Shown here: piece by piece, positions 1-32,000 of the stretch
Position numbering within the stretch: position 1 is the stretch's first letter
How the letters are laid out: the number at the start of each line of letters is the position of its first letter
Assembly: GCA_017475605.1 (NCBI GenBank)
Contig: JAFVFD010000005.1
Span: forward strand, 150,001 to 182,000
DNA: 32,000 nucleotides
Source: Alphaproteobacteria bacterium
GTDB lineage: Bacteria; Pseudomonadota; Alphaproteobacteria; Rs-D84
Reading direction: 5' to 3'
Made by a program: the position numbers and the translations under genes
The notes under the pieces: generated by a model
What the model was told of the DNA's origin: nothing
Database searches by the model: none
Seen by the model: only the letters and a program-made list of their open reading frames with translations

Positions 1-126
1 GATGCATCCACGTGGTGCGCTTTCATTACTTTCGTCCGCAACAGCAATCAACCTTGCGCGCGCATCAAAACATTCTTGTTTCAAAGCATCCAATTTTCTT
101 TTGTTTTCTATAATTTTTCGAAACAT
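1..126 (-). CDS. 5' end of an unidentified CDS running off the left edge (visible: MFRKIIENKRKLDALKQECFDARARLIAVADESNESAPRGCI...)
   Basis: ATG at 126-124. AGAGG (complement of 132-136) lies 5 nt upstream. The start is 15 nt downstream of the lepA stop. The frame is open to the window edge. It is absent from the ORF track because it is truncated. Confidence 0.4.
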   Translation of the reverse strand, partial: MFRKIIENKRKLDALKQECFDARARLIAVADESNESAPRGCI

Positions 127-141
127 TATTACCTCTTTTGA

Positions 142-1932
142 TTAAGATACTTTTAACGCATTGATAAACGCACTTTGTGGTATTTCCACATTACCAAATG
201 TGCGCATACGCTTTTTCCCCTCCTTCTGCTTCTCCAATAATTTTCTTTTACGCGTGATATCACCCCCATAGCATTTTGCAGTAACATCCTTGCGATACGC
301 GGCAATAGTTTCACGCGCAATAATCTTGCCACCGATTGCGGCCTGAATAGGAATCTTGAACTGATGCCGCGGAATAAGATCTTTTAATTTTTCAACAATT
401 TGACGACCACGTTTTTCTGCGAATGACCGATGACAAATAAACGACAATGGTTCCACATTTTCATCATTAACTAAAATAGAAACCTTGACCAAATCGGCCG
501 GCTGATATCCATACACCGCATAATCAAACGACGCATAACCCGACGATATAGATTTCACCCTATCATAAAAATCGAACACTATTTCAGACAATGGCAATTG
601 ATATACCAACACCGCGCGATTTCCAACATACGAAATATTTTCCTGGACACCGCGCCGTTCGGTACACAACGACATAATGCCACCCATATATTTATCGGGC
701 ATCATAATAGTCGCACGCACCCATGGTTCTTCAATTGATTCGATGCGGGTAACATCTGGCATATCGGCGGGATTTTCCAAATCCATATCTTCGCCACCGC
801 GCAAATGAATCTTGTACAGCACACTTGGCACCGTATTAATAAGATTCAAATTAAATTCGCGGGCCAGACGTTCACTTATAATTTCCATGTGCAGCAACCC
901 CAGGAACCCACACCGTAACCCAAACCCCAGCGCAGATGATTTTTCTGTTGTGAACATAAATGATGCATCGTTCAATGCCAACTTTTCCGCACTTTCGCGT
1001 AATGCCGGGTAATCATCGGCCGCCACCGGAAAGAACGAAGAAAACACCACAGGTACAGACGGCTTGAACCCCGGCAACGCATCAACCACATGTTTTGCGT
1101 CGCAAATTGTGTCCCCAACCCGACAATCATGAATTGTTTTCATACCGGTAATAATAAATCCTATTTCCCCGGTGTTTAACGAATCGGCATATTCCATTTT
1201 TGGTGTAAAGAAACCGATTTTATCAATCACATATTCGGCACCTGTTGCGATAAAGCGAATCTTTTGTCCGCGCGACAATTTCCCATCAACCACACGCACC
1301 AAAATCACAACCCCAAGGTATGAATCATACCACGAATCCACCAACAGCGCGCGCGTCGGTGCATTTTCATCGCCATGTGGCGCGGGCAATTTATGGACAA
1401 TTTCTTCTAATAATTCGGGTACCCCCGCCCCTGTTTTTCCGGACACCGCCAACGCATCATTTGCATCCAAACCAATAACATCTGAAATCTGTTCGCGGGT
1501 GCCACTAACATCACTTGACGGTAAATCAATTTTATTCAACACCGGCAACATTTCCAAATCATTGTCCAATGCCAAATAGGCATTTGCCAACGTCTGTGCC
1601 TGGACACCCTGGGTTGCATCAACCAAAACCAATGCCCCTTCGCATGCGGCCAGACTGCGCGACACCTCGTAAGAAAAGTCCACATGTCCCGGTGTATCCA
1701 TCAAATTCAATTGGTATTCTTCGCCATTTTTTGCGCGATAATTAAGTCGTACTGTTTGTGCCTTAATCGTAATACCGCGTTCGCGTTCAATGTCCATAGA
1801 ATCAAGAACCTGGGCCTTCATTTCACGATGTTCCAACCCACCTGTAATTTCAATCAACCGGTCCGACAATGTCGATTTACCATGATCGATATGCGCAACA
1901 ATAGAAAAATTTCTTATATGATCTTGCTTCAT
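142..1932 (-). CDS. lepA: Translation elongation factor 4 (LepA), GTPase
   Basis: [18 protein letters not shown] and NKIDL GTPase motifs, full-length EF4 architecture and about 596 aa. The track start at 1944 is a GTG. The ATG at 1932 ([11 protein letters not shown]) is preferred. Confidence 0.95.
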
Positions 1933-2006
1933 TACCTTTCCCACTAACGCTATCCACTCTATGCGGCAATGATAAACCCGTATATACGATTCGGCAAGGG
2001 GTATTT

Positions 2007-2360
2007 TTAATCTTTCAAATTATTCAGCAAATCGTCGATACGTGCTGCACGTTCCAGTGTATCATCATATTCAAATTTAATTTCTGGTACATATTTTTGG
2101 TTCATACGCGCCGCCAATTCGAACCGAATTGTTTTGGTCGTATCGTCTAATTTTTTCTGCACCGCCGCGATATCTGTATTCCGGGAATAGAAAAACAACT
2201 TCACGAATTGCAGTCCACCATGCGACACCGCCCCAACCAGCGACACCCCCGACAACAACGCATCGTCGGCATAGTTATCACGTAATATTTCCGCGACCAA
2301 CGTTTGCACCTTGGATGCTATACGATCCCCACGATTTGAATTTTGTTGTCTTTTTTGCAT
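2007..2360 (-). CDS. rbfA: Ribosome-binding factor A
   Basis: 117 aa. The pattern R..RIA..VQ..VAEIL...VS...V.VS..L..VK.FF ... [11 protein letters not shown] matches the RbfA family layout. Confidence 0.8.
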
Positions 2361-2380
2361 TTTCGCCCCATTTATTACAC

Positions 2381-2409
2381 TTGTAAAATATCAAATATTT
2401 CTTTACAAT
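2381..2409 (+). promoter_or_regulatory. Candidate sigma70-type promoter for the dedA/yqaA-like gene (TTGTAA-17 nt-TACAAT)
   Basis: TTGTAA at 2381-2386, a 17 nt spacer, and TACAAT at 2404-2409. An AGGAAA RBS precedes the ATG at 2444. Confidence 0.4.
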
Positions 2410-2443
2410 CAAGCAAAGATTATCACTCAGCAGGAAACAACCC

Positions 2444-3016
2444 ATGAAATGTTCAGAATGTATATTATCCCAGGCGGAAAAACCATACTACACCGCGATA
2501 GTATTTTTAATGACGGTGTGTGAATCTATATTTTTGTTTGTTCCACCCGAAGTATTCATGACCCCCGCAATAATTGCGAACCGCAAACGCGCGGTCCCTA
2601 TTACATTGGCGGCGACATTGGGGTCTATTGTCGGTGGCATAATATCATATATGATTGGTTTATGGGTATTTGATTCTGTGGGCTTGTGGCTTATCAACAA
2701 CTTTGCCTCTATGGACAAGTTTTATTTGGCCCAACAGATGTTTATAAAGCATGGTATATTTTTGATTGTCCTTACTGCGTTTACCCCGATACCATATAAA
2801 TTGATGTGTATAACTGCGGGCTTTATCGGCTTTCCATTTTGGTTAATGATTGGTGTATCTGCGATATTCAGAACGGGCCGCTTTGCAATTGTTGGCTTTC
2901 TGCTGTGGCGTTTTCAGGGAATGGCAAACAAAATTGTGAACAAATATTTTTGGCCACTTACAATTGGTGCGATAATTGTTGCCGGCCTGGGCATTGGTTT
3001 AATGTGCCTTATTTAA
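2444..3016 (+). CDS. DedA/YqaA (SNARE-associated) family inner-membrane protein
   Basis: 190 aa and multi-pass hydrophobic. It carries family-like motifs: E..F.FVPPE, G..VGG...Y.IG, and TPIPYK....AG. Confidence 0.65.
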   Translation: MKCSECILSQAEKPYYTAIVFLMTVCESIFLFVPPEVFMTPAIIANRKRAVPITLAATLGSIVGGIISYMIGLWVFDSVGLWLINNFASMDKFYLAQQMFIKHGIFLIVLTAFTPIPYKLMCITAGFIGFPFWLMIGVSAIFRTGRFAIVGFLLWRFQGMANKIVNKYFWPLTIGAIIVAGLGIGLMCLI

Positions 3017-3025
3017 AAACAAAAT

Positions 3026-3056
3026 AAAAGGACCGGTCATTCGACCGGTCCTTTTT
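3026..3056. terminator. Bidirectional intrinsic terminator between convergent genes
   Basis: Perfect 9 bp stem GGACCGGTC/GACCGGTCC (3030-3038 and 3043-3051) with a 4 nt loop. An A-run flanks it on the left and TTTTT on the right. Confidence 0.8.
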
Positions 3057-3082
3057 CAACACACCTCAAAGAAAGAACATTC

Positions 3083-4801
3083 TTATTCAACCCAAATTGA
3101 TGCTAATGTCGTTGAATTTTCACTTCCTGATGGAATCTTGTTTTGAGCATTCGCTAATGCGGTTGTAAGCCCACTAATCTTGCTCTGTGCGATTGCCGCA
3201 GATGTACTGATATCCGCATCCACAATTGTACCATTGGCAATCTTGGCACTTGTTACCGCACTATCTGCAATTTTTGCGGTCGTAACATTAGCATCTGTTA
3301 TCTTTGCTGTTGTTACCGCACCATCTGTAATCATACCTGTTGCAATTGTGCCGGTTGTAACGTTACCACTGGAATTTGTTATAACCGCTTTGTTCGCAGC
3401 ACTAGATCCCTGGGCTATTGTAACTTTTTTCGCAACCTCGGTATCAGTGTATGATTTTGCCTGAGTCAGTGCACTTGCCGCCGCAGTAGCAGCAGATGCA
3501 CCTGCAGCCCCCGCCGCTATTTCTTCCGCCGCATATACAGATGCCGCTGTTGCTTTCTTCGTATCTTCGCTTACTGTATCGTCATATGTCGCTGCAAGAT
3601 TCTGTAACGCCGTATCGGCTTTACCCAACGATGTCTGGACCGCACTTGCCAATTTAGCTTTCGCAATTGTGCCGTCCGCGATATCCGCATTCACAATAGT
3701 GCCGTCGGCAATCTTGGCGCTTGTTACCGCACTGCCGGCAATTTTTGCAGTCGTAACATTACCATCTGTTATCTTTGCCGTCGTAACCGCACCATCTGTA
3801 ATCATACCAGTCGCAATTGTGCCGGTTGTAACGTTACCACTGGAATTTGTTATAACCGCTTTGCTCGCAGCACTAGATCCCTGGGCCGTCGCAACTGCAC
3901 CAACATCCGATGCCCCCAAAGAGATATTACTTGACAATGCTTTGCCATTAACAGTTCTACTGGTTGGAACATAACTGCCAGATGCCTGTTTCCCATCTAA
4001 TGCCTTTTCCAATTTACCCAATGCCGCATTAACTGTATCGGTCGCCTCAATCGCTGCTGCTGTTTCTGCCTTGGCATAGCCTGTAACGGCTACATCTGCA
4101 CCAGACAATGTTATATCACCGCTTAATGCCTTGCTGTTAACTGTACGCGATGTGGGTACCGCACCAACATCCGATGCCCCCAAAGAGATATTACTGGATA
4201 AAGCTTTTCCATTAACAGTTCTACTGGTTGGAACATAACTGCCAGATGCTTGTTTCCCATCTAATGCCTTTTCCAATTTACCCAACGCTGCATTAACAGT
4301 ATCGGTCGCCGCAATCGCACTGGTTGCATTTGGCTTGGTATATCCAGTTGCCGCAATATCTGCACCTGACAATGTTATATTACCAGACAATGCCTTGCTG
4401 TTAACTGTACGCGATGTCGGGACATAACTGCCTGCGACTTGAAACTCACTGGCATCATGACTTACGATATCTCCATATTCCGCGATTGTATCCGCTGCGC
4501 CCTTACCGGCGGTTGCATTTGAACGAATTGTTGCCAAATCGGAAATCGTTGCCTGCTTGCCCGCCAAAGCACTGTTCACAACCTTGTTTTGAACCGCGTT
4601 AGTACTGCTACTGCTTAATGCGCTATCAACTGTTGGACCGCTAATCTGAACCTTGCCGGCATTGGTACCATTTGTCGGAACAGTAACACTAACACCATTC
4701 GCCCCCACGATATTCGTTTGGGTAACGACCTTTGCGTGTACTGTCGGCACTGCCAACATCGCTATAAATGAAACTGCAAAAATCCTATTTAGTCTTGTCA
4801 T
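3083..4801 (-). CDS. Secreted tail-fibre-like repetitive protein, paralog 6 (572 aa)
   Basis: GGAAAG RBS. Signal peptide MTRLNRIFAVSFIAMLAVPTVHA|K. Motifs include STNAVQNKVVNSALAGKQ, repeated YVPTSRTVNGKALSSNISLGASDVGAV units, and two blocks of decapeptide repeats (ITDGAVTTAK, ITDGNVTTAK and so on). It ends IPSGSENSTTLASIWVE. Confidence 0.85.
   Translation of the reverse strand: MTRLNRIFAVSFIAMLAVPTVHAKVVTQTNIVGANGVSVTVPTNGTNAGKVQISGPTVDSALSSSSTNAVQNKVVNSALAGKQATISDLATIRSNATAGKGAADTIAEYGDIVSHDASEFQVAGSYVPTSRTVNSKALSGNITLSGADIAATGYTKPNATSAIAATDTVNAALGKLEKALDGKQASGSYVPTSRTVNGKALSSNISLGASDVGAVPTSRTVNSKALSGDITLSGADVAVTGYAKAETAAAIEATDTVNAALGKLEKALDGKQASGSYVPTSRTVNGKALSSNISLGASDVGAVATAQGSSAASKAVITNSSGNVTTGTIATGMITDGAVTTAKITDGNVTTAKIAGSAVTSAKIADGTIVNADIADGTIAKAKLASAVQTSLGKADTALQNLAATYDDTVSEDTKKATAASVYAAEEIAAGAAGASAATAAASALTQAKSYTDTEVAKKVTIAQGSSAANKAVITNSSGNVTTGTIATGMITDGAVTTAKITDANVTTAKIADSAVTSAKIANGTIVDADISTSAAIAQSKISGLTTALANAQNKIPSGSENSTTLASIWVE
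3209..3886. repeat. Pair of 207-nt near-identical direct repeats (3209-3415 and 3680-3886) inside paralog 6
   Basis: Base-by-base comparison shows only scattered mismatches. The offset is 471 nt (157 codons, in frame). Each copy encodes AVITNSSGNVTTGTIATGMITDGAVTTAKITD.NVTTAKIA.SAVTSAKIA.GTIV.ADI. Confidence 0.9.
3897..4424. repeat. Tandem duplication, 2 x 264 nt (88 codons), inside paralog 6
   Basis: GCACCAACATCCGATGCCCCCAAAGAGATATTAC... recurs at 3897 and 4161. The unit encodes PTSRTVNSKALSG.ITLSGAD...TDTVNAALGKLEKALDGKQASGSYVPTSRTVNGKALSSNISLGASDVGAV. Confidence 0.9.
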
Positions 4802-4874
4802 TTTCGTCTTTCCGTTCTTATTGTCGTGTTTTCACGATTTTGTTATTCCCTTTTGCAATTCTGTTTTTATTGAC

Positions 4875-6707
4875 TTAACGGCCAATATCTTCCCAATAAT
4901 ATGTTGTCGCATTGTCTGCCACCTTGGCGGTAAGGACATATACCCCTTCGGTGCTTGGTGTGGCGGGTATTGCCGGCAATGAATTCTGCTTGGTCGCCAA
5001 CGCATCGGTAATGGCCTTTTGTGTCATGGTGCCATCCGTCCCGGTCCCTGTTGTTGTCTGCAATTTCATAACACCCTTGGTTGATGCGCCTGCATTTGCG
5101 ACACTGATTGTGCCTTCGGAAACACTGATGTTTGTTCCAACCTGAACAACACCCTTGGCCGATGTTGTTGCATTTGTCCCAGCCACCGTAATTGCACCAT
5201 TGGATGCGCTTGCGCTAACACCATTACTGCCCGATGCCGTAACGCTATTTTTCGCATTTGCGGCCGCAGTGGCTGCATCATCGGCTTTCTTTTCCAACTT
5301 ACCCAACGCGGTGTTCAATGTATCGGCCGTGGTCAGGTCTGCATTTGTCGTGGCCTTTGTATACCCCGTAATTGCGCCCATTTTGTTCGTAGTTATAGCG
5401 GCCGATGAACTGACCTTAGCATTTGTGATTGCATTACTTGCAATGTCGCCCGCTGCGATTGTTCCACGAACAACAGACACGGTCCCATCCGTTGCGGTTA
5501 TTGTTTTAACGACCCCGCTGGCACTGGCATTGTTTGACGTAATGGTTACATTTCCCCCATCCGCAGAACTCAACTTAACCTGTTTAGCATCGGCCGCATC
5601 TTTTGCTGCCTTGGTCGCGGTATCCAATTTTGCCAGGTTGCTGGCCACATTGTTACCGATTTCAATATAATTTCCTGCTGTTTTAACTTCAGAATCTGCT
5701 GATTTTTGGAATGTTGCAGCATTTTGTCTAACCACAGTTCCTGCGGCAACATTAGCAATATCATACGCGATACCAACCGTTACCAAATTATTTTCGTTTG
5801 CCGGTGTATCGTCTTCGGTTGTCGCTATATTAGCTAACTTTGCATTGGTAATTGTCGCATCTTTGATATCGCCATTTTCAATTGTTCCATCTGTGATATC
5901 TGCGGATGCAACCGCGCTTTTTGTTGCCAACGACCCCAGGCCCGAAACCTTGCTGGATGCGATAGTGGACGAAACCTCTACGGCGCCACTGGTTGCGTTG
6001 GTTGTCAATATACCTCCCTTGGTCGTTTGCGTTGATGCAACTGCACCAACATCGGATGCCGCCAATGTTACATCACTGCTTAATGCTTTGCCGTTAACTT
6101 TACGCGATGTCGGAACTGCACCAACATCAGATGCAGTCAGCGAAATATCCGCGCTTAATGCCTTGTTGTTAACTTTACGTGATGTCGGAACATAATCGCC
6201 TGCTGCACCACTGACCGCCGCACTTGCCGCTTCACTGGCAATCTTTGCTGCGGTTTTCATTGATGGATACGTTGTCGTACTGGTTTTATCGTATGTCGTC
6301 CCAGATTCCGCCGTTACCATATTCCCAGTTGTCTGTTTCGCCGCCAATGCAGTGTCCAGCCCAGAAATTTTCGCGGTTGTCAATGTTGGGATATCAGATG
6401 CCGCCAGGGTCGTACTGCCCGTTACCAAACCTTTGGCATCGTATGTAATCTTGGTCCCGGTTCCAGCCGTTATCGCGGCATTTGCTACGACAGCTTTGTT
6501 CGCGGTGGTTTGGGCTTCTGCGGCCGCAGTTGCTGCATCTGTCCCGGCTTTTTTCGCATCGGCAATAGCCATTTCAACGGTTTTATCTTTGTCATACACG
6601 CCCGCCGTTTTAGATAACATTGTTTCCGAAACGATAACCGCGTTTGCGCCGGTTACTGCCGTAATCGCAAGTATTGAAACTGTTAAAACTTTATTAAATG
6701 TTTTCAT
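4875..6707 (-). CDS. Secreted tail-fibre-like repetitive protein, paralog 5 (610 aa)
   Basis: Signal peptide MKTFNKVLTVSILAITAVTGANA|V. Motifs include KITYDAKGLVTGSTTLAASDIPTLTTAKISGL, YVPTSRKVNNKALSADISLTASDVGAV x2, decapeptide repeats and DTLNTALGKLEK. The C-terminus is IPATPSTEGVYVLTAKVADNATTYYWEDIGR. Confidence 0.85.
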   Translation of the reverse strand: MKTFNKVLTVSILAITAVTGANAVIVSETMLSKTAGVYDKDKTVEMAIADAKKAGTDAATAAAEAQTTANKAVVANAAITAGTGTKITYDAKGLVTGSTTLAASDIPTLTTAKISGLDTALAAKQTTGNMVTAESGTTYDKTSTTTYPSMKTAAKIASEAASAAVSGAAGDYVPTSRKVNNKALSADISLTASDVGAVPTSRKVNGKALSSDVTLAASDVGAVASTQTTKGGILTTNATSGAVEVSSTIASSKVSGLGSLATKSAVASADITDGTIENGDIKDATITNAKLANIATTEDDTPANENNLVTVGIAYDIANVAAGTVVRQNAATFQKSADSEVKTAGNYIEIGNNVASNLAKLDTATKAAKDAADAKQVKLSSADGGNVTITSNNASASGVVKTITATDGTVSVVRGTIAAGDIASNAITNAKVSSSAAITTNKMGAITGYTKATTNADLTTADTLNTALGKLEKKADDAATAAANAKNSVTASGSNGVSASASNGAITVAGTNATTSAKGVVQVGTNISVSEGTISVANAGASTKGVMKLQTTTGTGTDGTMTQKAITDALATKQNSLPAIPATPSTEGVYVLTAKVADNATTYYWEDIGR

Positions 6708-6752
6708 TGTGTCCGCCCTTGTCTTTTATTGTTGTCTTTTTTGTGTCCGTTT

Positions 6753-8681
6753 TTACCGTCCGATTACTTCCCATGTATAGCCAGTATTATCATACGTCAG
6801 CACGCATTTATTGGTTGCATCTGAACAGTTAGTTCCTGGTTTTGGAATTGCAGTACCTGATACGGTAACTGTAACAGCCCCACCAGTTGTGGAAATATCA
6901 CTCAAAATATTACCCGTACCAGATTTAGTTACACTCTGAATTGCGCTGTCTGCTTTGGCACCCTGGGCCGATGTTGCGTATGCTGTCGATGCAGTATATG
7001 CCGCGCTGCCCAAACCTTTGACCGCGACCGCTTCGCCCTTGACTGAAATTGTACCATTTGCCATTGTGGACGTTCCGGTTGTGATATCTGCTTTCTGTAA
7101 TGCGCTGTCCGCCTTGCCACCCTGGGCCGCTGTTGCGTATGCAGAACTTTCCGTATATGCCGCTGATTTCAAACCTTTGACCGAAACATCGGTACCTTCA
7201 ACCGCGATTGTACCGTTTGCCGTACCGGTTGTGATATCCGCTTTCTGTAATGCGCTGTCGCCGGCACCCAATTTTGCAACAACCGCATCCGCCAAATCAG
7301 ATTCTGTTACCTTGGCCTTGGTCATAGTGATTGCTGTGCCATTTTTAGCGACATTCGTAACAACACCTGCGTCGGTATTCGCCGTTACAGACTGTAATGC
7401 GGTGTCCGCCTTGCCACCCTGGGCCGATGTTGCGTATGCTGTCGATGCAGTATATGCCGCACTGCCCAAACCTTTGACTGCGACCGCTTCGCCCTTGACT
7501 GAAATAGTACCATTTGCCATTGTGGACGTTCCGGTTGTGATATCTGATGCCTGTAATGCGGTGTCCGCCTTGCCACCCTGGGCCGATGTTGCGAAATCCG
7601 ATGCGTCATGCGTTACGACATCGCCGTATGTTGCGATTGTATCCGCTGCGCCCTTACCGGCCGCTGCGTTTGAACGAATTGTTGCCAAATCGGAAATCGC
7701 ACCTTGCTTGGCATTCCATGTGCTTTTTTCCGTATCAGACACAAACTGTGCGGTTGCAGATGTTGCAATCAAACCCGCCGACAATTTGTTCTGATCTGTA
7801 ATCTTGTCTTGTTTACCGGATTCCAACGTATCAATATCAGATGCGTTTGTTGCGATATTGGTTTTATTAGTGTTAATTTGTGTTACCAATGCCGATGTAA
7901 TACCGGAATTATACGCGGCGGAATCTTCTATTGTTTTTACACGACCCGCCAACGCTGTATCATCGTATGTTGCAGCAGATTGTGCCTCGTTAATCATCTC
8001 AACGACCGTTTTACCGTCCGTAACATTACCGATTTTATTGTTAATTGCTGTATCTGCGGCCTCGCGTGCAGATTTTTCTGTTGCGATTGCGGTTGCGTTT
8101 GTTGCCGCCGCAGATTTAGCCTCGTTTGCGGTCCCCTGGGCTGCATCGGCTGCATCTTTGGCATTTTTCGCCGCTGTATCCAATTTGCCAAGATTGCTTG
8201 CCACTTTGTTACCTATCTCAATATAATTTCCCGCCGTTGCAACATAGGAATCTGCTGATTGTTGAAAATCAGAACTTTGCTGTTGTAGTGCTATTCCTGC
8301 CGCTATATCTGCGATATCATACGCAACACCAACCGTTACCAAATTATTTCTATTTTCTGCAGAATTTGATTCATCTTCTGCGATTGTTGGTGTGCCGGTT
8401 AAATCACTGTATGCGCCGGTTGTTGCGACATTGGCCAGACCGCTTACATTTGCGGCCGGCAATTTATTAGTAGCTGTAATCGCGTCCTGTTTGGCGGACC
8501 AGGCGGTTTTTTGTTCCGCGGTTACGTGAATATCATTATTCGCCGCATGTGTATCAATTTTATTTTCGACGGGCGTAATCTTGCCATTGACATAGGTCGT
8601 GGATGCGATATCCGCATTTGCTGCACTAACCGCCATTATTGCCGCAATCAACACAGTCAAGATATTAGTTTTTGTTTTCAT
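6753..8681 (-). CDS. Secreted tail-fibre-like repetitive protein, paralog 4 (642 aa)
   Basis: The ATG at 8681 follows a GAGAG RBS; the track start at 8693 is a GTG. Signal peptide MKTKTNILTVLIAAIMAVSAANA|DIASTTYV. It contains VATTGAYSDLTGTPTI and four units of about 50 aa (ADITTGT...KGLGSAAYT.S.AYAT.AQGGKAD.ALQ). The C-terminus is IPKPGTNCSDATNKCVLTYDNTGYTWEVIGR. Confidence 0.85.
   Translation of the reverse strand: MKTKTNILTVLIAAIMAVSAANADIASTTYVNGKITPVENKIDTHAANNDIHVTAEQKTAWSAKQDAITATNKLPAANVSGLANVATTGAYSDLTGTPTIAEDESNSAENRNNLVTVGVAYDIADIAAGIALQQQSSDFQQSADSYVATAGNYIEIGNKVASNLGKLDTAAKNAKDAADAAQGTANEAKSAAATNATAIATEKSAREAADTAINNKIGNVTDGKTVVEMINEAQSAATYDDTALAGRVKTIEDSAAYNSGITSALVTQINTNKTNIATNASDIDTLESGKQDKITDQNKLSAGLIATSATAQFVSDTEKSTWNAKQGAISDLATIRSNAAAGKGAADTIATYGDVVTHDASDFATSAQGGKADTALQASDITTGTSTMANGTISVKGEAVAVKGLGSAAYTASTAYATSAQGGKADTALQSVTANTDAGVVTNVAKNGTAITMTKAKVTESDLADAVVAKLGAGDSALQKADITTGTANGTIAVEGTDVSVKGLKSAAYTESSAYATAAQGGKADSALQKADITTGTSTMANGTISVKGEAVAVKGLGSAAYTASTAYATSAQGAKADSAIQSVTKSGTGNILSDISTTGGAVTVTVSGTAIPKPGTNCSDATNKCVLTYDNTGYTWEVIGR
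6961..7593. repeat. Pair of 177-nt near-identical direct repeats (6961-7137 and 7417-7593) inside paralog 4
   Basis: CCCTGGGCCGATGTTGCGTATGCTGTCGATGCAGTATATGCCGC... recurs at an offset of 456 nt (152 codons, in frame) with few mismatches. Confidence 0.9.
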
Positions 8682-8830
8682 AACTTCTCTCACTTTTTAT
8701 CTTTTTATGGCAAGACACACCCACCTACCCCACCGGGGGTATCTTCTTGCTTAACTTACCTTTCCCTATTATTTCTGCGGGGTTCGGGGGACCGGTCCAC
8801 CGGCCCCACCCCACGATTTACGAATTACTA

Positions 8831-9646
8831 TTAACGCGTAATTTCTTCCCAGCTGTATGCTTTACCATTATAGTGCAATACACAGTCTTTGCAGGAGCCA
8901 GATGGCTGTGGAATTGCAGTACCAGATACTGTAACAGTAACAGCATGATCTGTTGTTGTAATACCGGTCAAGATATTACCTTCACCAGATTTTGTAACAC
9001 TTTGAACAGCGCTGTCTGCTTTAGTACCTTGTGCTGCAGTCGCGAATTCGTCTGCATCGTGTGTTACGATGTCGCCATAGCTAGCAGCATTCGTAACCAA
9101 TGTATCATATTGACCAACTTTTGCTTGTGTGATACCTGATGTCATTGGTGCAGAACTGTTGATTGTAGAAATTGCTGTTTCGTTCGCAGTAACTTTTGCT
9201 GACAATGCTGTATCATCGTATGTAGCTGCAGTTTTTGCTGCTTCAACTGCTGTATAAACTGCTTTTGCAGATGGATACTGAGTATCTGTTGACGATTCAC
9301 TCATACTTGTTACCAAGTTTGATTTAATCTGCATATCGCTGATTGCAGCCGGTTGAACAGCTGTATCCGCTTTAGCACCTTGTGCTGCTGTCGCATATGC
9401 TGCATCACTCTGTTCTGTTGTTGAATATGGAACCAACGCTTCTGCGATTTGGGTTGCGACAGATTTGTTACCTGCTTTGGTGTTCAATTCGTTGATAGCA
9501 CCAACCAAATTGTCTTTTGCGGTCGTGGTCAAATTTGTTAATGTACCTGTTTGTTTGTCTACATATGCCTGTGATGCGATATCTGCGTTTGCTGTGCCTA
9601 TTGTGGCCAACAAAACTGTAAATATACTGGCGGTTAGTTTTTTCAT
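8831..9646 (-). CDS. Secreted tail-fibre-like protein, paralog 3 (271 aa)
   Basis: GAAAGG RBS. Signal peptide MKKLTASIFTVLLATIGTANA|DIASQAYVDKQ. It contains NLVGAINELNTK and YGDIVTHDADEF. The C-terminus is SVTKSGEGNILTGITTTDHAVTVTVSGTAIPQPSGSCKDCVLHYNGKAYSWEEITR, which parallels the end of paralog 4. Confidence 0.85.
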   Translation of the reverse strand: MKKLTASIFTVLLATIGTANADIASQAYVDKQTGTLTNLTTTAKDNLVGAINELNTKAGNKSVATQIAEALVPYSTTEQSDAAYATAAQGAKADTAVQPAAISDMQIKSNLVTSMSESSTDTQYPSAKAVYTAVEAAKTAATYDDTALSAKVTANETAISTINSSAPMTSGITQAKVGQYDTLVTNAASYGDIVTHDADEFATAAQGTKADSAVQSVTKSGEGNILTGITTTDHAVTVTVSGTAIPQPSGSCKDCVLHYNGKAYSWEEITR

Positions 9647-9793
9647 AGTTTTTTCCTTTCTTTCTTTTTTTGGTTTGTTGTTTGTTGTTTTTTTGTCGTC
9701 CCGGCGGTCCCATTTGGTTCAACCGGGACGGGTTATTGTTTTCTTCGTTCTTTTATCTCTATCGTTTTCGTCTTGTCTTATATCAAATCTTTA

Positions 9794-10741
9794 TTACGGT
9801 TCAACACTCATACTGAACGGCAAGGTGATGCCGGCCCATTCCATTGCGCCTGTGTCTTTGTTTTTAACCAATACACAGTAATCAGATTCACTGGTGCAGG
9901 AACCACTCATTGCGGTTTGTGTTGCTTCATATGCTGCAACCTTGGTCGCATCAATGCCGGAATTAACAGCTGCCAACTGAGCCGTTGTCAATGTATCCTG
10001 TTTGCCGTCCAATGCAGCATCTAATTCATTGATCGCACCTGTAACAGTTTGCGCAGTTGTTGTTAATGTATCAGATCCAACCTTGGTTTCCAACGCGGTA
10101 ACATCGGTTGCATCCGCTTTGTCTGCCAAAGCTTCTTCAACGGTGGTATTACCAGTACCCAAATCACCCAATGCATCAGAAATTTGTTGTGAAACAGAAC
10201 CCGCACCGCCGGTTACACTGGCCAACGCATCGGCAACCGCTTTTTCTGTTGCCCATTTAGTGTCTGATGCACTTGCGGCGGCACCAATTGTTGTTGCGGC
10301 ATCGGAAACATTAACCTTACCGTCCAACGCAGAATCTAATTCATTGATTGCACCGGTAACTGTTTGTGCGGTTGTTGTTAATGTGTCGGTACCAACCTTG
10401 GTTTCCAATGCATCAACATCAGCCTGGGCTGCATCTGCGGCAGCCTTGGCTTCTGCGACAGAACCAGCCGTATCCGCATCACCCATCAATGTGTCAACAT
10501 CATCTTTTAATTCATTGACCGCACCAACAACAGTATCAGATGTAAAACCATCGTCCAACGCATCGTTTTCACCGGCAACCAAATCGGACAATTCGGTAAT
10601 TGCACCATTTTCACCAGTCAACTCGCTAACCTTATTATCAACATAGTCTTTTGATGCAATTGTGAATGCCGCGTTAGCATCCACGGTTCCCATCAAGATT
10701 GCCGCAGCAAAGCCTGAAAATACAATGTTTCTTACTTTCAT
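9794..10741 (-). CDS. Secreted tail-fibre-like protein, paralog 2 (315 aa)
   Basis: Signal peptide MKVRNIVFSGFAAAILMGTVDANA|AFTIASKDYVDNK. It has two copies of ETKVG.DTLTTTAQTVTGAINELD.ALDGK. The C-terminus is GSCTSESDYCVLVKNKDTGAMEWAGITLPFSMSVEP. Confidence 0.85.
   Translation of the reverse strand: MKVRNIVFSGFAAAILMGTVDANAAFTIASKDYVDNKVSELTGENGAITELSDLVAGENDALDDGFTSDTVVGAVNELKDDVDTLMGDADTAGSVAEAKAAADAAQADVDALETKVGTDTLTTTAQTVTGAINELDSALDGKVNVSDAATTIGAAASASDTKWATEKAVADALASVTGGAGSVSQQISDALGDLGTGNTTVEEALADKADATDVTALETKVGSDTLTTTAQTVTGAINELDAALDGKQDTLTTAQLAAVNSGIDATKVAAYEATQTAMSGSCTSESDYCVLVKNKDTGAMEWAGITLPFSMSVEP
10005..10408. repeat. Pair of 89-nt similar direct repeats (10005-10093 and 10320-10408) inside paralog 2
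   Basis: CCGTCCAA.GCAG.ATCTAATTCATTGAT.GCACC.GTAAC.GTTTG.GC.GTTGTTGTTAATGT... recurs at an offset of 315 nt (105 codons). Confidence 0.85.
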
Positions 10742-10798
10742 TTTTTTCTTTCCTTTCTTTTTTTCTTAGCCCGGAATCCCCGGAACCGTTTTGTTGTT

Positions 10799-13033
10799 TT
10801 ATTCTATTGTGTCACCCGTGGCGGCGGCAATTGCCGGACCATCTGAATCACCGTTTCCATCAACGATTGGTATATATGCCTGGACCCCATTAACAAATCC
10901 TAATACATATTGACCACTTGGTGGAACAGCCCCCTTGATAACCTTTTCTTCCAATGCGCCGGTTACAACCTTGTTCTGGATTGCATTAGCGCTTGATAAA
11001 CTTAATTCAGAATCAACAATAACCCCTGCTGGAATTGTCGGTTTGTTTTGGATGAAACTTAATTTTGCAGAATCTTCTTCTTCCCAGTCTGCCTGGACCA
11101 AATCAGTCGTATTCGCCTTTAATGCCAAACCTTCGTTCAAAGCCTGACTGGTGGCAAATTTACCGTCAGCCTCGGCAACGGAATAATAATTTTGTTCCAG
11201 TGTTGTTGCATCAACCTTGCCTGCAATTTGATTTGCGTATGCATCATAGGCAGAAACCTTTTCCCCAGTAATACCGGAATTAACCGCCGCCAATTGCCCT
11301 TCGTTCAAAGAGTTCTGTTTGTCCGCCAACGCGTTTGCGATATTTGTCGCGTTTGTTGTAACAACTTCCTGTAATTCGGTAATCTTGCCCGCGTTTGTAG
11401 AGATACCCGTTTCATTCGTACCAACGCGACCAGCCAATGTTTCCAAATCAGACGCATTTGCCTTGTCCGCCAACGCGGTATTCATCGCCGCCGTTGTCGC
11501 AAAACCAGATACATCTGGGATAGTTGGTGTATTTAACAAATCGGTGTATTCGCCGCTGAACGCAACGTCCGCCAAATCGTCCGAGTCAGGCTTGTCCGCC
11601 AATGCCGCCGTATTCGCAGCAATCGCCGCGGCATTATCCGCAACCGATTTGGTCAAACCAGAATTCGCATCACCAACCGCGGTTTCTAATGCGGTAATCT
11701 TTTCATTGGCTTCGGCTAAATTCGCATCGGTCGGTAAATCGTCAACCTTGTCAGACAATGTCGCGATTGTCGAGGCAACCGTATTCGTTGAATCAAAGCC
11801 GGTTCCCAATGCATCAGATGCCGTTTTACCAGCCGTCGCATTTGAACGGATTGTTTCAATATCGGAAATGGCATTGTTTATTGTTCCCAATTCCGTTTCA
11901 ACATAATTTTGGTTAGCCTTCAAGGCAATCTTGTCGTCCATAACCTGTAACGCGCCATACATTGATGCAACATCAGCCTTGTTCGTGGCGATTTGCCCAA
12001 CCTTGGTCGCATCAATGCCGGAATTCAATGCAGACTGCTGCGCCTCGGTCAATTGGTTCCATCCACCAGTCGCAGTACCCAATGTATAATCAGCAGTTGA
12101 TTTTGGCTGCTTGCCCGCAACAACTTCATCGGTCGCAACATTTTCCAATTTGGTATCAATGTCAGATTTCGTATAAACATCTGCGGTGTTGGCCTTAGCC
12201 TCCAATAATGCATCGGTCGCAGTCTTTGTATAAACACTGTCTGAATCAGCCTTTTGCGCAACGATATCAGATAACGCGTTAACTTCAGACTTGGTCGCGT
12301 ATGTCGATGCCAAACCGGATATAGCATTTGCTAAATCGGTTGCGGTCGCATATGTACCCGCTAATTCGTCCAGATTCATTAACTTTTTCCATGTGGCCGA
12401 CGGGGTATCAGCATAGCGCCATTCCAAATGCGCATCGCCGTCATATTGTAATTCAATCTTGTGTCCCATCGCCCAACCCTGAGACTGTAATGCAGCCGCC
12501 AGGTTATCCATATTGATAGAAACTGTGCTGTTTTCGATTTCAACAATACCTTCGTCGTCGGCAATTAATTTATCCTGTTTGGCATTGTCGATTGCATCAA
12601 CCTTGTCTTCAATTCTGTCGGCATTGCTGATAATGTTGGTAATGTTGTTGTTGATTTCAGCAATTTCCGCCGCGGTCGCACCCGGTGTTGTCGAACCACC
12701 AGACGATGAACCACCAGATGTACTTACCGATGTGGCAGGTCCAAGATATTTACCAATTGATAAACGTTGTGTGCTTTCGGTCGCGCCAGATGGTGTCGTA
12801 CGGGTCGCAGTCGATACAGAACGTGTTGTCGATGGCGATATACGTAACGAACCCGCGCGGGTCGCACGCGCCGCCGTCGAAGACGTGGTCGCAGATGTCG
12901 CCGCCGCGGTACCGTTATATGTACCCGTTCCACCCAGCGCACGAACAGAACCCGCACCAAACGCGTCGGTCGCAACAGCGCACAAAACGCACAAAACTGA
13001 TACTGTCGAAATTTTTAATGTATGCTTTTTCAT
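10799..13033 (-). CDS. Secreted tail-fibre-like protein, paralog 1 (744 aa), with a long Ser/Thr/Arg-rich N-terminal region
   Basis: GGAAAGAGAG RBS. Signal peptide MKKHTLKISTVSVLCVLCAVATDAFG|A. Residues about 27-120 are low complexity. Motifs include AFSGEYTDLLNTPTIP, ADWEEEDSAKLSFIQNKPTIP, SSANAIQNKVVTGALEEK and IETIRSNATAGK. The foldon-like segment VPPSGQYVLGFVNGVQAYIPI is followed by an acidic Gly-rich tail. Confidence 0.85.
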   Translation of the reverse strand: MKKHTLKISTVSVLCVLCAVATDAFGAGSVRALGGTGTYNGTAAATSATTSSTAARATRAGSLRISPSTTRSVSTATRTTPSGATESTQRLSIGKYLGPATSVSTSGGSSSGGSTTPGATAAEIAEINNNITNIISNADRIEDKVDAIDNAKQDKLIADDEGIVEIENSTVSINMDNLAAALQSQGWAMGHKIELQYDGDAHLEWRYADTPSATWKKLMNLDELAGTYATATDLANAISGLASTYATKSEVNALSDIVAQKADSDSVYTKTATDALLEAKANTADVYTKSDIDTKLENVATDEVVAGKQPKSTADYTLGTATGGWNQLTEAQQSALNSGIDATKVGQIATNKADVASMYGALQVMDDKIALKANQNYVETELGTINNAISDIETIRSNATAGKTASDALGTGFDSTNTVASTIATLSDKVDDLPTDANLAEANEKITALETAVGDANSGLTKSVADNAAAIAANTAALADKPDSDDLADVAFSGEYTDLLNTPTIPDVSGFATTAAMNTALADKANASDLETLAGRVGTNETGISTNAGKITELQEVVTTNATNIANALADKQNSLNEGQLAAVNSGITGEKVSAYDAYANQIAGKVDATTLEQNYYSVAEADGKFATSQALNEGLALKANTTDLVQADWEEEDSAKLSFIQNKPTIPAGVIVDSELSLSSANAIQNKVVTGALEEKVIKGAVPPSGQYVLGFVNGVQAYIPIVDGNGDSDGPAIAAATGDTIE

Positions 13034-13092
13034 TTCTCTCTTTCCACGTCTATTTTATCATATTTGCGAATCGGCTCCAAGAACTTTTTTGG

Positions 13093-13809
13093 TTAAAATT
13101 CATATCTGATACCAATTGATATAGAATTATCCAAAACTAAATCGATTTTGTTTTTGAAATAGTGTGTTGCATTAAACTCTCTTTCCTGGCTTGTCCCATA
13201 AAAACCAGCAATACGATAACGTAAATCAAGAACAATATTGTCATCCAATTTGTATGAATAACCCGCCATCAAACCCAACATTGGCGAAACATCTGTTTCC
13301 TTACGATTACCCGCGTCGGTAAACGCAATAGAATCCAGGGTTGTTGTTGGTAACGCAATACCAACACCCGCCCCCAAATACAAACCGTTATCAAAATCAT
13401 AATAACCATTTGCTACTAAATACGGCACAGACATTTTGAACGCATAGCCTTCGTCTTCATCTGTAAATTCACTGATATAACCGGCTTCAACTTCGGCACG
13501 CCAGAAATAATTTATACGTTTACCAAATGCCAAGTCCGCCGCAAACAATGGTTCAAACGAATACTTGTCGTGATTTTCAGACGCATTTAACGGAATATCC
13601 GAAGAATATTTGTTTTCCCAATTCAAAAAACTTAATTCCGCACGAACCGCACCGTACCAACCTGACTTTGCCTTGTCGGTGTAACTATATGTAACGTCAT
13701 AACCCCCCTTTGCGTTACGTGTTAACTGACTTGGGCGGGCAGCCTTGGTCGCGGAAAACGCAGGTGTTACAACCGCACACAGCGCAATAATCGAAACTAA
13801 TTTTTTCAT
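13093..13809 (-). CDS. Outer-membrane beta-barrel protein, Omp25/Omp31/OMP_b-brl-like
   Basis: GGGGGA RBS. Signal peptide ...AVVTPAFS|A. It shows alternating amphipathic strands, RAEVEAGY, and a terminal ...SIGIRYEF with C-terminal Phe. It lies 59 nt upstream of fibre paralog 1 on the same strand, with no terminator between them. Confidence 0.8.
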   Translation of the reverse strand: MKKLVSIIALCAVVTPAFSATKAARPSQLTRNAKGGYDVTYSYTDKAKSGWYGAVRAELSFLNWENKYSSDIPLNASENHDKYSFEPLFAADLAFGKRINYFWRAEVEAGYISEFTDEDEGYAFKMSVPYLVANGYYDFDNGLYLGAGVGIALPTTTLDSIAFTDAGNRKETDVSPMLGLMAGYSYKLDDNIVLDLRYRIAGFYGTSQEREFNATHYFKNKIDLVLDNSISIGIRYEF

Positions 13810-13882
13810 GGAATTTTCCCCCTAATTTTTTCATAAGTATATCACATTTTGACCCCGTTCCCAAATGGAAAAAAACACATAT

Positions 13883-13912
13883 TGACAACTTTTTATAATT
13901 TTTGCTAAATTG
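13883..13912 (+). promoter_or_regulatory. Candidate sigma70-type promoter for pal (TTGACA-18 nt-TAAATT)
   Basis: TTGACA at 13883-13888 and TAAATT at 13907-13912. An AAGGA RBS precedes the ATG at 13937. Confidence 0.4.
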
Positions 13913-13936
13913 AGTTCGTAAAGATAAGGATGAGAA

Positions 13937-14335
13937 ATGAAAAAAATTATGTTTGTTCCTGTTTTGCTGGCCTTGGCGGCATGCGCAACAAAAAGCAATA
14001 TCAATGACGACAAGGTTTTCTTTGCTTTCGATTCGGCTGAAATAACCGATGCCGCAAAGAAAGATTTACACGACCAATCACGCTATATGAAAAAACACAC
14101 CGATAAAAATGTCGTATTAGAAGGACACTGCGACGAACGCGGTTCAACCGAATACAATTTGGCACTGGGGGCATTGCGTGCGGGTAATGCGGCACACGTC
14201 ATGATAAAAGACGGTATCGAACCAGAAAGAATTAAAACCATTTCTTATGGCAAGGAAAATCCACAATATCCGGGTTCTGGCGAAAAGATTTGGGCGAAAA
14301 ACAGAAATGTTACAACCAAGACAAAAACGAAATAA
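13937..14335 (+). CDS. pal: Peptidoglycan-associated lipoprotein (OmpA_C-like domain)
   Basis: Lipobox LALAAC, followed by FDSAEI...VVLEGHCDERGSTEYNLALGALRA...ISYGKE, the typical Pal/OmpA C-terminal PG-binding domain. 132 aa. Confidence 0.9.
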   Translation: MKKIMFVPVLLALAACATKSNINDDKVFFAFDSAEITDAAKKDLHDQSRYMKKHTDKNVVLEGHCDERGSTEYNLALGALRAGNAAHVMIKDGIEPERIKTISYGKENPQYPGSGEKIWAKNRNVTTKTKTK

Positions 14336-14338
14336 AAA

Positions 14339-14361
14339 ATCGCCCATCGGGCGATTTTTTT
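14339..14361 (+). terminator. Intrinsic terminator after pal
   Basis: Stem ATCGCCC/GGGCGAT with a 3 nt loop, followed by a T-run. It starts 4 nt after the stop codon. Confidence 0.8.
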
Positions 14362-14411
14362 ATTGTTAATTTTCTTGCACAACCGACGTTTTTTTTACTA
14401 CTATCATTGTT

Positions 14412-15194
14412 ATGGAAGAAAAGACAATAATATCTTTTGCAAATGTCGCCGCCGCGTACGACACCGCGAACGAGGTTTTAACCGATGTTTCTTTTAATAT
14501 AAGTGCCGGTGCGTTTTATTTTCTGTCTGGTGCATCGGGCGCGGGTAAAACAACATTATTACGCCTTATATATCAATTACATAAACCGTTGCGCGGACAA
14601 ATTAAATTATTCGGAAAAAATACCGCGGAATTGTCCCGCGATGATATTGCAAACCTGCGACACAAAATGGCCATCGTTTTTCAGGAATATTCGTTATTAT
14701 CACACATGACGGTTTTTGATAATGTCGCCTTGCCGTTGCGGGTGCGTGGCATTTCGGAACAAAAAATCAAAAAACTGGTGGCCAAGGTATTGGAATGGGT
14801 TGGTCTTGGTAAATTCGCCGATGTAAAACCAATGGAATTGTCGGGCGGGCAACAACAACGTGTTTCTGTTGCGCGTGCTATTATTGTTCAGCCATCTATT
14901 TTACTGGCGGACGAACCAACGGGAAATCTGGACGATGAAAACGCATCGCGCCTTATGGAACTTTTTATCCAAATGAATAAATTATTTGGCACGACCATTA
15001 TATTGGCAACACATAATAAAAAATTAATGGATACATACAAGTTTCCTGTGATAAATGTTGAAAATCACCGCGTCGCATTTGTTGGAAAATCAACCGCCAC
15101 CACACCTGAAAATAAAAAGGTATGGAAAGGACCGGTTCCAAAAAACTATTTCACAGAATTGTCAAAACAATTTGATGATATTGGAAACGCATAA
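14412..15194 (+). CDS. ftsE: Cell-division ABC ATPase FtsE (with a C-terminal extension)
   Basis: Walker A GASGAGKTT, signature LSGGQQQR and Walker B ILLADEPT. It is directly coupled to an FtsX-like gene through a TAATG overlap. Confidence 0.85.
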   Translation: MEEKTIISFANVAAAYDTANEVLTDVSFNISAGAFYFLSGASGAGKTTLLRLIYQLHKPLRGQIKLFGKNTAELSRDDIANLRHKMAIVFQEYSLLSHMTVFDNVALPLRVRGISEQKIKKLVAKVLEWVGLGKFADVKPMELSGGQQQRVSVARAIIVQPSILLADEPTGNLDDENASRLMELFIQMNKLFGTTIILATHNKKLMDTYKFPVINVENHRVAFVGKSTATTPENKKVWKGPVPKNYFTELSKQFDDIGNA

Positions 15195-16030
15195 TGAAAC
15201 GAGCAACTGTATTTTCACTGGTTCGTGAACAATCTGTCTTTATGACGGCGATAATGGCGTTGTTGACTTTTTTGGCGGTAATGGCATTGGGTATTGCGAT
15301 TTCTATTGGCACCGGTGTCGCCCGATGGAACGCACAGTGGGATTTATTCGCAACGGTCCAGGTTACAAACACTAAAAACGAACCTGCCGTACGCAAGATA
15401 TTGACGGACAACACCGCAAAAATCGAAACCATGCGCGAAATCACAAACGAAGAAATGTTAAACCTTATGCGGCCATGGGTATCTGGTGGTGGCGTGTTGA
15501 AAAACTATCTTCCCAAAATGTGGGAGGTTAAGTTTAAATCCGAATCGGATTTGGACAATGTATCCGCAAAAATTACTCAGTATGGTCGTGTCCTTACGCA
15601 CGCAGATGCATTACAGGCACCGATGTCGGCGGGCTGGAAAATGATATTTATTGCGGCTCTTATTTTGGGACTCACATTGGGGGCTATTACGGTGTGTATT
15701 TCATATATCGCACGCAATACTGCAATGTTACATAAACGTGAACTAGAAATATTAAATCAAATCGGTGCGACCGATTCGTTTATCGCACGCCAAATGCAAA
15801 TTATTGTTTCGCGTATTTGTGTTGTTGCATGCTGTGCGGGCTTTCTGTTTTCGGTACCAGTATTGTTATTGGTTTTGTCGGCGGCACATTCCGCGCGTGT
15901 GGGACTTATGGCGATGCTGGCAATATCTGGTGGTGGGTGGATATGCCTTGGGCTGATGCCGGTTGCGATAACAATTTTCGCGATATGGATGACACGACGC
16001 ACAACAATTAAAATATTACAAAACGAATAA
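15194..16030 (+). CDS. ftsX: Cell-division permease-like protein FtsX
   Basis: TM1, a periplasmic domain of about 100 aa, then three TM segments. It carries the conserved RELEILNQIGATDSFIARQ motif. Confidence 0.8.
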   Translation: MKRATVFSLVREQSVFMTAIMALLTFLAVMALGIAISIGTGVARWNAQWDLFATVQVTNTKNEPAVRKILTDNTAKIETMREITNEEMLNLMRPWVSGGGVLKNYLPKMWEVKFKSESDLDNVSAKITQYGRVLTHADALQAPMSAGWKMIFIAALILGLTLGAITVCISYIARNTAMLHKRELEILNQIGATDSFIARQMQIIVSRICVVACCAGFLFSVPVLLLVLSAAHSARVGLMAMLAISGGGWICLGLMPVAITIFAIWMTRRTTIKILQNE

Positions 16031-16542
16031 TGAAGTTTTTAACCCCTTCTTTCATTGTTTTGGGATTGTTTGTCATTGGCGGCATGGTATTCAAATCGTA
16101 TGCGCCACGAAACTGTGGTGAAATTATGCCGGACGACAGTGTATTTGTTTTGACCGGCGATGTGCGCCGCATTCCGTTTGCCATGCGCATGGTGGAACAG
16201 TTCCCTGCGACCGATGTATATATTATTGGTGCCGGCGCAGAAACGGCGGCATCAAATGTGGCGCGACCGGTTACCGTTGAATCAGAATCAAAATCAACAT
16301 ATCAAAATGCAATTGCGATTCGGAAAATTGTTGAAACAACAGGTCTTGAACGAATCGTTATCATCACAACCGAAGATCACATGAACCGCGCGGAATACCT
16401 GGTCCGGCATGAATTACCAAATACAGAAATCATAACATGCCCGGCAACATTATATGGTATGCCTGCGGCGCGACGCGTGGAACGTTGGACAACCGAATAT
16501 ATAAAATATTTGGTTACCATGATTGGAATTAAAGAGGGCTAA
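16030..16542 (+). CDS. DUF218 (YdcF/ElyC/SanA-like) domain protein
   Basis: N-terminal TM segment, then VFVLTGD...YIIGAG...SKSTYQNA...IVIITTEDHMNRA, a pattern characteristic of DUF218. Its start overlaps the ftsX stop (TAATG). Confidence 0.65.
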   Translation: MKFLTPSFIVLGLFVIGGMVFKSYAPRNCGEIMPDDSVFVLTGDVRRIPFAMRMVEQFPATDVYIIGAGAETAASNVARPVTVESESKSTYQNAIAIRKIVETTGLERIVIITTEDHMNRAEYLVRHELPNTEIITCPATLYGMPAARRVERWTTEYIKYLVTMIGIKEG

Positions 16543-16543
16543 C

Positions 16544-17251
16544 ATGTTACGCACTATTATTTTTAAAATTGCATCTGCAATACATTTTATTTTATGGGCA
16601 CCAATTTTGTTCATCGGGCTTATCGATGCGAAACTGTGTCGTTTTTTGGTGGTGTCATGCGCACGCGGTCTGGTATTTTTGGCACGCATTATATGCGGTA
16701 TAAAATACGCGGTACATTTTCCCCCAACCGAAGAAAATGGTGTTCCAATGTTACCAAATGGCAATCACCGTCTTGATGGCAAGGCTATTGTTGCGTCAAA
16801 ACATATGTCGTTATTAGAAATTGCGGTTTTATCATTCAAGATTCCAAATGCCTTTTTTATCTGCAAGCGCGAAATTATGTGGATACCGATTTATGGCTGG
16901 GCATTTTGGCGCATGGGATTACAGCCGGTTAACCGTTCACGTGGGAAAACAAACCTTAAAAAACTGGAACACGATGTAGCCAAGAAAATTATGGACGGAC
17001 GCACACTTGTGATTTTTCCCGAAGGAACACGCGTAAAACCGGGCACGCGCGCGCCCCTGCGTCGCGGATTATTGTTTTTGGCACATGAATTAAAATTGCC
17101 GATTTTACCCGTTGGAACGGATGCCGGACTTTATTGGCCCAAACGCGGAAAAATGACACCAGGTACCGCGAATGTGTATTTTGAACCAATGTTGCCATGT
17201 AATGCGACATTGGAAGAAATAAGTGAAGCGATAAACCGCCACAGTGCATAA
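16544..17251 (+). CDS. plsC: 1-acyl-sn-glycerol-3-phosphate acyltransferase family protein
   Basis: The ATG at 16544 follows an AGAGGG RBS. It has an H(X4)D/E-type block (KHMSLLE) and an FPEGTR block (VIFPEGTRVKPG). Confidence 0.75.
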   Translation: MLRTIIFKIASAIHFILWAPILFIGLIDAKLCRFLVVSCARGLVFLARIICGIKYAVHFPPTEENGVPMLPNGNHRLDGKAIVASKHMSLLEIAVLSFKIPNAFFICKREIMWIPIYGWAFWRMGLQPVNRSRGKTNLKKLEHDVAKKIMDGRTLVIFPEGTRVKPGTRAPLRRGLLFLAHELKLPILPVGTDAGLYWPKRGKMTPGTANVYFEPMLPCNATLEEISEAINRHSA

Positions 17252-17293
17252 AAAATCCCCTTTGCTGTGCGAAGGGGTGTCTGCGAAGCAGAC
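17251..17293. terminator. Two adjacent hairpins serving the convergent plsC and nuclease genes
   Basis: The first hairpin is CCCCTT/AAGGGG (17257-17262 and 17272-17277), preceded by an A-run that reads as a T-run on the minus strand. The second is GTCTGC/GCAGAC (17279-17284 and 17288-17293), followed by a T-rich stretch on the plus strand. Confidence 0.6.
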
Positions 17294-17302
17294 GGGGTAG
17301 TT

Positions 17303-17716
17303 TTATTCACACCAACCGGCGCGTTTGCCGCCACCATATGGCCGCCCCAGTTTTTCATTAATTAAAACCTGCCCTACATTGCGACCATCGGGCAGAATAA
17401 CATTTGCGTCAATTCGCCCCAGGTATTTATCGTCCTTGATATTCTGTAAATCAATAACTGTACCGGCCGGTATCAATTCCATAAGACGCGCCCGCGCCAT
17501 TTTGGCACGCATGATTTCATATTCACACTTTCCATGTATTTCGGGGGTATCTATATTTATCAATCGCACCCGAACGGAAATATCAACGTCCGGCGCAATC
17601 GAAACATATGCCGCAAAAGTATCGCCATCATAGACATAGTCTGCAACCGCCGGCACCGCGTACGCATAACGCGACATCACACATAAAACAACAAATGCGA
17701 TATATTTTATTTTCAT
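17303..17716 (-). CDS. Secreted thermonuclease (SNase-like) family protein
   Basis: Signal peptide MKIKYIAFVVLCVMSRYAYA|V. The motifs YDGDTF...VRVRLINIDTPE...DKYLGRIDANV...G...L....LGRPY match the staphylococcal-nuclease fold. The start is 3 nt after the tolB stop. Confidence 0.7.
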   Translation of the reverse strand: MKIKYIAFVVLCVMSRYAYAVPAVADYVYDGDTFAAYVSIAPDVDISVRVRLINIDTPEIHGKCEYEIMRAKMARARLMELIPAGTVIDLQNIKDDKYLGRIDANVILPDGRNVGQVLINEKLGRPYGGGKRAGWCE

Positions 17717-17719
17717 AAA

Positions 17720-19039
17720 CTACATCAACCGCGGCGACCATGTTGGTTCCAGGCCGTTTATATTGTCCGGCAAATCAATATCATAGATATTCTGGCCGGT
17801 AATATCGACACTGCGAATATGGCTTATACGTTCAATGTCGTCTTCGGCCTTTTCCGTTTCATAATAGACAATACGACGCGACCCCGGTGCCCAGGACGGT
17901 GCCTCCATAAACCAGCCGCCCGCCAAAATCTTTTCATTACGACCGCGCGGATCCATTATACCAATATAAAATGTATCATCGGCGATTTTGGAAAATGCGA
18001 TAAATTGACCGTCCGGCGACCATGCCGGTGTTGCATACCGCCCCGCCCCGTACGTAACACGTTCTTCGGCTAATGTTTCCAGGTCCAATATATGAATCTG
18101 TTGACGGCCCGAACGATCGGAATTAAATGCCATTTTTTTGCCGTCCGGTGAATAAGATGGACTGGTGTTAATAGAATTACCAAATGTCAATTGGCGCAAC
18201 GCCTTGTTTTCAATATCATATTCATATATATGTGTAATACCGTCTTTGACCAGGGATAAAGCAATCTTTTTACCATCTGGTGAAAAACGCGGTGCAAAGT
18301 TCATTCCACCGAATCGTCCCAGTCTGCGCTGTTCGCCTGTATCCAGGTCCAGCGACCATACCATCGGGTCATCATCACGATAGGATAAAAATACAACTGT
18401 GCGCATATTTGGTGAAAAATGTGGCGACATAACAAATGTCTTTTCATCGGAAAGATAGCGCATACCATACCCATCATAGTCCATAATCGCCATACGTTTC
18501 ACACGTTTGTGCACAGGCCCGGTTTCAGCAATAAACACTATTTGTGTATCAAAATACCCCTCTTCCCCGGTCAGACGTTCATAAATCGCATCTGCCATAA
18601 TGTGCGCCATGCGCCGCGCCGATTTTTTATTCGCAACCAGACTTTGTGCTTCTATCTGTTCTGTACCGTTAACATCCCAAACAAAGAACTCTAATTTATA
18701 TTGACCATTTTTTTCCACATTCATACGCGCCTGGACCAGAACCTGGGTTTTAATCGCCATCCACGATTTAAAGTTCGGCATTTCGCCCATTTTAACATAT
18801 TCTGGGAACGCATCATGTGAAACAATACGGAACAACCCAGTGCGTTTAAGGTCGGCTTCCACCACCTCCCTTATCATTTTGGCATCAGATGCCGCGACAC
18901 CATTACCCGTTTCAAATTTCTGGACGGCAACCGACGTCGGTTCCAGCGCGCCGGCAACAATATCAACCTTTAATTCAGAACGCGCCGGCAACACGAACGA
19001 TACACACAACGCGAAAACCATAAATATTTTTTTAAGCAT
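17720..19039 (-). CDS. tolB: Tol-Pal system periplasmic beta-propeller protein TolB
   Basis: 439 aa with a signal peptide, an N-terminal TolB domain, and repeated propeller blades of the ...P.WSPDG..IAF type. Confidence 0.9.
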   Translation of the reverse strand: MLKKIFMVFALCVSFVLPARSELKVDIVAGALEPTSVAVQKFETGNGVAASDAKMIREVVEADLKRTGLFRIVSHDAFPEYVKMGEMPNFKSWMAIKTQVLVQARMNVEKNGQYKLEFFVWDVNGTEQIEAQSLVANKKSARRMAHIMADAIYERLTGEEGYFDTQIVFIAETGPVHKRVKRMAIMDYDGYGMRYLSDEKTFVMSPHFSPNMRTVVFLSYRDDDPMVWSLDLDTGEQRRLGRFGGMNFAPRFSPDGKKIALSLVKDGITHIYEYDIENKALRQLTFGNSINTSPSYSPDGKKMAFNSDRSGRQQIHILDLETLAEERVTYGAGRYATPAWSPDGQFIAFSKIADDTFYIGIMDPRGRNEKILAGGWFMEAPSWAPGSRRIVYYETEKAEDDIERISHIRSVDITGQNIYDIDLPDNINGLEPTWSPRLM

Positions 19040-19148
19040 ATTTTCCCTTCCATATATATGAACAACACCCCCATTTTAAACATACAAATTATAAAAAGCA
19101 AAAACATATTTTTGATTTACACACGCCCCCACAACCGCCATTACACCA

Positions 19149-19225
19149 GTAATTACAAGTGTATTTATATTTGTATTGACAATTGTAAATACATTGATAT
19201 AGTCAGTTGTAATTACCGGTGTATT
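19149..19225 (+). promoter_or_regulatory. Candidate promoter (TTGACA 19176-19181, 16 nt spacer, TATAGT 19198-19203) bracketed by two 17-nt direct repeats
   Basis: GTAATTAC-NN-GTGTATT occurs at 19149-19165 and 19209-19225, matching at 15 of 17 positions and 60 nt apart. GTAATTAC is itself palindromic. An additional inverted repeat, GTATTTA (19161-19167) and TAAATAC (19186-19192), spans the -35 element. Confidence 0.45.
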
Positions 19226-19248
19226 GTTATACGTATAGAGGTTTGCCA

Positions 19249-19470
19249 ATGCCGAATGTTTTGCAACAATTATTCATAATGAACATAGATTCTTTGTTGC
19301 GCGAATATGCCGCATACAAGACATTTAACAAATCTGACTGTGTGATAAATATGCGTATTCCAAAACCCGTTCTGGAAAAGATTAAACAGTTGGCTGAACA
19401 ACAACACGTGCCCTATCAATCACTTATATCATCGGTGTTGTTTTCCCTGGCCAATGTAGAAGATAAATAA
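19249..19470 (+). CDS. BrnA/CopG-like ribbon-helix-helix protein (type II antitoxin-like)
   Basis: The ATG at 19249 lies 7 nt after AGAGG. The segment INMRIPKPVLEKIKQLAEQQHVPYQSLISSVL matches the BrnA-type pattern (RLP...L..LK..A...GIPYQTLI). 73 aa. Confidence 0.55.
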   Translation: MPNVLQQLFIMNIDSLLREYAAYKTFNKSDCVINMRIPKPVLEKIKQLAEQQHVPYQSLISSVLFSLANVEDK

Positions 19471-19481
19471 AACAAATAAAA

Positions 19482-19511
19482 AACGCGACCAAATGGCCGC
19501 GTTAATTTTTT
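19482..19511. terminator. Bidirectional terminator between convergent genes
   Basis: Stem AACGCGACC/GGCCGCGTT with one mismatch, flanked by an A-run and a T-run. Confidence 0.6.
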
Positions 19512-19523
19512 ATTCCGATTTAT

Positions 19524-19871
19524 TTAAAAAGCAGCCGAAACACAACCTAATACTGCGCCACCAGATGCACTTGTAATAAATCTTAATAATAAACCAACAC
19601 CGAACAACAAGATAAAGCCAACCAATAAACCGGTTCCTTTGTCTTTCAAATCTTTGATTTCTGCTTTACCACTGGAAATATAACCCCATGCCCAGCCGGC
19701 AATCATAAATGCGGCACCAATAAATGCGAATGTCTGCAACATGGTGAATACACCCTTTAAATCGCTGACCAATTGGCAGATAGCACTTTCGTTCACAACA
19801 GCTGCAAACGCAGGATTCGCAACCGCCGCGGCAACAATCGCAAAACTTATTTTATTCATAATTTTTTTCAT
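19524..19871 (-). CDS. Small secreted two-TM protein with TrbC/VirB2-like (T4SS pilin) architecture
   Basis: 115 aa. Signal peptide ...VANPAFA|A, followed by two hydrophobic helices separated by a charged loop (SSGKAEIKDLKDKG). There are local resemblances to Agrobacterium VirB2 (ICxxx..., AGWAWG versus ISWMFG, and a Gly-rich tail). Confidence 0.4.
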   Translation of the reverse strand: MKKIMNKISFAIVAAAVANPAFAAVVNESAICQLVSDLKGVFTMLQTFAFIGAAFMIAGWAWGYISSGKAEIKDLKDKGTGLLVGFILLFGVGLLLRFITSASGGAVLGCVSAAF

Positions 19872-19937
19872 AGGATTCCCCTTTCTATATTTTCTTGTAA
19901 CTTAATTTTATCATAAAAAAAGCAATTATTCAAATAT

Positions 19938-19963
19938 AAAAGGCACCCGACGGGTGCCTTTTT
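19938..19963 (-). terminator. Intrinsic terminator after the lipoprotein gene
   Basis: Stem AGGCACCC/GGGTGCCT with a 3 nt loop, flanked by A and T runs. Confidence 0.75.
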
Positions 19964-19982
19964 ACATAAAAATCATTTCAAC

Positions 19983-20324
19983 TTACATCGCTGGAACAAT
20001 GACATAACGTTGTGTTTTTGCACATGCCCCACAACCACAGGACGAAGTTGTATTTGCCGCACGTGTCAAAACCGCACGATTTGGACGTGGCGCCACACCA
20101 CCATTGTCGCGTGCAAACAAATCTGCGCAAGATGTGTTGCGGTAAACAACGCGTTTGTCTGTGTTCAAACCACGAATGTCGTTTGTATAGTGGGAACCAT
20201 ATTCACCAGAATAGAAAATACAATCATCACCATCCTGGACATAGCGAACCCCGCCACGATAGTAATCATACGCACAGCCCGCCAACGCAGCCAGCGCAAC
20301 AACTGAAAACAATATTTTTTTCAT
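19983..20324 (-). CDS. Small lipoprotein of unknown function with a C-terminal Cys cluster
   Basis: The ATG at 20324 gives MKKILFSVVALAALAGC (lipobox LAGC). The C-terminal region contains SSCGCGACAK. 113 aa. The longer track start at 20417 lacks support. Confidence 0.6.
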   Translation of the reverse strand: MKKILFSVVALAALAGCAYDYYRGGVRYVQDGDDCIFYSGEYGSHYTNDIRGLNTDKRVVYRNTSCADLFARDNGGVAPRPNRAVLTRAANTTSSCGCGACAKTQRYVIVPAM

Positions 20325-20447
20325 AACACAACCCTTTGTTTGTTGTCGTCTCTCTGCGCGCCCCCGATTCGTTGATATAATTGTTGCACAAACTGACCCG
20401 TTGTCAAGGCTGTACAAAAATAAAAATCACACAAACGGCCCTAAATA

Positions 20448-20456
20448 TGCTATAAT
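20448..20456 (+). promoter_or_regulatory. Extended -10 element (TGCTATAAT) upstream of fba
   Basis: TG at 20448-20449 and TATAAT at 20451-20456. An AAGGAAGG RBS sits at 20464-20471 and the ATG at 20477. Confidence 0.45.
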
Positions 20457-20476
20457 TTCACCCAAGGAAGGCAGAT

Positions 20477-21421
20477 ATGAAATATTCAGATTTTGGGCTG
20501 GTAAATACCCGCGAAATGTTCGTGGATGCGATTGCGCGCAAATACGCGGTGCCGGCTTTTAATTTTTACAACATGGAAACCTTGACCGCAATTTTGGCGG
20601 CGGCCCGCAAAATGCACAGCCCTGTTATTTTGGCGGCATCTGAAAGTGCTATTAAATATATGGGCGACGACATGCTTTTGGGCCTGATTACCGGGGCATG
20701 TATAACCCCAACCGAACGCATAGCATTACACCTGGACCATGGGCATTCGCTGGACGCGTGTATCCATGCGATTGAACTGGGGTTTTCGTCGGTCATGATT
20801 GATGCTTCAAACCTGCCATTTGATGAAAATATAAAATTGTCGCGCGCGGTTGCGAAATATGCGCATCGCCATAATGTTTCGGTCGAAGCCGAGCTTGGCG
20901 TGCTTTCTGGAATCGAAGATGAAAATACTTCGGCCACCGATTCGTCATACACCGACCCCGATGCCGCATTGGAATTTGTCCGCGCAACCGGTGTTGATTC
21001 ACTGGCGGTTGCCATTGGCACCAGCCATGGTGTCTATAAATGTAAATCTGCGGACGAAAAATTGCGATTTGATATTTTGCGTAAAATTGAAAAAAAATTA
21101 CCAGATTTTCCACTGGTTTTACATGGCGCATCAAGTGTTCACCCAAAATTTCTGGAAATAATAAATTCATATGGCGGAAAAATTAAACACGCATGCGGCA
21201 TAGATGAAAAACAATTATCACGCGCCGCAAAAACAAATATTTGTAAAATAAACGTGGACAGTGATTTGCGCCTGGGCTTTACCGCCGCCGTTCGCAAAAC
21301 AATAAAAGAAAGTCCAGACACATTTAACCCACGCGACTATTTGGCAAACGCAATAAAATATATGACGGAAACATGCACATATGAAATCACACATAAAATG
21401 CACAGTAAAAATAAAGCATAA
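20477..21421 (+). CDS. fba: Class II fructose-bisphosphate aldolase family protein
   Basis: 314 aa. VPAFNFYNMETL, HLDHG and the later GTSHG and LVLHGASS blocks are typical of class II FBA/tagatose-bisphosphate aldolases. Confidence 0.85.
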   Translation: MKYSDFGLVNTREMFVDAIARKYAVPAFNFYNMETLTAILAAARKMHSPVILAASESAIKYMGDDMLLGLITGACITPTERIALHLDHGHSLDACIHAIELGFSSVMIDASNLPFDENIKLSRAVAKYAHRHNVSVEAELGVLSGIEDENTSATDSSYTDPDAALEFVRATGVDSLAVAIGTSHGVYKCKSADEKLRFDILRKIEKKLPDFPLVLHGASSVHPKFLEIINSYGGKIKHACGIDEKQLSRAAKTNICKINVDSDLRLGFTAAVRKTIKESPDTFNPRDYLANAIKYMTETCTYEITHKMHSKNKA

Positions 21422-21424
21422 AAA

Positions 21425-21448
21425 ACACCAGCAAATGCCGGTGTTTTT
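21425..21448 (+). terminator. Intrinsic terminator after fba
   Basis: Stem ACACCAGC/GCCGGTGT with one mismatch and loop AAAT, followed by a T-run. Confidence 0.6.
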
Positions 21449-21547
21449 GTAAATAAATTAGAATGGTGCAGATGCGCCGTTGTTGTCAAGTGAAGTGTAC
21501 AAATGCTACATGAACGCGACAACAACAAGCAGATGCGCCATTATAAT

Positions 21548-22117
21548 TTATTTTGCTCTTTCAACATATTCCAGTGTTTCCGTATTCACGACAATCTTTT
21601 CATCTTGTTCAATGAACAATGGAACCTGGACACGAACACCATTGTCCAAAATCGCTGGTTTACCACCAGACGAAGAAACAGTTTGCCCCTTTAATGCAGG
21701 TTCTGTTTCAACAACGGTTGCAACAACTGTTTTCGGCAACGAAATAGAAACCGGCTGACCTTCAACAAAGTTTGCCTTGACCGTCATTTCCGGTGCCAAG
21801 AATTTCATTTGTTCACCCAATGCATCCACTGGCATCGTGAATTGTTCATAGTCAGACAAATTCATAAAGAACGCATCTGTACCATCCGAATACAAATATT
21901 GGCAATCGAAATCTTCAACCATCAACTTTTCAACTTTGTCTTCGGCGCGCCAGCGATCGCCGCCCTTGTTTCCAGAATCAATATCACGCAGGTCCGCCTG
22001 GACAAATGCGCCGCCCTTGCCTGGTTTTACCTTAGTAATAGATGTAACCGAATAACGTTTGCCGTTGTGGGAAATAACCCAACCAACACGCATATCATTT
22101 GCAGCATATGATGCCAT
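21548..22117 (-). CDS. efp: Translation elongation factor P
   Basis: The ATG at 22117 follows AGGGGG. MASYAANDMRVG...KVKPGKGGAFV...GGKPA...VQVPLFI is collinear with E. coli EF-P. The track start at 22153 would lie inside the predicted promoter. Confidence 0.9.
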   Translation of the reverse strand: MASYAANDMRVGWVISHNGKRYSVTSITKVKPGKGGAFVQADLRDIDSGNKGGDRWRAEDKVEKLMVEDFDCQYLYSDGTDAFFMNLSDYEQFTMPVDALGEQMKFLAPEMTVKANFVEGQPVSISLPKTVVATVVETEPALKGQTVSSSGGKPAILDNGVRVQVPLFIEQDEKIVVNTETLEYVERAK

Positions 22118-22152
22118 TTTATACCCCCTGGGTTTTAATAAATAACGCGACA

Positions 22153-22180
22153 ATTATACGCGCCCGCGCGCAAAACGCAA
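22153..22180 (-). promoter_or_regulatory. Candidate sigma70-type promoter for efp (TTGCGT-16 nt-TATAAT)
   Basis: On the minus strand the -35 is TTGCGT (22180-22175) and the -10 is TATAAT (22158-22153). Confidence 0.45.
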
Positions 22181-22190
22181 GATTAAAGTT

Positions 22191-22218
22191 AAAAAAAATC
22201 GCCCAAACGGGCGATTTT
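22191..22218 (-). terminator. Intrinsic terminator after dnaN
   Basis: Stem ATCGCCC/GGGCGAT with a 4 nt loop, followed on the minus strand by T8. Confidence 0.8.
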
Positions 22219-22220
22219 AA

Positions 22221-23339
22221 CTACATACGCATAGGCATCAAAACGAACAAAGAATCGGTTTTCTTGTCCGTTGATTTAATAATCGTTGGCGATAACGGAT
22301 CCTGCATTTCCATCTGGAACTTTTCGCCTTCAACCTGACCCGCTACATCTAACAAGAACTTTACATTAAACACAATGGTAAATGAATTATCGCCATTGTA
22401 TTCAACATCTAATTCCTGGGTTGCGGTACCGGCATCTGGGCTGGACGCGTTAATAACCAATTTATTCATAGAAAATGTTAATTGAACAGATTTAGTTTTA
22501 TCAATTGATGCAACCGAAACCAAATCAACCGCATCAACAAATTGTTTTCTGTCCAGAACTGCAATCTTGTCATTACCTTTTGGAATAACGACGCGATAAT
22601 TCGGATATTGCGCATCAACCAATTTGCTGGTCAACGTAGCCGCACCAACAACAAAGCGTGCCTTGGTATCAGACAATTCAACCGAAACATCATCTACATT
22701 TGCATCTTCCAACAATTTGGACAATTCACCAATCACACGACGTGGCAAAATCACAGATGGCATTTCCACAGAACCGTTTGGTGCCGCCATCGCGCACAAT
22801 GCCATACGCTGGGCATCGGTTGCGACCGCGGTAAGCATTTTGGATTTACCTTCTTCTGCGATATGAAAGAATATGCCCCCCAAATGATAACGCACATCGT
22901 CGGTCGGAATTGCAAACTTAGTCTGATTAATAAGATGTGCCAAATCACCAGTTGTCATTTGGAATTTGGTGGTTAAATTGCTGCCCGCCATCGCCGGGAA
23001 GTTTTCAGCCGGCAAAGTTGGCAAACGGAACACCGCACGACCAGATGACACAACCAACTGGTCGCCCGATTGTTTAAAACTTATTTCCGCCGCATCTGGT
23101 AATTTACGGACAATATCGTACAACATCTGGACCGGCACAGTCGTTTTACCACCCAATGTAATATCGGCCGCGACATGTTCAACCAATTCCAAATCAACAT
23201 TTGTCGCAGACAACACCAAATCATCGGCCACTTCGATTTTAACATTCATCAAAATCGGCAGTGTTGCACGTTTTTCAACGATAGACTGCATGTGCCCCAG
23301 CGCACGAATTAAAACCTGACGAAATACCGAAAATTCCAT
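22221..23339 (-). CDS. dnaN: DNA polymerase III beta sliding clamp
   Basis: 372 aa with a three-domain clamp layout. The N-terminus reads ...L..AL..V..IVEKR.TLPIL.NV.I. An AGGAG RBS is present. Confidence 0.9.
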   Translation of the reverse strand: MEFSVFRQVLIRALGHMQSIVEKRATLPILMNVKIEVADDLVLSATNVDLELVEHVAADITLGGKTTVPVQMLYDIVRKLPDAAEISFKQSGDQLVVSSGRAVFRLPTLPAENFPAMAGSNLTTKFQMTTGDLAHLINQTKFAIPTDDVRYHLGGIFFHIAEEGKSKMLTAVATDAQRMALCAMAAPNGSVEMPSVILPRRVIGELSKLLEDANVDDVSVELSDTKARFVVGAATLTSKLVDAQYPNYRVVIPKGNDKIAVLDRKQFVDAVDLVSVASIDKTKSVQLTFSMNKLVINASSPDAGTATQELDVEYNGDNSFTIVFNVKFLLDVAGQVEGEKFQMEMQDPLSPTIIKSTDKKTDSLFVLMPMRM

Positions 23340-23393
23340 TTTATATACTCCTAATTATTTTGCGGCTACATCTCTCTTTTGATTCACTTTATC

Positions 23394-23436
23394 AAAAAAT
23401 GCCGATTCGGTGCAAGGGTAAAAGCACCACCCGGCA
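23394..23436 (-). terminator. Probable intrinsic terminator after cdaA
   Basis: An interrupted stem (TGCCG...GTGC / GCAC...CGGCA) is followed on the minus strand by T6 (complement of 23394-23399). Confidence 0.45.
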
Positions 23437-23480
23437 AAAAACAATTTAACCATCGAAAAAGACACTGTTTTTTCAAAAAA

Positions 23481-24239
23481 TTATTTGTTTATAACCCGTT
23501 CCAATTTGGAACGCAATTTTTTTATATCATCGTATTTAGTAAACTTGCCACGTTCAGCGATTGAAATATCGCCCGATTCTTCGGACACAACCAAAACGGT
23601 TGCCCCAGATTTTTCAGACAAACCCAATGCCGCACGATGACGCGTGCCATATTTCCAATTAAGATTATTCTGCGACAATGGCAATATTGCACCCGCATAC
23701 GCAATTCTGTCGTGTGAAATTATTACCGCACCATCATGTAATGGTGTTTTATTAAAGAATATTGTTAGCAATAATTCAGATGTGATTTTAGCATCAATCG
23801 CTATACCTTTTTTATCAATCGCACTTTCGTCCAGCGAACTTGGGAACACAATTAATGCCCCGGTATGTTTCTGCGACATATATTCTGTTGCCGCCACAAT
23901 CGCGTCCAGCGATGCCGTATTCTTAGCCGAAACCCCGTCGCGCCCAAACACGCGTCGCCATTCTTCTATATTTCCCATCAATGCTAAAAACTTGCGTAAT
24001 TCTGGCTGAAAAATAACAATCAAACTTATGGAAAGGAACAATGCCATCCAATGGAAAAATCCGCCCAACAAATCCAGGTGTGCCCACGATAAAACAAAAC
24101 TGGCAATCCACAATGCCGCCAATCCCAACAATCCGCGAACCAATTTTTCCGAAGATGTATTTTTTATAAATGTTTTATAGAAAAACCATATCGCAATAAC
24201 AATAATTAAAACCTGGGCCAAATTAATCCATTTAAACAT
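23481..24239 (-). CDS. cdaA: Membrane-anchored diadenylate cyclase (CdaA/DisA_N family)
   Basis: Three N-terminal TM helices plus a DAC domain with HDGAVII and GTRHRAA motifs (TPLHDGAVIISHD..., KYGTRHRAALGLSE...SEESGDISIAERG). Confidence 0.85.
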   Translation of the reverse strand: MFKWINLAQVLIIVIAIWFFYKTFIKNTSSEKLVRGLLGLAALWIASFVLSWAHLDLLGGFFHWMALFLSISLIVIFQPELRKFLALMGNIEEWRRVFGRDGVSAKNTASLDAIVAATEYMSQKHTGALIVFPSSLDESAIDKKGIAIDAKITSELLLTIFFNKTPLHDGAVIISHDRIAYAGAILPLSQNNLNWKYGTRHRAALGLSEKSGATVLVVSEESGDISIAERGKFTKYDDIKKLRSKLERVINK

Positions 24240-24241
24240 TT

Positions 24242-26359
24242 CTATTCCTGTCCTTTCTTTTCATCTGTATTTATATTAAAAACACCGTCTACCAATTCAG
24301 ACATTGGCATATTTAACCACCCTGGATCATCGCGACGCGACGGTGCGCCATGCTTCATTGCTGTTTTACATGGTTCGTCGTCCGCCAACCAATTTTCCAG
24401 CAAATCGCCTGCGACCAACCCCAGTCCTGCACCCGCGACCAAACTTATTCCGCCTGTAAACGGTGCCAACAATAAACCAATACCAGTTGCGGATGCAACC
24501 TTGCCTGCAACCGAAAGTCCACTTACCCTTACATCTGGTTCGGCAAGGTTACCAGTGATTTCAACCGAGTTTACAACATTCCCCGAAAGAGATATTTTAA
24601 GTCCGCGCACCGGCACAGTTGTCAATGCCAGTTTTATTTTTTCACGACCCAAATCTACACTGCCCGCCAATCGCGCATTAATAGCATTTGTTTCAACAGC
24701 TACACCTGTTTCCGTTTCCGCCAGTCCATTACGCAATTTTGTATTAACCGCAACACATGATATTTTTATTTGATCATATTTTTTCTTTGAATTAAATAAA
24801 TCTTGAATACCATGTCGCAACGATGTAAGTGTATCTTTGCCATACATATATGTAACCAAATCAGAATGCGCATACCCAACACCACTTGATTGAACCTGGA
24901 CGGGTCCCGTTATTGTTTTCATAATTTCGGTTAAATTGCGTCCATGTGCCATAACATATGTTTGTAAATTGACCGGCAAATCAGAAATAAAATCATTAAC
25001 ACGAACCTGTTCTAAAATCTTGCCTATATACACGTTTTCGCCGGACAGAGCCGCCTGACCATTTATCATACCATCGGCCATAACATCAAAATCAGATGCT
25101 ATTTTTATATTACCATCTGCCAATACCAGTGATATATCTGCGCGACCATTTTTATCAATTACATTTAATTTCAAATCAATATTTTTTAATGTAAATTCAC
25201 GATAAATATTTAACGACTTTACATTGATATTAAGTTTTAAATTGGTTTTATACAATTCCTGACCAAACAAAGGAATGTCTTGAAACACATTTAAATCACG
25301 TTTTGGGTGTATCCAGTTATGACCATAAAGGTTCGGGAACAACTTTGTTAATCCAACATCACCGGCCTTGATATTTGCGGTTATATTCGGCACAGACTTT
25401 GTCCAATCATATTCACCCGATATATCAAAATTAACACCACGAACCGCGATTGATGATTTACGCAAAGTTATCTTTTTATTACCAAATCCCCCCGCCATAT
25501 TAACCGCCATCGGTGGCAAATCAATCCAATCGCGCCCCAATGCCGCACCAAACGCGGCAAAATCTGGCACATCGCCCTTGATAACAAAATCAATTGGCAA
25601 TTTGCTTTTACCTTCCAGTGCTATGTTCGCAATAAGCGGTGTCCCCCCCGTCGTGAACGCAATACTTAATGGATACACGCGCCGTTCAGAATTGTATTCA
25701 GAAAACGACACAATAAATGGGAATATATCAGTTCCGTTTTTTAGCCACCCCGAATATTCGCGTTTACCATGATGCGACATATAACGTAAACTAAAATTAG
25801 ACACAGAATATTTTTCACCAACCAGATTCGCTTTAAGGTCATATATCTCTATACCCCCCAGCGCGATTTCATTGAACGGGTATTTAGTCGGTGTTTTGGG
25901 TTCTTTCTTCTCGTTCGTTTCATCTGGCCCACTTACATCACCATCGCTTGAAATTTGTGCAACAGAATATTCGCCATTGGCATTTTGCTCTACTGCGATT
26001 TTTATATCATAAACCTTGATATTTTGTATTGTTGGGCGGTTGTGTAACAACGATAACAGATTAAGTGTTACATCAATTTTTTTCGCATTAACACCATATT
26101 TTTCTTTTGCCCAACTGGCATTAGGCACCCGCACATTTGCTAGTTCTATTTGTGGGCGCAATGAAAACTTCCACGACACAGCGCCGTCTATTTCTATTGG
26201 CAATCCGGTCGCATCGCGCATAACATTTAAAATACTGCCCCGCAGAGTTTCAAGATTAACCTGACTTAACGCAATAAACAATGCAACGGCCATTCCACCA
26301 ATGAACAGCCCCAGCAATCGCAATACGGTTAAAATTGTACTCTTTTTCTTACGTGCCAT
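24242..26359 (-). CDS. asmA: AsmA family protein (envelope/outer-membrane biogenesis)
   Basis: 705 aa. It has an N-terminal TM anchor, a long beta-rich body with an AsmA-like N-terminal region, and a Gly-rich hydrophobic C-terminal segment. Confidence 0.65.
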   Translation of the reverse strand: MARKKKSTILTVLRLLGLFIGGMAVALFIALSQVNLETLRGSILNVMRDATGLPIEIDGAVSWKFSLRPQIELANVRVPNASWAKEKYGVNAKKIDVTLNLLSLLHNRPTIQNIKVYDIKIAVEQNANGEYSVAQISSDGDVSGPDETNEKKEPKTPTKYPFNEIALGGIEIYDLKANLVGEKYSVSNFSLRYMSHHGKREYSGWLKNGTDIFPFIVSFSEYNSERRVYPLSIAFTTGGTPLIANIALEGKSKLPIDFVIKGDVPDFAAFGAALGRDWIDLPPMAVNMAGGFGNKKITLRKSSIAVRGVNFDISGEYDWTKSVPNITANIKAGDVGLTKLFPNLYGHNWIHPKRDLNVFQDIPLFGQELYKTNLKLNINVKSLNIYREFTLKNIDLKLNVIDKNGRADISLVLADGNIKIASDFDVMADGMINGQAALSGENVYIGKILEQVRVNDFISDLPVNLQTYVMAHGRNLTEIMKTITGPVQVQSSGVGYAHSDLVTYMYGKDTLTSLRHGIQDLFNSKKKYDQIKISCVAVNTKLRNGLAETETGVAVETNAINARLAGSVDLGREKIKLALTTVPVRGLKISLSGNVVNSVEITGNLAEPDVRVSGLSVAGKVASATGIGLLLAPFTGGISLVAGAGLGLVAGDLLENWLADDEPCKTAMKHGAPSRRDDPGWLNMPMSELVDGVFNINTDEKKGQE

Positions 26360-26368
26360 TTTTATAAC

Positions 26369-27343
26369 TTATTCTGGTAATTGTAATTCCAATAACTTCA
26401 TCACAGGTTGCATAAAGTCTGGAACCCGCGCACAAAAACTTACTATTTTGTTATTTGCCGGGTGGCGAAATGTTAAACGATATGCCAGCAAATGCAAATT
26501 ATTTGTTGCCAACATAGCGTTTATCGCACCATCCATTTTTTTACCACGACCATATATATCATCACCCACAATTGGCGCATCAAGACAAAGCGCGCTATGT
26601 ACACGCAATTGGTGCGTACGGCCAGTTTTTGGTTTAAACAAAACCCACGAAACACAACCAGATGCCGTACCCAAAACTTCGTATTCTGTAACCGCACGTT
26701 GTGGTCGCTGGCCGGTACCATTATTGATTCTGGTTGGGCTATCAAACACCTGACCTTTTAACATGTAATTATCAATTACACCATGTGATTGTTTCACTTC
26801 CCCGTTTAACAAAGCCAAATATTCTTTGTGTGCCACCTTGGATTGGAACTGGGCTGATAATGCCTGGGCTGCGCGTTGACTTTTTGCGACAACCAAAACA
26901 CCACTTGTTTCCCTGTCCAGACGGTGAACCAATGAAACCCGCGCATACGGAAAAAGTGCCGCCGCCATTTTATCAATTGATTTACGAATACCTGTACCAC
27001 CCTGGACCGCCAGACCTGCCGGCTTGTCAAATACAACAATGTCGTTATCGTTGTGAATTATACATTTACGCAATTGTTCCAAGTCAGACAACGAGAACTT
27101 ATCCCCAGACTCTGTCTTTTTAACATTTTCTGTAACATACCCGGAAATAGTTGGTGGAATACGAATTGCATCACCCGCACGTAACACTGGGTTACCATGA
27201 ACACGTGATGAATTAAGCCTTATTTGCCCCCCGCGACAAAGTTTATAAAACTCGGCATTAGGCATTGACGGAAAATGCCGACCGAACCACCGCAAAAGGC
27301 GTGTGCCATCTTCGACTTGTGAAACTGTTTTTACTTCCGCCAT
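26369..27343 (-). CDS. RluA-family 23S rRNA pseudouridine synthase (RluC/RluD-like) with an S4 domain
   Basis: An S4-like N-terminus and the catalytic HRLDRETSGVLVVAKS motif. 324 aa. Confidence 0.85.
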   Translation of the reverse strand: MAEVKTVSQVEDGTRLLRWFGRHFPSMPNAEFYKLCRGGQIRLNSSRVHGNPVLRAGDAIRIPPTISGYVTENVKKTESGDKFSLSDLEQLRKCIIHNDNDIVVFDKPAGLAVQGGTGIRKSIDKMAAALFPYARVSLVHRLDRETSGVLVVAKSQRAAQALSAQFQSKVAHKEYLALLNGEVKQSHGVIDNYMLKGQVFDSPTRINNGTGQRPQRAVTEYEVLGTASGCVSWVLFKPKTGRTHQLRVHSALCLDAPIVGDDIYGRGKKMDGAINAMLATNNLHLLAYRLTFRHPANNKIVSFCARVPDFMQPVMKLLELQLPE

Positions 27344-27366
27344 GGCGGTCCCCGTAAAATAAACTA

Positions 27367-27831
27367 CTAGTCCCCAAAGACAATCTGAACGGAATTATTA
27401 GTCCCGGAATTTTTACAATTCCCTGTTGCCCCACTTTCAGTATGATTTGATGAAATATACCCAACCGAATCGGTCCATGCCTTGGTCGCCAGATATTCAC
27501 AATCAGACATTGGCAAACCATCAATACCGACAATAAATTGACGGGCATTTGACGGGTTAACCGATACCGTATATGCACCGCCATACGGGTTTTTATTAGA
27601 TACACCAATTGCCCCAAAAATCATCGAATTGTCGATATTGGAAAAATCGTCATACCCGCCCAGCAATTGACGTACCTGGGTTACGATTGTAACGACATCT
27701 TCTGTAACCTGAGATTTTTTTTGTGAATTCAATGCCAAACGCAGCAACGAAAATGCCCCGACCGTTATGATACCCATAATGGCCAATACGCCCAACATTT
27801 CAATCATTGAACGTCCTGATTCTTGTTTCAT
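27367..27831 (-). CDS. Type IV pilin/pseudopilin-like protein (class III signal peptide)
   Basis: The ATG at 27831 follows GGGGGA. The short leader is MKQESG|RSMIEMLGVLAIMGIITVGAF, with Glu at +5 and a hydrophobic helix of about 20 aa. The C-terminal part has a Cys pair (SDCEY...GNCKN). 154 aa. Confidence 0.6.
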   Translation of the reverse strand: MKQESGRSMIEMLGVLAIMGIITVGAFSLLRLALNSQKKSQVTEDVVTIVTQVRQLLGGYDDFSNIDNSMIFGAIGVSNKNPYGGAYTVSVNPSNARQFIVGIDGLPMSDCEYLATKAWTDSVGYISSNHTESGATGNCKNSGTNNSVQIVFGD

Positions 27832-27878
27832 TTTATCCCCCATTTGATTTTTCTTTATATTATTCTATCATAAAGATT

Positions 27879-29303
27879 ATGAATATTCAATTTAGAGATT
27901 TAATAGAAAATGCCCCCCGTTCCCCCGGTGTGTACAAGATGTACGATGCGGATGGGAACCTGCTTTATGTGGGCAAGGCGAAAAACCTTATCGCCCGCCT
28001 GAAACAGTATATGGACATATCGAAACTGGAATTACATAAACAGGTTATGCGCACCCTTGTTGCGCGGGTTGATTGGGAAATCGTTCCAACAGAATCAGAT
28101 GCACTTATTCGGGAACAGGAATTGATTAAAACCCTTAAACCGAAATACAATGTTATGTTGACCGATGGGAAAATGTACCCAATGATTGCGTTAACTAATT
28201 CTAAATATCCGCGTCTTATGAAGTTTCGTGGGAAAATATCACAACGACGCGATGTTTTTGGTCCTTATCCATCGGTAACGGCATTAAACGAAACAATCAA
28301 GACTATTCAAAAGGTTTGTAACTTGCGCACATGTACTGATACATTTATGCGAAATCGTGCGCGACCATGTCTGCTTTATCAAATCGGCCGGTGCAGTGCG
28401 CCCTGTTGTATTGAACAAACGGATTATTCCGAACGCGTATCATTGGCACGCCGAATCTTGACCGGCGACAGCGAACCCATTATCGCCGATTTACAAAAAC
28501 AGATGAAAAAATATTCTATCGATATGGACTTTGAAAAAGCCGCAATTGTACGCGATAAAATTGCACAACTTACTGGAACATCAAATCGCGGTATGCGCCG
28601 GAATCATGTACATAGCGCGGTTTTAGATTGGGATAAAAATGTATCTGCGTTGGAAAAATGGCTGGGGTTAAAAATTGAATTGGCGGGGGTATTTGATAAT
28701 TCGCATTTATTCGGAACAAACCCAGTTGGTGCGATGATTGCATTTGGCCATGATGGTTTTGTAAAATCTGGTTATCGCCATTTTAAATTAAATGATAAAT
28801 CACGTGCTGGAAATGATATTGCCATGATGGACGAATTTGTTTCACGCGCCGTTGCGCGTGGTCCAAAAATGGATTTAATAATTGTCGATGGTGGCCCTGC
28901 CCAATGGAACATCGCACACCGCGTTGCACCAAACATACCAATCCTTGGGGTAACCAAGGGAGAAGTTAGAAACGGTGATGAACACTTTATTATGCCGGAC
29001 GGTTCTGTTTATACCGATTTACCCAAGGATTCGCCGCTGTTTTTAATGTTGCGCGCCGTCCGGGACGAGGCACACCGATTCGTTATTACATACCACCGCA
29101 CAACCCGCGCAAAACAAATGACGGCATCTGTCCTGGACGAAATAGACGGCATTGGCCCGAAACGCAAACACCTGTTATTAACCCACTTTGGTTCGGTGCG
29201 TGCCATAATGGATGCAGATATGGACGCGTTACGTCGGGTGCCGGAACTGGGTGATGTGGCGGCAAAAAAAATCTATGCCTATTTTCATTCAGAAGTGTTA
29301 TAA
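27879..29303 (+). CDS. uvrC: Excinuclease ABC subunit C (compact form)
   Basis: GIY-YIG domain (GVYKMYDADGNLLYVGKAKNL), UVR motif (DFEKAAIVRDKIAQL), an endonuclease domain, and a C-terminal (HhH)2 (IDGIGPKRKHLLLTHFGS). The track start at 27807 is a TTG overlapping the divergent pilin gene. Confidence 0.85.
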   Translation: MNIQFRDLIENAPRSPGVYKMYDADGNLLYVGKAKNLIARLKQYMDISKLELHKQVMRTLVARVDWEIVPTESDALIREQELIKTLKPKYNVMLTDGKMYPMIALTNSKYPRLMKFRGKISQRRDVFGPYPSVTALNETIKTIQKVCNLRTCTDTFMRNRARPCLLYQIGRCSAPCCIEQTDYSERVSLARRILTGDSEPIIADLQKQMKKYSIDMDFEKAAIVRDKIAQLTGTSNRGMRRNHVHSAVLDWDKNVSALEKWLGLKIELAGVFDNSHLFGTNPVGAMIAFGHDGFVKSGYRHFKLNDKSRAGNDIAMMDEFVSRAVARGPKMDLIIVDGGPAQWNIAHRVAPNIPILGVTKGEVRNGDEHFIMPDGSVYTDLPKDSPLFLMLRAVRDEAHRFVITYHRTTRAKQMTASVLDEIDGIGPKRKHLLLTHFGSVRAIMDADMDALRRVPELGDVAAKKIYAYFHSEVL

Positions 29304-29350
29304 TTAATCTGTTCATATATAGTGAATTATAAATAAAGGAGAAAAAATAT

Positions 29351-29956
29351 ATGAAGTTCTTTGTTAATTTCTTGTCCGCATTCCGCATTGCTGCGTCGTT
29401 TGCGATTATCCCAACATTGATGTTTCAGATGTATTGGACATCGCTGATATTATTTATATTAGCGGCATTGTCTGATTTCTTTGATGGGTTCCTGGCACGT
29501 AAATACAATGTATGTACTAAACTGGGCGGTGTTATGGATCACATTGGCGACAAATTGTTGGTTGTAAACACATTGATTATGTTAACTGTAATGATGCCGG
29601 TTTGGTTTATTGTTGTACCAGTTATCATTTTGATTGCGCGTGAATTGTATGTAAGTGGCCTGCGCGAATTTCTGGGCACACAAAAAATTGAAATGCCTGT
29701 GCCAAAGGCACGCTTTTCAATGGGCAAGGTAAAGACAACATTTCAAATGATAACAATTGTGGCATTCCTGGGTCTGTTCGCATTAAGCACAAAAATCACC
29801 CCGGAAACAATTTCTAAATCATATTTGATTGCGATGAACCTGTTATCACAAATTGGTATTATTGGTTTGTGGGTGTCGTTGTTGGCATCGGTCTGGTCCG
29901 CAACACAATACACATTTACATTTATTGAAAAATTGAAAAATGTAAAAAAGAAATAA
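29351..29956 (+). CDS. pgsA: CDP-diacylglycerol--glycerol-3-phosphate 3-phosphatidyltransferase
   Basis: CDP-alcohol phosphatidyltransferase motif DFFDGFLARK...GGVMDHIGDK. It is multi-pass and follows uvrC, which is the conserved gene order. Confidence 0.85.
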   Translation: MKFFVNFLSAFRIAASFAIIPTLMFQMYWTSLILFILAALSDFFDGFLARKYNVCTKLGGVMDHIGDKLLVVNTLIMLTVMMPVWFIVVPVIILIARELYVSGLREFLGTQKIEMPVPKARFSMGKVKTTFQMITIVAFLGLFALSTKITPETISKSYLIAMNLLSQIGIIGLWVSLLASVWSATQYTFTFIEKLKNVKKK

Positions 29957-29974
29957 TAAGAAAAGAAAACAACA

Positions 29975-30018
29975 AAAACGCGCTATGTGCACAGAAACCA
30001 GCATATAGCGCGTTTTTT
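29975..30018. terminator. Bidirectional terminator between pgsA and dnaJ
   Basis: Long stem AAAACGCGCTATGTGC / GCATATAGCGCGTTTT with one G-U pair and a 10 nt loop, followed by a T-run. Confidence 0.75.
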
Positions 30019-30024
30019 ATTGTA

Positions 30025-31149
30025 TTAAAACCAACCCTTTTTCGCCGATTTTGTTTCGGAAAATTCGGTCAGAATCTTTTTCTGTTTTTCGGTAAGTTTG
30101 GTTGGAATAGATATTGCAACATCTATATACAAATCGCCGAACGAATCGCGCCGCCCTGTTGGCATACCGTGTCCACGCACACGCAATTTTTCGCCAACCT
30201 GGGTACCTGATGGAACCTTGACTGACAACTTCTTATCGTCAATGGTTTCAACCTCTATTTCACCACCCAGTGCCAATGTTGTAAACGGCACATCAACACG
30301 TGTAATTAAATCGGCACCGTTGCGCACGAATCGTTTGTCCGGGCGCACACGCACATCAAGATAGAAATCCCCTGACGGCGCACCATTCGCGCCCGCTTCG
30401 CCCTGGCCCGCTAATCTTAAACGCGCGCCATCTTCTATTCCCGCTGGAATCTTGACATCAATACTGCGCGATTTATGAACGGCCCCCGTTCCATCGCACG
30501 TGGTACATTTTTTATCGATTTTATGCCCCAGCCCATTACATTCCGGACATGGTGTTTCCATCGCAAAGAACCCCTGGCGCGTGTGGACAACACCCGAACC
30601 GCCACAACGCGAACAGGTCGGTGCCGGCTTGCCGTCTGCGGTGCCATAGCCATGGCATTTTTCACACGTAACCTTACTTGAAAAATTAACAGTATGGGTT
30701 GTACCAAAATACGCATCACGCAGGTCAATTACCACCTGGTCCAACAAATCACGACCCGCACGATTTTGCGCCGCACGCGCACCACCACCCATATCAAAGC
30801 CAAAACCGCGCATCGCTTCGCGTAAAATATCGTCCATTCCGGCGCCACCACCCATATCAAAGTGGAACGCACCGTTCCCAAATGGGTTTCCACCGAATCC
30901 AGCCCCGGCGGATGCACCATTACCCCCTGCGAACGCCGCATCACCGTAACGGTCATATGCTGCACGTTTTTGCGGGTCCTTTAATATATCAAAGGCATTA
31001 TTAACCTCTTTGAACTTTTCTTCGGCAGATTTATCGCCCGGGTTTTTATCCGGATGGTATTTAAGTACCAATTTATGATATGCCCGCTTAATATCGGCAT
31101 CGGTCGCATCGCGCGCGACACCCAAAACTTCGTATGGATTTTTATTCAT
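30025..31149 (-). CDS. dnaJ: Molecular chaperone DnaJ
   Basis: J domain with HPD (YHPDKNPGD), a Gly/Phe-rich region, four CxxCxGxG zinc-finger repeats and a C-terminal substrate-binding domain. 374 aa. Confidence 0.95.
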
Positions 31150-31180
31150 TTTTTATTGTCCGTAATATTACTTGCCATTA

Positions 31181-31209
31181 AATATAGGGCATGCCCACGC
31201 AAAATCAAG
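31181..31209 (-). promoter_or_regulatory. Candidate RpoH (sigma32)-type heat-shock promoter for dnaJ
   Basis: The minus strand reads CTTG (31209-31206), a 17 nt spacer, then CCTATATT (31188-31181). This matches the alphaproteobacterial heat-shock consensus CTTG-N17-CYTATNT. It lies 31 nt upstream of the ATG. Confidence 0.5.
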
Positions 31210-31302
31210 CCCCCGCCCATAACTTTTATGGCGGTATTTTAGCCCAAAACCGTTATTTTTTCGTTTGCACAAAATCAAATAATGCTTAATAATAAGGGCA
31301 CT

Positions 31303-32000
31303 ATGGTTGAAAAGAACACACACACATATGATGCATCAGATATTCAGGTCTTAGAGGGCCTTGAACCCGTCCGTCTGCGCCCAGGTATGTATATTGGGGG
31401 GACGGACGAAAAGGCTTGGCACCATCTTCCTGTCGAAATATTGGACAACTCGATTGACGAGGCGGTGGCGGGTTTTGCAAAAAAAATATCTGTTGATTTG
31501 ATTGACGCTAAAACAATTGAAATTACCGATGACGGTCGTGGTATTCCGGTTGACGAACACCCAAAATACCCCGGTAAATCGGCCCTGGAAGTGATTTTAA
31601 CCACCCTGCATTCTGGGGGCAAGTTTAATAATAATGTTTATAAAACCAGTGGCGGCTTGCATGGTGTTGGTTCCGCGGTCGTGAACGCATTATCGTCGGA
31701 AATGATCGTAACTATTTCGCGCGATGGGTACGAATGGCACCAGACTTTTTCCCGCGGTAAAACAACATCACCAATTACGCGCGGTGCGGCGACAAAGGCG
31801 CATGGAACGAAAATTCGCTTTACCCTGGATGATGAAATATTTGGCGCAAATGCGGTATTCAAACCTATCAAGATTTATCGTATGGCGCGGGCCAAGGCAT
31901 TCCTGTCGCGTGGTGTAAAAATCGATTGGCGGTGCAATCCGGCATTACTTACCGAAGATATGGGTATTCCAGACACCACAACATTTTACTATGCAAATGG
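31303..32000 (+). CDS. parE: Type IIA topoisomerase subunit B, most likely topoisomerase IV ParE (5' part, runs off the window)
   Basis: My own translation gives MVEKNTHTYDASDIQVLEGLEPVRLRPGMYIGGTDEKAWHHLPVEILDNSIDEAVAG...DDGRGIPVDEHPKYPGKSALEVILTTLHSGGKF...SGGLHGVGSAVVNALS...IDWRCNPALL. The GHKL ATPase motifs are present. The GGTD and W.C.P.LL patterns favour ParE over GyrB. It is absent from the ORF track because it has no stop in the window. Confidence 0.75.
   Translation, partial: MVEKNTHTYDASDIQVLEGLEPVRLRPGMYIGGTDEKAWHHLPVEILDNSIDEAVAGFAKKISVDLIDAKTIEITDDGRGIPVDEHPKYPGKSALEVILTTLHSGGKFNNNVYKTSGGLHGVGSAVVNALSSEMIVTISRDGYEWHQTFSRGKTTSPITRGAATKAHGTKIRFTLDDEIFGANAVFKPIKIYRMARAKAFLSRGVKIDWRCNPALLTEDMGIPDTTTFYYAN

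Follow-up and report, generated by a model that had tools for sequence, protein, structure and literature searches.

A chromosomal operon of phage-fibre-like proteins with predicted Sec signal peptides in Candidatus Enterousia

A seven-gene array between housekeeping genes

We examined a window of 32,000 nt (contig JAFVFD010000005.1, positions 150,001 to 182,000, assembly GCA_017475605.1) from a gut metagenome-assembled genome (MAG) of Candidatus Enterousia (Alphaproteobacteria, order Rs-D84). Seven co-oriented minus-strand genes, encoding a small barrel protein and six Ala/Thr-rich proteins (termed F1 to F6) that carry Sec-type signal peptides as judged from sequence features, lie between pal/ftsEX and dedA/rbfA/lepA. 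The features of the array are as follows, with coordinates relative to the window.

13836-13864 (-), promoter-like site upstream of the barrel gene, a candidate operon promoter
13093-13809 (-), small outer-membrane β-barrel protein (OMP; 238 aa) with a signal peptide, ending ...GIRYEF
10799-13033 (-), F1, class-1 fibre (744 aa), always the first fibre gene of the array
12653-13033 (-), F1 signal peptide plus the class-1 N-terminal module, a candidate retention or anchoring end
9794-10741 (-), F2, class-2 fibre (315 aa)
8831-9646 (-), F3, class-3 fibre (271 aa)
9002-9394 (-), repeat-bounded module inside F3, with 42-nt direct repeats at 9002-9043 and 9353-9394
6753-8693 (-), F4, class-3-like fibre (646 aa from a GTG; the likelier start is the ATG at 8681, MKTKTN...)
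4875-6707 (-), F5 fibre (610 aa)
3083-4801 (-), F6, last fibre (572 aa)
3026-3055 (-), intrinsic-terminator-like hairpin closing the operon

The intergenic gaps are 59, 57, 147, 137, 45 and 73 nt, and each contains a purine-rich stretch before the start codon. The hairpin at 3055-3026 has a 13-bp stem with seven GC pairs followed by a T-run, and is the only strong minus-strand terminator-like site in 2900-14100. The promoter-like site rests on a consensus match alone (9 of 12 positions, with a TG extension). All seven proteins have a basic n-region, a hydrophobic core (mean Kyte-Doolittle 2.3-3.1 over 10 residues) and the small-x-small sites listed in the initial annotation. The fibres are 16-20% Ala and 12-16% Thr. 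The flanking genes are lepA, rbfA, dedA, pal, ftsE, ftsX, DUF218, plsC, tolB, dnaN, uvrC and dnaJ, and no phage structural, integrase or lysis gene, and no tRNA or Rfam RNA, was found in the window.

These data confirm the gene array that the initial annotation reported from the sequence alone. However, its statement that the mature proteins are built almost entirely from phage fibre motifs was too broad. The description holds for F6, which matches PHROG head-fibre and tail-fibre families to 1.7e-24 and has tblastn matches in 434 phage records, and for F5 (PHROG tail protein, 7e-14). In contrast, the relationship is weak for F2 and F3, and at whole-protein level it fails for F1 and F4, which have no PHROG hit; F1 matches only 2 phage records.

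The locus is fixed in 76 related species genomes

F3, F1 and the barrel protein are 100% identical to NCBI proteins of an 'Alphaproteobacteria bacterium' MAG (IJ866_02700 and IJ866_02710 for F3 and F1, respectively). To examine the distribution of the array, we scanned 185,579 species genomes with a profile of the barrel protein, which returned 76 loci. Nearly all are titled Ca. Enterousia, Alphaproteobacteria/Rickettsiales or simply 'proteobacterium'/'bacterium' gut MAGs, and one is filed under a Bacteroides fragilis bin. Wherever the contig extended far enough, the gene order is ftsX-ftsE-pal, then the barrel and fibre genes, then dedA-rbfA-lepA, although pal was not detected in four divergent loci. 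The space for fibres ranges from 61 bp to more than 9 kb, and complete loci contain 0-6 fibre-like genes (0-7 ORFs called), with a median of 4. The initial annotation had proposed a search for this synteny outside prophages, and in every genome examined the locus is chromosomal and is not a prophage. A search for contigs encoding F6 or F3 returned no record, and genomic context for the fibres came instead from six other proteins.

Of 232 fibre ORFs in the 76 species, 223 have a signal-peptide-like N-terminus, and the remainder include miscalled GTG starts. Apparently split or signal-peptide-less first genes at five loci (L020, L030, L033, L059 and L074) initially raised the possibility of phase variation, but these proved to be GTG starts that ATG-only ORF calling had missed, and the idea was rejected. 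In contrast, none of 13 phage homologues that share modules with the fibres has a signal peptide.

Fibre ends are conserved and shafts are mosaic

The fibres fall into positional classes in which signal peptides and short N- and C-terminal motifs are conserved, whereas the middles are mosaic. The class-1 N-terminal module of F1 comprises three short conserved motifs (SVRxLGGxGTY, RxGSxRVxP and RLSIGKYLGG) in low-complexity Ser/Thr/Ala/Gly sequence, and all 303 homologues of F1 carry it. A profile of this module found 315 divergent clusters (242 at E<=1e-10) among 1.84 billion representative proteins, and in all 150 listed hits the match starts within the first ~20 residues, usually at residue 1. 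The module was not found in viral contigs.

F2 carries a conserved signal peptide (KNIxFSGFxAAIL...ANA) followed by IASKxYVD, and ends in a C-x(6)-C-V-L...W motif. For F3, which has 443 homologues, the invariant columns of the family all lie in residues 19-29, and the C-terminal consensus IPxPxGxC...KCVL...YxWEVIxR is retained while the middle has no consensus. The C-terminal ...YVLT...YYWEDIGR motif of F5 is shared with fibres at position 4 in other species. F6 has a second type of C-terminal motif (...IPSGS...ASIWVE), which occurs in 49 of 268 fibres, usually in the last gene. Beyond short motifs, the six N-termini are not homologous to one another.

Mature fibres contain either no Cys (117) or exactly two (102), and in 99 of these 102 the pair lies <=12 residues apart in the C-terminal motif. 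This is the pattern expected for a disulfide formed in an oxidizing compartment, and suggests folding outside the cytoplasm.

The middles share modules of 30-260 residues with gut-phage tail fibres. Module sharing with phage and IMG/VR contigs is at 30-83% identity, and the F6 matches, in the phage records above and in 54 viral contigs, cover modules only. Shared elements include the NGKALS...DVGA unit, STNAVQNKVV, ADWxExD...IQNKPT, collagen-like tracts and coiled coils. We attempted to build a profile of the NGKALS...DVGA unit to find a solved structure, but too few units were recovered.

DNA comparisons indicate rapid turnover. Repeats shared among paralogues are 77-92% identical; F4, for example, shares its C-terminal 145 nt with F3 at 77% identity and other segments with F5 and F6 at 79-88%. 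Furthermore, in a 99.9%-identical assembly the 351-nt unit bounded by the direct repeats in F3 is duplicated in tandem, adding a 117-aa module and giving an F3 of 388 aa instead of 271 aa.

Predicted structures of the fibres and the barrel

The AlphaFold2 monomer model of F3 is mediocre overall (pLDDT 66.6), but predicts long confident helices that start right after the signal peptide (residues 26-57, pLDDT >90), with C-terminal strands and a hairpin at 255-268. A Foldseek search with this model found no significant structural neighbour; the best hit (E=0.9) was an Agrobacterium phage 7-7-1 tail fibre. Sequence searches of F1, F4, F5 and F6 against all PDB chains gave no hit at E<=0.1, and none of the six fibres has a Pfam hit at E<=1.

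Evidence bearing on oligomeric state comes from relatives of the window proteins. Collagen-like Gly-X-Y runs of 4 to more than 80 triplets occur in 37 fibres, almost all of them F1-class orthologues, which argues for trimers. Alanine-zipper matches (trimeric Lpp/OprI type) occur in 12 of 71 F3 relatives. We also considered whether the C-terminal cap (IPxP...YVL...G...W..I) resembles the T4 fibritin foldon. A profile of 45 caps found no foldon-bearing PDB chain at E<=10, and a local comparison with the foldon sequence gave 3.8 bits, out of register, with 18 of 2000 shuffles scoring as high. Because neither analysis supported the likeness, we describe the element only as a conserved β-hairpin cap.

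The barrel protein is predicted by AlphaFold2 (pLDDT 85, pTM 0.74) to form eight long strands, and Foldseek against PDB matched NspA (1e-7), the OmpA transmembrane domain, Ail and OmpX (1e-7 to 1e-6). This narrow fold, the size and the C-terminal aromatic residue agree with small outer-membrane barrels such as these and the alphaproteobacterial Omp25/31 and Rickettsia Adr proteins, all in Pfam OMP_b-brl, and homologues are annotated as 'porin family' or 'opacity protein-like'. Scores lie below the curated cut-offs (OMP_b-brl, PF13505, 23.8 versus 28.7 bits; Rick_Adr 29 versus 210 bits), but many homologues carry a precomputed PF13505 hit, so the protein is a distant superfamily member. It is about 50-63% identical in most of the 76 species genomes and 31-49% in the most divergent.

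The initial annotation regarded the barrel as a possible anchor for the fibres. This proposal is weakened by the presence of the barrel in a genome with no fibre gene (locus L078) and in one with a single small fibre (locus L080). The barrel therefore looks like a resident envelope protein behind which the array grew; an anchor role is unproven, and a translocon role is unlikely for so narrow a barrel. The protein has a conserved ~25-residue N-terminal extension (GGYxVTYxYTDKAKxGWY) with no known counterpart. The extension is diverged in L078 and L080, but also in L075 and L076, which have about four fibre genes each, so it shows no clean correlation with the presence of fibres.

Comparison with known fibre systems

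The closest analogues are the mosaic adhesive trimer (MAT) fibres of Bdellovibrio bacteriovorus (Caulton et al., 2024; PMC10769870), a precedent that the initial annotation had raised. Both are chromosomal, multi-paralogue families of Sec-signal-bearing, phage-fibre-like mosaic proteins with one conserved end and a diversified remainder, both have no known route across the outer membrane, and both occur in bacteria that depend on other cells. The MAT paper lists relatives in other predators and symbionts, including the alphaproteobacterium Micavibrio. MATs have an invariant β-rich domain of ~130 aa after the signal peptide and variable C-terminal tips, 13 of 21 with an S74 chaperone-protease. 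In the Enterousia proteins the signal peptide is followed by a predicted helix (F3) or a low-complexity motif module (F1), no S74 domain was detected, the C-terminal ~30 residues are the conserved part, and the genes form one operon at one locus rather than being dispersed. No sequence match to the solved MAT tip structures was found for F1, F4, F5 or F6. The parallel is therefore an analogy rather than membership of the MAT superfamily.

Phage tail fibres, head fibres and fibritin-type fibres share sequence modules and a mosaic, recombining architecture with the Enterousia proteins. However, the phage homologues carry virion-attachment N-termini and no signal peptide, and the Enterousia genes are never next to phage structural genes. 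Trimeric autotransporter adhesins (YadA, Hia and BadA), which are proven trimeric surface adhesins of Gram-negative bacteria, resemble the Enterousia proteins, whose export is inferred from their signal peptides, in being Sec-exported, coiled-coil-rich fibrous proteins that vary in length through repeat modules. No C-terminal YadA-type membrane anchor and no head, neck or stalk Pfam domain was found in the six fibres, and the nearby barrel is a separate, predicted 8-stranded protein, not a 3x4-strand translocator.

Interpretation of the array

With moderate confidence, we interpret the locus as a lineage-specific operon, present at one fixed chromosomal site, that encodes a small resident outer-membrane barrel followed by a fast-changing set of elongated proteins (a fast-changing operon of two to seven proteins bearing export signals), most likely surface fibres for attaching to a partner cell. 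In this view, each fibre has a cleavable signal peptide, a short class-specific N-terminal motif, a mosaic shaft of alanine-rich coiled coil, collagen-like tracts and phage tail-fibre modules, and a conserved ~30-residue C-terminal β-hairpin cap that in about half of the fibres holds the only two cysteines of the protein. The chains would cross the inner membrane unfolded through Sec, oligomerize outside the cytoplasm, probably as trimers and perhaps nucleated at the cap, and end up on the cell surface, with the class-1 N-terminal module as the best candidate for the retained end. There they would serve as adhesive or recognition fibres towards partner or host cells, while their shafts would be continually reshuffled by recombination among paralogues and with phage fibre genes.

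Our analysis establishes the gene structure, the conservation of the locus, the signal-peptide features, the phage-module mosaicism and the fold of the barrel, the last from a predicted structure. In contrast, expression, signal-peptide cleavage and export, trimerization of the window proteins, passage across the outer membrane, surface location, adhesin function and target are inferred. The interpretation given in the initial annotation, of exported trimeric fibres derived from phage receptor-binding proteins and displayed on or released from the cell, is thus supported only in part: the phage origin of many modules, the signal peptides as a specific and conserved feature of the chromosomal copies, and the non-prophage setting are borne out, and a trimeric state is plausible. 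Two observations sit less easily with the model. No outer-membrane translocation route is visible in the window: the barrel is too narrow, and the only other candidates are an AsmA-family gene and a lone pilin-like ORF. Also, conserved C-terminal ends are the opposite of the variable tips usual for phage receptor-binding proteins.

Other roles are less likely. The proteins might form a variable protective coat, S-layer-like or antigenically varying, that shields against phages, host immunity or predators. Hypervariable shafts with conserved ends and the co-encoding of several paralogues in a fixed order would fit this unlikely alternative, and a family-4 (GT4) glycosyltransferase at the end of the array in locus L016 (a same-sized ORF sits there in L025) hints at glycosylation. 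However, no S-layer-type domain or lattice-forming fold was detected, and coiled-coil and collagen architecture is more typical of projecting fibres, although a coat role and adhesion are not mutually exclusive. Similarly doubtful is release of the proteins as soluble or vesicle-borne factors, such as decoys that mop up phages or targeting modules for secreted cargo. F2-F6 have no recognizable anchoring domain, their mature N-terminus runs straight into the shaft (IASxxYVD, then helix), and no lipobox and no sorting or anchor signal was found in Pfam or NCBIfam searches. In contrast, the universally conserved and always N-terminal class-1 module suggests a retention function, and no toxin or enzyme cargo genes lie in any of the arrays.

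A periplasmic role, as Lpp/OprI-like trimeric coiled-coil tethers or spacers functioning with the Tol-Pal system, is less likely still. The array adjoins pal (where detected), tolB and ftsEX in every genome, and the alanine-zipper matches in relatives are to the major outer-membrane lipoprotein family. Yet fibrous sequence of 270-1468 aa would be far longer than a periplasm is wide, and copy number from 0 to 7 and rapid turnover are unlike core envelope parts. The proteins also have phage receptor-binding modules and no lipobox, and one genome (L078) lacks the fibres altogether. Finally, gene transfer agents are common in Alphaproteobacteria, and module-level homology to phage tail and head fibres could reflect leftover or domesticated phage or gene transfer agent fibre genes whose products work in the cytoplasm on a particle encoded elsewhere. 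This very unlikely reading is already largely refuted by the signal peptides on 96% of copies, the fixed non-prophage locus in 76 species, the lack of a virion-attachment N-terminal domain, the Cys pair that suggests oxidative folding and the absence of the class-1 module from viral contigs.

A more far-reaching possibility, which we offer only tentatively, is that the array encodes a phage-derived attachment organelle that evolved independently of the Bdellovibrio MATs, in a genome-reduced, partner-dependent gut alphaproteobacterium. The class-1 protein would be held in the envelope by its unique three-motif N-terminal module. The other classes, which keep a fixed gene order and conserved N- and C-terminal junction motifs, would either form separate fibres or join head-to-tail into a segmented fibre, as in the T4 long tail fibre. 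Assembly would take place outside the cytoplasm by an export route yet to be identified, and the fibre would determine which partner cell Enterousia attaches to.

The array is a real, lineage-wide system that has not been described previously. It would be a second, independent case, after the Bdellovibrio MATs, of bacteria re-using phage receptor-binding architecture as their own Sec-exported surface fibres, which sharpens the question of how such fibres cross and attach to the outer membrane; the class-1 N-terminal module and the Cys-containing C-terminal cap provide concrete handles on this problem. Ca. Enterousia is uncultured, is widespread in human, ruminant, horse, bird and mouse guts, has a genome of about 0.75-1 Mb with no respiration and few transporters, and is proposed to be an obligate symbiont or parasite that lives off other cells, which it contacts by means not yet known. 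The literature proposes partner dependence for Rs-D84 but does not mention these genes (PMC12306168). An operon that takes about 1% of such a genome, is present in nearly every species and evolves by module shuffling with phages is the obvious candidate for that contact apparatus.

Organization of the fibre gene array

To establish the gene content of this region, we first examined the open reading frames and the potential transcription signals on the minus strand. The initial annotation had described seven consecutive minus-strand genes, comprising a small barrel gene followed by six fibre-like genes, and this observation holds, with every ORF located exactly where it had been placed. The main features are as follows.

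13836-13864, minus strand: promoter-like site upstream of the barrel gene (consensus scan)
13093-13809, minus strand: barrel protein, 238 aa
10799-13033, minus strand: F1, 744 aa
9794-10741, minus strand: F2, 315 aa
8831-9646, minus strand: F3, 271 aa
9002-9394, minus strand: module within F3 bounded by 42-nt repeats
6753-8693, minus strand: F4, 646 aa (probable ATG start at 8681)
4875-6707, minus strand: F5, 610 aa
3083-4801, minus strand: F6, 572 aa
3026-3055, minus strand: terminator-like hairpin after F6 (consensus scan)

The gaps between successive genes are 59, 57, 147, 137, 45 and 73 nt, and each contains a purine-rich stretch before the start codon. The hairpin at 3055-3026 is the one strong minus-strand terminator found by the consensus scan. 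Given this terminator and the promoter-like site at 13864-13836, a single transcription unit is plausible, although this is inferred from sequence alone. All seven proteins have N-termini with Lys/Arg, a hydrophobic core and a small-x-small site (AFS/A, AFG/A, ANA/A, ANA/D, ANA/D, ANA/V and VHA/K, where the slash marks the putative cleavage position). The fibres are composed of 16-20% Ala and 12-16% Thr. The G+C content is 0.43-0.50 across positions 3000-13000 (highest at 5-8 and 12-13 kb), compared with 0.38-0.42 in the immediately adjacent windows, and the AT skew of the plus strand is strongly negative (-0.07 to -0.32). This composition is explained by the Ala/Thr/Gly-rich coding on the minus strand and need not indicate foreign origin.

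The rest of the window consists of housekeeping genes, namely lepA, rbfA, dedA, pal, ftsE, ftsX, DUF218, plsC, a gene for a secreted SNase-like protein, tolB, fbaA, efp, dnaN, a DAC-domain cyclase gene, asmA, a pseudouridine synthase gene, uvrC, pgsA and dnaJ. Searches for tRNAs and Rfam RNAs in the window found none. Three of the neighbouring minus-strand genes have additional features of note.

17303-17716, minus strand: signal-peptide-bearing staphylococcal-nuclease-like protein (SNase, 2.5e-4) next to tolB, which may be a secreted nuclease for nucleotide scavenging
23481-24239, minus strand: membrane protein with a DAC (diadenylate cyclase, c-di-AMP) domain (3.6e-39), which is uncommon in Alphaproteobacteria
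27367-27843, minus strand: 158-aa ORF with a type IV pilin/pseudopilin-like N-terminus (...SGRSMIEMLGVLAIMGIITVGAF) and no Pfam hit at E<=0.001, the only hint of a pilus or T2SS-type component in the window

Distribution of the locus in Candidatus Enterousia

F3, F1 and the barrel protein are identical to NCBI proteins of an 'Alphaproteobacteria bacterium' MAG (IJ866_02700 and IJ866_02710 for F3 and F1; contig of 695,807 bp). To determine how widely the locus occurs, we scanned a profile of the barrel protein against one genome per species (185,579 species), and this search returned 76 loci. Nearly all are titled Candidatus Enterousia, Alphaproteobacteria/Rickettsiales or simply 'proteobacterium'/'bacterium' MAGs from human, chicken, horse, buffalo, roe deer and mouse guts. 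One locus (L082; CAVGNU010000018.1) is filed under a 'Bacteroides fragilis' bin, but this contig carries a 58% identical barrel protein, the same synteny and five fibres, and is probably mis-binned. Published work places Enterousia in order Rs-D84, reports genomes of about 0.75-1.0 Mb without TCA cycle, respiration, flagella or standard transporters, and proposes an obligate symbiont or parasite lifestyle (PMC12306168). The fibre genes are not mentioned in that study, and no description of them was found in the literature searched.

Although the locus is conserved, its content is not. Wherever enough of the contig could be examined, the gene order is ftsX-ftsE-pal, then the barrel and fibre genes, and then dedA-rbfA-lepA, with the exception that pal was not detected in four divergent loci. 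The space between the barrel gene and dedA is 61 bp in the locus designated L078, which has no fibre gene, 723 bp in L080, which has one 205-aa fibre, and 2.4 to more than 9 kb elsewhere. Complete loci hold 0-6 fibre-like genes (median 4; up to seven ORFs were called), and the window, with six fibres and 3,158 fibre residues, is at the upper end. No phage structural genes flank any of the arrays. In five relatives (L001, L004, L006, L008 and L149) two to five small unannotated ORFs (116-258 aa) followed by a phage-integrase-like gene (Arm-DNA-bind_3/Phage_int) lie just downstream of lepA (for example L004:15048-18913), in a region outside the left edge of the window.

L078 and L080 are the two most divergent genomes and also have the most divergent barrel proteins (36% and 31% identity, respectively). 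In L078 (10001-11287) the barrel gene is directly followed by dedA, whereas in L080 (680-2628) it is followed by the single 205-aa fibre, which has the class-1 N-terminus described below and an ...IWIE end. These arrangements may represent the ancestral or minimal state. The simplest reading is that the barrel is a resident envelope gene next to pal, and that the fibre array was added and expanded behind it.

In L016 (7104-9010) the array ends with a Cys-rich secreted protein (~262 aa, no Pfam hit) and a family-4 glycosyltransferase (Glycos_transf_1, 1e-16). L025 has ORFs of the same size (266 and 368 aa) at the same position, identified by size and position only. This hints at fibre glycosylation in some species.

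Positional classes with conserved ends and variable middles

A comparison of 262 fibre-like ORFs from the retrieved loci, together with the six window fibres, reveals positional classes. Class 1 (F1) is always first. After the signal peptide it carries three short conserved motifs (ASSVRSLGGxGTY, RGGSVRVxP and TTPRLSIGKYLGG) embedded in low-complexity Ser/Thr/Ala/Gly, followed by coiled coil. Class 2 (F2) and class 3 (F3, and the ends of F4) have class-specific signal peptides, and the predicted cleavage site is followed immediately by IASxxYVD. The last gene (F6) ends in ...IPxGS...IWVE, whereas nearly all other fibres end in a ~30-residue motif, (I/V)PxP...(C)...(C)VL...G...W..(I/V). In the F3 family every invariant column lies in residues 19-29 and the C-terminal consensus is kept, while the middle has no consensus.

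We used a profile of the class-1 module to search 1.84 billion representative proteins, and this search found 315 clusters (242 at E<=1e-10). In all 150 listed hits the module starts within the first ~20 residues, usually at residue 1, of proteins that are 119-1095 aa long. In contrast, the module was not found in 2.9 million viral contigs. Short full-length relatives (180-229 aa) consist of just signal peptide, module, a short coiled coil and a C-terminal cap.

Relationship to phage fibres

F6 and F5 hit PHROG head-fibre and tail-fibre families (1.7e-24 and 7e-14, respectively), F2 and F3 hit weakly, and F1 and F4 do not hit. F6 matches 434 phage records, never covering more than about half of the protein, as well as 54 IMG/VR contigs over 30-260-residue modules at 30-83% identity. 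F3 matches 9 viral contigs, and 15 of 71 F3 relatives hit a tail-fibre PHROG. The 13 phage ORFs that carry these modules lack signal-peptide-like N-termini, whereas 223 of 232 array proteins have one, and the apparent exceptions that were checked had GTG starts. These results indicate that the shafts are phage-derived mosaics, and that the signal peptide and the class-1 module are cellular additions.

Within the window, paralogues share DNA segments of 56-217 nt at 77-92% identity (F3/F4 C-termini, F4/F5, F4/F6 and F1/F2). Furthermore, an assembly that is 99.9% identical over 20 kb (L149) differs only by a tandem duplication of a 351-nt (117-aa) unit in F3, bounded by the 42-nt repeats (9002-9394 in the window compared with L149:10001-11167), which gives a protein of 388 instead of 271 aa. 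This difference reflects either real copy-number and length variation or a repeat that was collapsed in one assembly.

Sequence evidence bearing on export and oligomeric state

Mature fibres contain either no cysteine (117) or exactly two (102). In 99 of those 102, both cysteines lie <=12 residues apart in the C-terminal cap, as exemplified by C-x6-C in F2, C-x2-C in F3 and C-x7-C in F4. This is the pattern of a structural disulfide and fits folding in an oxidising compartment, although such folding is an inference.

Collagen-like Gly-X-Y runs of 4 to more than 80 triplets occur in 37 of 232 fibres, nearly all of which are class-1 orthologues, though not in the F1 of the window. Such tracts form triple helices in bacterial and phage proteins. 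Very long tracts (up to more than 80 triplets) occur in class-1 genes of L011, L016, L025, L036, L039, L047 and L079, for example in gene 3 of L016 and gene 1 of L079, and tract length seems highly variable between species. Twelve of 71 F3 relatives match Pfam Alanine_zipper, the trimeric Lpp/OprI-type coiled coil.

The AlphaFold2 monomer model of F3 (pLDDT 66.6) shows long helices directly after the signal peptide (residues 26-57, pLDDT >90), C-terminal strands and a terminal hairpin at 255-268 (pLDDT about 80). This model has no significant PDB neighbour. We also considered the possibility that the C-terminal cap is a foldon, but neither a profile search of PDB nor a local test supported this identity.

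The predicted eight-stranded barrel

AlphaFold2 yields a confident eight-stranded barrel for the first gene product (pLDDT 85, pTM 0.74), whose closest folds are NspA, the OmpA transmembrane domain, Ail and OmpX (E about 1e-7). Pfam OMP_b-brl and NCBIfam Rick_Adr score below their cut-offs. Such a barrel cannot pass a fibre. It could at most bind one, and its presence without fibres in L078 argues against a dedicated role. The protein also has a conserved, poorly modelled N-terminal extension (GGYxVTYxYTDKAKxGWY) that does not track fibre presence. In L073 (10001-10924) the barrel protein carries a tandem Cys-rich insertion (KTGCNSGCCGSCVTIKNCADKV, two copies) between this extension and the first strand.

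A model for fibre function and comparison with known systems

The initial annotation proposed that these proteins are phage-derived trimeric fibres exported through Sec and displayed on or released from the cell, with the barrel as a possible anchor, and this interpretation is partly supported. In the mechanism that we consider most likely, with only slightly better than even confidence, the proteins would be exported through Sec with cleavage by signal peptidase I, and would then oligomerise outside the cytoplasm, probably as trimers and possibly starting at the C-terminal cap. They would be displayed on the surface, with the class-1 N-terminal module as the best candidate for the retained end, and would be used as adhesive or recognition fibres by a partner-dependent bacterium. 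Diversification would occur by recombination among paralogues and with phage genes. Every functional step in this scheme is inferred, and the steps are not equally secure. Export is very likely and a fibrous oligomer is probable, whereas surface display is about as likely as not, adhesion to a partner remains tentative, and a role for the barrel as the anchor is unlikely. The data do not explain how the proteins would cross the outer membrane. Rival readings are that the proteins form a protective variable coat, are released factors, act as periplasmic tethers, or are cytoplasmic phage or GTA parts.

The closest concept is the Bdellovibrio MAT superfamily (PMC10769870), with which the array shares the signal peptide, phage-like mosaic fibres, many paralogues, one conserved end and an unknown outer-membrane route. 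Membership in this superfamily fails on three counts: there is no beta-rich ~130-aa N-terminal domain, there is no S74 domain, and there is no sequence match of F1, F4, F5 or F6 to the solved MAT tips. The conserved and variable ends are also arranged differently, and the genes form one putative operon. The array is not a trimeric autotransporter, because there is no YadA anchor, and it is not a prophage or GTA part. The general concept of phage-like mosaic fibres with signal peptides is already known from Bdellovibrio. With function inferred throughout, the array described here is a lineage-wide, previously undescribed candidate contact apparatus in a common but uncultured putative gut symbiont.

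What the first reader, a model, noticed from the sequence alone, without database searches (positions are those of the whole stretch)
6753..6851. Conserved foldon-like C-terminal cap shared by the fibre paralogs
The C-termini align as follows:
- Paralog 4: IPKPGTNCSDATNKCVLTYDNTGYTWEVIGR* (6753-6851)
- Paralog 3: IPQPSGSCKDCVLHYNGKAYSWEEITR* (8831-8917)
- Paralog 5: IPATPSTEGVYVLTAKVADNATTYYWEDIGR* (4875-4973)
- Paralog 2: GSCTSESDYCVLVKNKDTGAMEWAGI... (9794-9910)
- Paralog 1: VPPSGQYVLGFVNGVQAYIPI... (10799-10930)
- Paralog 6: a weaker IPSGSENSTTLASIWVE* (3083-3139)

The shared pattern is P-x-P-x(1-3)-G/C...(Y/C)VL...G/T-x-(Y/W)-x-W/Y-E-x-I. It resembles the T4 fibritin foldon ([27 protein letters not shown]) and the common aPxDGkxYvRkxGxWvxl ends of phage fibres. 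A C-terminal trimerisation clamp would fit trimeric fibres that fold from the C-terminus.

Three paralogs add a Cys pair just before the hairpin. That makes sense for a periplasmic or extracellular (oxidising) location, and I do not associate it with the phage foldon.
Basis: inference. Interest (0 to 1): 0.65.

Follow-up and report, generated by a model that had tools for sequence, protein, structure and literature searches.

The report
Hairpin end-cap on bacterial surface fibres
Four, probably five, of six tandem secreted fibre proteins of an uncultured gut alphaproteobacterium end in the same ~30-residue predicted beta-hairpin, which also occurs on phage proteins. It probably clamps the fibre chains together the way the phage T4 "foldon" does, but it is a separate, undescribed sequence family and its trimer-forming role is untested.

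Summary
The peptides are in the window exactly as described. The cap is a real, portable C-terminal module.

- **Extent.** An exhaustive profile search found 119 hits among 50%-identity cluster representatives. About 105 are genuine, and nearly all of those carry the cap at the extreme C-terminus.
- **Carriers.** Most are signal-peptide proteins of uncultured gut Alphaproteobacteria, including Ca. Enterousia. Two are proteins in phage contexts.
- **Conservation.** In 115 caps: V-L-T, Y-x-W-E-x-I-x-R, Leu 115/115, Glu 114/115, Arg 112/115.
- **Cys pair.** The two Cys always occur together. In 53 of 55 cases they are the only Cys after residue 30.
- **Predicted structure.** Monomer AlphaFold2 predicts a confident hairpin (pLDDT 85-91). 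In P5 it follows a helix and a Pro-rich linker, the same order as the fibritin C-terminus.
- **Paralogs.** P3, P4, P5 and P2 are clear members. P1 is a probable divergent member. P6 carries a different conserved tail.

"Works like a foldon" is plausible but only inferred. "Is a foldon" is not supported. There is no Fibritin_C hit in Pfam and no foldon hit in the PDB. Profile-profile scores are no better than borderline against column shuffles. Trimerisation could not be modelled.

Verdict: a new foldon-like variant, of moderate interest.

The parts
6753..6851 (-). P4 cap, Cys type: A-IPKPGTN-C-SDATNK-C-VLTY-DNTG-YTWEVIGR plus the stop codon. This is the feature in the finding.
   Evidence: Translation. 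Cap HMM 46.6 bits. AF2 hairpin.
6792..6809 (-). P4 predicted strand 1, K629-C630-V-L-T-Y634. It contains the invariant Leu and the second Cys.
   Evidence: AF2 model m7cd5aeebc902, strand 41-46, block pLDDT 85-89. Leu 115/115 and Val 107/115 in the family.
6762..6779 (-). P4 predicted strand 2, Y639-T-W641-E-V-I644, followed by G-R.
   Evidence: AF2 strand 51-56. Glu at W+1 in 114/115 caps, Arg at W+5 in 112/115, Tyr/Phe at W-2 in 112/115.
6825..6827 (-). P4 Cys623, first Cys of the pair, in the loop that leads into the hairpin.
   Evidence: The pair always co-occurs. The two Cys are separated by 6 residues in 44 caps and by 2 in 8.
6804..6806 (-). P4 Cys630, second Cys, at the start of strand 1. 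Non-Cys caps have Tyr, Ser or Leu at this position.
8831..8917 (-). P3 cap, CxxC type: AIPQPSGS-C-KD-C-VLHY-NGK-AYSWEEITR plus the stop codon.
   Evidence: Cap HMM 36.5 bits. P3 and P4 are 64% identical over their last 70 residues.
4875..4973 (-). P5 cap, non-Cys type: AIPATPSTEGV-YVLTAKVA-DN-ATTYYWED-IGR plus the stop codon. Predicted strands lie at 4917-4940 and 4887-4910. The preceding helix lies at 4986-5039.
   Evidence: Cap HMM 50.1 bits. AF2 model m7a5185f6bea9 shows helix 5-22, coil 23-37, strands 38-45 and 48-55, pLDDT 89-91.
9794..9910 (-). P2 cap, subtype B: GS-C-TSESDY-C-VLVK-NKDTG-AMEWAGI-TLPFSMSVEP plus the stop codon.
   Evidence: Cap HMM 31.5 bits. Orthologue profile against the cap: 96.7%, E 4e-10.
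10799..10930 (-). P1 C-terminus, subtype C: PPSGQ-YVLGF-VNG-VQAYIPIV-DGNG..., a probable divergent hairpin followed by a tail. Trp is replaced by Ile.
   Evidence: Not detected by the HMM. Orthologue profile against the cap: 63-73%, E 3e-5 to 7e-5. Positional orthologues in L003 and L004.
3083..3139 (-). P6 tail, type D: K-IPSGSENSTTLASIWVE plus the stop codon. It is a separate conserved terminal motif, not a cap.
   Evidence: hhalign below 4% against all cap types.
3083..13033 (-). Array of six same-strand fibre genes: P6 3083-4801, P5 4875-6707, P4 6753-8693 (database protein starts at ATG 8681), P3 8831-9646, P2 9794-10741, P1 10799-13033. All have signal-peptide-like N-termini and Ala/Thr-rich mosaic bodies.
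   Evidence: The same island lies between OMP_b-brl and DedA/RbfA/LepA in L003 and L004.

Best explanation
**What it is.** The cap is an autonomous module of about 30 residues that ends a family of Sec-exported fibrous surface proteins. The family occurs in reduced-genome gut Alphaproteobacteria (the Rs-D84 / Ca. Enterousia group). The same module ends, or recurs within, some proteins in phage contexts.

**Anatomy.**
- A Pro-rich extended lead-in ([IV]P.P).
- A short loop ending in D/S-G-x, or closed by two Cys.
- Strand 1, x-V-L-T-x.
- A turn or hairpin extension of variable length.
- Strand 2, Y-x-W-E-x-I, followed by x-R.

**Proposed mechanism (inferred).**
1. The whole chain is exported N-to-C through Sec and the signal peptide is removed.
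2. The C-terminal hairpins of several chains, most likely three, associate.
3. The Leu/Trp/Tyr face is buried at the axis. The Val/Ile face and the conserved Glu and Arg make inter-chain contacts.
4. This sets the register, and the upstream coiled-coil or beta shaft zips up from the C-terminus. The T4 fibritin foldon works this way.
5. In Cys-type caps an intrachain disulfide staples the lead-in loop to strand 1. These caps have the shortest turns, 3 residues in 49 of 55.

**Shown versus inferred.** Shown: modularity, conservation, C-terminal position, Cys co-occurrence, the predicted hairpin, and presence in phage-context proteins. Inferred: oligomerisation, its stoichiometry, the folding direction and the disulfide.
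For: - **Family and position:**
- **Conservation on both faces of the hairpin:** V and L are adjacent in strand 1. Y/W alternate with E/I in strand 2. A 30-residue module can bury both faces only by self-association or docking (inference).
- **Indels:** they fall only between the two strands, with lengths of 3-11 residues.
- **Structure prediction:** AF2 hairpins at pLDDT 85-91 for both cap types. P5 shows helix, then Pro-rich coil, then hairpin.
- **Upstream segment:** weak Alanine_zipper (trimeric Lpp-type) hits in 8 of 64 relatives, best E 0.011, below the Pfam threshold.
- **Portability:** the cap follows unrelated upstream segments, either helical (ANAAIP) or beta (VTVSGTAIP, AGNYITVP).
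- **Fibre identity:** bodies match PHROG tail-fibre and head-fibre families. They share modules of 50-69% identity with a phage tail fibre.
- **Phage occurrence, with no signal peptide visible at the N-terminus:**
  - P0197 lies in a terminase-portal-connector-tail module. It has three Gly-X-Y (collagen-like) runs and cap-like copies at 445-472, 649-676 and the C-terminus, plus a looser candidate at 255-283. By general knowledge, collagen triple helices need a trimerising nucleus.
  - P0216 lies in a contig with phage endolysin and phage RNA polymerase families.
- **C-terminal tails:** 0-21 residues follow the cap, so a free C-terminus is not required.
- **Cys pair:** strict co-occurrence, and the only Cys after residue 30 in 53 of 55 proteins.
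Against: - No oligomer could be modelled, and no experiment exists.
- Foldseek found nothing for either model at E<=0.001.
- There is no detectable sequence relationship to the foldon. The analogy therefore rests on architecture alone.
- How a Sec-exported trimeric fibre would cross or anchor in the outer membrane is unknown.
- The conservation counts come from sequences selected with a family profile and a regular expression, so they are partly circular. The regular expression fixed Trp and allowed only L/I at strand 1 position 2 and only I/V/L at W+3.
- Signal peptides were called by a crude heuristic, not a dedicated predictor.
Confidence: 0.55

Rival explanations
1. The cap is a true, very divergent homologue of the fibritin foldon and of the phage AP.DG..Y.R..G.W..l motif. 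On this reading it is a member of that superfamily, not merely an analogue.
For:
- Some sequences look intermediate. Subtype C ends include ADAPTDGDYVLAVSNGQKGWFEVV and GTYLVKRDGEGNISYVSVEIV. The internal copies in phage protein P0197 read LPSDPSSDGAYVLTNTVSSGTAIQSWE. One real fibritin (VR25) has YVLVDNAWVLL.
- The foldon-like motif is widespread and often repeated in phage fibres.
Against: - hhalign probabilities are only 1.5-5%.
- Column shuffles reach the real score in 5 of 300 trials for the cap, 14 of 100 for subtype C and 3 of 100 for subtype B.
- There are no Pfam Fibritin_C or PDB foldon hits at E<=10.
- The Arg of the foldon motif is replaced by an invariant Leu. The spacing between DG and the strand differs by one residue.
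Confidence: 0.25
2. The cap is the distal tip, or a docking element, of the fibre. It would bind a ligand on a partner cell or another envelope protein, for example by beta-augmentation onto the neighbouring 8-stranded-type OMP. It would not drive self-assembly.
For: - By general knowledge, the C-termini of phage fibres are the distal, receptor-binding ends.
- An OMP_b-brl gene sits directly upstream of the array in the window, L003 and L004.
- The host lineage is predicted to depend on other cells (PMC12306168).
- Both faces of the hairpin are conserved, which also fits docking.
Against: - The cap is the most conserved part of otherwise mosaic, fast-shuffling proteins. It is shared across paralogs and across 37 species. 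That is the opposite of what is usual for receptor-binding tips.
- It occurs in phage-context proteins, including as internal repeats.
- 30 residues is small for a binding domain.
Confidence: 0.15
3. The cap is a C-terminal sorting, secretion or outer-membrane-targeting signal for the exported fibres.
For: - It has a strictly C-terminal position in about 100 signal-peptide proteins.
- No dedicated secretion system is encoded next to the array, so some signal is needed to reach the surface.
Against: - It is present in phage-context proteins whose N-termini show no signal peptide, and as internal copies.
- Variable tails of up to 21 residues follow it among the 115 protein hits, and up to 39 residues in the genome loci.
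- It ends in Arg or an acidic tail, not the terminal aromatic residue of an OMP beta-signal.
- NCBIfam gave only sub-threshold matches to unrelated families and no sorting-signal model.
Confidence: 0.08
4. The similarity among the paralog ends is chance, or is compositional in Ala/Thr-rich proteins.
For: - The motif is short.
- The profile also picks up about 10 WD40 proteins through 'DGKYVLTAS'.
Against: - E-values reach 1e-13 against 1.84 billion proteins, with position-specific C-terminal placement.
- 37 of 37 DNA-pattern hits fall in one bacterial lineage.
- Trp and Cys are otherwise nearly absent from these proteins.
Confidence: 0.01

Closest known systems
T4 fibritin foldon (Pfam PF07921 Fibritin_C; PDB 1RFO and 1AA0, recalled from memory)
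   Same: - Both are terminal modules of about 27-32 residues on a fibrous protein.
- Both have a Pro-containing extended lead-in followed by a two-stranded beta-hairpin.
- Both have a conserved Trp in strand 2 and a hydrophobic residue three positions later.
- Both can follow an alpha-helical segment (P5 model).
- Both are portable between different shafts.
   Different: - No significant sequence or profile match.
- The cap has an invariant Leu where the foldon has Arg15.
- The cap has its own W-E-x-I-x-R signature.
- Hairpin length varies, with turns of 3-11 residues.
- About half of the members carry an optional Cys pair.
- It sits on signal-peptide cellular proteins.
- Trimerisation is not shown.
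Foldon-like AP.DG..Y[VA]R..G.W..[LV] repeats in phage tail fibres and fibritins (Straboviridae, Vequintavirinae, Stephanstirmvirinae and others)
   Same: - A short hairpin-type motif that occurs terminally, internally and in tandem in phage fibres.
- The cap-like copies in phage protein P0197 are likewise internal and reiterated.
- Subtype C ends of the bacterial fibres look intermediate.
   Different: Profile comparison is not significant. The canonical cap has longer strands, V-L-T in place of Y-V-R, and a terminal E..I.R.
Trimeric autotransporter adhesins (YadA family)
   Same: Both are fibrous, repetitive, signal-peptide-bearing proteins of Gram-negative bacteria. Surface display is inferred here. 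The decisive assembly element lies at the C-terminus.
   Different: There is no YadA-type beta-barrel anchor or any other Pfam domain. The terminal element is only about 30 residues, too short to form a membrane anchor.
C-terminal intramolecular chaperone domains of phage tailspikes and endosialidases (Peptidase_S74)
   Same: Both are C-terminal elements that nucleate trimer folding of a fibre.
   Different: No Pfam hit. Those domains are about 150 residues and cleave themselves off. The cap is about 30 residues.

Membership tests
Fibritin_C / T4 foldon (PF07921) | Sequence match to the family model | tested here: not met
   No PF07921 hit for the six paralogs at E<=1. None for 64 cap fragments at E<=10. 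HMMER's speed filters may drop very weak matches.
Fibritin_C / T4 foldon (PF07921) | Detectable similarity to solved foldon chains | tested here: not met
   Cap profiles A1 and A3 against all PDB sequences at E<=10 returned only unrelated chains. hhalign against the T4 27-mer gave probability 0.65%.
Fibritin_C / T4 foldon (PF07921) | Profile-profile similarity to the wider foldon motif family (the T4 foldon plus 19 phage copies) | tested here: inconclusive
   Probability 4.5%, P=0.009, 24 columns in the expected register. 5 of 300 column shuffles reach the real score. Subtypes B and C give 5.4% and 1.5%.
Fibritin_C / T4 foldon (PF07921) | Extended Pro-containing segment followed by a beta-hairpin with Trp in the second strand | tested here: met
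   AF2 monomer models of P4 and P5: strands KCVLTY/YTWEVI and YVLTAKVA/ATTYYWED, pLDDT 85-91, preceded by coil over IPKPGTN and LPAIPATPSTEG. This is a prediction, not a structure.
Fibritin_C / T4 foldon (PF07921) | Placed at the C-terminal end of a trimeric coiled coil | tested here: inconclusive
   P5 has a helix immediately upstream. 8 of 64 relatives hit Alanine_zipper upstream, weakly (best E 0.011). In P4 and P3 the upstream segment is a predicted beta-hairpin.
Fibritin_C / T4 foldon (PF07921) | Forms a trimeric beta-propeller-like assembly that drives trimerisation | not testable with these tools
   Only monomer AF2 was available. Foldseek on the monomer models was uninformative.
Trimeric autotransporter adhesin | C-terminal YadA-like beta-barrel membrane anchor | tested here: not met
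   No Pfam family reaches its threshold on any of the six paralogs. The terminal conserved element is about 30 residues.
Phage tail or head fibre proteins (PHROG families) | Profile match of the fibre body to phage fibre families | tested here: met
   P6 matches phrog_5711 head fibre at 1.7e-24 and phrog_23008 tail fibre at 5e-20. P5 matches phrog_17472 at 7e-14. P4 shares 50-69% identical repeats with phage tail fibre P0052. P4 and P1 have no PHROG hit at E<=0.1; P3 and P2 have only weak ones (best E 0.0013 and 0.0024). This concerns the body, not the cap.
Known C-terminal sorting signals (OMP beta-signal, PEP-CTERM and similar) | Terminal aromatic residue, or a TM-plus-basic tail, or a curated model hit | tested here: not met
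   NCBIfam gave only sub-threshold matches to unrelated families and no sorting-signal model. Caps end in G-R or an acidic tail of 0-21 residues. The cap also occurs in phage-context proteins.

The most novel reading that the evidence does not exclude
The six genes encode phage-tail-fibre-derived trimeric surface fibres. An obligately partner-dependent, reduced-genome gut alphaproteobacterium (Rs-D84 / Enterousia lineage) exports them through Sec and uses them to attach to other cells. The fibres are diversified by module shuffling within a fixed chromosomal island and by exchange with phages. All are folded by a previously undescribed, sometimes disulfide-stapled, foldon-type clamp. This would be the first cellular family of such clamps and a new compact trimerisation tag.
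Probability: 0.3. Interest if true: 0.65.

Novelty: new variant of a known kind. Interest (0 to 1): 0.42.

Why it matters
- **A new protein module.** The cap defines a small C-terminal module of about 30 residues. It is absent from the Pfam, NCBIfam and PDB copies searched. It marks a family of about 100 50%-identity clusters, mostly in uncultured gut Alphaproteobacteria.
- **A handle on cell contact.** These bacteria have genomes below 1 Mb and are thought to live off other cells (PMC12306168). Their means of cell contact is unknown, and the fibre array is a concrete candidate.
- **A possible tool.** If the cap trimerises, it would be an alternative to the T4 foldon for protein engineering. 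The natural disulfide-stapled version might tolerate oxidising, extracellular conditions.
- **A record of exchange.** The same cap and body modules occur in phage-context proteins. This documents exchange of fibre parts between a cell's own surface proteins and viruses.

Tried and rejected
- **Short-profile word-index search.** It scored only 244 candidates and returned one hit.
- **IMG/VR DNA patterns.**
  - The Cys-type pattern gave 0 hits.
  - The YYWE.IGR pattern gave 9 hits. Seven are out-of-frame or chance matches. Two (L009, L013) are an internal phage motif, not a terminal cap.
- **Foldseek of both AF2 models against the PDB.** Nothing at E<=0.001. The models are too small and non-globular, so this counts neither for nor against the foldon analogy.
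- **PF27308.** It is precomputed on three cap-bearing relatives, and I suspected it might be a cap model. It is XkdV_N, a faint hit unrelated to the cap.
- **PDB phmmer with full-length P4, P5 and P6.** No solved relatives.
- **P6 as a weak cap.** Rejected after comparing 17 orthologous tails.
- **Literature search for 'foldon-like'.** Nothing relevant to bacterial surface fibres.
Full report
**Setting**

The window is ordinary chromosomal DNA. Its genes include LepA, RbfA, a DedA/VTT protein, an OMP_b-brl porin-like protein, a Pal/OmpA-like protein, TolB, EF-P, the DnaN sliding clamp, UvrC and DnaJ.

Six same-strand genes lie between the DedA gene and the OMP gene, at 3083-13033 on the minus strand. 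All six products have signal-peptide-like N-termini and are Ala/Thr-rich. None reaches any Pfam or NCBIfam threshold.

P6 and P5 match PHROG head-fibre and tail-fibre families. The paralogs are mosaics, with shared segments at non-collinear positions and long direct DNA repeats within and between genes.

**The observation**

Cys occurs in P4, P3 and P2 only as the terminal pair. P5 and P6 each have a single Trp, and P3 has one as well. In each case that Trp lies in the terminal peptide.

**Is it more than chance?**

A search with full-length P4 gave two classes of relatives.
- Signal-peptide proteins ending in the same cap.
- Phage tail fibres that share body repeats but end differently (..ALTWGSL).

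A 43-position cap profile was run exhaustively against 1.84 billion representatives.
- It returned 119 hits at E<=1e-3, the best at 1e-13.
- About 105 are genuine, and nearly all of those lie at the extreme C-terminus.
- About 10 are WD40 false positives.

A degenerate DNA pattern for the Cys-type cap hit 37 species genomes, against about 0.5 expected by chance (my estimate).
- All are uncultured gut Alphaproteobacteria, several named Candidatus Enterousia.
- The cap HMM then found 46 caps in those loci, most 0-10 residues from a stop codon and three 29-39 residues from it.
- The window's flanks align to many of these loci at 65-82% nucleotide identity.
- Two fully inspected relatives (L003 from GCA_017503725.1, and L004) have the same island with 5-7 fibre genes.
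- Enterousia belongs to order Rs-D84. Its members have genomes below 1 Mb and are predicted to be obligate symbionts or parasites of other cells (PMC12306168).

**Anatomy of the cap**

These counts come from 115 caps. The sequences were selected with a family profile and a regular expression, so the counts are partly circular.

| Position | Residue | Count |
|---|---|---|
| Strand 1, position 1 | Val | 107/115 |
| Strand 1, position 2 | Leu | 115/115 |
| Strand 1, position 3 | Thr | 91/115 |
| W-2 | Tyr or Phe | 112/115 |
| W+1 | Glu | 114/115 |
| W+3 | Ile or Val | 115/115 |
| W+5 | Arg | 112/115 |

The regular expression fixed Trp. It allowed only L/I at strand 1 position 2 and only I/V/L at W+3.

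- Indels occur only between the two conserved strands, with lengths of 3-11 residues.
- Tails of 0-21 residues may follow the cap.
- 59 caps are Cys-type (55 by the first parse, plus four CxxC caps it mis-registered). Both Cys are always present. In the 55 first-parse caps they are separated by 6 residues in 44 and by 2 in 8.
- In 53 of those 55 proteins they are the only Cys after residue 30. The turn is 3 residues in 49 of 55.
- Non-Cys caps have [DS]G-x-[YSL] before the strand, and longer hairpins.
- The cap follows unrelated upstream segments, some helical and Ala-rich, others beta-rich. It is therefore a portable module.
- 87 of 97 full-length members have a signal-peptide-like N-terminus, by a crude heuristic.
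- 84 of 97 have an A-x-IAS..YV motif within the first 50 residues.

**The other paralogs**

C-terminal ends of fibre genes in the 37 genome loci fall into four types.

| Type | Window member | Pattern | hhalign against the canonical cap |
|---|---|---|---|
| A, canonical | P3, P4, P5 | see above | reference |
| B | P2 | C..C-VL....W..[VI]T.P | 96.7%, E 4e-10 |
| C | P1 | G-x-Y-[VL]-[LV]...[ND]G...[WY]..V | 63-73%, E 3e-5 to 7e-5 |
| D | P6 | IP.G[SG]..AT[TD]YA.IWVE | below 4% |

For type C, 0 of 100 column shuffles reached the real score against the non-Cys profile, and 2 of 100 against the full cap profile. Type D is a separate conserved tail. It ends the DedA-proximal (last) fibre gene in the window, L003 and L004.

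**Structure**

AlphaFold2 was run on monomers with family alignments.
- **P4, last 58 residues.** A hairpin K629-Y634 / Y639-I644 with a DNTG turn.
- **P5, last 58 residues.** Helix, then a 15-residue Pro-rich coil, then two 8-residue strands joined by a DN turn, pLDDT 89-91.

The P5 order of elements matches the fibritin C-terminus as I recall it. Conserved residues fall on both faces of the hairpin. For so small a module, that implies burial by self-association or docking (inference).

Foldseek found nothing significant for either model, as expected for such small models.

**Comparison with the foldon**

- None of the six paralogs or 64 cap fragments hits Pfam Fibritin_C.
- Two cap-profile searches of all PDB sequences at E<=10 returned no foldon chain.
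- hhalign against the T4 27-mer gives 0.65% probability.
- I built a profile from the T4 foldon plus 19 foldon-like copies taken from 13 phage genomes.
  - Column shuffles reach the real score in 5 of 300 trials.
- Subtypes B and C do no better.
- Suggestive intermediates exist: ADAPTDGDYVLAVSNGQKGWFEVV, GTYLVKRDGEGNISYVSV, and a fibritin with YVLVDNAWVLL. Homology is not demonstrated.

**Phage occurrences**

- **P0197 (879 aa).** It lies between connector and tail genes of a contig with terminase and an SPP1-type portal.
  - It has three Gly-X-Y (collagen-like) runs.
  - It has cap-like copies at 445-472, 649-676 and the C-terminus, plus a looser candidate at 255-283.
  - Its terminal copy is 44% identical to the P5 cap over 39 residues.
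- **P0216 (3352 aa).** It has CHAP and C39-like domains. Its contig carries phage endolysin and phage RNA-polymerase families.
  - It ends in a Cys-type cap that is 55% identical to P4's.
  - It shares an 83% identical 46-residue module with P5.

These occurrences argue against a cellular sorting signal. They favour a folding or assembly role.

**Conclusion**

- The cap is real, modular and conserved, and is predicted to be a beta-hairpin.
- Its most likely role is a C-terminal oligomerisation and registration clamp, analogous to the foldon (confidence about 0.55).
- It is not a demonstrable member of the foldon family.
- A disulfide in the Cys-type caps is well supported by co-occurrence, but is still an inference.
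- P6 should be removed from the set. P1 should be kept as a probable divergent member.

Noticed in passing
window 3083-13809; L003 3519-13410; L004 3500-16688: The fibre array occupies a fixed chromosomal island between an OMP_b-brl gene (next to Pal/OmpA) and DedA-RbfA-LepA. Related genomes hold 5-7 fibre genes of differing length there. Position-specific end types recur: type C first, type B second, and type D last.
   Followed up: partly
window 6753-8693 (P4 residues about 367-589); L067 8001-9632: P4's internal repeats (..NGTISVKGEAVAVKGLGSAAYTASTAYATSAQG.KAD..) are 50-69% identical to a phage tail fibre, P0052. That phage's lysis cassette has an SLH-domain amidase, which suggests a host with an S-layer-type wall. 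If so, the module is shared with phages of other bacteria.
   Followed up: partly
L007 7722-17780 (P0216): A 3352-residue protein with CHAP and C39-like peptidase domains lies in a contig with phage RNA polymerase and endolysin families. Its last 250 or so residues are built from the same modules as the window's fibres: 83% identity over 46 residues to P5, and a Cys-type cap.
   Followed up: partly
L006 10001-12640 (P0197): This phage fibre sits between connector and tail genes. It has three Gly-X-Y (collagen-like) runs and a repeated ~190-residue globular domain. Each domain copy ends in a cap-like LP..P..DG.Y.L......SWE motif.
   Followed up: partly
window, N-termini of P4 (about 8600-8620), P3 (about 9570-9590) and P2 (about 10650-10670): A conserved A-[DE]-IAS-x-x-Y-V-[DN] motif follows the predicted signal-peptide cleavage site. 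84 of 97 full-length family members have it. It may be the proximal attachment end of the fibre.
   Followed up: no
window 12700-13033 (P1 N-terminal region): The first gene of the array has a distinct Ser/Thr/Arg-rich N-terminal region after the signal peptide, with the motifs SVRALGG.GT and RLSIGKYLG. SVRALGG.GT is conserved in the positional orthologues of L003 and L004. It may be an anchoring or base protein.
   Followed up: no
window 3083-3139; 17 orthologous tails in L019-L053: A separate conserved 17-residue terminal tail, [KV]IP.G[SG]..AT[TD]YA.IW[VI][EQ]*, ends the DedA-proximal (last) fibre gene in the window, L003 and L004, and a fibre gene in many other species. One variant (L036) has a Cys pair, KKICSGSTCTAFVDIWVE. 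Its function is unknown.
   Followed up: partly
window 3209-4421, 6928-7593, 10002-10420; inter-gene pairs 6837-6981/8903-9047, 5587-5711/8143-8267 and 4452-4559/7603-7710: Long direct DNA repeats of 104-264 nt at 77-92% identity lie within and between the paralogs. They are likely substrates for recombination that reshuffles fibre modules.
   Followed up: no
L009 about 3400-3650; L013 about 7250-7480 (IMG/VR contigs): Two viral contigs encode an internal motif, TLP.AS..T...[IV]YLVPS...(about 25 aa)...YYWE.IGST.IDLSGYY. It resembles a cap with a long insertion and is followed by more protein.
   Followed up: no
proteins P0049-P0119: The related phage tail fibres carry an N-terminal Phage_tail_C domain and a PTR domain. 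They all end in a short ..A[LF]TW[GQ].[LI]* tail, another Trp-containing terminal motif distinct from the cap.
   Followed up: no
window 23481-24239 (-): This gene encodes a diadenylate-cyclase (DAC) domain protein, implying c-di-AMP signalling in this reduced-genome alphaproteobacterium.
   Followed up: no
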